A stretch of DNA of 64,000 bases from Octopus vulgaris (lineage: Eukaryota): the NCBI GenBank assembly GCA_951406725.2, contig OX597827.1:61752001-61816000 (forward strand), given 5' to 3'. The notes beneath the pieces are model-generated. The model made no database searches. It saw nothing but the letters and a program-made list of their open reading frames with translations, and was not told where the DNA came from. Positions within the stretch are counted from its first letter, which is position 1. Each line of letters begins with the position of its first letter. Positions 1 to 64,000 of the stretch are shown here, in pieces. The translations under genes were made by a program, and so were the position numbers.

Positions 1-349
1 AAACAAAAAACAAAGACAGGTGAAGGAAAATGGAAAGCTGTTAATCCAGACATGTTTCTCTCCCTCTCTCTCTGTTTTTCTTTTTTTTTTACTCTCTCCG
101 TGTTTTCTTTCCTTATTCCTTTTTGTAGATGAGCATAGGTTTGTAACATGAAACACTCTTCCATTTTTCCCAAGTGTTAAACTAATACGCCTTGTTTGTT
201 GCTCTGTCATCTGTCTCTGTCTTCTGTTCTTTGTCTTCAGTACAATTTTGAACCATATATATATATATATATTTATATATATTTATATATATAATGCATA
301 CGTAAATAGTATATACATATAACGCACAACTTACACATATTGTACACAC

Positions 350-1247
350 ATGCATACATACATGCGTACATACATAACGCACATACATAGAGACATACCT
401 ACACACATGCATACACACATACATACACGCATACACACGTATATACATACATACGTACGTACGTACATACGTACATTCATACATACGTACATACATACGT
501 ACGTACGTACATACGTACATACATACATACGTACGTACATACGTACGTACGTACATACGTACATACATACATACGTACATACGTACATACATACATACAT
601 ACATACGTACATACATACGTACATACATACGTACATACATACATACATACGTACGTACGTACATACATACATACATACATACATACATACATACATACGT
701 ACATACATACATACGTACATACATACGTACGTACGTACGTACATACGTACATACATACATACATTCGTACGTACGTACGTACATACATACATACTTACAT
801 ATATACATACATACATACATACATACATACATACATACATACATACATACGTACATACATACATACGTACGTACGTACATACATACATACATGGTTGGCC
901 ATACTATTTGTAATTCTGTATTGACTTTAGGTATATTATACATACATACATACATACATAGATATTATACATACATACATACATACATACATACATACAT
1001 ACATACATACGTACATACATACATACGTACATACATACGTACGTACGTACATACGTACATACATACATACATTCGTACGTACGTACGTACATACATACAT
1101 ACTTACATATATACATACATACATACATACATACATACATACATACATACATACATACATACATACATACGTACATACATACATACGTACGTACGTACAT
1201 ACATACATACATGGTTGGCCATACTATTTGTAATTCTGTATTGACTT
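350..1247. repeat. (TACA)n/(TACG)n compound microsatellite containing a duplicated block with ~320-bp period
   Basis: Continuous tetranucleotide repeat. The unique spacer ATGGTTGGCCATACTATTTGTAATTCTGTATTGACTT occurs at 891-927 and again at 1211-1247. Confidence 0.95.
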
Positions 1248-1574
1248 GAATGGAAAAATGAGTCGCTCAAGAAGGGCTTCAGTTTGAACAATTTTCATGA
1301 TGTTTCATACTTAGATGTTTAGTAAATTCATTCAGTTGTTAAACATAAATAAATTGTAGAATTAAATGGTTTTGATTTACTGACAGGTGACTTTTGGCCA
1401 ACCCTGTACATACATAGAGTGAATAGTTGTTAAACTCTACTCCGCCAAATTGGAAAGTGGATAAATCAAGCAAAATCTAAATTAGCAGTCACAGTTAATT
1501 TCTGCAGTCATCATTGGGTATCAAGTGTTGTCAGGATGTATATTATAGGCATATAATATACCTAAATATATTGC

Positions 1575-1755
1575 TAGCCACTACACACATTTTTTCTCTC
1601 CTTGTTTCTTTATGTTTTCCTTCCTGTGGAAGAGTGTAGGCTCAAAACATTAAAGACTTTTTCAATTCCCAAGCATTACACTAATACATCTGTTTGTTTT
1701 CTACACCACCTGTCTTCGTCTTTTGTTTTTTTCATGAATTCTCCCCATATATCAT
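1575..1755 (+). mobile_element. Degenerate Penelope-like terminal repeat (related copy at ~95-255) with eroded hammerhead-like motif
   Basis: GTGGAAGAGTGTAGGCTCAAAACATTAAAG resembles a decayed CTGAAGA-stem-GAAAC-GTA core. Similar downstream text (ACTAATAC..TGTTTGTT..CTGTC) is at 180-230. Both copies end at TA repeats. Confidence 0.45.
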
Positions 1756-2884
1756 ACGCTCACGTGGTCACCCCAGTTGATCCTGTCTCCCCTCATCACC
1801 CACAAACTTCTATACTGGACTTTCTACCTCTCTACCCTTTACAGATTCTCTTTTGGACTTTTTACTCTCCGGCTGCGTCTCTCCTGCCTATGGATTACTC
1901 TGGACTCTTCTGTAGATAGTGCTGCACACTTTTCAACTAGTTATATCACAACATATTTTGGTTGGACAGTGGAATAATAGAAGAGTGACATGAATAAGGA
2001 TGGAAAGCAAGCAACATTTCACCAATATGCTCCTCTCAAAGAAACATACTCATTCTTTCTAGCATTCATCATTCCCCTTAAGTAATTAGCCCCTGAAATC
2101 ACCTACTCCTAGAATTCATTCACAACAATCCTCTTCCTCTTCCTCTCTATCTACATTCAGCCTGTTGTTTATATAAAACTTATTCTTTCTTGTTCACTTT
2201 TACACACCTGTCTAATAAACACTACATTTTCGAGTTGAATTTTATCTTGTATTTTTTACCTTTTACTTGTTTCAGTCATTAGACTGTAACTATGTTGGGA
2301 TGCTACTTATACATATACATATATATTTATATGTATGTATTTGTATATTGTGGTGGGCACCCCCAGGTGAGAAGTGGACTGACACAGTCAGTAATGTCAG
2401 TCAGCGTGCTAGTTTTGGTGTTTTTTGAATCATTTATGATCCCTGTGAGTTAAATAGTTATATACTTGTTGAAGGTTTCCCATAAAGGTGAACCTACTTG
2501 TTGAATATCAGTGTTAAACTCTTTACTCTTTTACTTGTTTCAGTCATTTGACTGTGGCCATGCTAGAGCACCACATTTAGTCAAGCAAATCGATCCCAGG
2601 TCTTATTCTTTGTAAGCCTAGTACTTATTCTATCAGTCTCTTTATACTAAAAAATAATAGGCTGAAAATAGATTTTTACCACTATTTGCGGGTGCCTTGG
2701 GAAAAAAAATAAGTTGACAAAACCCAGATAGGGTGTTGAAGAATGTCCTCCTAAAATTTGAGTGACATGCGTGCTAATTTGTGGATGTGCATAAACTACA
2801 ATCACATACACACACACATCTTGCCTTATATATATATACAGATATATATATATATATATTTATATATATATGTATGTATGTATA

Positions 2885-2939
<55 letters not shown>

Positions 2940-3211
2940 GTATGTATATAGACAGATAAGAAAATGACGAGGATATAAAATCGACAAACATCAGCCAGTA
3001 AACATTCCATTATATCTATTTATTAAATGATAACTAACATGTGTTAAGTGGTACAAGTAAACGAATGAGATCAGCCAATAGATACATAAACAGATATATA
3101 GAGAGAGATGAATGAATAATAATAGATGAGTGTACAGATACAAATCCTTTACGGCTGTTTCTACCACGAGACCTCAGAATCTTGCAAGTCACCCTCATCG
3201 CATCAGTGATA

Positions 3212-3414
3212 TACTCTTTTACTCTTTCACTTGTTTCAGTCATTTGACTGCGGCCATGCTGGAGCACCGCCTTTAGTCGAGCAAATCGACACCGGGACTT
3301 ATTCTTTGTAAGCCCAGTACTTATTCTATCAGTCTCTTTTGCCGAACCGCTAAGTGACGGGGATGTAAACACACCAGCATCGGTTGTCAAGCAATGCTAG
3401 GGAGACAAACACAT

Positions 3415-3445
<31 letters not shown>

Positions 3446-3615
3446 CATATGTACGACAGGCTTCTTTCAGTTTCCGTCTACCAAGTCCACTCACAAGGCA
3501 TTGGTCGGCGCGGGGCTATAGCAGAAGGGACACTTGCCCAAGATGCCACGCAGTGGGACTGAACCCAGAACCATGTGGTTGGTTAGCAAGCTACTTACCA
3601 CACAGCCACTCCTGC
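3212..3615 (-). mobile_element. tRNA-derived SINE family A, full length
   Basis: Reverse complement of the head GGCGCAGGAGTGGCTGTGTGGTAAGTAGCTTG..GGTTCAGTCCC (A/B-box like), internal TA/CA microsatellite and AAAAGAGT-type tail. Many copies in the window. Confidence 0.9.
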
Positions 3616-3979
3616 AGGATGAACAAATATTGGACAGAGATTGGGTAATGGTTGAGCCTCAAGGCTTCATCAGAGAGTACAAATTTTAGAAAACTAACAT
3701 GTGGGAATTTCAGTTAGAATAATAGAGTAGGGTACATAAGATAAAATAGGTAAAAATAAAAGAGTAAAATAAGTAAAAATAAAAAAATATTGTCATGTAA
3801 TGTAAGAGACATGGTAAGGAAAAGGAAGAACTTAATTTTAAGGTTTTATTATTATAATCCATGGTATTCCATCCCATGGTAAATAAATAAAGTCACTCTC
3901 AGGAGATATATACGTAGGCTACAGTTTACATCGTGTTTCCATTATACTGAGGGAAATAGTGAATCTAGTATATATTTAA

Positions 3980-4208
3980 CCCTTTAGTGTTTGCATTATT
4001 CTGCCAAAATTAATCCTTTTTTATCCACATATCCACATTGTTTTGAACTAATCATGCCTTATCTTGTAGCTATGAGATTTTGATGAGGTAGCTGTTAATT
4101 TTTAGAATTATATAGTAGGGTTGGTGTGAGAGACCAGATATGGCCAGTTTGAACATAAAACAGGCAGAATACTTTTGGCCGGATATGGCCGGTTTAAATG
4201 CTAAAGGG
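3980..4208. mobile_element. piggyBac-type MITE
   Basis: TTAA|CCCTTTAG ... CTAAAGGG|TTAA, giving a TTAA TSD at 3976-3979 and 4209-4212 with CCC/GGG termini. Confidence 0.88.
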
Positions 4209-4474
4209 TTAATGGTATGGTCCATGCTATAGGGGTCAGATGTTAGAGGTTAAAAATGCTATTTAATAGATATAGCATTATGAAAGGAGTTGGCAGAAAT
4301 AACTTAAATTGAACCTGTTAGGGAAAAATTAATACATAAGTACATTAATGAAAGAGAAATTGGATAAAACCTTAGTGTGATGTAAATATTTGTCACTTAT
4401 TTGCTGAAAACTCATCCTAATACTCTTATTTGTAGTGGGGTGAGGTCAAAATCAATCCTACAACCTAATGTATG

Positions 4475-4505
<31 letters not shown>

Positions 4506-4764
4506 TCTGTAAGTTCAAGACCTTTCATCGGATCTCCAGGAATCAAACTTTCTTCAATGCAGTTAAACTCACACCCTCATTTGTATCTTCACTCTCTGGA
4601 AAACTAGGATGTTTTGAAAAAACTTTTTAATAACCTGTATAATACTAATTGCACTCTTATAAAACCAATATGTTATCTAAATTCTCATTTTTATAGAATT
4701 TTCCATGATATTTCATAAGTGTAACATTACCTCTTTTGATGTTTGGGAATCTCTGATGTTTTTT

Positions 4765-4849
4765 TCGGCTGATGAGTACGAGCCACCTATATTTACCGCA
4801 ATTTTTGTAGCTTTATTAAAGATGTCCTCGTACGAAACAATTGTACCGA
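4765..4849 (+). ncRNA. Type I hammerhead ribozyme in a probable Penelope-like element end
   Basis: Stem I TCGG/CCGA; core CTGATGA at 4769-4775; stem II GTACGAG/CTCGTAC; GAAA at 4834-4837; palindromic stem III ACAATTGT; GUA cleavage triplet ending 4845. The host segment (~4505-4880) lies between two (TA)n tracts. Confidence 0.85.
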
Positions 4850-4889
4850 TATATTGATCCATTCTTGTTGCTTTTTTCCTATATATATA

Positions 4890-4972
<83 letters not shown>

Positions 4973-5085
4973 TTTTAAAATTATTTTTTAATTATCATTG
5001 TTTCAGGCCGAAGCTGCCATGCCTGGAGCATCACCCCCATTAGTGCAATTCAAAGTCACTTCCTGAACCCTCCTCCTGAATTGAT

Positions 5086-5307
5086 TTTTATTTCTTTTTT
5101 GCCCACAAGGGGACAAACAAGGATAGAGAAAGGGATTAAGTCGATTACATTGACACCAGTGCGTAACTGGTACTTAATTTATTGACCCCGAAAGAATGAA
5201 AGGCAAAGAAGTCAATCTTGGCGGAATTTGAACTCAGAACGTAATGGCAGATGAAACACCGCTAAGCATTTTGCCCGGCGTGCTAACGTTTCTGCCAGCT
5301 CGCCACC
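5086..5307 (-). mobile_element. SINE family B
   Basis: Reverse complement of GGCGGCGAGCTGGCAGAAACGTTAGC...GCCTTTCATCCTTTCGGGGTCGAT...AAGTACCAG; same family as 5817-6048. Confidence 0.88.
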
Positions 5308-5816
5308 TTCTGATTCTGGTGAAGCAATGAGTTGGATAATGTTTCCCTTCTTTTTGTTTCTTGTTGCAATGTAGGTTCATTCAGTATCACAGATAAAAAT
5401 TTGTCTAAATGTTCTTTGAACTCATTAACATGCTGTGGGATCTTGACACTTAAGCTGTTACAATTTTGGGTCCTTACCCAAGATAAGAGGGCAGGTTCTT
5501 TGGTGAAGTTAGTATAGGTTTCAACCCCGATTTCAGGTGCCAGATCTTCTAGGATCTTCCACATATATATCACTGCATATCTTTTGCATCTTCTCTTTAG
5601 CAACTGGAGCATCAGTCATTTTAGCCTTTCCCAATAACTCACCTTTTGCATTGAGGTGGTCTTCTTGGTGTAGTGACATTGAATTGTCTTGAGTTCCACT
5701 GTTAGTTTGACGTTTTGTGATGATGATAGTTGGGAGCAGTAATCCAAGCGATTGAGAATGAATGTTTACCATAGGAGCAACATGTTTTCTATTTTCCTTC
5801 TATTTCCCAAGTAAAA

Positions 5817-6048
5817 GGCGGCGAGCTGGCAGACACGTTAGCGCACCGGGCGAAATGCTTAGCGGTATTTCGTCTGTCGTTATGTTCTGAGTTCAAATTC
5901 CGCCGAGGTCAACTTTGCCTTTCATCCTTTCGGGGTCGACAAATAAAGTACCAGTTTCGCACTGGGGGTGATATAATTGACTCAATCCCTTCGTCTGTCC
6001 TTGTTTGTCCCCTCTATGTTTAGCCCCTTGTGGGCAGTAAAGAAAAAT
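5817..6048 (+). mobile_element. SINE family B, full length
   Basis: tRNA-like head with GAGTTCAAATTCC B box, central CTTTGCCTTTCATCCTTTCGGGGTCGA domain and A-rich end. Confidence 0.9.
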
Positions 6049-6240
6049 ATATGTTCCTTGTTTCAAATGATTTCAGAATCCAACAAGCTATATGTTATTA
6101 CTATGTTAGTAATATGCACATGGAATAGTGTGTCATTACTCATGTGGATTTCCAGGTCATACACTGATTCTAATTCTGAGATTGCAAAACACCTTGGTCC
6201 TATGTATTCTGATTGCAATCTATTTTATTTACTTGCCATA

Positions 6241-6425
6241 GGCACAGGAGTGGCTGTGTGGAAAGTAGCTTGCTTACCAACCACATGGTTCCGGGTTCAG
6301 TCCCACTGTGTGACACCTTTGCAAGTGTCTTCTACTATAGCCTTGGGCTGACCAAAGCCTTGTGAGTGGATTTGGTAGACGGAAACTGAAAGAAGCCCAT
6401 CGTATATATGTATATGTATGTGTGT

Positions 6426-6508
<83 letters not shown>

Positions 6509-6714
6509 TGTGTCTGTGTTTGTTCCCCCAACATCGCTTGACAACCTATGCTGGTATGTTTACGTCCCTGTAACATAGCGGTTCGGCAAAAGAGGCCGAC
6601 AAAATAAGTACTAGGCTTACAAAGAATAAGTCCTGGGGGCGATTTGCTCGACTAAAGGCAGTGCTCCAGCATGGCCCACAGTCAAATTACTGAAACAAGT
6701 AAAAGAGTAAAGAG
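6241..6714 (+). mobile_element. SINE family A with long internal (TG)n
   Basis: Same head and tail as the other family A copies; (TG)n at ~6420-6505. Confidence 0.9.
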
Positions 6715-6720
6715 TATATA

Positions 6721-6754
<34 letters not shown>

Positions 6755-7052
6755 CATTAGGTTGTAGGATTAACTTTGACCTCACTCCACTACACATAGG
6801 GGTATTATACATCCCAATATTTACAATATTTGCTCAACTAAAGGCGGTGCCCTAGCATGGCCGCAGTCAAATGACTGAAACAAGTAAAAGATTATTAGTG
6901 AATCACTAGTAGAGTGCTTGAAAATTCTCAGCATTGAACTACATGTTTTCTTCAGCCCATTTGTATGTTGTGCTGAGATCTTTTTATAGTTGTGAGTTAT
7001 CATCAAGGTTCTTCATTGCTTGTGATACTTTTATATCATCAGCATAGCTGGT

Positions 7053-7260
7053 TGTTGCCGTTGTTAAGCAACAAGACGGGTAAGGGTGATTAGGTGATGG
7101 TCTAGGGCTTAGGGGATGAGAGACCCCAGACCTTGGGAAAAAAAACAAACTTTGGCCGTCTTGTTGTAGTCGAGGGCTCTTTGTTGACACCCGACACCAC
7201 TGGGAGGTGGCCCTGGAAGTCGCTGGAAATGGAGATCTCCAGGTCCAAATTCTTGGACGG
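7053..7260 (-). mobile_element. Unclassified 208-bp GC-rich retroposed insert with 13-bp TSD
   Basis: CAGCATAGCTGGT is duplicated at 7040-7052 and 7261-7273. There is an (AAC)-like tail on the minus strand and internal inverted repeats. Confidence 0.75.
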
Positions 7261-7351
7261 CAGCATAGCTGGTGAGAGTGGCTGACAGTGTGACTGAGTG
7301 TGTGCCTTAGAGAGTCACCACAAACACTAATGGTTCCTTGATGGATTTCAC

Positions 7352-7860
7352 TAGTTAGTCAGTTAGTTAGTTAGTTAGTTAATTTGGCTCAAAAGCAAAT
7401 AGCAAGGCCATGTAGGGGGGACATGGAGTTAAGTACAGGGTGGTGTTCATGTAAAGAGTTCAGGCCACTTGAGGTCAAGGGAGGCTTTGAACAAAGCGGT
7501 CGTCGGCATCTTCACCATCTCGTCTGGCAGCTTGTTCCACGGATCCGCAACCCGGACAGAGAAAGCTCCTCTCCTTCGATTGAGATGAAATCGTCGCAGG
7601 TAGAGCTTTTCGGAATGACCCCGCAGCCGACGCTCTGGAGCAGGAGTGAAGAACAGCTCTTTCGAGAGGTTACACTTTCCGCTTATGATGTTGTGGGCGA
7701 GAATGAGATCACCACGGCAGCGGCGTTTTTCAAGAGAATAAAGGTCGAGCGTCCTCAGCCTTTCTTCGTAGGACAAATTTTTGAGACCATGAACCATGCG
7801 GGTAGCCAGCTTCTGGACTCTTTCGAGATGCTGTATGTCTTTGAGGAGATAAGGAGAAGT
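7352..7860 (-). mobile_element. Young 5'-truncated CR1-clade LINE (ORF2 C-terminus, 3' UTR and (TAAC)n tail)
   Basis: Open frame 7447-7797 (LSYEERLRTLDLYSLEKRRCRGDLI...FSVRVADPWNKLP) is typical of the CR1 ORF2 end. Tandem TTAG tail at 7352-7382. Confidence 0.9.
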
Positions 7861-8288
7861 GTTGATGTCTCTTTAGAGAGAGCACCATTGGCTGCAACCA
7901 TCTGACTCTTATCTTTTATAAAAGTCATGCAGCCACTTCCTTACTTTTCCTTTGTTTTGATACCAGGGTTATGTAATTTGTGACATTGACGTGATCAACG
8001 TTGTTGAAAGCCTTGACAAAGTTGGGATATATCACTTCCATATTTAAATAAGAGTTAGTTCAAATTTGGCATCAATTACAATTAACATGTTGACGAATTG
8101 ACTCATACAGATTCTGAGTGGTTGTTTGGGGAATTTTGAGCTATTTTCCAAGTAAAACCTGCTTTAGCTTTTTCAGTAACAATGGTGGAGGGAATTGACT
8201 CTGTTTGATTATATTGAGATTCCAAGATTGTGTGTGTGTGTGTGGGGGTGGGGGTGGGCAATTCAAGTTGTCTATTTCACTTTTGAGC

Positions 8289-8496
8289 TCTTTTACTCTT
8301 TTACTTGCTTCAGTCATTTGACTGCGGCCATGCTGGAGCACCGCCTTTAGTCGAGCAAATCGCCCCCAGGACTTATTCTTTGTAAGCCTAGTACTTATTC
8401 TATCGGTCTCTTTTGCCGAACCACTAAGTTACGGGGACGTAAACACACTAGCATCAGTTGTCAAGCGATGTTGGGGGGACAAACACAGACTCACAA

Positions 8497-8539
<43 letters not shown>

Positions 8540-8706
8540 TATGACAAGCTTCTTTCAGTTTCCATCTACCACATCCACTCACAAGGCTTTGGTCAGCTTG
8601 AAGCTATCGTAGAAGACAATTACCCAAGGTACCACACAGCGGGACTGAACCCGGGAAACATGTGGTTGGTAAGCAAGCTACTTACTGCACAGCCACTCCT
8701 GTGCCT
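8289..8706 (-). mobile_element. SINE family A
   Basis: Matches the family A pattern on the minus strand. Confidence 0.9.
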
Positions 8707-8709
8707 ATG

Positions 8710-9906
8710 ACTCTTATAAATCTCTCTTCATATAAATTTTGAATTACCTTAGTTGGGGGAATTGGTGCATTATCATCTTGGAAGAAAGCACTACTATGAG
8801 GAAAACAGTATTATACCTGAGGATGGAGGATGGACATGATCAGCCAAAGTGCTCTTTGGCATTAACTCCATTATGTGGAACAAAGGAACAGAAAAATTCT
8901 TTGAAATGGCTGTCCAAATCATCAAGAGTCATCTCTTTGCTTCATGGTAGCAATCAAATAGTTAGGGTTGAAGACTACTTTGGGCTGTCTCCAGACATAA
9001 ATTCATCCTAAAGAGGAATCAAAAGGAAATGCCGATTCATCAGAGAAGATGACATTGTTCCATTGAGCCATTGACCACTCCTGATAGTCTAGACACCATA
9101 TTTTGTGCTTATCAAACTTGATGGGTGATAGGAATGGTTTATAAAGCTCACAATGAACATTTAACACTTTTGCTACCATAGTACAATGGTTTTTAAGGCA
9201 CAAAACACCTAGGCTCTCTGTGAGTTTTGCCTTCTGCTAGAATTATGCTTGCTAGTGCTAGTTTTACATTGGTTTTGGAATGCCAACATGATTTTAGTGG
9301 AGGCACATGGTCTAGTGGTTAGAGCAGCGGACTCGCGGACGAGGGATCGTGGGTTTGAATCTCAGGCCGGGTGATGTGTGTGAGTTTATGAGCGAAACAC
9401 CTAAGCTCCACGCGGCTCCGGCAGAAGGTAATGGCAAACTTCTGCTGACTCTTTCGCCACAACTTTCTCTCACTCTTTCTTCCTGCATCTTGCAGCTCAC
9501 CTGCGATGGACCGGTGTTCCATCCAGGTGGGGAACCTATACATCAAGGAAACCGGGAAACCGGCCCTTGTTAACCATGTGTGGTTCGAGAAGGAACAAAC
9601 AAACAACATGATTTTAGAGGCCATATTTCTTGATACTTTAAACAATTCACCAGTTTTAGTGAATGAATTTCCAGCCATCTATGTCCCAACAATTTGTTCC
9701 CATTGGAAGTTGGAGACGTCACACTTTTTAAGTTATTTAAATCTATTTGCAACAACAAAAAGAAAAGAAGAAAAGAGAAAACTTTATCGTGAAGTATAAG
9801 GCATACACACACACAGACTAAAAGTAGTTTTTAATTTGCTATTTAGTCAATAGAAAAGATAACTAAATAAAATTTGGTATTTTCATTATTTTGTCCAATC
9901 CTTGTA
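8710..9906 (-). mobile_element. Tc1-family DNA transposon remnant (broken DDE transposase)
   Basis: Minus-strand motifs WNNVIFSDES (~9035-9065) and FFQDDNAPI (~8760-8787). Terminus TACAAGGATTGGACAAAATAATG ends at 9906. Interrupted by a SINE. Confidence 0.8.
9298..9603 (+). mobile_element. tRNA-derived SINE (family C-related head) with 14-bp TSD
   Basis: Head TGGTCTAGTGGTTAGAGCAGCGGACTCG..GGTTTGAATCTC and (AAAC)n tail. TSD CAACATGATTTTAG at 9284-9297 and 9604-9617. Confidence 0.88.
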
Positions 9907-10031
9907 TATAATATTGTATTTCTTTCTTTTATGTATTTCAGTCATTAGACTGTGGCCATGCTGGGGCACTGTCTTGAAGAATTTTGATTAAGTGAATCAA
10001 CCCCAGTATTTATTTTTTAAAATCCTGGTAC

Positions 10032-10446
10032 GGATATTTTCGGTTTGAACGGCAGTTTTTTTCTAGCGGTGTCATATGAAATTGTCACCCATAATTATGA
10101 CCCTAGTATTGATCTATTGCATTTCAATCTGTTTTAGGGTTAGGGTTAAGGGTGGGGGGAAGGGTATCTTTTTTTCTTCAGAAATTTAAATAAACCCAAT
10201 CTATTTCTTAAACAAGGGACATATTCGTACGGCACAATGTTTTCACTTCAATAGACGTCATTGATTGGTTGAAATTGCAGAAATTGAAGAAAAGAAAAAA
10301 CAAATATCTTACAAACTATAGAATTTTCTCAATAGAACCAAGAGAAAAGATGTTTTATAAACACATTCTACCAGTATACGAAGTTTAAAAGAGTTTAGTT
10401 ACATAGAAATTATTTTAAAAAACTGCCGGTCAAACGGAAAAGATCC
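10032..10446. mobile_element. Merlin-like MITE with internal TTAGGG repeats
   Basis: ~30-bp TIRs GGATATTTTCGGTTTGAACGGCAGTTTTTT / GGATCTTTTCCGTTTGACCGGCAGTTTTTT. 8-bp TSD CCTGGTAC at 10024-10031 and 10447-10454. Inserted in an older SINE A copy. Confidence 0.85.
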
Positions 10447-10766
10447 CCTGGTACTTCTTGTATCAATCTCTTTTGCTGAATAGCAATGTCATGGGATGTA
10501 AACAAACTAACACCAGTTGTCAAGCTGTGGTGGGAGACAAACCACAGACACAAAGACACACACATACATACATATATACACAACGGGATTCTTTCAGTTT
10601 CCATCTACCAAAAACCAGACACAAGGCTTACCCAGAACAATGTAGTGGAGAAGCAAACTTCTTACTACACAGCTGTATGCATTTACAATACACATACATA
10701 CATGCATCCATACAAACACATATTTTGTGGGAGTAACTATTATAAATTAATTTATTCATTAAATGT

Positions 10767-10820
<54 letters not shown>

Positions 10821-11028
10821 ACATTATGTCTAACAAAATATATTTTGTTGGAATAACAATGGGTTAAATGCTTATTAATTATAAATACACAAACACATAT
10901 ATGTATATATATATACACACATTTAGTATATAAATATATATGCATACATATATGTATGTATAAACATACACACACATATATATATATAAATCATATGTAT
11001 ATATATATATATATATATAAAACATATG

Positions 11029-11102
<74 letters not shown>

Positions 11103-11934
11103 TATATATATATACATAAATCAAGGCAAATCTATAAAAATATATTTGTAATTATTTATATTTATATATATACACGCACAGAAAAAAAGCGATACTAAGT
11201 TTCCGGATGTTGCCGTATTGCAAAACAATTTTATTCGATCTCTTGTATTAAGTTTTACGACAATGTACGTCAAATAAATTGAACAGCTGCTGTTCTATTT
11301 ATATACGTCACTCCCCACTTTTCCGTTTTAATTATAAAAAAAAACGAAAATAGCCAAACAATAAATGGAAAACTCATTAATTTTCATGGACTATTAAAAA
11401 AAAAAATTATAATAGAATCTAAGTGAAATAAAAAGGATTTCAGAAATTTTGAAGTGTTGTTTGAGAATTAAAAACAAGAATGTGAAAATTTTCGCTCAAT
11501 ATTTCTAGCCATTTAAACAGGCGTGCGTATGAATTTATTTTATATAAGTGTATGTATAAGCGTGCGCATACATTTATATCACCAATTTTTTTACGATGTA
11601 TTATTTATATTTCCCCCCTTTGTCTACAGAAAATTGAAATAAATATATAACTAAAGAAATAAATGGGAAAAAGTTACGTTGTATGAAAACTTCAGGCTTG
11701 TTTTTTCTTGTGTATGTTATTCCAAATTATATTTTCTTTGAAGAGTGATTTTTTTTTTGGCAAAATTCTTTAAACACACACACACAGACACACACATACA
11801 TACATGTTAACAATTTTTTTTAGTTTAATTCGTTAAATGAATGATAGATAATGAAATGAAGAAATTTAACTAAAAAACCAAACTAGTCACTATTTCGTGA
11901 ACGTACTGTTTCATCGTTTATATATGTTTATATA

Positions 11935-11965
<31 letters not shown>

Positions 11966-12062
11966 GAAGTGTGTATTGCGCTTTTTCTTTCGTTCCGTGA
12001 TTCAACACGTTTCAGCGAAAAGTGGGAGGGTGCTCATTAAAGAGAATAGTAAAAGCCAACGC

Positions 12063-12136
12063 ATGGGCCATTACAAGGTTCCCCCCGTTGTTTGTTTTCT
12101 GTTGGTTGCTGTGTATTCAAGTTCAATGGCGTTTTA
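12063..12136 (+). other. Candidate short first coding exon (MGHYKVPPVVCFLLVAVYSSSMAF, phase 2), or a 5' UTR exon ending at 12153
   Basis: ATG followed by a hydrophobic stretch, with two donor-like sites TA|GTAAGC (12137) and AG|GTAAGC (12154). Non-repetitive, CpG-retaining context. No transcript evidence. Confidence 0.3.
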
Positions 12137-14449
12137 GTAAGCAGAAAGCATAGGTAAGCACGTTTTTATAGTTATTTTAGCACGATTAAATTTCCAACAT
12201 TAATTTTATTTTATAACATGTGCAAATATCAATGTTTGTTATCTACTTTTTAATAAACTGCGAGTTTTTTTTAGACTTGTTTCGTATCGAATTTTTTCCG
12301 TTTTCAGCTTTGAAAAAGCAACTAAAATAAAATGAAAAGAAAACCTTAAAAAAAAAGTACCAAATAGAAAAAAAGTATAAAAAAATGATACCCTCTTATT
12401 TGGTAGGTAGAATTCTAGTTTTCTTCGAAAATCGTTTCACTAGTGTTTAATAGAAGAAAGAAATAGTTAGAAAGAAAGCTGGATTGTAAAAGCGGTCCAG
12501 TTTAGATACACTACCCACTATTTGCTTTATTTTATTTTACAAGAAAACGGCAGAAAAGAAAAGAAAGAAAAAGCACTTTCCGATAGCTAAAACATTGAAA
12601 ACCACAACCGTTTTCTACTTTCTAGAAAGATGGAAAAGAAAAATAGCAAAACACTTTTTACTTTGTTTTATTTCATAAATAAAGAGACTACTAAAAATGT
12701 ATTTAACAAGAAATAAGTTAAAAGCGAGGCAAAACGCTGAGCTTTATTTCAAAGTAGAGAAACGTTTCTTATAAATAATTAAAATTATAATAAAATGAAA
12801 CTATTCGGAGAAACAGAAAGTGAAGAAAGGTTGTTGTTTTTTTTTGTTCTTTTCGATCAGGTAAATCCGATCATATGTTAATATAGCTAATCGTAGAAAA
12901 AGTAAAAGTATTTAAGGTTGATTATTTCTCAGGAAGAAGTAACGCACTAGGAAGAAATTAAAAGCAAAGGGAAAAAAAAGTTAAAATCTCTCAAAAAAGA
13001 AATTTTCTTTTTTTTTCTCGTCTTTTGTCGCTTTTATTGTTATCACTTTTTCTTAGCGGTTATGAAAAGATGAGCTATTTTTTAATGATATTGAGAGACA
13101 AAGAGGGATAGACTATATAAAAAAAATAATGAATGTAAATTAGGTTCACACCTGATAATTGTTGAAGTTGAAAAAAAAATCTGTTTCTTTTGGCAGTAAT
13201 CGACCTTTGCTTTTTATCGCCGGTCACATTTTTACTTTCAGTCAGGGAAAGCTTTTTTTATATTTTTATTATTATTCCTTCGAATAGAAAGGTGCGGGTT
13301 GAATTGAAGAAAAATAATTTTTTTTCGCTCGCTTACTTTTCATTTCAACATATTCTGTTTTTTGTGTTTTTTTTTAGAAATCCTTTTCCCGATTGTCATC
13401 TTTTATGTCTTTTCATTACTTGCTTTTATTATTTTTTTTTTATGAGGATATAGATGGGTTCTTTTAATTTTTTATTGTTTTCCGTTTACTACTACCAATA
13501 ATAATAATAATGATTATGATGATACTAATAATAATAAACTTTTACTTCTGCAAGCAAAGCTTACGAAAATAATTGTTCAGTTTAATTCAATTTATAATAT
13601 AGGTTTGTGACAATTTTGAATATTGATTATTTTAAAATTAGGATCTATGTGTATACTTTTATCTTGCAATTAAAATTTATATTAGGTTATTTTTTATAAA
13701 TGGAATTTAAAATTTTAAAATTAAATTTTCATTTTTTTATAAATGAAATCTGATTTTTTTTTATATATGAAATTTTAAAAAAATTCCCTATTTTGGTAAA
13801 GAAAACATTTATTCAGGGCACTTTCATAAATTAGAGAACTACGCTTATCTGTATATACATATATGAGTGTTTGGTGAGGTTTTCATTAACTTTTCGTATA
13901 CGTATATGTATGTATATATATATATGTATATATTATTATTTAAAAGAGAAAGTCGGTGGGTGAGGTGGGGGGGGGAGAGAATGTTAGAATTGTTAATGTC
14001 TCTTGTGCGTAACATCCAAGATGTTACAAGGATTTCGAGAACGAGGCGAAGTGAAAGGGAAGCAGAAGGAAAGTGAGTTGGATGAAGAATGGAAATAGGG
14101 AGGAGAGAGAAAGAAAAAAAAAATCCTGCATCACAAGAGACAGAAAGGTGGTGGTGGTGGGAGAACGAAAAGAAAAAAAAAGACGAATGATATAAGATTT
14201 GCAGAATGAAGGAGAGAGAGCGAGTACTATTATAAACATAGATAGATCATAGTATTCTAGTAGTACCATGCATAATAATTAAAGCATACATATATACAGT
14301 TCACTTTATTCTTTGTAAAAAGAAACTACAAGACCACTACAGAAGTTTAAGTCAGGATGTCAGCTGTCAGCTATATTTTACATATCCGTTTTTTTTCTTC
14401 TTGTTTGGACTTCAAATTCATTATTAATACGCATAGTGAAGTGTCATGC

Positions 14450-14514
<65 letters not shown>

Positions 14515-14829
14515 CGTGTTCGCGAATTTATCACATTTGATTATAGGTTTCGTTCTTTTTAAGTGTTTTTTCTTTTCTCGCTTTTAGTTTTCAAATTCTA
14601 ATCTTTCTTTTATATTTTAAGAAGAAACAAATATTTTGAACGCAACGCCAAGCAAAAAGATACTTCTTTGTTGATATATATTATATGCATGAAAGCTAAC
14701 AGAATTTCTGTCTTTTAAAGCTGTTTATGCCACGAAAAAAAAAAAAAAGTGAAACAGGAAAAAGGGTGAGGATACTATATAAAATAATAAATAAAAAGGA
14801 CGAAAGAACGTATAGTTTTATACACACGG

Positions 14830-14892
<63 letters not shown>

Positions 14893-15243
14893 CGTTTGTA
14901 CTCTCGCTAAGAATTTCTCCTTTTTGCGAGCAGTGGGGGAGGCGGTGAATTTAAAAGTGGACACAAATTATAATAAATTGTTGAGGAACTAAGGAGAATA
15001 TCGAATTAAATCATTTTATATCAGCCATCTCATACTACTACTACTATTACCACAGCATCATCATCATTACTATAATGAACTATCATCGCCTATTTAACCA
15101 ATACTATTATTATATAAATAATATTAAAGCCAGGTTAAGAACACGGTAATTCCATCATCATTATTTTAGTGTGATGAGGTTTTCATTCGCGCAGTGGTGA
15201 GGGAATGTTTTTTTTTATACCATTTCTCTTTTGCCGTTGTGTG

Positions 15244-15275
<32 letters not shown>

Positions 15276-15694
15276 TATTTTCAATTTATTCATTAGTTTT
15301 TGATTACGGTGAAATTTTATATCGATCATGGAGTTAGCTTCCCATTTTTTTTTACTCTCTCACTGCATCTCTATCGTACCCCCCTACCCCTCTTCGCCTT
15401 AACCAGTGTGTGTGTGTATCAACTGTCATCGATGTGTGTGTGTGTGTATGTGTTTGTGTGCGTGCTATTTGTCTACTAAAGCTGCAGCCAAGAAAATATA
15501 TTTTAAACGACTTTCCCTCCTCACTTTCAACCTACCATCCCCTTTTCCCCCCCTCAGTGCCACTGGTTCGCGCTGCCATGCTGCTACTACTACTACTACT
15601 TCTGTTACTGCTGCAGAATTAAAAAAAAAGAGAAAAGAAAAGAAAAGAAAAAAAAGCTTTTAATAAAAGGAAAAAAAAAAAGATGTAGAGAAAC

Positions 15695-15800
15695 AAGTCG
15701 GGCGCAGACGCGCGCGCATCCACACGCGCATCCACACGTATCATGCACACATAAAACCGCACGCGCGCTCATACACACACACACAGACTCCTCTCCCCCC
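15695..15800. promoter_or_regulatory. CpG-rich patch, putative unmethylated promoter or regulatory region
   Basis: Dense CGCG runs (GGGCGCAGACGCGCGCGC, CCGCACGCGCGC) in a long region almost free of young SINEs. Confidence 0.3.
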
Positions 15801-18570
15801 TCCCCTTTGATCCATATTTCAATTGCGTGTTTAGGGATGGTGTGAGTATATATATATATGCATATGCATGCGTATGTATGTGTGTATAAACGATATATTT
15901 ATATATATATTTATACAATGTGCGCATGTGACAGTAAAAAAAAAACTCTGTTTATAATAAAATTGTGTTGTAATTGTGTGTATTTGCTTTTTCTATTCTT
16001 ACTTTCTATATAGTTTATAAGCCAAATAATTAGCGAAAATTACGAATACTGTTTCTCCTCCCTCTATTTTTTCGTATTCGAAGTCGAGGCATTGGTATAT
16101 CGCACACACACACACACACACAGACACATACACGAGAATGCCTGCACATATTATAGGCACTTGTTCCTGCATTTGCATAGCTATACATGCACAAATGCAT
16201 GTCTTTATGAATGCTTACATATACACGCATAAATTTTGGCGTTATATCCGCACACACAGCTATTCTGAGAGTGCCAACAGCTAATATTTCATTAGCTCGA
16301 GTCCTTACTCTTTAAAACGCATTTAGCGTTTTAACGCGTGCAAGTCACATTCCGAAAGATATATAAAACTATAATGACGTGCATACTTATCTAAATAAAT
16401 AACGAAATCTAGTTCGAATGGTTGAAAAGATAATAAAATAAAAAAAGAGGGGAGGAAAATATTAAAATAAAAAAGGCGAAAAAGGAGGATTTTTTCTTTC
16501 TTTCTTTCTTTCATTCTTTCTTTTCGACATTTCATAGAAGAGTATTGTTGATTGCTAAGGAGAATTCTATCAACTTTGGTCTCAACCATAAATTCGGACT
16601 TGGGTCGGAAGGCCACAGGGTGGGAAGATTAGAATCACTGTCTGTCTGACAGTCGCTACTGCAGCAGCAGGAGAAACAATAGTAATTGCTACAATAGTAG
16701 TGTTTTGGTTGTTTGGAACTGTTTTTCTTCTTGCTATTGTTGTTATTGTAGTTGGCAATAGCTAACTAATAGCAAAGTGTCAAAGAGAGTGGAGGAGAGG
16801 CCAAATCCCGATGTTGAGTGGCAGGTATATTAATATAGCGTGGGTGAATACTTCAACTCTTCAGTTTCGTGTTATATATTAGGGTGAAGAGAGAGCAGGG
16901 AGGAAAAAAAAATAAAGAAAAGAGCATTTGCTCCGAGTTGAGGGCGGTTTTGGTGTCAGGGATTTCTCTCATCTTGCGTGCGGCAAAATTTTGGTCTTTC
17001 TTTTCATTTTTACGTACACACGCATGCGTGTGTTTTCCAATTTATAACTTGCATTCTGCTTCATTTTCTTCATTATTTATTTCCATTCGATGCTCTAGTT
17101 TCGAATTAGGATAATATTGATGAGGTTGCTGTTGATATTAAGAGGGTCATTTATATTTGTTGATATTAGCAATGACTGGTGACATTATTACTTCAGTCAA
17201 CAAAGGTCGGGGCTGCTCATCCAATCCTCATACGGACTGTTAGTAAAAGTTGCGTTAGTTAGGGGTTCAGAGTTCAAATCTTACTTGAAATCGACTGTCA
17301 TTCATCTTTCTAAGATCGAAGGTAGACGGGCAAGTATATAGAGGTAGAATTAATCAGTTATCTTTATTTGCTGAAGACTTAGTACTTTTAATTATCATTT
17401 GAGCGTAGTAGTTCTAGACAAGTCGAGTCCGCAATCAGTTTCGATTCCACATTGTACTTTTACTCAATTTGCGACACTTATGCCCGTGAGAAATGTAGCA
17501 GCTTCTTATTTTCTCTTCTAAAAATCTACGAATTCACTCTAGTGTAAGAAATGATTAATTTACTTTAGTATTGTACTAATTACCGTAGAGGAAGCAATAT
17601 AATTTTAATCAACCCCTAATCTGTTACTATCGCGATTTTATTGCATCCACTCCTGGATGAGTTAAAAAAAACCCCCCAAAAACTTGAGTCGGCGCTAGAG
17701 GTATTTAAGTGAATAACATTTGCGGCTCCAAACTTTTTAGATATTTTGAATCAAAGTCTGCTCAGGCAACACGGTATCAGTGCGTCGAAAACATCAGTAA
17801 ATTATTTATATGGATTATAAAGTTGACGGAAACGGCATAGCGCCAGACTAAATACTTTGCAACATTTAGTTTCGCGTCTCTACGTTCCGACTTCGAATCT
17901 CGTAGTTTTGAAGTTGCCTTTTATCTCTCGAATGTCAGTGAAATGAACACCGTAACGAAGGTGCCAGTTTAGTTACATAATGACCCTATCCATTAAATTT
18001 TTTTCTTCTTAACCCAGCCTCATACTTAAGCAAGAATTCACTATTTCGTCCGTATGATTCTAAATGTAACAGAAAAAGGACAGGTTCCCATTTTACTCAA
18101 GGAGATGTTATAAGAAATAGCCAAGTGAATAAAGTGTTGCATTACTAGTTCTTAAAAGTCTTGGGTTCAACTTTGTTCCAGGCATTTCATTGTGTATCAA
18201 AGCAGTGTATGTAAGTTTAACGAAGTGCTAACAAAATTTGTCTTCGAATGATTGGCGCTTTATCCAAGGTGGCTAAAGCAATGCCTTCTGTTTAACATGA
18301 TGAAACCAGAAATAAGGACTGGCACTTTTGGGCTGTCATAGCAGCTTTGGGACCATTTTAAATACCATATTATTCACGTGACACTTTTAGCCTACCTCTA
18401 CAGAAAGTACTTTAAGACTGCGGGCGTTATCATTTCGTCACGATAATATTAACGATCATGATAGTAGAAAAAAATGTTCATTTGCCACCAGGGTGACGGA
18501 TGCAGCGAACATTAGAAGATTGAATCGACCAGTACATGACTGGTATTTATTTACTTTATCGATCGCAGAA

Positions 18571-18758
18571 GAAATTAAGACAGTCGGTCAATCCCGATGG
18601 TATTCTAAATGTAATGGGGCGTAAAACTAAACACAAGTCCGACACTCACACCGTTTCTGCTACCTTCCACACTCTAGCAGCAATAAAAATAATACTTTAT
18701 CGTCGATATTATCGATATCTTTGGTAGTTACCCGTAGTGGATGGATATTAGTATCAGC
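18571..18758 (+). repeat. Source copy of a ~180-bp local duplication
   Basis: Near-identical to 23200-23379 in direct orientation. Confidence 0.9.
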
Positions 18759-19680
18759 GATGAAAAATTGTTTACGAAACAATTCCCTTCTCCTAATCAC
18801 CGCTCACCGCCCTTTTTATGATTGTTGCGATTGTGTGTTTGCTTCTTTTCGAGTCACACATGTGTTTAGTGTCTGTACTTTTTACCGTACTCGATATACA
18901 TTGTGTGTATGGCTTTTACATTGTTCTTGTATGTGCGTGTTATTGTTTATATATATATATATGTATGTATGCATACGTGTGTGTGAGTATATTGTTTGTT
19001 GTGTGCGCGCGCTTTTACTTTCTCTTTCACTCCGCCTGGTTCCGCTGGCGTCTAATGACGTAAAAGACAAACATTTAGGAATGTATCTCGCGTATATTTG
19101 AAAGTATTTTCTTGTGTGTGTGTATGTATGTGTTTGTTTGTGAGAGTGTGAGTGAGAGAGAGAGAAAGTGGTGCAGTCTGGTGTTAGACGTGTAAAAGGG
19201 TGTGGAGAGTTAAGACATGCGTTGTAAGTATAAGCAATGTGATTTGCAGTGATTTGTTTATTATTATTATTAATTTTGGGTAAGTTATTTTCAGCACTTA
19301 CGTATTCACCGAAGACTGAGTCTTTGAATGAATTTTTTCGCGTCATATTGCCACATTCTTTTGCAATAATAACATCTCTTAAGTTAATTTAATTTCTTTC
19401 CAAGCTGAGCATTTACTTACTACAGTTTGGTTTCGTCGAGTATAAACACTTGTTTTCTTCTTTTAGATATGTGAAAAAGACATTTGCAAATGAGACTTGT
19501 CAACCAATCAGGTCGGATAAGAAAAATAATTATGTAATAAAACGAGAGCTTTGGTTTATGGGGGAGGTTTGCGAAAGAAAGTGTATATAACGTACTGAAC
19601 CATGTTTTGGAAATATATATTAACACTTTTCCAAAACAGTTTAATTATATAAATATATAGCTACCTCCCTACACACACAC

Positions 19681-19724
<44 letters not shown>

Positions 19725-21936
19725 GTATATATACACATGTGTGTGTGTAGGGAGGTAGCTAATGGTATTTATCATGGGTGGTTTGAGATGCATAAAAAAG
19801 CAGAACAAAAAAAAAACCAAAAATGAATTTGACCTCACAGTGTCACGGAAAGACAGTAGGAAGGAAGGAAATAAGAAATAAAGGTTATTGTTCCCCCATC
19901 TCCTTTCTCTCGTTCTCTACCTTCCTCGTTTTTTTTTCTCTTCTCTCCCACCCCCACCCTCACCCCCCAGTGTCTATTACATATTCCATCAATTTTTTTT
20001 TCTCCTTCTCTTCTCTTCACTTCCCTTCTATTGTTATTTCACCACTACTCCCCCACCCACCCCCGTCTTCACACTGTGTCGTTTTTTTCTCTTCTGTTGT
20101 GGCTATAGCTTAGCTAGCTTGGCTCGCTGTGTGTCTAACATGGGTTTTTGAGTTAAGGAAATTGGTTAACTCACCCACTTTTTTTTTTTTATAGGATTGT
20201 GTGTGTATGTGTGTGTGTTTCATGTCAGAAATTATAAAACGAAATTTCCTGAAGTATATTTGTCCGCCTCTTCCTCTCCCCCTCTCTGTCTCTCTCTCTC
20301 TGGTATAAAGTATCTTTTCTCGTCTGTGTGTGTGTGTATCTATGTATTAAAATGTTTCGTGTAAAGAAAAATTAGCTTATCTGCGTTAAAAAAAGATGCT
20401 TTGCTACTCGATTTGACATGCACAGCTCTCAGGGAGTGATTCGGGTGCGCAGTAGAAATTGTTTTTGCATTATAAAATACTTTTCTTTTTTGTATGAAAT
20501 AGTACAAAATTAGATGTATAATGGATAAGACTAGTTTTGCCGACCAAATGTGAAATTAACAAAAATAAACAGCAAAAAACTATACACATATTTTACGCAT
20601 ACGAGTGAAAAAAATTTTCTTTATTAAATCAACAATTGTTGAATAATCGTTAAATTTTTATGTACAAAATGTAAAAGTAACAGCTTTTATTAGAAAGAAT
20701 TGTTGAAAACAATTTTCATCTGAAATAGTATGCTATTTAATAATCATAAATGTTAACTGCAGCTGCTTTTAGGCTTTGTAGGCAGATCTTAAGGATATAC
20801 CGGTCTTTAAATCGGGAATATACCAACACTTGCATAATAGCTAATAATAGCGCTTGCTTCAATTATATTGAATGAGAACATAGCTGCTTCGAGTATAAAG
20901 TGCTCGGCTCTGACTTAATGGTTTATAAGTTCAGTTTTCCCTATTAATATTTGAGTGTAATATCTCTTTTCCAGGTTCATAAAATTGCTGTTTGTGAATA
21001 TCCAAGTTTTGAAGGTTATTATTTGTTTGCAAGGTTTCGTTGAATATTTTTTTTTTTTTAACATTTGGTTATCGGTCTTCAGTCTAGGAATGCCAATTAT
21101 TACAAACAGAAATCTTAAAGATAGCTGTAGTCTCAGTTCACTAACTAATCACAATTGCGTTTAAATATCCTGGAAGATAATTTAATTTGCTGACACCATT
21201 AATCATAATCATCTTCATCATTATACTAGTATATATGTTTAAAATACTAGGATGTAGGTGATCTGTAATTTTTCAGTTTGGCAATAAATGGAACACTAAT
21301 ATTGATGGTATCTCTGAATTGTTTAGCTTATAAACAGTGCTTTTTCCCCTACACCAACTAATATACAAACTTGTACATTTTAGTTAGTGTTTCTTCAATC
21401 ACTACAAGTAGAGCAAAGACTATGCTTTGCTGATGATGTCAGAATAATACTGAAACACATATATTGTCTCCTTTATTTGCTGGAAATGAAAATATTAAGC
21501 CATTGCTATTAACTTCATAGCAAATTCATTTGTCGTTCAGGTTACTTTTTAATGCTTTGTGCATGAAATATATTAAGTTATTGTTAATCTGTTTTGTAAT
21601 ATTTGAGTCCTATTGAGTTTATGATGGAAAGGAAAGACCCCCTCCCCCGCAATCCAAACAGACGAAACAAGGGGTATCATCATACTTGAAAAAGAAAGCA
21701 TCATAAAACATATGGTAGGATGAAAGAGATGTTTATAACAATGGAAACCAAAGACTGAACCATGCCACAGCAGGGTTTGGCTGCTTCTTTACAGTATTCT
21801 ACTCTTTGAGGTTTTTATGTGATCATTCCCATGGACTGTTTTACAAACTGTGAAATAAAAACTCTACAGAAACTAAGATAACTGCTTCGGTTGAGAGCAA
21901 ATAATATAAATTTGTCCTATTGTAAAAAAAAAAAAG

Positions 21937-22160
21937 TGAGCTGGCAGAAACGTTAGCACGCCTGGGCGAAATGCTTAGCGGTATTTCGTCTGCGGTTACG
22001 TTCTGAGTTCAAATTCCGCTGAGGTCGACTTTACCTTTCATCTTTTCGGGGTCAATTAAATAAGTACCAGTTATGCACTGGGGTCGATATAATCGACTTA
22101 GTCCGTTTGTCCTTGTTTGTCCCCTCTGTGTGTAGCCCCTTGTGGGCAGTAAAGAAATAA
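21937..22160 (+). mobile_element. SINE family B
   Basis: Matches 5817-6048. AAACTAAGATAACTGC occurs on both sides (21871-21886 and ~22162-22177). Confidence 0.88.
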
Positions 22161-22603
22161 TAAACTAAGATAACTGCCTACAAAGGTTCAGCTCAACCCT
22201 TAACTACTATTTCAGTCAACTTTCTTGGGAACTATCATTTTGCTGAAGATTTTTTATTCCAGCATGAGAACAGCAAATCTGAAATTGGATTGCTGTGAAG
22301 TTTATACCTCTCTATTCAATCCTACGTGAAAGATGAAGGCATTAGACTGCTACTTAACCACAGGCTGATCATGAGGGTTTGAAAGTTACACATCTCTACT
22401 TCTTTGACTGTGGTCTGAATTGAACCTTTTGAGCTTGTTCAGCTCATTTTGTGAATCTCTTTAACTAAGCAGTTATTAAATTCTCTAGCATACAAATTGA
22501 GTTTTCTTAACCAAAATTAACAGCAAAAATAAAAAGGTGTGTCAACTTATTCATCAAGATGAGTTTTGAGGAACAAAAGTTCCATGTGTAATGCAGCAAG
22601 ATA

Positions 22604-22773
22604 GGCATAGGAGTGGCTGTGTGGTAAGTAGCTTGCTTACGAACCACATGGTTCCGGGTTCAGTCCCACTGCGTGGTACCTTGGGCAAGTGTCTTCTACT
22701 ATAGCCTTGGGCCGACCAAAGCCTTGTGAGTGGATTTGGTAGATGGAAACTGAAAGAAGCCCATCGTATATAA

Positions 22774-22809
<36 letters not shown>

Positions 22810-23021
22810 ATATGTTTATGCGTCTGTGTTTGTCCCCCCCAACATCGCTTGACAACTGATGGTGATGTGTTTATGTCCCCGTAACTTAGCGGTTTGGCAA
22901 ACGAGACCAATAGAATAAGTACTAGGCTTACAAAGAATAAGTCCTGGGGCCGATTTGCTTGACTAAAGGTGGTGCTTGAGCATGGTCACAGTCAAATGAC
23001 TGAAACAAGTAAAAGAGTAAG
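22604..23021 (+). mobile_element. SINE family A
   Basis: Full-length match to family A. Confidence 0.9.
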
Positions 23022-23199
23022 ATTTGGAATGATAAGGACAGTGTTTGAATGTTTACACTCCATGTTTCTATGTTGACTTGTATGCTGGAAAATAAGGTAC
23101 TCAAACAGCTTCAAGACAGTTTATATACAGTTCTTGGACATAAAGCATTTGGGTCATCTTCTACACTAATGGTTCTCAAAGTGGGCTCTGCTCACTGGG

Positions 23200-23379
23200 G
23201 AAATTAACAGTTGGTCAATCCCGATGGTATTTTAAATGTAATGGGGTGTAAAACTAAACACAAGTCTGACACTCCACCGTTTCTGCTACCTTCCACACTC
23301 TAGCAGCAATAAAAATAATACTTTATCATCGATATTATCGATTGCTTTGGTAGTACCCATAGTGGATATTAGTATCAGC
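23200..23379 (+). repeat. Derived copy of 18571-18758 with CpG decay
   Basis: Direct alignment by eye shows five CpG to TpG/CpA changes. Confidence 0.9.
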
Positions 23380-23739
23380 CAAACATCAGTTGTATCAATT
23401 TGGCCAGTCTTGAAGGATCTTCTCTTGATTGAAATCATAAACATTACGGGGCTTGACTTTATTTATAGCAGTTGTGGACAAACGGCTGTCCCTGTGACAG
23501 AATCCTTAAAGAAAAATTATCTTGAATTTTTTTAGTAGTGTGGCCTGCCTGATGTGGTTTGCTTCTTGAGAAAGGTTGTCCATGCTTTGATATTTAGTAT
23601 ACCCTTCAATATTCCATTTAATATTGCCCATTCTTGTGGGGAATACCAAAGGATGGAAAGGATAATGGATTTTGATCTGTGTAGCAAAGGAAGTTTTGGA
23701 TAGGAAGATTGAGAATTCCAGTCAAATACTTGATACTGA

Positions 23740-24060
23740 GTGAAGACGCATGGCTTAGTGGTTAGGGTAATCGGTTCTTGGTTCATGACTGTAAGATTGA
23801 TTTCTGGTGGTGAATTATGTCCTTGAGCAAGTCACTTTATTTCATGTTGTTCCAGTCCACTCAGCTGACAAAAATAAGTTGCACCTGTAATTCAAAGGTC
23901 CAGTCTTGTCACATTCTGTGTCATGCTGAATCTTCTTGAGGACTATGTTAAGGTGTGCGCATCTGTGGAGTATTCAGCCACTTGCACATTAATTTCATGA
24001 ACCAGCTGTTCCATTGACCAGATCAACTGGAACTCTTGTCGTCATAACCGACAGAGTGCC
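23740..24060 (+). mobile_element. tRNA-derived SINE family E with 12-bp TSD
   Basis: TGGCTTAGTGGTTAGGG head and CCTTGAGCAAGTCACTT core-like motif. TSD ACTTGATACTGA at 23728-23739 and 24061-24072. Confidence 0.8.
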
Positions 24061-24726
24061 ACTTGATACTGAAGCTTGGTAGAGACCATTGGTAACTACA
24101 TAAGGCTTCCTCCTATTTATGTTATCATCAACTGCCATTATTCAAAGAATAACTGTTTGGGGCAGATGTGGTTGTGTGGTTAAGAAGCTTTCTTCCCAAC
24201 CACGAACTCATGGGTTTGGTTCCACTGCATGTCATCTTGGGCAAGTGTCTTCTATTATAACCCAGTTAACCAAAACTTGTGGATTTGGTAGATGGAAACT
24301 GAAAGAAGCTGGTCATGTCTGGCTAAAGTGGTTGGCATTAGGAAGGATGTCCAGCCATAGAAACCATGCCAAAGCAGACAGCAGTTTGGCACTGACCTCT
24401 GGTTAGGCAGCTCTTGTCAAACCATTGAACCTATGCCCCTATGGAAAATGGACATTAAATGATGATGATGATGGTTGTGTGTGTGTGTCTTTACTTTTGT
24501 CTGGACATCACACAATAGTTGTAGATTAGCATCAGTGACATATAAGCGAAGCTGATTGCTTCCAGTCCTCTGTGGAGATCATCTGGAAAACACACCTTGC
24601 TTGTAAACGGGTGAGGCATCTGCTTGAAGAAAATTTTCCTCCGCAAATTCTGCTTGAATCATGCAAGCATGGAAATGTGGACATTAAATGATGACAATGA
24701 AGTGTTAGGAATCTTAATTCACCATT

Positions 24727-25010
24727 CATCATCATCATCGTTTAACATCTGCTTTCCATGCTAACATGGGTTGAACGGTTCGACTGGGGTCTGGGAAGCC
24801 AGGAGGCTGCATCAGGCCCAGTCTGATCTGGCAGTGTTTCTACAGCTGGATGCCCTTCCTAATGCCAACCACTCCATGAGTGTAGTTGGTGCTTTTTACG
24901 TGCCACCGGCACGGAGGCCAGTCGGGGTGGCGCTGGCAACGGCCACATTCAGATGGTTCTTTTACGTGCCACCGGCACTGGTATCACAACTACAATTTCC
25001 ATTGATTTTT
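24727..25010 (-). mobile_element. Repeat family D: retroposon 3' end with (GAT)n tail (probably RTE-related)
   Basis: (CAT)n followed by CGTTTAACATCTGCTTTCCATGCT...GGATGCCCTTCCTAATGCCAACCACTCC. Other copies at ~32980-33183 (+), 40963-41106 (-), 41565-41743 (+), 44955-45160 (+) and 63636-63990 (-). Confidence 0.8.
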
Positions 25011-26768
25011 GAGAAAATACTATGAACTCATAATCCACTTCACAATATATTCTTTATGATTACAATGGACAGAGATATAATTGACCAATTAGGTTTTAGT
25101 GTCAAGTCATTGAGCTGGCAGAATTGTTTGCATGTTGGACAAAATTCTCAGTTGTATTTACTCTGTCCTTACATTCTGAGTTCAGAATCCGCTGAGGTCG
25201 ACTTTGCCTTCCATCGTTAAGAACCAGTTGAGCACTTTGGTCAATAGACTAGCTTCCTCCCACAACGTTTTTAGGCATTGTGCCTATCGTAGAGAAAAAA
25301 GTTGTATTTGTGTATTATTGCTGCTTTTTTTTTTTTTTTATCTTTTACTTGTGGACTGATTTCTGTCATTGGAGTATAGTTATTTTGTGATTGGGACAGT
25401 CTTGAAGGATTTTTAATCGATTACATCAACTCAGTGGTTATTTCAATCAGGTCCCTATTTTATTTAGTTGCTAAGTTAGATTTTTTATTTTTGACACTTT
25501 CATTTTTTGTTCAGTGGGCGTGTCATGTCAGTTACACTCAAGCTACTCTCCCCCTCCTCTCTCTCTCTTTCACACACGCATATGACAGGCTTCTCTACTG
25601 TCTTTCCAAATTCGCTCGTGATTATTGATCAACACGAAGCTATAGAAGACAGTTGTTTAGGGCTTTGTACATCTGGAAACTCGCGAGGGAGAAAGTGAAC
25701 TTTTTAACTGCAGTTATGCTTGCCGTCCCACAGTTTTGGTGTAAAGGAATCTTTGACGTGCTTTGAAGTAAGAAATTCCAGGCAACTGTTGAGACGTTAT
25801 AAGGAACGGGTGGGGTAACCGAAAGTAATTTTTGTTACGTGTGTTAAAGACACCAATGATTTTAGCAGGCACAAATAGATGTAAGAGTGAATTTCATATA
25901 AGACATTTTTCTTTGAAAAAAATAACAATAGCCCAGAGAGAGAGAGAGATTGCTATGAAGATATTTGTCGATCTTTCATTTAAGTTAAGGTCTTTCATTT
26001 AAGTTAAGGTCAAAGTTTATCTTGATCCTCATCATCTGATTTTAAACTCCAAATTTTGTTGGATGAAATCTCCCTTTTCCCTATATGAAAGTTACGATTT
26101 CTCTCTTCAAGCACAACGATTTTGCTATAGGGGTGGATCCAGAGCCGCTTTGTGGTTGTTGCAGGGTGTGTGTGCTAGCCCGCTTGCATCAACGACTATA
26201 GGATAAGTATAAAAAAACAGAGAAACTTCAGGTTATTTCAATACGTAGTAAATACGATCGCAATCCTTTCGTGTTTTGTCTTTTCCGAGTAGTCGCTTTG
26301 CACAGTCGTGGATTTGTGCGCACTTTGTAAAACATAAACACGTACATACATGAGGAAATACTTTTAACATTGTCAGTTATGTATGCTTGGAATAGTGTTC
26401 AAATCTGTCTTGTGGAACTGTGAAGATATCTGAAAAAGAATATTTCTTCAGTTATGTTCGACAAGAGAAAGGAAAAACTATCCTATTAATAATTGTTGCA
26501 CATATATAGATATAATATATATGCTTTTTAAATTCGTTTGCATTTAGTCCTAGTTCAGCTTCGATCACTGGTTATGATCAAAAGATTTTCTATTCGTGTT
26601 CATCTCGTCTTTATTTTCAGGCATAATATATAGGACTACATTGTCCGCTGTTCTCCCTTATGATGGTATAGATTTGGCTGCTATTTCTAACACTCGAGCG
26701 GCCACGTAGACTTCCTCATTGACTCGTTTGCCAAGCTTATACAGTATATGTAATTAATATGTAAATTA

Positions 26769-26866
26769 GGCGAAAGTAACGATTACGTACACCCGGTGTT
26801 TAGGGTTAGGGATTTTGTTACGCCGAAAACGGCTGATGTACGTATTTTTTTTTTGTTACCTCCGCC
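26769..26866. mobile_element. 98-bp Merlin-like MITE with internal TTAGGG repeats
   Basis: Termini GGCGAAAGTAAC / GGCGGAGGTAAC. Perfect 8-bp TSD GTAAATTA at 26761-26768 and 26867-26874. Confidence 0.8.
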
Positions 26867-27726
26867 GTAAATTATATATTGCTTCCCATATTCTAGATTG
26901 TTGTTAGACTTGTAGATTTTTCCAGATTATTTGTTCGATAATTTTAGATTAAATTTTCTATTTTCAATCATTGGTTGCACTCTTGCTGTAAGAGTTTTTA
27001 TCGATTATATCGACCCCAGCCTTTTTCTCTGGTAATTATTTCATCGACCTCGGAAGAAGGAAAAGCAAAGCTGACCTGAACTGGATTTGAACTTGGGATA
27101 TATTGGCATTCTCCCGATTCTGCAATCCGCGCGCACTTTGTCTATCTAACCCGATTTTCATTTGTTTAAAATATCACCCATAAAGCTTCGGTGGAAAATT
27201 GCCAGGCTGTGGGGTCAGTACCAGAAACAAAAATGATAGCAAAGTGGATTTAACTACGCGATTATGTCTAAACTTGATTCTCTCGTGGTGTTTACTTTTT
27301 GTCTAGGTTATGTTTTAAAGTCCATTAAAAAAATTTTTTTTTTATTGGGTGTTATAGTGTTTTCCATCGAGTCACTTTTAATCAGAACTTATTTATCAAT
27401 GAGGAGTTGATTTCCCAACTGCTAGTTATCGAACTAGGCCAACCCTTCACTTTAGGACTATATCAGACTACATACATATCTAGTGTGTCCTGTGCTTATG
27501 TAAGGAAGAGTGTGACCTGAAGGGGATTTAGCTATTTCTCGCTAGCCAAGAAAACCGCGTACAAGTTCCCTTTTGGCTCGATCGATGTATTTCAGCGTAT
27601 TGTTGTTTCCTCCGATAAAAATTCAGGGCTTTTTTTTCTTTCTTTTTTTTAGCCACCGGTGGAATTTCTATGGAGGGCTTTTGATCTTTTAAAATAGCAG
27701 CTAAATCGCCTTCAAATCACTCTACT

Positions 27727-27970
27727 GGTATCTTGTTATATTTCTTTTAACCATCTGGGATTTTTCAAATTTTCACCAGGTTGTTTTCAAAAAATGTAAT
27801 TCTGATGTAGTTTTTGCATGCTGTTGCCGAAAATGGGGTTCAGTTTTTTTTTTCTTTTGAAATTTACAAAGAACTTACAAGTTCAGTTTATTTTCAAAAA
27901 CTGAGTTTAAAAAAAAATGTTCTGGTAAAAATTTGAAATACAAGTGGTTGAAAGAAATTTAACAAAATCT
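27727..27970. mobile_element. Old MITE with GGATCTTGTTAAATTTCTTTCAAC-type TIRs
   Basis: GGTATCTTGTTATATTTCTTTTAACCA ... TGGTTGAAAGAAATTTAACAAAATCT. No clear TSD. Confidence 0.6.
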
Positions 27971-28347
27971 CTATACAGTCTTAACGAAAGGACATTAGAT
28001 ATTGCAAAAAAAAAAAAAAAAAGGGTGGGTGGGTGGATAGGTGATTTTGTTACTGCTGGAATGTCTTTGATCATAGATTTGCTTCAGTTATGGTTGACCT
28101 GGCACTAATCAACAACAACAACAACGGCAGCTTTTAAGTGTGTTTGCTGTGAAAACGAAGCACCGACTTCTCTCCTTTCGATTGTTTGGTTCCTTAATCG
28201 GCTGAGAAAACCCGCGCATTCGTAGACATGCGCGCGCATGTATATGTTAACCCAGTGCACAAGAACTAAGATAATTCGTTGGAGTTGGTTAAAATCTATA
28301 TTATTTAGTTACAGTCTATGCGTATGTAAGACTTTAAATAAATATTA

Positions 28348-28537
28348 GGATCTTGTGAAAGATTTCTTCCAAGCCATTTGAAGTTTTCCAAATTTTCTTC
28401 ACTGGTGTAACATTCTTTATTGTTAATTTCTAGAAATAATGAATGCGATTTTCGGCATCAGCATGCAAAAAGTACATTTAAAAAAAAAAATAATCTGGTG
28501 AATATTTGAAATAGTTGAAAGAAATTTAACAAGATCC
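28348..28537. mobile_element. Second old MITE of the same family
   Basis: GGATCTTGTGAAAGATTTCTTCCAA ... TTGAAAGAAATTTAACAAGATCC. The interior resembles the reverse complement of 27727-27970. Confidence 0.6.
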
Positions 28538-30978
28538 AAACTCCGCCCTATAGGATTTTCCCCCCGCTTCGTTTAGAATTCACAGCTCAGTGCGCTGTGG
28601 TGCAGCTATTGTAACTGCGTTCACCAGGTGAACTGTGGGTTCAAGTCTAGCTACATGCACTTTTTTTCGATATAAAAAAAATAAGGCTGTTGATACAGTG
28701 TTAAGAATCATTAAAACGTTACCAGCATAGTTGTACAATAGCAGGAAAATATTATAGAAAAATTTGCCATTGATTTTGTATCATTGGAAGAAATTTAACA
28801 TGATTCTAGAGTTCGAAACAACTTTTACCTTTTCTCCCCCCTCCCTCCCAAAAAGTCGGAAGATTTCTTGGAAAAAAAAGAAAAAGGTCTTCCAAAATTT
28901 CAATTTTTGCTCCTATCCCTTTTTGTAATTTTTCCACTTTTAACCTGCTTTGATTTTTTTTTTTCATCCCCGGATGTTTGAAACATCAGATTGCGAATTT
29001 GTTTCCGCCCACTTGTTCCACTTGTTTCTCCTACACACACCCCGCGCTGCTTCTCCGTTTTTTATTAACGTGGTTAACATTCTCGTTTCTTTACGTTGTA
29101 GGTTAAAATTCCACTGAAGTCCACACTTTGCTTCTCTTCCTTTCGGGGGTTGACAACATAAAAGTAATACACAATGTACTGAGGTGGTGGGTGGGTGGTA
29201 GTGGGTTAACCCACTTCTCTTAAAATTGCTGGGCCTTACTGCTTAAATTAGAAACCATTATTACGGTGACAAATTTTTCGATGGAAAGGGGTAAAAAAAA
29301 AATTAAATGAAATAAACAAAACAAACAAGCAAAAATACTCAGAAATCAGAACAAATTTGTTGAAAAAAAAAATGCAAACGATGTGGAGGAGTTTTCGAAA
29401 TAATACTGGAATTTTTGTGGTTAGTGCTACTTACTTATTGGAGTCATCTTGTCTTTGTGAACAGCCGAAATGTAAACGAAGCCAACTAAGGGGTCTCTAG
29501 GTGTTTACTTGATCTGCTAGAAATAGCAAGTTAAATTTTCTCTCGTATTGAACTATATCTCATATCTTGACCTTTTTATTAGCATGTTTCTGCTCAAATG
29601 TTTTGGAAATAATGAAGTATTTAATAAAATAATTTTGTCATTATTAAGCAGATGTATGAACAAGAAGTTTCTGCTATAAACTAAGGATGGGTCTTGGGTG
29701 GGTTGGTATCAAAAGTGTAAAACAGTTGGAAGGAGACCTTATATGATGTAGTCCTAGACTACATTATGGGATGGTCAGTCTTGGAATGTCTGCTCCATTA
29801 GAGCTTGATCTAGGACTAAATAACAACACTAACATAAGTTTAGAACGTGAACACAAACATGTTAGGTATACAATTTTAACACCCACACTTATATATACAA
29901 TTTATACAGCTTAATACACTTACTCATATTTGTTTATAAATTGGAAGCTGGGTCTGTGATCTTGTTTGTTTAAGAAGAAAGCTAGGTGTAATCTAATTTC
30001 TTAAAGGGGGAGCTGGGTGTGATCTAGTTAGCATTTCTTACAAATTGGCAAACTTGATAGTGTTGATTGCCTTGTGGTATTTGTTCAAGCTCTCTGCACT
30101 TTTTCAGATCATACTTTGGTCGGCTTTACCTTTCATGCTTTCAAGGTCAGCTTTGACTTTCATTCTTTCCAGACCGGCTTTGCTTTTTACCATTTCAGGG
30201 TCAATAAAATAGCAGTCCTATATACGGTTGATTCTTTTCCTTCTGCATGTCACTCCTTCATTTGCTTTCTCTCTGGAGAAAATCAACGGTAGTCAACTTG
30301 GAGAGGGATGAAGTCTACCAAGTTTAAAATGTCCAAGACATGTTGTCATGATTGCAACCCTACAACTCTGTCAGGAGTTAAGGATTCAGATAAGGAATAT
30401 TGCTATACTGACATGTAGCCTTATGCCTCTTTCTAACCAGAACACTGCACAGTACAGCTTGCTGATGTCTGACTGTTGTCAGCGGAAATAATAGAAGAGG
30501 TTGTGAAGGAAAAAAAACTTCTGGAAATCAGCCGTTGAGAAGCTTGTTTTGTACTCATGAGATCTCCGGTTTATTCCCATTGTGCAGCATTACCATAGCT
30601 TATCGTCATGCTATGCCTTGTGAGTGAAATTGGTTTGATGGAAACTGATTGGGGGCTTATTGGATGGATTGTACCTGTAATACTTAAGCTACAGCCTTGT
30701 CATGTACACTGTCTCATGCTTATTCTGCCGGAGAATTACATTAAGAGTGTGCAGGTCTGTAGGATATGAGACCACGCCTAGTTTATGACAGAAGCTTCTT
30801 GTTCTTAAGCAGTGCGCTGCAGCCGGTATGTTGTGGCACACTGGTCTTCCATGAGATGATGTTAGGTGTGTTGCAGTGTAACCTGAATATAATTGTTAGT
30901 CATTAGTTGGGCTGATAGTTTGGCTGATTAAACAACTGAATACTCATGATTTTCATTAGAAATATCAGCATTGATATA

Positions 30979-31367
30979 GGCACAGGAGTGGCTGTGTGGT
31001 AAGTAGCTTGCTTACCAACCACATGATTCCCACTGTGTGACTGTGTGGCACCTTGGGCAAGTGTCTTCTACTATATAGTCTCGGGCCGACCAATGCCTTG
31101 TGAGTGGATTTGGTCGACGGAAACTGAAAGAAGCCTGTCGTATATATGTATGTGTGTGTGTATATGTTTATGTGTCTGTGTTTGCCCCCCCAACATCGCT
31201 TGACAACCGATGCTGGTTTGTTTACGTCCCTGTAACTTAGCAGTTTGGCAAAAGAGGCCGATAGAATAACTACTAGGCTTAGAAAAAATAAGTCCTGGGG
31301 TCGATTTGCTCGACTAAAGGCGGTGCTCCAGCATGGCCGCAGTCAATGACTGAAACAAATAAAAGAG
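30979..31367 (+). mobile_element. SINE family A
   Basis: Full-length match to family A. Confidence 0.9.
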
Positions 31368-33292
31368 AGGTATAGTAACAAAAGGTATTCTATTGGTCTC
31401 TTTTGCTGAACTGGTAAGACATTGGGATATAAATAAATCACCACAGGTTGTCAAATGGTTAGGGAAACAAACACAAAAGCACACATGCCATGTATATATA
31501 TGATGAGCTTCCTCACTCTCCATCTATCAAAATCAATCACAAGGCGTTGGTCTGCCCAAGGTACTGCTCAGTGGGACTGAACCTGAAACCTCAGGGTTGC
31601 AAAGCGAGCTTATTAACCACACAGTCATTTCTGTGCCTGTAACTTGTTACAAAAATGTAATTGATAATCACTAAAGGGCATCCAGTTGTGGAAACCCTAC
31701 TAAAACAGACAATGGTACCTGGTGTGTCTCCTGGCCTTGCCAGACTGTCCAACCCATGCCAACATGGAAAAATGGACACTAAACAATGATGAAAATCTTG
31801 TAAACAATCTCTCATGTTTTCTTTCTCTCTCTCAATGTGTTTGTGTGTGTGTGTGTTTGTGTGTGTGTGTTTCAATGCTTCTGTTTTGCAGTGTTTTTCA
31901 GTTGCTTTTAGATTTTTGAAACTAATTATGTATATTCTGAATTGGAAAATTTTTTTGTATTCTGTTCTGTCTGGGGAGAATCATTCTCTTTTAGTGCCTT
32001 ATTATCTAACACACTCACTGGTAAAGTTTCCACTCATTTACTTATTTATTTTTCCTAAAATTTTTGTTGCGTCTTGCAACCTTTTCAATAGTCATTGACT
32101 CTGCCCGTTATCTGTTTTTGTATTCATTAAATTCTTTGCTAAAAATCCTTTGCACAAAGAAATATTGTCTATTGTGACATTATATTTCTGATAGTTTTAT
32201 TTGCGTATGTAAGAGTATATGTATGTTGATATATTTATATAAGGATCTGAAATGTAAGGAATACCATTATTTTGTATCAATATGCATACAACTACCTTCA
32301 GAAAGTAAACTAAGTAGATACACCACAGGATTTTGTATCACTTTGTGCACAAAAGGAGTTAATCTGACTAGTTTCTAGGTTTGCCATGTCTATAGAGCAA
32401 TTTAATTTTTATATCTATTTATAGTGTGTACAAAGTTGGATCCCATGAGATTAATTTGTCTGATTTGCATAACAGTGTGCACACTGGCACTGGATTTTCT
32501 TTTTTTGGTAATTGTAAACATTATCAGGGCATGTGTTTGCTTGAATGCTGTCTTGTGTAGAGTATAAAATCTATGGTTTCAGTTGGGTCATGCTTTGGTA
32601 TCCAGTAGGAAAGTGTAATGATGGTTGTTCTATTGAGGAGATACCTGAGGACTCTACCCCCATTCCCTTTCTGGAATATGGGTAGTGAAAAAAAAAAATA
32701 TATATATAGGGCTGGGTGGTTAGAATGTCACAAGAAAGGATTGCAAAATAGATTTCTCAAGCTGAGCCGACTGGCAGGAGACCGTGAGCAAGATGGCTGG
32801 ATAATATCCATAGTCTTAGTTTGGTCATGCTTGGGAATCCAGTAAGAAACGGTAATGATGGTGTCTGAAGACTCTTTCCCATTGAGCCTCTTAGGAATGG
32901 TAGGTGGCAAAAATTGATGGCTGGAGCATATCTAAAGATTTTGGTTAACATTGTGTGCAACCACCTTTCCTTAACTGCCAGACTGGCCCTCGTGCAGGTG
33001 GCACGTCAAAGCACCCACTGCACTCTCGGAGTGGTTGGCGTTATGAAGGGCATCCGGCTGTGGAAGCTCTGCCAGATCCGATTGAAGCCTGGCACAACCA
33101 TCTGGTTCACCAGTCCTCAGTCAAATCGCCAAACCATGCTAGCATGGAAAGCAGGCGTTAAAGGATGATGATAATGATGATGAATCTGGAACGGAAAATG
33201 AGACCAGCCATTTTCATTCCTTAACTCTCCAAAGACACTATTACTAAAAGTTTAAGTAAATCAAATGAATTGATTTGGTAGTGTTGTTGTTA

Positions 33293-33695
33293 AGGTGGCA
33301 AGCTGGCAGAATCGTTTGCAAGCCAGACAAAATACTTAGCATTTTATGTTCTGAGTTCAAATCCTGCTGAGGTCAACTTTTCCTTTCATCCTTTGGGGGT
33401 CGATAAAATAAGTACTAGCTGAGCACTGGGGTCGATGTAATCGATTTACACCCTCTTTCGAAATTGCTGGCCTTGTGCCAATATTTGAAATCATTATTAT
33501 TATTATAGTGCGCCGGACCAGATGCTTAGCAACATTTATTCCGGCTTTATGTTTCGAGTTCAAATTCTGCCGACGTCAACTTTGCTTTTCATCCTTTCGA
33601 GGTCGATGAAATAAGTACTAGTTGATCACTGGGATCGATGCAGTCGACTAACCCCCTCTCCCGAAATTTCAGGCTTTGTTCCTTTGATAGAAAGA
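33293..33695 (+). mobile_element. Two tandem family B-related SINE copies
   Basis: Two successive GAGTTCAAAT..GTCAACTTT..CTTTCATCCTTT..GGTCGAT..AATAAGTACTAG units. Confidence 0.8.
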
Positions 33696-33989
33696 GTTCT
33701 GTGTCTATAATGCGTTAGACGTGTGTAGCAGTTGGTTTTAATCTCACTATTAATTTCCGGCTGTTAATATGGAAAAATAACAATGGCATTTATGGCTAAA
33801 TCAAGTACTTGACTGGTAACATATTCTAAACGAGTCCAGTTGGACGAAAGAAACCGACTCTTAAGTTCTGAACGCAAAACAACGAGACGGTTTCTCCGGA
33901 GCTTTACCGATTCTGCATTCCGCTGACACTAATTAATAATGCTAATTACTCGAGCCGACGAGGGAAATTTCTATGCGGTCGCTCGATCA

Positions 33990-34565
33990 GCTGGAAATAG
34001 CAGACAAAATTATTTCAAATAGCAACCCTAACCGTTTAAATAGAAAACACGTTAGACAATGATATACACATTAGAATGAGATGGTCATGTTTGGAATGCT
34101 AATCAGGGCTGACCCGTGGCGCTCACTTGCTAAAAATAGCAGACAAATTTATTTCAAATTGCAACCCTAACCGTTTAAATAGAAAACACGTTGGACAGTG
34201 ATATACAAAAAGAACGAGATGGTCATGTTTGGAATGCCAATCAGGGCTGACCCGTGGCGCTCACTTGCTAAAAATAGCAGACAAATCTATTTCAAATAGC
34301 AACCCTAACCGTTTAAATAGAAAACACGTTGGACAGTGATATACAAAAAGAACGAGATGGTCACGTTTGGAATGCTATGCTAATCAGGGCTGACCCGTGG
34401 CGCTCACTTGCTAAAAACAGCAGACAAATTTATTTCAAATAGCAACCCTAATCGCTTAAAAAAACAGCAAAAAATAAACCAAACGTCAGCCAGGGATATA
34501 CAAAAATGACAAGATGGTCATGTTTGGAAATGCCTTTGCTCGATCAGGACTGACTTATGGCTAAA
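33990..34565. repeat. Tandem repeat, ~4 copies of a ~139-bp unit
   Basis: AA(T/C)AGCAGACAAA recurs at 33996, 34135, 34273 and 34416. The unit includes GCAACCCTAACCGTTTAAATAGAAAACACGTT and ATCAGGGCTGACCCGTGGCGCTCACTTGC. Confidence 0.92.
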
Positions 34566-34729
34566 CATCATCAGCATAATACTATTACTAATGCCTGGCA
34601 TAGTGCATCAGTTTGAAAACTATGTCGATAAGTCATTGACCTGCACAGATCGTCGCACACCAATTTCCCCATCTAAAGTAAACTTGTTTCCCTCCTTCCA
34701 AAAGACTCTAGCAGACAGGCGACTACGAC

Positions 34730-35820
34730 TACCTCCCCTTCTTTCTTTTGTTTTTTTCTTCTTGCAGGTTTTTCATATTCGTTTCTGTTCTAATTTTCTA
34801 ATTTTTCTTTCTCACTCCTATATAATATATAAATGTCTCTTTTAGTCTTCGTTCTGCCTTTTCAGCCACTTTCTCTAAATGTTTTTTTAATTTTATTCTT
34901 TCGCTTTTCTTCTACCCACTTTTCTGTCTGTTTCAACTATCTCTTCTTGTTCCATCTCCTTTCTCTCCTCCTCCTCTTGTGCCTCTTACCTCCTCCTCCT
35001 CCCCATCCCCCGCCATCTGTCTCTTTCACCCCTCCTCCTCTCTTGTGTCCTCTTCTCCGCTTTCCTATCCATCGTCCTTCGATCTCTACTCTCTTTATTC
35101 TTCCTTTGTCAATTGTCCTTTTTATTCCTTCTTTCTATTTCTCTTTCCCTTTTCCCTTAGATTTTCATCTTTTTACAGACCCCCTTTTTGTACTTTTCCC
35201 CTGCATTCTTTTTCTTCAACTTCTCTTTGCTTTTTCTCCATATTTCACTCCTCTATTTCTCTCTTTTTATCTCCTTTTCCGACTCCACTCTCCTCTCAAT
35301 TTCTTTCTTCTCTTCATCACATTCCCTTCACCTTTTTAATTCTTTTCTCTACATTTCACACCTTCTGTCTTTTCATTTTCCAAAGTGTGATCGCTCGACC
35401 AGCCAGAAACAGCAGCTGAATATTCCCCAAAGCACATTCTGTCATCTTTGAAAGAGGGGAAGTTGCATGGAAAATGTAATCTTAAATATATTGTCTGAAA
35501 AGAAAATGGGATTGCCACGATTGGAAACCTTTGAGCATAGATCTGTCTCCTCGATCAAAGCTGATTTGGGGGTTAAACAATAACTTATTTTCCCTTGTTC
35601 CTGTTTGGCTTTCTTCCTCCCTTTTCTCTTTCATTTTTTCCCTTTGCTAATTTCTCTATCGTTCGCATCATCTTTTTCGCCTTCTCCCTTTTCACTTTCT
35701 TTTTTTTTTTTTCGTTTTACTTCACAATTTTCTCTGTCCCCCCTTTTTGCCCGTCTTTCCTTTCATTATCTTTCCCCTCATTTCTCTACTCCCCTCTTTC
35801 TATCCTTGTTTCTCTCTTTA
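34730..35820. repeat. Long pyrimidine-rich low-complexity tracts
   Basis: Overwhelmingly C/T on the + strand. The F/L/S/P-rich ORFs here are artefacts. Confidence 0.8.
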
Positions 35821-37075
35821 AATCATTAGGATAAATTATTAAAGAGATTACTCGTTTTTATTTTCAATGATTTGAAGAATCTGAAGGAAAGAAGAAGGAA
35901 AATATATATATTCCAATTAACCCATTGCCGCTTTAGGTGTAGTTTTTCATTCACTCATTCATAGCATATATCTGATATCTGTTCGTACGAATGTACTGCT
36001 TCAGCTGATGTAGATATTAAGGATTTTTTTTCTCTTTCCTTTATCTTCTTCCGTCTGTATTTCTTCCACCTTTTTAGAGGAAAACGGTTTGCAACTAACA
36101 TTTCTTCTCCTCTCTCTCTCTCTCTTTCAGTCTTTTTACTTTCTGTCGATATTTATGTGATCGATGAGATTTCAATAGGTTTAAAAAAAAAAAAAGCAAA
36201 AAAACTATTACATGGAGAGAGATAGAGAGAGAAGAGTAGGCGGTTGTGTGGTGCAAGAGGTGATGGCTGCACGTTAAGTAGTTCGCACTATACAATAATG
36301 ATCATGATGTTAGCAATAATGATGATGCTAATAAATCCTTTAGCTGCCACAAGGACAAACGAAGACATACTCACAAACTCCCCCCTCTCTGAAAAAAAAA
36401 CGCGGTTTATTTTAAAAACAATACTATACAAATAACTGTGCATGTGTGTGTATATATGAGTGCACGAAACACATACATAATAAAAATAATTTCAATACTA
36501 CGACTAATAGTAATAATGTAAATTCGATAATAATCCTTCATATGATGATATACTTGAAACTATTTGAGCTATTTATTGGTAAATGCACAGTGGGAAGTTA
36601 TGTTGGTCATGCATTTCCTCGCAACAGGCATTAGGGACTTTAATAAAGCTTTTACACTTTGATAGTAGATAAATATATAGTGTAAGTGCGTGTGTTTAAG
36701 ATTTACGCGCTCACAATTAAGCTTTGGGTTTAGTTAGGTGTGTTTAAGCGTGTGTAAGGATATGTGTGCACGTTTGCATCTATGTGTAATGTGTATGTAA
36801 TATGGTTGTGTGTGTGTGTGTGTGAGCGTGCACACGCACGCACGCGCACATACGTGCCTTCTTTCTCTTTGGCGACGGAGTGTTTGTTTGAAGCTGCTGG
36901 TTGTGATTGTGATGATGGAAGGGCGGATGGATATCAGTCTGTTTCTTTGTAAGCGTGTGTTTGTATGTGTGTGCGCGCTTCTGTGCGCGTGCCTGTGCAT
37001 TTCTTCATCCTTTCTCTCAGGCGACGTGACGAGAGAGAGAGAGACAGAGACAGAGAAGGAGGATGGGTGACGGTG

Positions 37076-37206
37076 ATGCTGGAGGTTTCATCACTGAATA
37101 TTATAAAACTACTATGCAGTCTCCTTTTAACTGTTGCATCACTTGCCACTGCTTTTTCGCCCATTTTACAAATCAGAACCAGCATTGCAAAAAGCAGCCG
37201 ATTTAG
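37076..37206 (+). CDS. Candidate first coding exon with signal-peptide-like N-terminus (MLEVSSLNIIKLLCSLLLTVASLATAFSPILQIRTSIAKSSRF, phase 2)
   Basis: ATG after a CpG/GA-repeat promoter-like region, hydrophobic core with an A-T-A small-residue motif, then an AG|GTAGAT donor-like site. No homology recognised. Confidence 0.4.
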
Positions 37207-38817
37207 GTAGATAAGAATGGTTTGCTTGCCTGGATTGTCTATGTCGCGATTCGAAGTCGTCTGCCACGCTGCCGAGGTTCACAGACATTTTATTATTATT
37301 CTTATTTTTATCATTTCATTTTATCGTTGTTATTGTTGTGGTTTGATTAGCAGTTATTTGTCATTAAGCTGTTTGCTTTTTTTTCTTAAATTTTGTTATA
37401 TGGAATTAAGGGTTTCGGTATCAATTAACAGATCCTTCACAATAGTTGTTTATTGTTATAATTAACCAAATAAATATGCACAAAATCCTTTATAATAATT
37501 TAGGAATCTTTACATGTTAATATTAGCTGTAATTGTTTATATTTTTGAAGTTTGTTATATCGAAATAATTAATGATGATAACGATAACAGGAATTATTTC
37601 TGGATCGCTGCATTGTGCTTGTATGCTCAAGAGAAATAATTGCGCTTTTCTTGCATGAACGATTTATTCACACCTCATTAGGCCCGAGCTTTTAATATTT
37701 TCATCCAAGTCACCTTAGATATTCTAAGGTGTCATTTTATTTGTTTTCTTGTGTAAATGACAACAGAACACTGAAGTTTGCTTGAATCGGCGTATACATA
37801 CCTCCTTAAAGTGTTTCGGAAAACGTATGAAGACTTTTAAAAAAATCATAATAAACCGCTTATTAGTAAAAGATCGCCTAACATTACAGATTAGTCTTTA
37901 TTCTGATATTTTTTTTTATATGTTTGAAATTAATGTTTAATAAATACGATTCTGCATTTTTGAAACTAGGGTTACATGTATCACTGATTTTATGGTTTTT
38001 AGAAACCCGTGACTAAGGTTAATGTGTCATTTTTTTCTCTTGTTAAATTTCATTTTAACTGTTTAAATTTACCTTCAGCAATGTATTAAGTCTCGATAAG
38101 CCCGGCTGCACCACATCACCTAATATATGTATATATCTATATATATGAAGCAAAAGCCAATAAAATAAAAAGGCTTTATGCAACATTAGTTGAGAAGAAA
38201 TCCTTATTTTGCGTGTTGGTTGTGCAGCAGTAAACTTGACGACTCTGCGATCCAGCTTTTGCTAATCCTAGTCAAAACCTGTCTTCAGTCAGAGAAGCCT
38301 TTTGGCAAATCGCCGAATGCTACAATTTTGCCATTTTCCTCTCATCTAAGAATGCGAGACTTCACGCCTATTTAGAAAGAAAACAAATATACTTGCTACT
38401 ATTAGAACTACCAAGAAAAAGAAAAAAAACAATCCAAACAAAAAACAACCCTGCTAATATAAATTTTTCGATTAGTTCTAACTACTTCCGTTACTAACCA
38501 CTACTATTTATTTCTACTTTTAGTAGCAGTATTATTATTACTATTAACTAATGCAATTACCACTGCTGCTGGTTTAGACGATACCACCGACTCCACCTCC
38601 TGTTGCATTTTAAAGTTGCCTTTGGCTTTCTCCCTCCATCTTCCATTCAGGTCTTGAATGATGTGAGAGTGGGGTACTTTACTAAGAAAAAAGGAAATTC
38701 TAGCCTTCTGTTACTGTATGGATTTTTGTTAAACGAAAACAATTCTTTTCAACAGTTCTAACGAAAAAAAAAAAAGAAAAGAAAGAAACCGGAAAACCTG
38801 TAACATGGTTTTGTTAA

Positions 38818-39014
38818 CCCTTTTGTTACCATATTTCAATTATTTTTTTTAAAAAACAATAGATTTAATAAAATAACTTTGTCTTTGTTATGCGGCTTTC
38901 GGAACAAAAATTAACACGCAATTTTGATAGGTTTTAATTTAAAACCATATTAAAATAAAGAATTTCGCATCATAAATCCAGGGTGTCGTCTCGGGCGAGT
39001 TGGTATCAAAAGGG
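38818..39014. mobile_element. piggyBac-type MITE
   Basis: TTAA|CCCTTTTGTTACC ... GGTATCAAAAGGG|TTAA. A degenerate relative lies at ~29568-29718. Confidence 0.85.
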
Positions 39015-42000
39015 TTAAGTTAGAAATTCGCAACTTTTTTTCTTTCTTTCTGTTCTTTTCATTTTCACTTTCTTCATTCTTCCATTTTCTCTTTTTTCTT
39101 TATCTGGAAATATTATTATTGATAGTAATCAATATTTCTTTCATTGACTGCAAGAACACGAGAGACGTCTGTATAACATCGATATGCTAACATTATTATA
39201 ACAACACTCATAAATAATTTCTTTCTGTTCTTTCTCTTAATTCATTTTCCCATTTCTATTCCACCTCCCTCGCATGTTCTCTTCAGTTCTTGCATTTCTT
39301 CCCAGTCTCTTATTTCCTCTTCCTTTTTCTTCGTCTCCCTTTCTTCCGATGTTTTCTTCTGCTTTTCTCACTATTTTCCTATTTCTTTCCTCATTGTTTT
39401 TCCTTCATCTCCCCCTCATTCCGCTTCTTCTTTCCCTGTCCTTTTTAATTCTTGCCGTTCTCACCCCTTTTGACTTTCATATATGGTTGTATTTTCTATG
39501 TACGTTACAAATTATTTTCCTGTCTCTAAAATTAAATATAATTTTTTAAAAAGATTTCGAATACATTTTATAATTATAACATAATTAACGAAAATAACAA
39601 ATTGATATACCCAAAAGCGCTCCATCCATGAGCTCTATTTTAAGACAGTGTTACTACTAGCTCCTGGCCAGTCCTTGAGAAATGCAATGAATCCTTTACT
39701 TAAAACTATAATTAAAGGGTATTCGGCTGCTATTATTAGCAGGTCGTCATTTAATCATTGCGATGATAATGATCACCATATCGATTTTTTTTTTTAATTC
39801 AAGTTCCTGTAAGGTATACCGGACTAATAAATTCATGTGAAATTAAATTATATCATTTTAAAACGTGTAATATACTTTAATTTTAAAATGTTATGCATAT
39901 TTTGTACAGCTTTTAAAAACAACGAAATGATTTAATGTATGCGTTTACTCAAAAATGTGTGTTGAATGTGTACGTATGCTTGTTTTGATTAAATCAGTGT
40001 CATTTGTTTTGTTTTAGCGCGAGGTTAGCCCTGATGTAGCTAGGCCTTGTGATCTAATTAATGCTTTTTCGGTCGTCCAATGTCTACCTCTTACTTTTTT
40101 AAAAGTGGTAGGATGGGGGCTCGAGTAAATTTGCTGCTATTTCTAGTAACTCGTGCAATCACTTACGACCCTCCTCGTTGACTCCATTTATTGTGCGTGT
40201 CTGTGCGATTTAATTCCATTGGATTCGTCTGTGCATGCGCATGCGTACACGCGCGCTCTACTTTTGGGTATCTACGTTGCTTGGTTGTAGGTTTATGGTA
40301 GTATACGTCTCAAAATGTTTTCCTTTGTATTTCTATTGGTGCGTTTACACGCGCGCACGCGCACTTACATACAGTATTGTCCAAACGTTAAAGATAGCGT
40401 TTTAGCAGTTATATAATTCCTAAAACAGCATGTTGTCACTAGTTTATTACACCAGTTGTCTTTGTAACCCTTACCTAACCTTGTTCTCGTACACCTATAA
40501 TGAAAGGCGTTTTAGCTGTGACCATTCTGTTTTTTTTTCTTCTTTCCACATCAGGAACTGCATTGGTCAGTGTGTCCTTTGGCGGTAGGGGATATATGTG
40601 ACTTCTGGGAGATTTAGTTGTTATTTCTAGTATTGTGAGCGACTGCATTGAAGCTCCTTTGTTGGGTTGTGGCTTTGTAGGAAATCTTAAATGTAAAATT
40701 TAAAATGGTACATCTTGAAAGGATTATAGGAAGAATTAGAATGCCATCTTTTATCTTTTTCAATCATTGGATTACGGTCAAGCTGGGGCACTACCCTGAG
40801 GGGTTTTAGTCGAAAAAATCGACCCCAGTACTTTTTGTTTTCAAGGTTTGGTATTTGTTTTCTCTTTTGCCAAACTGCTAAGTTACAGGGGACGTAGTGG
40901 TGGGAGACAAATACAAAAAAGATGCATAACACACACACACGTATGTGATTCCACACACTTTCCATCATCATCATCATATTTAACGTCCGCTTTCCATGCT
41001 AGCATGGGTTGGACTATTTGACTGAGGACTGGCGAACCAAATGGCTGCACCAGGCTCCAATCTGATCTGGCAGAGTTTCTACAGCTGGATGCCCTTCCTA
41101 ATGCCATCTATCAAAATATTCTTCAGCATGTTTAATAATAGTAGTCAAGTGGTCACATTTGCTGAATTTTGAGTGATTGATATTTGGAAGAGAATATTTC
41201 ACCTGCTTTTACGTAACAATCACAAGAAAGAAATGGAGTAGAAATTTTTGCAAAGTTTTAATCAATCCTCATCTATTGTATTTTGAGTGCAAAATCTCCT
41301 TCTCCATACAGCCCTGCTAACCCTAACCCTAACCCCACTTGGACTCCTAGTTCCATAGTCCTAACACTCTTCTATTCACCTCCTACCTTGAGGAGACACC
41401 TGGTACTTGCAGCTCATACTGACTATTCTCATTCTCTCTCCTGAAGGTGAGGAACCATGCTGCTTCTTTACAAGAACCTACTCCCTTCTCTCCTCTCGTA
41501 CTTTCTGCTCTCATCTCAAATGCTGTTCCCTCCTCCTTTGTAGTCTTGTGAGCAGCATGGTGGCCTCATTACTGCCAGTGATATGAAAAAATGCACCCAG
41601 TATACATTGTAAAGTAGTTAGTATTAGAAAGAGCATCCAGCTGTAGAAACTGTACCAAAGTAGACACTGGAGCACAATGCAATCTTGTCAAACTGTCCAA
41701 ACCCATGACAGTATGAAACACAGGAACTGAACGATGATGATGACAAATTCTAATATTTTTAATCATTTTCCTGGTTAATATAAATAAAGTTCAAAACCTT
41801 TTGCAAAGAAACGAATTCCCTTGAGCTGATTTATCTTGTATGAAGTACACAAACCATTCTTACTATGGAATATAATATATGAAAACTGTTATTATTATCT
41901 ACTTGCAAACTGAAATCATCATTATTGTTCTTGTAATTTTTTCAATGTGTGCTTTATATTAAGTATTATCTAGCTGTTTGTATATGTGCATCTCATTGTA

Positions 42001-42092
42001 GATTGCTTCTGCAGTGAAGAGTAGCGAGTGATTTCATTGGTAAGAAAGATTAAGATGAATCTGATTTTGTTGAAAATGCTGCTCTGTTGATA

Positions 42093-42290
42093 GTTAAGTT
42101 AATTTTTTGGCTCAAAAAGCAAAAAGCAAGGCCATGTAGGGGGACATGGAGTTATGTACAGGGTGTTCATGCAAAGAGTTCAGGCCATTTCTGGTCAAGA
42201 GAGGCTTTGAACCGAGCGGTCGTCGGCATCTTCACTATCTTGTCCGGCAGCTTATTCCACGGATCCGCAACCTGGATGGAGAAAGCCCCT
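42093..42290 (-). mobile_element. Short 3' fragment of the CR1 family seen at 7352-7860
   Basis: Near-identical to 7375-7570 (GGCTCAAAA..GCAAGGCCATGTAGGGGGACATGGAGTT...GGATCCGCAACC). Confidence 0.88.
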
Positions 42291-43010
42291 CTGTACCCAG
42301 TTTTGTTTTTGTGAATGTGCTGTAAAATTAGAAAATAACGAGGAACATGTACATGTCATTGCAGATTGCTTCTGCAGTGAAGAGTAGCAAATGATTCCAT
42401 TGGTAAGAGAGATTAAGATGAATCTGATTTTGTTGAAAATGCTGCTCTGTTGATGTCGCTGTGTACCCAGTTTTCTCTTTGTGAATGTGCTGTAAAATTA
42501 GAAAATCACGAGAAATATGTATTTTACTCTTTCCTGTTGGAATATTCTTTTATCCAAAATAGTCGAGAAGGGAATTGCTGCAGATTATTTTCAGACATTT
42601 GGATGAATGTATGTTTCTTCATCATTCAACATCCACTTTTCCATGCTCTTCTCAGTTGGACAGAATTTGTTGAGGCAGATTTTTCTATGGTTGGATGCTT
42701 TTCCTGTTGCTGACCTTCATCTCTTTCTAAGTAAGGTAATGTTTCTCCATAATGAGACATATCTTGGAAGACTGGAAACTTAAGATACTGCTTCCCTGAT
42801 GATGACACTTGCTTACAACTATCAAGTAGTATCAAGCCAAGGAGGAAGTAACATAAACACAAGCACTTATATACATATACACAACAGGCTTCTTTCAGTT
42901 TCCATCAGCCAAATTTACTCACAAGGCTTTGGTTAGCCTGGGGCTATAGTAGAAGACACTTGTGGGACTGAACTGGAAAACATGTTTGGGAAGCAAATTC
43001 TTACTACATA

Positions 43011-43554
43011 CCATAAATCCTCTAGTATAATCCGCATTTTCCCCCCAAAATTTAAAGGTCACTTGCATCTTTCATATATGTATGTATGTGTGTATATGTT
43101 TGTCTCCCCAACATCACTTGAAAAATATTTTCTAAGCAATGTCCGAGTCTCTATTTGCTGTCCGGCGATGTTTATTCAGACGCATTTTGTGATGTTGGGC
43201 GCAAAAATACCTTAAGCTAAGCCTGAAAGCAATGAAGTCATAAAAGAATCACCCATAACTTGCAGTAAGCAACATTTATTAAAATAAAAGTATTCAGAAC
43301 ACAGAATAACATGTAACAAAAACAATTTGCAAACATATTTACATTCCCATATAACAGTTAAGAACATTACCACTATTGTATTACGCATGTGCGGAAGTGT
43401 TTGTTCGACTAGGTGCTGCTGGCTTAATTATACACGACTAAAGTTAGAGAAGGGGTGCGTATTATACACAAGGTTTAGGTTTTTCAGAGGTACAGCCTCC
43501 TAAAAAACCCCTGCATATTATACTCAAAGGTGGACTATACTCGAGGATTTACAG
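43011..43554. mobile_element. Non-autonomous Tc1/mariner-superfamily (pogo/Tc2-like) element
   Basis: TA|CCATAAATCCTCTAGTATAATCCGC ... GTGGACTATACTCGAGGATTTACAG, ~25-bp imperfect TIRs. Inserted in an old SINE A head. Confidence 0.7.
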
Positions 43555-43987
43555 AAGTCATGCTTCTAATTCTAAACACTTATATTTCATAATACAGCTT
43601 ATACAAATCTAGTGAAGGTAGTTTATAAAAGTTGGATGCTAGTCCAGTTTAGCACAATGTTTCAATTTATGAATATTCCGTTTTTCACCCACCCCCCACA
43701 CAATTGCTTATTATTCATAAAAAAACTTGTAGCTTGTCAGCTGCATGTTACTTTGATTTTGCATGCTTCCATTTTATGTCTGTCTGCAGCCCCCTTCATC
43801 CCCACTCTTTTAAAAAAAAACTTTTTCATGTGGTTAAGAAGCGTACTTTGCAATCAATTGGTTCTGGATTCAATCCCAGTTTGTGACACCTTGGACAAGC
43901 GTCTTCCACTGGAGTCCTTAAGTGACCAAGGCCTTGTAAGTGAATTTTGTAGCTAGAAACTGCATAGAAGCTTTATATATATATATA

Positions 43988-44200
43988 TTCTTTTCTACTC
44001 TAGGCACAAGGCCTGAAATTTTTGGGGAAGTGGGGGCAGTCAATTAGATTGACACTAGTACGCAACTGGTACTTAATTTATCGACTCTGAAAGGATGAAA
44101 GGCAAAGTCAACCTCTGCGGAATTTGAATTGAGAACATAAAGACAGACGAAATACCGTTAAGCATTTCGCCCGGCGTTCTAATGTTTCTGCCAGCTTGCC
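43988..44200 (-). mobile_element. SINE family B variant
   Basis: Reverse-complement match to the family B head and core. Confidence 0.85.
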
Positions 44201-44217
44201 TTATATATATATATATA

Positions 44218-44366
44218 GGTGTGAGAGTAGCTGTGTGGTAAGTAGCTTGGGTATGAACCACATGGTTCCAGTTGAGTCCCACTGCCTGGCATCTCGGACA
44301 AGTGTCTTCTACTGTAGCCTTGTGAGTGGATTTGATAGATGGAAACTGAAAGAAGCCCGTCATATA

Positions 44367-44403
<37 letters not shown>

Positions 44404-44620
44404 GTATGTGTGCGTGTATATGTTTGTGTGTGTTTGTCCCCCCAACATCGCTTGACAACCGATGCTGGTGTGTTTATGTCCCCATAAACTTGCAGTTCGG
44501 CAAAAAGAGACCGATAGAATAAGTACTAGGCTTACAAAGAATAAGTCCTGGGGTTGATTTGCTCGACTAAAGGTGGTGCTTCAGCATGGCCACAGTCAAA
44601 TGACTGAAACAGATAAAAGA
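44218..44620 (+). mobile_element. SINE family A
   Basis: Full-length match; lies head-to-head with the preceding SINE across a (TA)n tract. Confidence 0.88.
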
Positions 44621-44890
44621 ATATATATATAAATTTAAATAATGAGAGTGATAAATTGAATATTAATTTAATTAACATCAATTTAAAACCAGTAGCCTAG
44701 CATATAGAAAAATCTGGGGTGGCGATCTCTGCTGTACTCTTCCGCCACAACTTTCTCTCACTCTTTCTTCTGTTGGCCTGCTCGCTTAGTCAGCGGGGTA
44801 GTGTCATTTGAAGGCTAAAACAATGCGAAGCGCATTGTGACCAGTGATGTGTAGCAACATCTGAGAGCCTGGTCGGTCACGATGATCACG

Positions 44891-44935
<45 letters not shown>

Positions 44936-45159
44936 AGGGGATTGGTCTGCAAGAGTCTTGTGCCATGTAAAAAGCACTCATGCTGGTGCTGCATTAAATG
45001 CACCCAGCACATAATGTAAAATGGTTGGTATTAGGAAGGGCATCCAGCTGTAGAAACCGAGCCAAATTAGACTGGAACCTGGTGCAGCTCTCTAGCTTGC
45101 CAGCTCTGGTCAAACTGTCCAGTCCATGCCAGCATGGAAAACAGATGTTAAAGGATGAT

Positions 45160-45213
<54 letters not shown>

Positions 45214-45907
45214 CTTTTTTGTTGTTCCCCCAACTTCGAAACTTTGACAATTAGTATTGGTTTGTTTACATCCTTGTAGAGACTGAATGGAATAGGTATC
45301 AAACTTGAGAATCAGTATTGAGGTTGATTTGGCTAAATCCTTGAAGGTGGTGCCCCAGCATTGGCTGCAGTCCAAGTGGCTGAAACAAGTAAAACATAAG
45401 ATAAATAGATAAATAAGAGAAAAGGTAGTTAGTTTACTTTTGTTACATTTTCTGAGACAACATTGTAACATTTAAACATTTTTGATAATGAAATATATAA
45501 TATTGTGTAAATGTCTGCATATGTTTCTGTGCATACATATGTGTGTGTGTATGTGTGCTTTTATAAGTGTGTGTAACATGCAATCAAATATGCATGTAAG
45601 AAATAGGTGCTTCATAGAAGTCTATTACTTTTGACAACGATTTGGCTTTACTGAATATCAAAACAAAAATATTCAAGATGGCTACTCCATGTAATGTTAC
45701 AGAAAATGGGGAAACCTAAATGAAGAAATGCAAAGTGCTAGGAGCAATAATTGCAGAAATCATTTGGCCAGTTTCTGCCTCCTTATTGTACAGTAAGGTA
45801 TTGTGAGATCAGACATTAAAAGCAACAAAGAGTGGAGTTAATAAAGTAAGTGTAGATGAGGTTATTGTCTGTGGATGCAATTTAATAACCCTATATCTAG
45901 TCTTTCT

Positions 45908-46208
45908 GTGGAGGCTCAATGGCCCAGTGGTTAAGGCAGCGGACTCGCAGTCGTAGGATCGCAGTTTCGATTCCCAGACCGGGCGTTGTGAGTGTTTATT
46001 GAGCGAAAACACCTAAAGCTCCACGAGGCTCCAGCAGGGGGTGGTGGTGGTCCCTGCTGTACTCTTTCGCCACAACTTTCTCTCACTCTTTCTTCTGTTG
46101 GCTTGCTCGCTTAGCCAGTGGGGTGGCATCATTTGAAGGCTAAAACAATGTGAAGTGCATTGTGACCAGGGATGTGTACCAACTTTGATAGCCTGGTCGG
46201 TCGCGGTG
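45908..46208 (+). mobile_element. tRNA-derived SINE family C, full length, 15-bp TSD
   Basis: Head TGGCCCAGTGGTTAAGGCAGCGGACTCGCAG..GTTTCGATTCCC. TSD ATATCTAGTCTTTCT at 45893-45907 and 46209-46223. A 3' part is also at 44716-44895. Confidence 0.9.
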
Positions 46209-46479
46209 ATATCTAGTCTTTCTACTGAAACTCACAAATCCATATAAAGTTAGTGATAGTGGATGAGTAAAGACAGCATCATAAAGGTTAGATAGGAAGG
46301 ACAACAGCAAAAAAAAAAAGGGGTTGAATTTAAGAAGCAGAAAGAGAGGAAAAAGGAAAATATGGCGTCTCATTCATAATAAGGTGGTTCCCTAAGATGG
46401 GGTGTGATCCTGATGTTGGGCTTCTCAGTTGCTCAATATGTATCTATTTGCACGAGGATATTTTATATTTTCATTTTTG

Positions 46480-47340
46480 GGGCTGAGATAATAATTTAAG
46501 GCTTTTAATACCATGTACAATTTCTGTCCTCTCTGTTAGGTTGTACTGATTGGATCCATTTGTATAAACTTGATTTCTTGAGCATTCTCTGTTTGATGTC
46601 CTAGTCAATCTTCTTGTCTTTCAAAGACCATAAATGGCTTGCCATTCTTGTGGTTGGTTATCTGCTTTTCTGCATCTTTGAAAGATGATATTTGGTTGTA
46701 AAATCTTGACTTCAGTCAGCCCTCAACCATACTTATATAATGTTTTTATTTCCACAGTTTGATATAGCATGGCTGATGTATTGATGTATGTAACCTCTGC
46801 TTCATTTTCACTTGTCTTGATATTGTATGCTGAGTCCAAGGAGCATTCATCTTTGTACAAGAACATCCATTTTGTGTGGGCTTAGATCAGTGGTTTTCAA
46901 CCAGGGTTCCATCAGTACAGTTTAGGGGTTCCGCAAGAAGTTACAAAACTGCTAAAGTCGGCAGTAATTTTTAAGTCTCCTGTGCAGATATTTGTGCATA
47001 AGACTATTAAATTATTGCACAGGGGTTCCTCGAGCCAGTGGAATGTTTCCTTGGGGTTCCGCTCCAGCAAAAAGTTTGAAAAGCACTGGCTTAGATGTTA
47101 TAAATTTGATATTGAGAAGGCAGGAATAACTGATTTTCATGTTACAGTGGTCGATCTTTCTATGATAGCATAGTTCTAGGAAATGTTTATATAGAAGTGC
47201 TAAAAGTATTCTACTTACATTAGCTTTAACATTTGAGAAAGGAGGTGCAAACCAGATAATTTTGTCAGGCCTATTCCTGGATCTTTTGTTTTGGGTGGAT
47301 AGGTTGGGGAATATGGAATATTTGATAGTTGAAATCAAAA
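46480..47340 (-). mobile_element. Penelope-like element remnant (RT C-terminal linker and GIY-YIG endonuclease), pseudogenised
   Basis: IIWFAPPFSNVKANVSRILLALLYKHF...KISYSCLLNIKFITS resembles the PLE motif IIWFNPPYS..V.TN.G..FL.LI.KHF..KVSYSC. Downstream frames give RFYNQISSFKD and MASHLWSLKDKKID, typical of PLE GIY-YIG domains. Confidence 0.8.
46888..47088. mobile_element. hAT (Charlie-like) MITE nested in the Penelope remnant
   Basis: TIRs CAGTGGTTTTCAACC / CAGTGCTTTTCAAAC. 8-bp TSD GCTTAGAT at 46880-46887 and 47089-47096. Confidence 0.9.
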
Positions 47341-49808
47341 TTTAGTTGTGACATGTTATAGCAGAAGCTACCATGACAAAATCTTTTAGAAAAGTTTAAA
47401 GATTGAAGACACTATGGCTAACATTGGAGAAACAGCTGAAATAACTCATTTGCATATGAGACTAAAGATATAAAAGTTTTTGATTTAGTCTACGGTTTTA
47501 GCATGTATAGGTGCTATTTTATTCTTGAAATTATTAATTGGACGGGTAGGTAATAGAAGGGAAAGCCCCCTCTCTCTCCCCCTCCCCCTCTCTATCACAC
47601 ACATACATTGATGCGATCAGCATAAGATTATGTTTAAAGATATTTCTCATTAAAAAAACCCCCAACTATTTTAGTTAAATTACTGGCTTGATAAGAGTTT
47701 TAACATATTATATTCTTCCACAGAATACTTTAACCAACAACTTTGCCATAAGCTGATTAACAAACACCTGGTCTTTGTAATAAAATATTTTTGTGGACAG
47801 TTGCAGTATTATGTATAAAATAGGAGAAAAAAAATACCTTCCCAGTTACGAACTCCGAACTTTTCCCCTTTTCTGTCCACAAAGATGATGTTGGCATCTG
47901 TATGTGTTATTCTGATGGCTGGAATCTATGCATACATTCTATAGTATTAAGCTTTTAGTAAATGTCGCAATAACATACAAAATATGTTTTGCCTTATTTA
48001 ATCTGTCAGAAAAGCGGTTATCTTAAGCGGACAGATGATACACCGCTCTCGCATTCTCCCTCTTTTAACCTTAATATTTTACTTTGTGTCCCCTTTGTTT
48101 TTCTTTCATTCTATTTTCCTTTTTCTCTTTTAAATTCGTCTTTTTCTGTTACTCCGTTCCTTCTCTTTTGCTATGTCCCCGCCATCTCTCTATAATTTTC
48201 TGTTTCGTATTTTATATTTTATTTTACTTATCTTTTTTTCGTTTTGGTTTTTTTAAAATCTGGTTTAATGTACTTTATCCATTCTTCCTCACACACTCAG
48301 CTATGTCCTAATGCAATTTACTTTTATCTATCTATATTCCTTCTTTTGCAATTCTCTCTGTCTTTTCATTTTGTCATTCTATTCTCCATCCTCACTCATT
48401 TTGCCTTTTTTTTCTTTCTTTCAACTTCTGTTTTTGGTGACGAAAATATACGAACTTTTATTTTTTTTTAGAAAACGACGATTGTTTATCTTTACGCTGA
48501 AAATTCCAGCTGTTAAATTTATTCAAAATTATAACTTTTCTCCAACTTTCAAACCTTTTATTCTACCATCACATTTCCCCATTACTATATCGTGTCTATT
48601 TCATACTACATTTCTGTTTCATTTTCATTAATTATCTTCCGCTCTTCTATTAATCTTACTGTATTTCCCCCCCTCTCTTTTACCGCCATACACCGTTTTA
48701 TTGTTGTTTGTAACCAAATAAACTTTATAAACTTTATTGATAATCACTCAGGCAAATTCTTTTAATATCTTTCTACGATTGTTTTAGGAACTGTATTATA
48801 ATATAAATCTTTCGCATAAAGTGTTTGTTAATTCCACAACTACATCGATGCATGCACCACGTAGAAAAGATTCTAATTCCCTCCAAAATGTTAATGTTAA
48901 AATAATACTCGGCACAGTTTTGGAACGCGTTTTTTTTTCCTCCTCAGAGCATTACAATATTGGTAAGAAGACAGTGTTTTGCTAACCACTATATTTATCT
49001 CGTCGAATAATCCATATTTTATGAAACACCACAGCTTAAAGCCTCTACGCAGTTTCACCACTCTTTAGAAATAGTAGCCGAATCTTCCTCCCAGTTCGCA
49101 CTCTGTTGTCTTAAGGGACGGGTACATTGGATAAAGAAGTAATTTGTTACACAAACCTACAGGATGGGCTAAATTGGAACGGCTTTGATCATACGTCTTT
49201 TCGATTTGAGCTTACTGGAAGGGGGGGGGGCTTAACTCCCCACCCTAATTAAACCAGCAAAGTAACGTGATTTAATGCACGCTTGAGACTTACGATGCTT
49301 AAAACTGTATATAATTATGTGCATCATTGTTGATATACAAATATAAAACACTTAATAAGGCATTAAACACTTATTAAGGCATTAAAAGATAATTGAACTA
49401 ATCAATCGTTTGAAAATTTGGCGGAGATTAGGGGGAACAGGTCATAGGCGCGAGTAGAAAAAAAAATTATTTCAAATAAAAGAGAAAGTAAATAATTATT
49501 TTACTCTTTTTTCAAAATACACCAACAAATATGTTGTTGCTGAGATAAAATAAAAACAACCGGAAAGACGGTTCCCGAATGTTTCCATCTGTCAGGAAAA
49601 TAAAAATTCTATAAAAATAAAAAGCTGGCTTTTTAATTTTATTTGTCGATGTCAAGAACTACGGAAGCCTGAACATGCCAAAATTGGTTTGGCTTACTTT
49701 CGCTACAGCTGGCGTTTCGATTTTCATAGAAAGTTATATCAGTGGAACAGAAACGAAATAAACTTTGTTATATTTATAGTTGGACATCACTCTGTGACAT
49801 TCTAAATG

Positions 49809-49869
<61 letters not shown>

Positions 49870-50484
49870 ATGAAATGATTAAAATTCAAAGTTTGTAGGT
49901 TGCTTTATTGAAGGAACAAACATTTGCTTTTATGTCAGACCGCTATCTCCTAATTCATTGAAGATTGGAAGATTGATGAAATTTACTTGTTTCAAACTTT
50001 TATATATATTTATAAACGTATGTGGAATGTTATTTTTTTTTTCGCATGTAGTGTTGCGTATCTCGAAAAACAAAAAACAAAACATTTTTACAAATATCAG
50101 CGGCGCAAATAAAGAGAAATAACTCATGTTAGAAAAGTTAAAGAGGGGTTTCCTGGAAGTCGTCGTTTTGTTTTGGAGAAAAAGCAGCTAAATCTCCCTC
50201 GAATTATATTAGATATCTTTTTTTTAAAAAATGGAAGGGCACAGTTAGAGAATGTAGTCCATTGTTTGTAAAAAAACAAGAAAAAAAGACTGGATGTTCG
50301 CCGTTGTCATACTTGGTTCATAAAATGTCTGTTCGATATTGACAGACATGGAGCTAAACAATAACCAAGGAATAAATGTTACAAATATCTCTATATCATT
50401 GTATTTATGTTTATTTGTTGAAGTCCTCATTAACCGTCATTCTGCGTTTTTCTCTATCTGTCTCATTCTCACTCTGGGTCTCTT

Positions 50485-50822
50485 TCTCTGTCTGTTTCTC
50501 CCTCCGTCTATCTCCACCTCCCTCTTTCTTTCTTTCTCTTTCTGTCTCTCCCTCCGTCTATCTCCACCTCCCTCTTTCTTTCTTTCTCTATCTGTCTCTC
50601 CCTCCGTCTATCTCCACCTTCGTCTTTCTTTCTTTCTCTATCTGTCTCTCTCTCCGTCTATCTTAACATCCGTCTTTCTTTCTCTATCTGTCTCTCTCTC
50701 CGTCTATCTCCACCTCCCTCTTTCTTTCTCTATCTGTCTCTCTCTCCGTCTATCTCCACCTCCCTCTTTCTTTCTCTATTTGTCTCTCCCTCTCTCCGTC
50801 TACCTCAACCTCCCTCTTTCTG
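50485..50822. repeat. Pyrimidine-rich minisatellite, ~45-50 bp unit, ~7 copies
   Basis: Repeated CTCTCCCTCCGTCTATCTCCACCTCCCTCTTTCTTTCTTTCTCTATCTGT. Confidence 0.9.
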
Positions 50823-51561
50823 TCTTATACTCAGTCCTTTTCGTCACATTTACTCTTTAGTCCTCTCTCTCTCTCTCTCATCTCGGCCTCACTTTTACTT
50901 TTACTCTCACTCGTGGTTGGTGAAAATTTCACGGGGAAATCTCATTGGTTAATAATACATGAATTCATGCTCAATGCAATTAATATTGATCTAGCATATG
51001 CGTAAAACCGGGGGTAGGCTATAGTCGTGTAATCGACCTTAGTACTTGACTGGTTTCTTTATTTTATTGGCCTAGAAGCATCGTGAATGACAAAGTCGAA
51101 CCCGACCGAATTTGGATGCAAAACTAGATTGTCTTAAAGAACAGGCACAATAGGTGCCCAGGGCCCCTTGTAAAATATTGTAGAGCACTTTCTCGTCACT
51201 ATACCGTTTCTGCTAATCCGCTGCCCTGTGGAGAATTAATGCTTGAGATAGTTTTTGATGGTTTTAAAAATGTTTGTTTTAAAAAATCTTGCTTCATTTG
51301 TGAAATGTACTAAAGTTATCGTTTTTTGTTTATCTAATTCTACTTAGTTTTTCTTATGCATTATGCATTGTAATAATGTGTTTTGTTTTGTTCAGTGAAT
51401 TACATTATGCGTAGGACGTCTGCGAGTATTGTGTGTACTTATATATAAAAGAAGGTTTGGAGATGATGTACAAGTATTTTATATTAGAAGAAATGAGGTC
51501 CTCAGAAATTCGGATGGTTTTATATTTACAGATATTTATTTGTATGTTACATGTTTTTATA

Positions 51562-51782
51562 CTCTCTTTTACTTGTTTCAGTCATTTGACTGCGGCCATG
51601 CTGGAGCACCGCCTTTAGTCGAGCAAATCGACCCCGGGACTTATTCTTTGTAAGCCCAGTGAACCGCTAAGTGACGGGGACGTAAACACACCAGCATCGG
51701 TTGTCAAGCAATGCTAGGGGGACAAACACAGACACACAAACATATACACACACACTTATATATATATACATACATATACGAC
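51562..51782 (-). mobile_element. SINE family A, 3' half with internal deletion
   Basis: Matches the family A tail; ~25 bp missing at 51660. Confidence 0.85.
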
Positions 51783-52705
51783 ATTCATATAACTTATATA
51801 TATTAGCGCTTTCGTCCATTCTTGTGGATTTTTCAAATTGCGTCCATTCTGGTGGATTTTTCAAATTGAACTAAGTTCCTGTGGAAAAAATTTGACCATT
51901 TTATAGTGTTATTGAGTGTGTAGTGGTGGGGAGGGATATAAGATAGTACAAGAGGGTGATGAATGGGGAGAAAGTGAGAGAGAGAGAGAGCGTGTGTGTG
52001 TGTTTTTGTATCTGAAATTAGTGTTATATATATAATCTGTTATCTTTGCGTGCGCGCATTTGCATACTTTCTTTCTTTCTCTCTCTTACACACTCTCTCA
52101 CACCCCCACTCACTAATTATACGTTTTCCTCTTGTTCTCTTTCTCCCCCCCCCCCCTCCACACTTTCTATTTGCGAAGAAATAAACTTGTTGAAGTCAAT
52201 GTTATAAATTTTGAAGAACTTCGTCTCTCGGAAATTTATTAACGAAGAAAAAAGCCTTTTCTTTTTGTTTTTTCCAAGATGTGTTTTTTAAATCCCCCCC
52301 CCCCCAAAAAAAGCGAAATTTTAAAAGGTATTTTGTTCCAGGTTTCATTAAATAGTAGGTTTTGTCGTGATGTTCTTGTGTGTGTGTGTGTGTTTAAAGT
52401 GTGTACAGTATTAGACGACATTTTAAAGAGTATCGATTTCCCATATTGGGCTGACATTTATTAAAGGAAAAGAAAAAAAATTGGATTCTATGACGTTCTG
52501 ATATTCCTGGAATTTTTCAGCAGGTGGGCTTTTGCGATGTAAATGAAATGCATTCGATTTCAGTGAGTGTATTTTTACCGTTTTTTTTTTGTCACCGCAA
52601 TTTACCTTAACTTATAGTAAGCTTTCCATATCTGTGGAGTGAAGTGAATTCTGCTAAGTACGGAAACAGAAACAATTTAAATTGTAAAGAGGATAATCAA
52701 ATTGG

Positions 52706-53126
52706 GGCAATCTTTCGTCTCTAGTAGACCTTTCCGTCGATTTCCGTAAAAAATTTTTTTTTTTTTACATATGGGCTTGCGGGAACTTTTGAAGTAATGA
52801 GAGCGAAAGAGACTAAGAAAAAGCGATTGTATGACGAGGGAAGTTCTTTTGAAGTTACCGTGCATGGGAAGCATTGATGTACATGTGTGTGTGTTTGATG
52901 GGGTGTGGGAGACAGACAGTATGTTGTGTAAGTGAAGTGCTTCTGTTAGTGTGTGTGAAGAGACAGAGTAATGTGTGAAAGAAAGAGATAACTGAAATTT
53001 TTTACTCGGTGTATGTGTATATGTATGTATATATTACTTCAAAAGTTCCTGCAAGCCCATATGTAAAAAAAAAAAAAAAATTTTACGGAAATCGACGGAA
53101 AGGTCTACTAGAGACGAAAGATCGCC
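52706..53126. mobile_element. Merlin-like MITE with ~90-bp TIRs, copy 1
   Basis: GGCAATCTTTCGTCTCTAGTAGACCTTTCCGTCGATTTCCGTAAAA...GGAACTTTTGAAGTAAT is inverted at the other end. No recognisable TSD. Confidence 0.88.
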
Positions 53127-53394
53127 GATTTATATTCGTAGTCTTCAGAAAAACAAAAAGAAAAAAAAAACGAGGTTTACAGTGAGATTTACAAGTTCGA
53201 CTATTGACTATGCCGTCTTTTCTAAATCTTGGTTTTATGTATATTATAGAGCAAATTTTAGAATGAAAAAAGAAAAAAAAAATTGTGACGCGTCTTTAAT
53301 CGGAGAAAGGAAATCGTATTCAGATGTTGATCTTATTCGATCACTGCCTTAGTCTATACTGTTGCCAATGGAATGGAATATAATATAATATATA

Positions 53395-53785
53395 GGCGCA
53401 GGAGTGGCTGTGTGGTAAGTAGCTTGTTTACCAACCACATGGTTCCGGGTTCTGTCCCACTTGGGCAAGTGTCTTCTACTATAGCCTCGGGCCGACCAAA
53501 GCCTTGTGAGTGGATTTGGTAGACGGGAACTGAAAGAAGCCCGTCGTATATATGTATATATATATATGTGTGTGTGTGTGTTTGTGTGTCTGTGTTTGTC
53601 CCCCTAGCATTGCTTGACAACCGATGCTGGTGTGTTTATGTCCCCGTTACTTATCGGTTCGGCAAAAGATACCGATAGAATAAGTACTGGGCTTACAAAA
53701 AAAAAAGTCCCGGGGTCGAGTTGCTCGATTGAAGGCGGTGCTCCAGCATGGCCGCAGTCAAATGACTGAAACAAGTAAAAGAGTA
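53395..53785 (+). mobile_element. SINE family A
   Basis: Full-length match to family A. Confidence 0.9.
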
Positions 53786-53903
53786 AAAAAAAAAAAGTAT
53801 AATATTTCAGTACATTCGAACAAAATAAAAATAAGGAATATAACAACGAATACTCCTTCCCAGAGTATAAAAATGAACACATTGAAATTATTAGGAAAAG
53901 GAT

Positions 53904-53992
53904 AGAACCCTTGTCCGGAATGTTAGAATTAGCATTTCAGAACACACTAGTGTGTTCTGAAATGCTAAGTCTAACATTCCGGACAGGGCTCT
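53904..53992. repeat. Near-perfect zero-loop palindrome, ~44-bp arms
   Basis: TGTCCGGAATGTTAGAATTAGCATTTCAGAACACACT|AGTGTGTTCTGAAATGCTAAGTCTAACATTCCGGACA, centred at 53948/53949. Confidence 0.95.
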
Positions 53993-54194
53993 TTGGTGAA
54001 TGAGAAGGCGTGTGGCAATCTGCTCTAAATATTATCTAATAGCACTGCTTGTTTCCCAAAGTTAGAAATCACTTCATGACAAGCTAACATTTTTTGCCAC
54101 ATTATAAAAAGAAAGAAATCTTTATAAAACTGATTTTGACAACTCAAAAGCTCACACTGCTTACAACTCGTCAAACTATATTGTTTGACCGGTT

Positions 54195-54623
54195 GGCAAT
54201 CTTTCGTCTCTAGTAGACCTTTCCGTCGATTTCCGTAAAAAAATTTTTTTTTTCTTTTCACATATGGGCTTGCGGGAACTTTTCAAGTAATGAGAGCGAA
54301 AGAGACTAAGAGAAAGCGATTGTATGACGAGGGAAGTTCTTTTGAAGTTACCGTGCATGTGAAGCATTGATGTACATGTGTGTGCGTGTGTGTGTTTGAT
54401 GGGGTGTGAGAGACAGACAGTATGTTGTGTAAGTGAAGTGCTTCTGTTAGTGTGTGTGAAGAGACAGAGTAATGTGTGAAAGAAAGAGATAACTGAAATT
54501 TTTTACTCGGTGTATGTTTATATGTATGTATATTACTTCAAAAGTTCCCGCAAGCCCATATTTAAAAAAAAAAAAGTTTTTACGGAAATCGACGGAAAGG
54601 TCTACTAGAGACGAAAGATCGCC
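54195..54623. mobile_element. Merlin-like MITE with ~90-bp TIRs, copy 2
   Basis: Near-identical to 52706-53126 in the same orientation. 8-bp TSD GACCGGTT at 54187-54194 and 54624-54631. Confidence 0.9.
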
Positions 54624-55034
54624 GACCGGTTTTTTTTTTTACTTTACTAAAATATCAGGAATTGAATCAACTTTGGTGCATGCTTTGTTGAAACTCGTAG
54701 ACAGCCAACCCCGGCAGGATTTGAACTGGTAACATTGAGACGCAATTAAAAGGTATATCTATACAAATGTTTCTCATAACTTTCAGAAAATTTGGTATCT
54801 TTTTTAAATGAAAATTTCTACAAACATTTTTTCAGGTCGTGCAGATTTCGATTATATCTAAATTTGGCGTAACTTCGGTATAGGTACCGGAAGTACCGGA
54901 TACATTTCAAGAAAGTGTTTATATATATATATATACCGGAGTAAACACATAAATGTGAAACAAGGTGGGAAAAAGAGTACTCAAATACCAGTGGTAGAGT
55001 AATATGCTTTATTTTAAGCAGCAGAAAATTCAAC

Positions 55035-55081
55035 AAAATCTGTTACCCTGAGTTTCTCGTTGCCGTTCATCAGACAGTTTT
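55035..55081 (-). ncRNA. Minimal type I hammerhead ribozyme (minus-strand arm)
   Basis: Minus strand reads CTGT CTGATGA ACGGCAACGA GAAA CTC A GGG TA ACAG; stem III has one U-G wobble. Confidence 0.75.
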
Positions 55082-55089
55082 TTCTAGCA

Positions 55090-55136
55090 AAAACTGTCTG
55101 ATGAACGGCAACGAGAAACTCAGAGTAACAGATTTT
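55090..55136 (+). ncRNA. Minimal type I hammerhead ribozyme (plus-strand arm)
   Basis: CTGT (55094-97), CTGATGA (55098-104), ACGGCAACGA, GAAA (55115-118), CTC A GAG, TA (cleavage after 55127), ACAG. Confidence 0.82.
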
Positions 55137-55165
55137 GTTGAATTTTCTGCTGCTTAAAATAAAGT

Positions 55166-55213
<48 letters not shown>

Positions 55214-58200
55214 GTGGGGGGGTTAGGGGGTGAGAGAAAAGGGTTTCTGTTATCTTCAGAAACAAAGCCACTTCCGGTACTTACGGTACCTATACCGAAG
55301 GATCGCCCTAAATTTAATGCGGGGGAGGAAAATCCGGAAAATCTAGTGGTCGCGCACACATACATACTTAAAGAAAAAAAAAATTGATGTGTGTGCGCGC
55401 CCTACCATCTTTGTGGGATTCTCCCCCTCTATATAATCGGAATCTATACCATCTGAATGGTATTTGTAGAAAATTTCATTAAAAAAAAAACACGATTTTC
55501 TGAAAGTCATGCGAAAACAAATGGGGGCACACTTGTGTAAGTATGCCAATACTTAGTTCCGTATAGCGTTTCTGTCGTTCATCAAAGCACGCAATAACAT
55601 TTTTTTGTCGGTTTTGTCCATCCATAGTTTTAATAGTGCGTGAAGCAAAGAAAAGCTGTGTTAGAGAATCGCCTGAGATTAGATTTCATTGTAAAAACAA
55701 AAAGACACGGAGCCCCGATGGATCTCTTCATCAGTAAGTAGCCTTCGATAGGTTCTTAACGTACGTTATTTTTTAAAAAAACCTGCTTTCTTGTAAAGCA
55801 ATGTTCTTTAGGAAAAAGGAAAAAGGAAGTTAATTTGAAGAAAACGCTGGAATTTGTTTTAAAAAGGCGGTAGTTTCAAAAGTTGGGAAAAGCACGCGTG
55901 ATTATTTCTTTTGTTTTCTGTTTTTGTTTTCTCGAGAAAGATGGAAAGAGCTGCGAATGCTTGTATATATTTTTTTATCTTGTTTCAGTCATTGGACAGC
56001 GGTCTTGCCGGGGGAAGCGCATTGTAAAAGTTTAATCGAACAAATCAATCGATCCCAGTAATTTTTCTTAAAACATCCGGGTTACTTATTCTTTTGCCGA
56101 ACTGCTAAGTTACTCGGACGAAAACAAAGCAACACCAGTTTGTAAAGCAGTGACCGGGGGGAGAAACACACGGGGCTTCTAGTTTCCGTCTAGCAAATCC
56201 ATAGACAAAGCATTTAGTCGGCCCGGGACTCTTGCACAAGGTGCCGCCACGCAGTGGAGGTGAACCCGGAACCATGTGATTGGGACGCAGATTTCTTACC
56301 ACACAACTAACGTTGATCTCTTTTGTTTTGTCAAATCGATCCGGCCGCATCTGTTTCGTTACCAGGTAGGGATTGCAGAGATTGAACTATGAGGGAAGGT
56401 GAGGGCGGAAGGATCTTGTTAATTGAATGGCTGTTCACTGTGTATTATTTAGAATAGAAATTAGTCCTGATTATTGGATGATGGTGATGGAAGTGTACCG
56501 TTGGGGTTACAAACGGAACACACACAGACTGATAAAATGCAGGTTTTTTCCCTACCGCTGCTGCTACTATCACTACAAATACTAACAATAACGTTGCGAA
56601 CATTATTATTATTATTTAACGTTTAGGAACGCTACACATTTCTTAATTTTATTTCTAATTTTTTTATTAACTTTTGTGTTATGATAGTCCCTAACTATTG
56701 TTGCAGTGTTTTCGGGAAAGGCATCATCAACATCACTGAATTTACTTTTTTTCTTCTTCTGAACATTTTTGAAACTTTAATACTTGTGTAAAGAAAAGAA
56801 AAGAAAAAAAAAAATCTGTGCTTTAAATGTATTGTAAATAAATTTAGAGTTATCGTAAAAGGTGGTTAAGATTCCTAGGTTAACCAAATCTGCAAGGCAG
56901 GTTCGATGTTTGGTTGAGATGCAGACAGGGCTGAACAGTTTTGGGAGTTCGCTTGGCAACTTCGTAGTCACGGGTTCGATCACGTTATATGGTACCGCAG
57001 GCAATATGTTTTGGTAGACTGTTGATTGGTGCTCACCCATCCCTGTTAGTTTTTTTTTTCCTCCGTAACTGTCTAAAAATGAATTTTAACGAAATTTTTG
57101 TCGAGATTAGTTTTCGACAGCGTATATTATGAAATGTCGAGGTTTTACACAAATATCGAAGGAAAAAAGGTTAAAAAAAAATAATAATAAAATTACGGAA
57201 ATTGATTATAAAAGTCGAAGTGGGAAGATGAAAGCAGCATTAATTATCTTAGGTCGTTCAATTCCCCTCAATTGATCAATAGAGTAAACTTATCAGTAAC
57301 AAATCTATAGTGGCTACTGAAAACATCTGTAAGCTAAATTTGTTCCAGTAAAGGGAAAATATGTAATGAGTATTATTTTAAACTTGTTTCTTATCCATCC
57401 ATCCATCCATCTATCTATCTAAAATAAATCCGTTTCTTTCGGGATTTTCCCATATTTGATAGTTTTCCATTTTTGAAAACATTAAGAAAGTGAAAAAGCG
57501 TGGAAAAATTCAGATTTTTATTCCGAAAGTCCGCTGTCCGTCTATATATGTTTACCGGTGTGAAAAAAACAAAAGCGTTGTCCAGAAGCCTAATTTGGTC
57601 TTTCGATAACAGATATCAAGGCAAATAATAGGGTCGATATGATGAATTAAAATCACTTGAATGTGTTGTCCTCTGTATTGACCGCAGTCCAATGATTGGA
57701 ACCAGTGAAACAAATACTGTGCATAGAAGCAAAATCTTCGACGTTCTTCCCGTAATTAACCTTTAAAAAAGTTGCAGTATTAGGGAAAATAATAGAGAAG
57801 ATTCGCAGATAGTCTGTCGAGAGTTTAGTTTTTAAATTTATTTATTTTTTTAATGATTAGTTGAGATGACTTCTCTGTCTCTTATTCCAGTCATTGAACT
57901 GCAGCTATGCACCACTGTGAATGACAAATCGACCCTAGTACTTATTTTAAAGCCTGGTATCAATTCTGTCGGACTCTTTTTGTCGAGCCACTACGTTACG
58001 GAACCGCAAACAAACCAACATTAGTTATCAAGTAGTGGTGGGGACAAACGCATACGTAGATACCTACGTACGAACGACTCTATCTACCAAATTCACAATG
58101 CATTATTCGGTCTGAGACTTTATTAAAGGACACTTGCGCAACCAAGGTGCCTCGTAGTGAGACTGAACCCGGAACTATGTGATTGAAATTCGAGCTTCTT

Positions 58201-59103
58201 AACCCCACAACCATCTAGGAATTCCAAATATATTCCTAAATTCATAACTCGTATTGAAACAGTTTACACAATGCAATTTTGTGTTTTATATATATTTAAT
58301 GCCAATGAGCCATTGCACTTCTGACAGTAAGACACAACAAGAAGCTTCATTCGTATCATACTGGTCGTTATTATATTACGTTCTTTGTTTTTGTTCTTTT
58401 TCGGTTTTCTCGTCGGTATTTCAATTAAAAGGTGGTAAAGATCGATGGATACTCAAGAAAAATTTTTTTATATGTAGACGTGGTTGTGTGCTTAAAGAAG
58501 CTTGCTTCCCAACTATGTAAGTCTTGGGTTCAGCCCTACTGCGTAACCCCACGGGCAAGCATTTTCTGCTATAGCCCTGAGCCGACCAAAGCCTTGTGAG
58601 TTGATTTGGAAGATAGAAATTGAAAGAAAGTCATATTTTCCTCCTTCACCGCTTGACAACCGGTCCTAGTTTATTAGTTTGTTTACGTCCCCGTAACATA
58701 ACGGTTCGGAAACAAGTGACCGATTGAATGTGTATCAGGCTTAAAAAATAAGTACAAAGGTCGATTTGTTTGACTAAAACCCTACAAGGTCGCTGAAAGA
58801 AGTAAAAGATAAAAGATTATATGACGTTTTCCATCTCTCAAATTCCACTGACAAGATAATTAGTCAACACGAGCTGACTCTCGAAAGCGCTGCGCAGCCG
58901 GATCGAACCCAGAGTACATTGTTCCTGGTTCGATTCTACTGAAATGCATAACCATGCCTGCGTTTTACCGGAAACATGCTTGTGATTTCCCTCTGATCCG
59001 ACAATATATATTGCACTTAGTATACATGGTGTTATGTATAACTTGAGAATCTGCGTGGTACACTATGTAACTCCAATACCATACGTGCACAATGTATACT
59101 TTC

Positions 59104-59306
59104 TCTCTTTTACTTGTTTCAGTCATTTGGACTGCGGCCATGCTGGAGCACCGCCTTTAGTCGAGCAGATCGACCCGGGACTTATTCTTTTGTAAGCCCA
59201 GTACTTATTCTATCGGTCTCTTTTGCCGAACCGCTAAGTGACGGGGACGTAAACACACCAGCATCGGTTGTCAGGCAATGCTAGAGGGACAAACACAGAC
59301 ACACAA

Positions 59307-59339
<33 letters not shown>

Positions 59340-59501
59340 CGACAGGCTTCTTTCAGTTTCCGTCTACCAAATCCACTCACAAGGCATTGGTCGGCCCGGG
59401 GCTATAGCAGAAGACACTTGCCCAAGATGCCACGCAGTGGACTGAACCCGGAACCATGTGGTTGGTTAGCAAGCTACTTACCACACAGCCACTCCTACGC
59501 C
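59104..59501 (-). mobile_element. SINE family A, young CpG-intact copy
   Basis: Full-length match on the minus strand. Confidence 0.9.
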
Positions 59502-61884
59502 TGGGGACTGGCATCACTTTATCACACGCGTGTAATGTATGTATGCATTTGGCATGGATAGTCTGTGCGTGGTGATTCTATTTTGACGAACCTTGGAAAA
59601 AAAAATCAATAAAAAATGTCCAGTAACAAATAAGTTGTAGCTGCTGTGAGTAGCTTTTAGTTTAGGAAAAGACAGCAGTATAATGAATATATAACTGTTA
59701 AGATTAATTAAGACGAATCATAGATGTGGTAACAATTTTCTTTTGTTTTGTCTATTTGGTCTGTCTCTGTCTCCTGATGTAGTTTTTTTAAACTCTGTTT
59801 TCTCTCAGCTGTTTTGGCGTAAGAAGATAACGAAATTATTTGAATGCATTATTTGAAAATAGGGTTTAATTTTAGATTTATTCATTTTTTTTTAAAGATT
59901 AAAAGAAAATCTGGGTCAGTTTTGACCATAACGGACATTCGAATTGTTACTATCCTGTCTTTTCTCCGGACGGTGGTTTCTTCTGTTTTTAAGACCTGTA
60001 TGATCTGTTTCGAGAGAAATTTGGTTGCTATTTCTAACAGGTTGCGTAATCACGAACAGTTTACCCCTCCCCGTGTTTGCTTGCATTTTACAAATGCTGT
60101 TTCCTCCCAAGTCGGCTCTGATGAGACAGCTGTTATGGTCAAAAGCATTTCAGTTAGGATTATCTGGCCTTTTATATATCCTGTACCGTATTGTCCGATA
60201 CGTCCTCTTATTTTAAGATAGGTAAATTTCGAGCGAAATTTATCTGCTTTTTCTAACAGGTCGAGTAATAGGCTTCCTTATATTATAAAGTCCAGATCAG
60301 CCCTGAATGAGCAAAGGTTGCAACCATGAACATCCCGTTTTAATGTCAGAGATAGTGTAAGACTGCATAATTCTTCGTGTTCTTCCCTTTCTAAGACGTA
60401 GGGCGTAGTTTGGGGACTTTATTTGCTACTTGTACGTGTTGTACTTCTGTGAGATGTAATAAGTTTTCAAACTGTGATAGCATTAAATTTTCTAAGCTCA
60501 GCTTTCTCCCCCACCCCAGTTTCTTGCTGAGTTTTGGAATCGTTCTCACTTCATCGTGGGAAGAAGAAAAAGCAAAAAAAATGGGTATGTTACTCCCCAC
60601 CCATTTTCCAGCATTTCGGTTTCTTCTCATATAACAGGAATTAATATTTTGAAAGAATTTTTTTCTTTTTTTTTACATTTTTGGCCTCCACCTCAATTTC
60701 GTGTCCTTTCCCTTCTCCACGAGAGAGTGATAGCTATTTCAAAACTCTGACCCTGTTTTTGTGTTGAATTTCAAAGATTCTCAATTTTTTTTTACTTGCA
60801 ATATAAAGACAAAATATTTTGACACATTTTGCGTATACTGGAATAATAAGAAAACAAAGGTGTTTTGTCTTTTATTGGTTCTAGTCATTTAACTACAGGA
60901 CATAGTCGCTTGGACATCTTGAAGGGTTTAACCGATAAAATTTTAAGTTTATTGTAAATGGTAAATTTTGGGGACATAAACAAACTGACACCTTTGTCAC
61001 GCGGCAATTAATACATTTTAGATAATTAATATATGTAAGCTAATAAATGTAATTTAAACCGCTGAAAATTATTTACTTATTCTGTAAATGAAATATAGTT
61101 AATATGGTTTTATATTTCGAATTTAATATTTTGTTTTCACTCATTTTAAATACAATTAAAGCGTCTGGCGACATTTTGCGGGTTACACCGTTTGGGAACC
61201 CCTGTCGTATTTCGTTTGTTTTTCTCTATTGTACAATTTCATGCTTTTCATTGATAACAAATAAATTATACCCAGATCAGTGTATCAGTCTTTCGTATTA
61301 ACACGCAGAAACGTAAAACTTGATCATATGATGGTTCGTTAATCTCCGTAAAGAAATTTTATTTATTTACTTTTGTTTTCATGACGTATGGAAGGTGACA
61401 TTTGCTTTGAAGTGAGAGCAGAAGGGGGAAGATGTATGTATGTGTATATGTAAGATAGTGGGTGTGTACGCGCTCGCTCGCTGTGTGTTTGTAGTCAGTC
61501 ATAAACACACGTACACCCATTATCTTTGATATACACGTATATACATAAATACATATACATGCATCTTTTTTGTATGTGTGTATGCGTGAGAGAGAGAGAC
61601 AAAGTGAAGGTGTGTGTTCTCATGTATGTCTAAATGACCAGGGTTCGTTCTTACCCGCTTCATTTCCTTCACGAAACAAGGGCAGAAGTTTAAACTCTTC
61701 AGCATCATAAATTTCCCTGAGCTAAATAAAACTGTCCGACACTTTATCTGTACTTGCTTAATCTAGAGCGTAGAATTCACATACGCATAAGTACACGCAC
61801 AAACATATATACTTACACAATTTTGTGTATGTATGTATTCTCTTATGTTTCTGCCCTAAGGCTGTGGCCATGCTGGGGCACCGC

Positions 61885-63050
61885 CAGTGTAATCACCTTT
61901 CAAATGGCCAATCCTAGGTGATTGGCTTTTGGTGAAGGAAGATCTGGGATCTTGGATAGCAAGAGGTCAAGTTGTTTCCTGAAAACATCTACACCCACTT
62001 CATGGATAGACCTGAGATGTTTTGGCAAAGCATTAAATAGCTGTGGATCCTTGAATCCCAGGCTATGATCCTCACCTTAGATGGGACAGCTGGGACCTTT
62101 GGAACAGTGTAGAGACATCCAATTTGGGGTCTCGTATAACTCTTGATTCCAAAGTTTGGTGCCAGTCCCTCCAGTATCTTCCAAATATATCCCAGCATAC
62201 TTCTCCCATCTTTGTTCCAGAGAGTAGTTGTAGCTCTTTTAGTCTCTCCCAGTGGCTCAGCTGTTCCACTGATGCAATCTTACTTGTGTAATATCGCTGA
62301 ACCACCTCGAGTTCCACTATTAATCTGAAACTGTAGGGGGACCACAGTTGAGAGCAGTAGTTGAGATGGCTGAGGACAAATGTCTTCCATAGGACCAGCA
62401 TAGTTTCTGGTTAGTGACATACATATTGCTTGATTAGATGTCACTAAGTCTCTCAGGTACTGTGTTTTGTGTTGGGACATTACTCGGCCCCTGATGTCCA
62501 GCAAGAATACTGGTGTGACATGTAGGGTGTCTGTAGTGGTCACTGGTCTGGCATGTGCAGAAGTGTCAGAGGTGGTCGTGACTACTGGTATGTGTTCCTC
62601 ACACAGGATGTCTGGTGAAGCCAGGTCAGCTGATTACAATCTTCTGTGCAACCTCCAAAACAGCCTGTTGTTCAGCAGCTGCTGTCTGTACTGCATCTGC
62701 AGTTTGTTTCCACTGCATCCACAGTTTGTTTCCTCCTGGGTGGTGGTATTGTATCTTGTGACCTGACTGTGTCGTTGGAGGCTGTTCTTCCTGGTCTTTG
62801 GGGAAGTGGAATGAGTACTGCTCACATGGGATTTGGGATGAGCAAATCTGCAACCTATCCCAATGTTACCCTGCCAGCAGGTACTCTTTACATAGAACTT
62901 GCAGACTGGTTTGGTTTCCTTTTTACCAGAGCTATTGCCATTACAGGTTCTATTTCATATTCCTTGTGAATCCACCTTTGGCCCATATCCATTCTCAGCT
63001 TGCTGATCTACTAGTGTGTGTGGGAAATTTATTTTGCTTAAACTTCTGGT
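61885..63050 (-). mobile_element. Internally deleted CR1-clade LINE: ORF1-like CCCH zinc finger plus ORF2 C-terminus
   Basis: LWKTFVLSHLNYCSQLWSP..LEVVQRYYTSKI..SHWERLKELQL and YIWKILEGLAPNFGI (same family as 5308-8080). Upstream on the same strand is CKFYVKSTCWQGNIGIGCRFAH at 62903-62838. Confidence 0.75.
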
Positions 63051-63635
63051 CTTTTGTGAAATAAATGAAGCAGATAAGAAGGAACCCTAGCCATGTACAC
63101 ATACATGCAAAAAATACATAAATAACACACACCTTCACTCTCTCTCTCTCTCTCACACACACACATATGAAAACAATGTATGCATATGTGTTTATGTATG
63201 TTCGTGTGTGACTGACTATAAATACATAGAGCTGAACACGGTGCACGTGAATACACGCACACAGTTACACATATGTACACTCACTATCTTTCATATACAC
63301 GCACATACATCTTTTACTTTCTCCTCTCACTTCAAAGCAAATGTCATCTTCCACACATCATGAAAGCAAAAGTGAATAAATAAAATTTCTATATGGAAAT
63401 TAACAATCAATCATATCATATCATATGATCAAGTTTTATGTTTCTGTGGGTCAAAACGAAAGATTGCTGCTCAGTGTTTATTTTTAAACACAAAATCCCT
63501 GAGACCTGTTACATGCATAGATACACACTAACATCTCTCTCTCCCTCTCTGTCACATACACGCTAAAGACGATGTGTCTTACACACAACCCTCTCTCTCT
63601 CTTGCTTACACGTTCACACACACATGTACACGTTC

Positions 63636-63990
63636 ATCATCATCGTTTAGCGTCCGCTTTCCATGCTGGCATGGGTTGGATGGTTCAACTAGGGTCTGGG
63701 AAGCCAGAAGGCTGCACCAGGCCCAGTCTGATCTGGCAATGTTTCTACGGCTGGATGCCCTTCCTAACGCCAACCACTCCATGAGTGTAGTGGATGCTTT
63801 TTACGTGCCACTGGCACAGGTGCCAGACGAGGCTGGCAAATGGCCACGATCGAATGGTGCTTTTTACGTGCCACTGGCGCAGAGGCCAGTCGGGGCGGCA
63901 CTGGCAACGGCCACGTTCGGATGGTTCTCTTATGTGCCACCGGCACTGGTATCACAGCCACAATTCCATTGATGTTGATCGATTTTGATT
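63636..63990 (-). mobile_element. Repeat family D copy with internal ~57-bp tandem units
   Basis: Close match to 24727-25010; TTTTACGTGCCAC..GGCA unit repeated three times. Confidence 0.85.
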
Positions 63991-64000
63991 TTGATAAGCT

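What the first reader, a model, noticed from the sequence alone, without database searches (positions are those of the whole stretch)
55007..55164. Inverted pair of minimal hammerhead ribozymes forming a palindrome
Seen: both arms of a ~160-bp palindrome carry the full hammerhead core, read as stem I CTGT/ACAG, CTGATGA, a short stem II (CG-GCAA-CG), GAAA, stem III CTC-A-GAG and a GUA cleavage triplet. Transcription in either direction therefore yields a hammerhead. Known: minimal type I hammerheads with near-loopless, self-complementary stem III occur in Penelope-like element terminal repeats and are proposed to cleave as dimers; inverted terminal repeats are typical of these elements. Inference: a read-through transcript would contain the ribozyme plus its own antisense, so self-cleavage would compete with a long dsRNA hairpin (an ADAR or Dicer substrate), which could act as a built-in switch.
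Basis: partly seen in the sequence, partly recalled or inferred. Interest (0 to 1): 0.85.

Follow-up and report, generated by a model that had tools for sequence, protein, structure and literature searches.

The report
Fold-back stub of a Penelope retrotransposon
The back-to-back hammerhead ribozyme motifs are real, but they are the two short ends of an ordinary, recently spread Penelope-like jumping gene, a stub seen hundreds of times in this genome and likely made when both cut DNA strands copy the front end of the same uncut RNA; it is unlikely to be a regulatory switch.

Summary
Observation confirmed: a 158-bp palindrome (55007-55164) carries a type I hammerhead motif on each strand. It is part of a 229-bp insertion (54936-55164) in a TA run. 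Both arms are the terminal repeat (pLTR) of a young 3365-bp Hydra-clade Penelope-like element with an RT + GIY-YIG ORF. Inverted, 5'-truncated pLTRs and opposite-strand hammerhead pairs are published features of such elements. The stub is made again and again, not copied from one founder. The same junction occurs 100 times, with the tail on either arm (39:18:1 of 58) and on several subfamily alleles. Arm ends pile up at a sharp edge 78-86 nt upstream of the pLTR end, not at the ribozyme cut site. Short arms pair only with short arms (44 short-short, 11 long-long, 0 mixed). Likely cause: dual priming on one uncleaved RNA, running off its 5' end. The switch idea is not supported: the antisense arm is transcribed first, and the hairpin wins by 75-80 kcal/mol. 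The scan noted the same kind of by-product before in another genome (e1-9995956).

The parts
54936..55164 (.). Whole 229-bp fold-back insertion of a Penelope-like element, set in a TA microsatellite
   Evidence: The 30 best genomic copies share these ends, flanked by TA runs; 1 of 30 has the tail on both arms
54936..55006 (-). 71-bp 'tail': the sequence that follows the pLTR in the full element, just ahead of the ORF
   Evidence: Continues into the ORF leader in full-length copies; 4913 exact tail ends join TATA, 67 continue into the element
55007..55083 (-). 5'-truncated pLTR arm bearing the tail, ending in the A5 run (about -76)
55040..55077 (-). Type I hammerhead motif, predicted cut between 55044 and 55043; stem III has a private A-to-G change at 55047
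55078..55088 (.). Head-to-head junction joined by T microhomology; 100 exact copies in the genome
55082..55164 (+). 5'-truncated tailless pLTR arm, starting at -83 and ending at AATAAAG
55094..55131 (+). Type I hammerhead motif: CTGT / CTGATGA / A-CG-GCAA-CG-A / GAAA / CTC-A-GAG / TA / ACAG, predicted cut after 55127
54922..54935 (.). Left TA run (target site)
55165..55211 (.). Right TA/CA run (target site)

Best explanation
The palindrome is two 5'-truncated terminal repeats of a young Hydra-clade Penelope-like retrotransposon joined head to head in a TA microsatellite, likely formed when both nicked target strands prime reverse transcription on one uncleaved element RNA and both cDNAs run off its 5' end. 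Shown: the arms match the pLTR and tail of a 3365-bp RT + GIY-YIG element, the insertion ends fall at two fixed sites (pLTR end and tail end, 71 nt apart), and arm ends pile up at -78 to -86 from the pLTR end. Inferred: the edge is the transcript start (CCA-TTCT, A at -84, initiator-like by recalled consensus). Inferred: the cDNA 3' ends join by 1-4 nt of microhomology, often at the self-complementary CTAG. Inferred: long-armed copies come from circular or tandem read-through RNA, which has no end at -84. The ribozyme is a passenger in the stub and would be locked in a hairpin if the stub were read through. Identity as a by-product: about 0.92. The run-off step: about 0.65.
For: Parent element: arms match pLTR and tail at 94-98% in 10 of 10 long loci, with ORFs up to 762 aa; 59 of 61 scored ORF matches have no stop; Hydra motifs present. 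Edge: of the first 100 of 1647 tailless ends, 53 stop at -25 to -85, 26 at -80 to -85, 0 at -86 to -100, 0 at the cut site (-34 to -40). Of the first 57 of 4913 tail ends, 13 stop at -78 to -86, 1 at -87 to -100, 2 at -34 to -40 against 23 at -41 to -77. Twelve arms sit on the edge while their partner ends elsewhere or is absent, so CTAG self-annealing alone does not explain it. One template: 44 short-short, 11 long-long, 0 mixed, 17 without partner of 72 mapped. The -9 allele agrees between arms in 31 of 33 scored copies, 7 of 40 unscored. Recurrence: tail on either arm 39:18:1 of 58; a second junction has 138 copies. In vitro, an Anolis PLE primes on both strands at two internal sites that bound the tail, uses uncleaved RNA, and gives shorter products on 5'-shortened RNA (PMC11167929).
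Against: No transcript start was mapped. The edge also coincides with the base of the extended stem I hairpin (-84 to about -21) and lies a few bases 5' of a TTCTAG|C acceptor-like site, so other causes remain. The TATA-like motif upstream is weak. The second-pass set was chosen for intact ORFs, and later synthesis may simply be more processive. Arm concordance could partly come from gene conversion between arms. Samples are the first rows on one chromosome; 28 of 100 arms ran past the fetched flank and were left out of the pairing table. The tailless sample is limited to one exact subfamily motif.
Confidence: 0.65

Rival explanations
1. Same by-product, but the edge is a structural stop: as the cDNA crosses the extended hammerhead stem I it folds back on itself and releases the reverse transcriptase. 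Or the edge reflects RNA processing at the TTCTAG|C acceptor-like site.
For: The leader folds into one hairpin that begins exactly at -84, and stops rise from -60 towards -85. In D. virilis Penelope the intron ends at the 5' end of helix I (PMC4209133).
Against: 0 of 22 second-pass cDNAs stop there. Most edge arms include 3-7 nt upstream of the AG. No GT..AG joint over the pLTR appeared in four contig sets (contigs show presence only).
Confidence: 0.2
2. The fold-back arises by self-priming on an antisense template, as proposed for rotifer Penelope palindromes.
For: Proposed in PMC3846280 (passages). Perfect CTAG-centred junctions are the commonest class counted (138 copies), and the arms share alleles.
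Against: Many junctions are asymmetric or have no palindrome. Both outer ends sit at the two fixed sense-RNA priming sites. Sense-RNA priming on both strands is shown for a related element.
Confidence: 0.08
3. The 229-bp palindrome is a non-autonomous element that copies itself as a unit.
For: At least 40 copies are 98-99% identical over 237 bp; 100 share the exact junction. One copy (L134) has a junction that could descend from a window-type stub.
Against: The identical junction occurs with the tail on either arm and on -9A, -9T and -23T backgrounds that also exist in long pLTR arms (6 and 9 of 74). It is one of dozens of junctions.
Confidence: 0.04
4. The inverted pair is a selected switch in which self-cleavage competes with a dsRNA hairpin.
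For: A read-through RNA would hold the ribozyme and its antisense, and the hairpin is very stable (z=-22.6).
Against: The antisense arm always comes first; the energy gap is 75-80 kcal/mol; no intramolecular dimer is possible. Stem II is closed by A.A. Stubs show scattered decay, including deletions in the core.
Confidence: 0.03

Closest known systems
Hydra clade of C-terminal EN+ Penelope-like elements (Craig et al. 2021, PMC8557442)
   Same: RWK, DKT, CxCX5C linker, CxxC and CxH around E and N, C-terminal GIY-YIG, hammerhead in the pLTR, TA-run targets, inverted 5'-truncated copy and one-sided tail
   Different: Unit is 3365 bp (most described are under 3 kb); tail is 71 bp rather than 30-40; short fold-backs make up half or more of sampled insertions. 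Their supplement, not read, may already list this family.
Poseidon element PAc of Anolis (Frangieh et al. 2024, PMC11167929)
   Same: Two internal priming sites bounding the tail, AT-rich targets, both strands extended, uncleaved RNA as template
   Different: Different clade; here the ribozyme lies upstream of the ORF, and the evidence is a genomic footprint rather than biochemistry
Minimal type I hammerheads of metazoan PLEs (Cervera and De la Pena 2014, PMC4209133)
   Same: Short palindromic stem III, location in pLTRs, pairs on opposite strands 100-700 bp apart reported in Schistosoma
   Different: Stem II is 2 bp closed by A.A instead of the conserved G10.1-C11.1; sister subfamilies carry U4C; the pair is only about 20 nt apart
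Non-LTR retrozymes (bioRxiv 10.64898/2026.07.22.740005; PMC7229834, listing only)
   Same: Short, non-coding, type I hammerhead, PLE-derived
   Different: Retrozymes are head-to-tail tandems; this is head-to-head and not clonal

Membership tests
EN+ Penelope-like element | Single ORF with RT and C-terminal GIY-YIG endonuclease | tested here: met
   711-aa ORF with FDIIDFY, YRDD and GVVY..YTG. Atlas look-alikes carry GIY-YIG, RVT_1 and PF26215 in part of their members. The Pfam scan itself gave no family.
EN+ Penelope-like element | pLTRs from partial tandems, adjacent inverted 5'-truncated copy, one-sided tail | tested here: met
Hydra clade | RWK and DKT motifs; CxCX5C linker in place of CX2-5CxxC; CxxC and CxH around E and N | tested here: met
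   Motif scan against the clade description
Hydra clade | Insertion into (TA)n | tested here: met
   30 best copies. Of 60 further copies, 29 have both ends in TA by a strict pattern, 23 one kind of end, 8 neither.
Hydra clade | Phylogenetic placement among reference PLE clades | not tested
   No named reference sequences were in hand
Type I hammerhead ribozyme | Core C3-A9, G12-A15.1, U16.1-H17 with stems I-III | tested here: met
   Both arms. 41 of the first 100 of 6804 family arms have U4C (counted by eye).
Type I hammerhead ribozyme | Paired 10.1-11.1 at the base of stem II | tested here: not met
   A.A in this subfamily; A-U, A.G, A.C or U.U in relatives. PMC3088659 would reject such a hit unless activity is measured, but reports an active U.U case.
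Type I hammerhead ribozyme | Covariation of stems | tested here: inconclusive
   Within the genome, 17 sequences are 90% paired but no better than shuffles, and the core was fixed by the search pattern. One distant relative (L229, 46% protein identity) has changed, paired stems I and III in both pLTRs.
Type I hammerhead ribozyme | Self-cleavage | not testable with these tools
   No pile-up of arm ends at the cut site
Rfam hammerhead families | Covariance model hit | tested here: not met
Non-LTR retrozyme | Head-to-tail tandem units each with a hammerhead | tested here: not met
   Inverted single pair; definition

The most novel reading that the evidence does not exclude
The thousands of stubs record how Penelope-like elements make their inverted ends: one protein complex primes both target strands on a single RNA, and there are two template classes. 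An uncleaved linear leader whose 5' end at about -84 gives hammerhead-bearing mini-palindromes (half or more of insertions). An endless circular or tandem RNA gives all long and full-length copies. If the endless class is a circle closed at the hammerhead cut, the ribozyme would set the ratio of dead stubs to viable copies. The U4C and U4 subfamilies then offer a natural test.
Probability: 0.4. Interest if true: 0.55.

Novelty: new member of a known kind. Interest (0 to 1): 0.27.

Why it matters
The finding itself is an ordinary transposon remnant. Its family, though, is young, has dozens of intact ORFs and thousands of insertions, and shows a clean footprint: a hard edge, paired arm lengths and no stop at the cut site. 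That footprint bears on two open points in the papers read: how inverted pLTRs form and what PLE hammerheads do. It also supplies hundreds of near-perfect 80-bp hairpins that could feed RNA editing or silencing if transcribed, which is untested.

Tried and rejected
Rfam: only microRNA-precursor models below their gathering scores, which reflect the hairpin; no hammerhead family. Pfam: no family for either ORF. Expression: no RNA holder listed. Three contig sets guessed to be RNA show the tail bin far deeper than the ORF (9023 against 44-200; 12772 against 9-90; 2875 against 0-298). Tail ends outnumber tail-to-ORF copies 4913 to 67 in the genome and no DNA-run control was obtained, so this is not taken as evidence of a discrete RNA; expression and editing stay open. 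A stop at the ribozyme cut site: 0 of 100, 2 of 57, and 1 of 26 second-pass arms; rejected. Clonal spread of the stub: rejected. The first pairing table gave 5 short-long pairs; three were matches to TA runs and two were alignment overruns at the edge; corrected. In-genome covariation was not above shuffles. A search for divergent families with a 48% relative returned only this family. The metagenome scan gave 2 relatives of 126 candidate stretches, one with pLTRs. Lunse et al. 2017 was not held; only its title was seen.

Full report
Observation. The window holds a 158-bp palindrome at 55007-55164, 97.5% self-complementary. A type I hammerhead descriptor hits only at 55098 (+) and 55073 (-), against 0.07 chance hits per window. 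The plus arm reads CTGT, CTGATGA, A-CG-GCAA-CG-A, GAAA, CTC-A-GAG, TA, ACAG. The minus arm has GGG for GAG, private to this copy. Stem II is closed by A.A, not G-C. Rfam gives no hammerhead hit.

What it belongs to. The window lies in a 2.8-Gb genome of 227 contigs. Its repeats looked octopus-like to me from recall; this was not tested. The palindrome plus a 71-bp tail forms a 229-bp insertion (54936-55164) in a TA run, with at least 40 copies at 98-99% identity. A search for arms with a different upstream sequence gave 2275 matches, many in head-to-head pairs from tens of bases to over 5 kb apart. All 10 long loci fetched have the same arms around ORFs. The unit is 3365 bp: pLTR, tail, a 711-aa ORF, 3' UTR. 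The ORF has RT motifs, a C-terminal GIY-YIG, RWK, DKT, a CxCX5C linker, and CxxC and CxH. These are the features given for the Hydra clade, which targets (TA)n (PMC8557442, passages). It has 1074 database relatives, the listed ones 43-58% identical, and 59 of 61 scored genomic matches have no stop. So this is a young Hydra-type Penelope-like family; no tree was built.

Why a palindrome. Coordinates are counted from the pLTR end (AATAAAG); the predicted cut is at -37. Insertions end at two fixed sites: the pLTR end (1647 exact matches) and the tail end (4913). I mapped the first 100 tailless ends listed, all on one chromosome. 53 stop at -25 to -85, 26 of them at -80 to -85; none at -86 to -100; 19 at -101 to -570; 28 beyond; none within 3 nt of the cut site. 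The first 57 tail ends, which include older subfamilies and so are less exact, give 13 at -78 to -86, 1 at -87 to -100, 2 at -34 to -40, 23 at -41 to -77, 13 nearer the end and 5 long. Twelve arms lie on the edge with a partner ending elsewhere or absent. Of 72 arms with mapped ends, 44 are short-short, 11 long-long, none mixed, 17 without partner (correcting).

Recurrent, not clonal. The window's junction occurs 100 times and a perfect CTAG junction 138 times. In the first 58 of the 100, the tail is on one arm in 39, the other in 18, unclear in 1. In 40 of them the -9 allele is A/A in 18, T/T in 13, discordant in 2, unscored in 7. The -9T and -23T alleles also occur in long pLTR arms (6 and 9 of 74), and several rare changes are shared by both arms of one copy. 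An older related family made a similar short fold-back (L291).

Mechanism. In vitro, the Anolis element PAc nicks AT-rich DNA, extends both strands, and starts at two internal RNA sites that bound the tail. It uses uncleaved RNA, gives shorter products on 5'-shortened RNA, and its hammerhead cleaves only with protein (PMC11167929, parts 1-2 of 4). Penelope transcripts start inside the pLTR (PMC2377424 and PMC6765202, passages). I infer that both nicked strands prime on one leader RNA at 0 and +71, copy through the uncleaved hammerhead, run off near -84, and join by microhomology. Long copies need a template that continues past -84, either a circle or a tandem read-through; circles were proposed in PMC4209133 (parts 1-2 of 4). 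The main rival is a structural stop, because the extended stem I hairpin also begins at -84. The second-pass result argues against it but does not exclude it. Antisense self-priming was proposed for rotifer elements (PMC3846280, passages).

The ribozyme. Its status as a hammerhead homologue is good. A relative at 46% protein identity has, in both pLTRs, a motif whose best fold is a hammerhead with different but paired stems I and III. In-genome covariation is inconclusive. Activity is doubtful. 41 of the first 100 of 6804 family arms carry U4C, which lowers activity in vitro, and mismatches at 10.1-11.1 are usually rejected though a U.U case is active (PMC3088659, passages). In the stub, folds holding the ribozyme cost -57.6 against -132.8 kcal/mol (plus strand) and -56.8 against -136.4 (minus); in the single leader the gap is only 4.7. 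The antisense arm is transcribed first in both directions, and one transcript has one sense motif. The switch is therefore not supported.

Known or new. Inverted truncated pLTRs, tails, TA targeting and opposite-strand hammerhead pairs are all in print. I found no paper describing the hard edge with paired short and long arm classes in searches. Subscription papers are not covered, and the supplements of PMC11167929 and PMC8557442 were not read and may bear on this. The retrozyme preprint was read in part 1 of 5. Verdict: a new member of a known kind, interest 0.27, with a testable mechanistic footprint as the only added value.

Noticed in passing
G000 genome-wide; e.g. L296, L299, L307, L322: Sister subfamilies of the same element carry a U4C hammerhead core (CCGAUGA or CCGACGA) and different stem II closing bases (A-U with a GGAA or GCAA loop, A.G, A.C). 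41 of the first 100 of 6804 arms have U4C, so copies spread with a core expected to be weaker.
   Followed up: partly
L169-L198, L291, L292: An older related hammerhead family with U.U closing stem II and stem III CTC-T-GAG; 99 pattern matches, some by chance. At least one forms a short fold-back with a tail.
   Followed up: partly
L229 (3174-bp metagenome contig): Full relative with two pLTR hammerheads, a longer stem II closed by C.A, and an end in a TA run.
   Followed up: partly
window 53904-53992: 89-bp palindrome centred on CTAG, 93% self-complementary, no hammerhead core seen; single match in the genome search.
   Followed up: partly
window 54770-54900 and 55273-55516: Decayed inverted repeats (78-86%) surround the insertion, so the TA run hit by the element lies inside an older MITE-like element.
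   Followed up: no
window 54188-54630 and 52706-53126: Two MITE-like elements with related terminal inverted repeats of about 100 bp.
   Followed up: no
window 19658-19761: 104-bp palindrome built around a TA run with unique outer arms.
   Followed up: no
window 7450-7872 (-): Open frame resembling the C-terminal end of a CR1/L2-type LINE reverse transcriptase (resemblance recalled, not tested).
   Followed up: no
L061 998-8598: A 7.6-kb double fold-back insertion with one intact ORF arm and nearly identical inverted partner (99.8%), a very recent insertion.
   Followed up: partly
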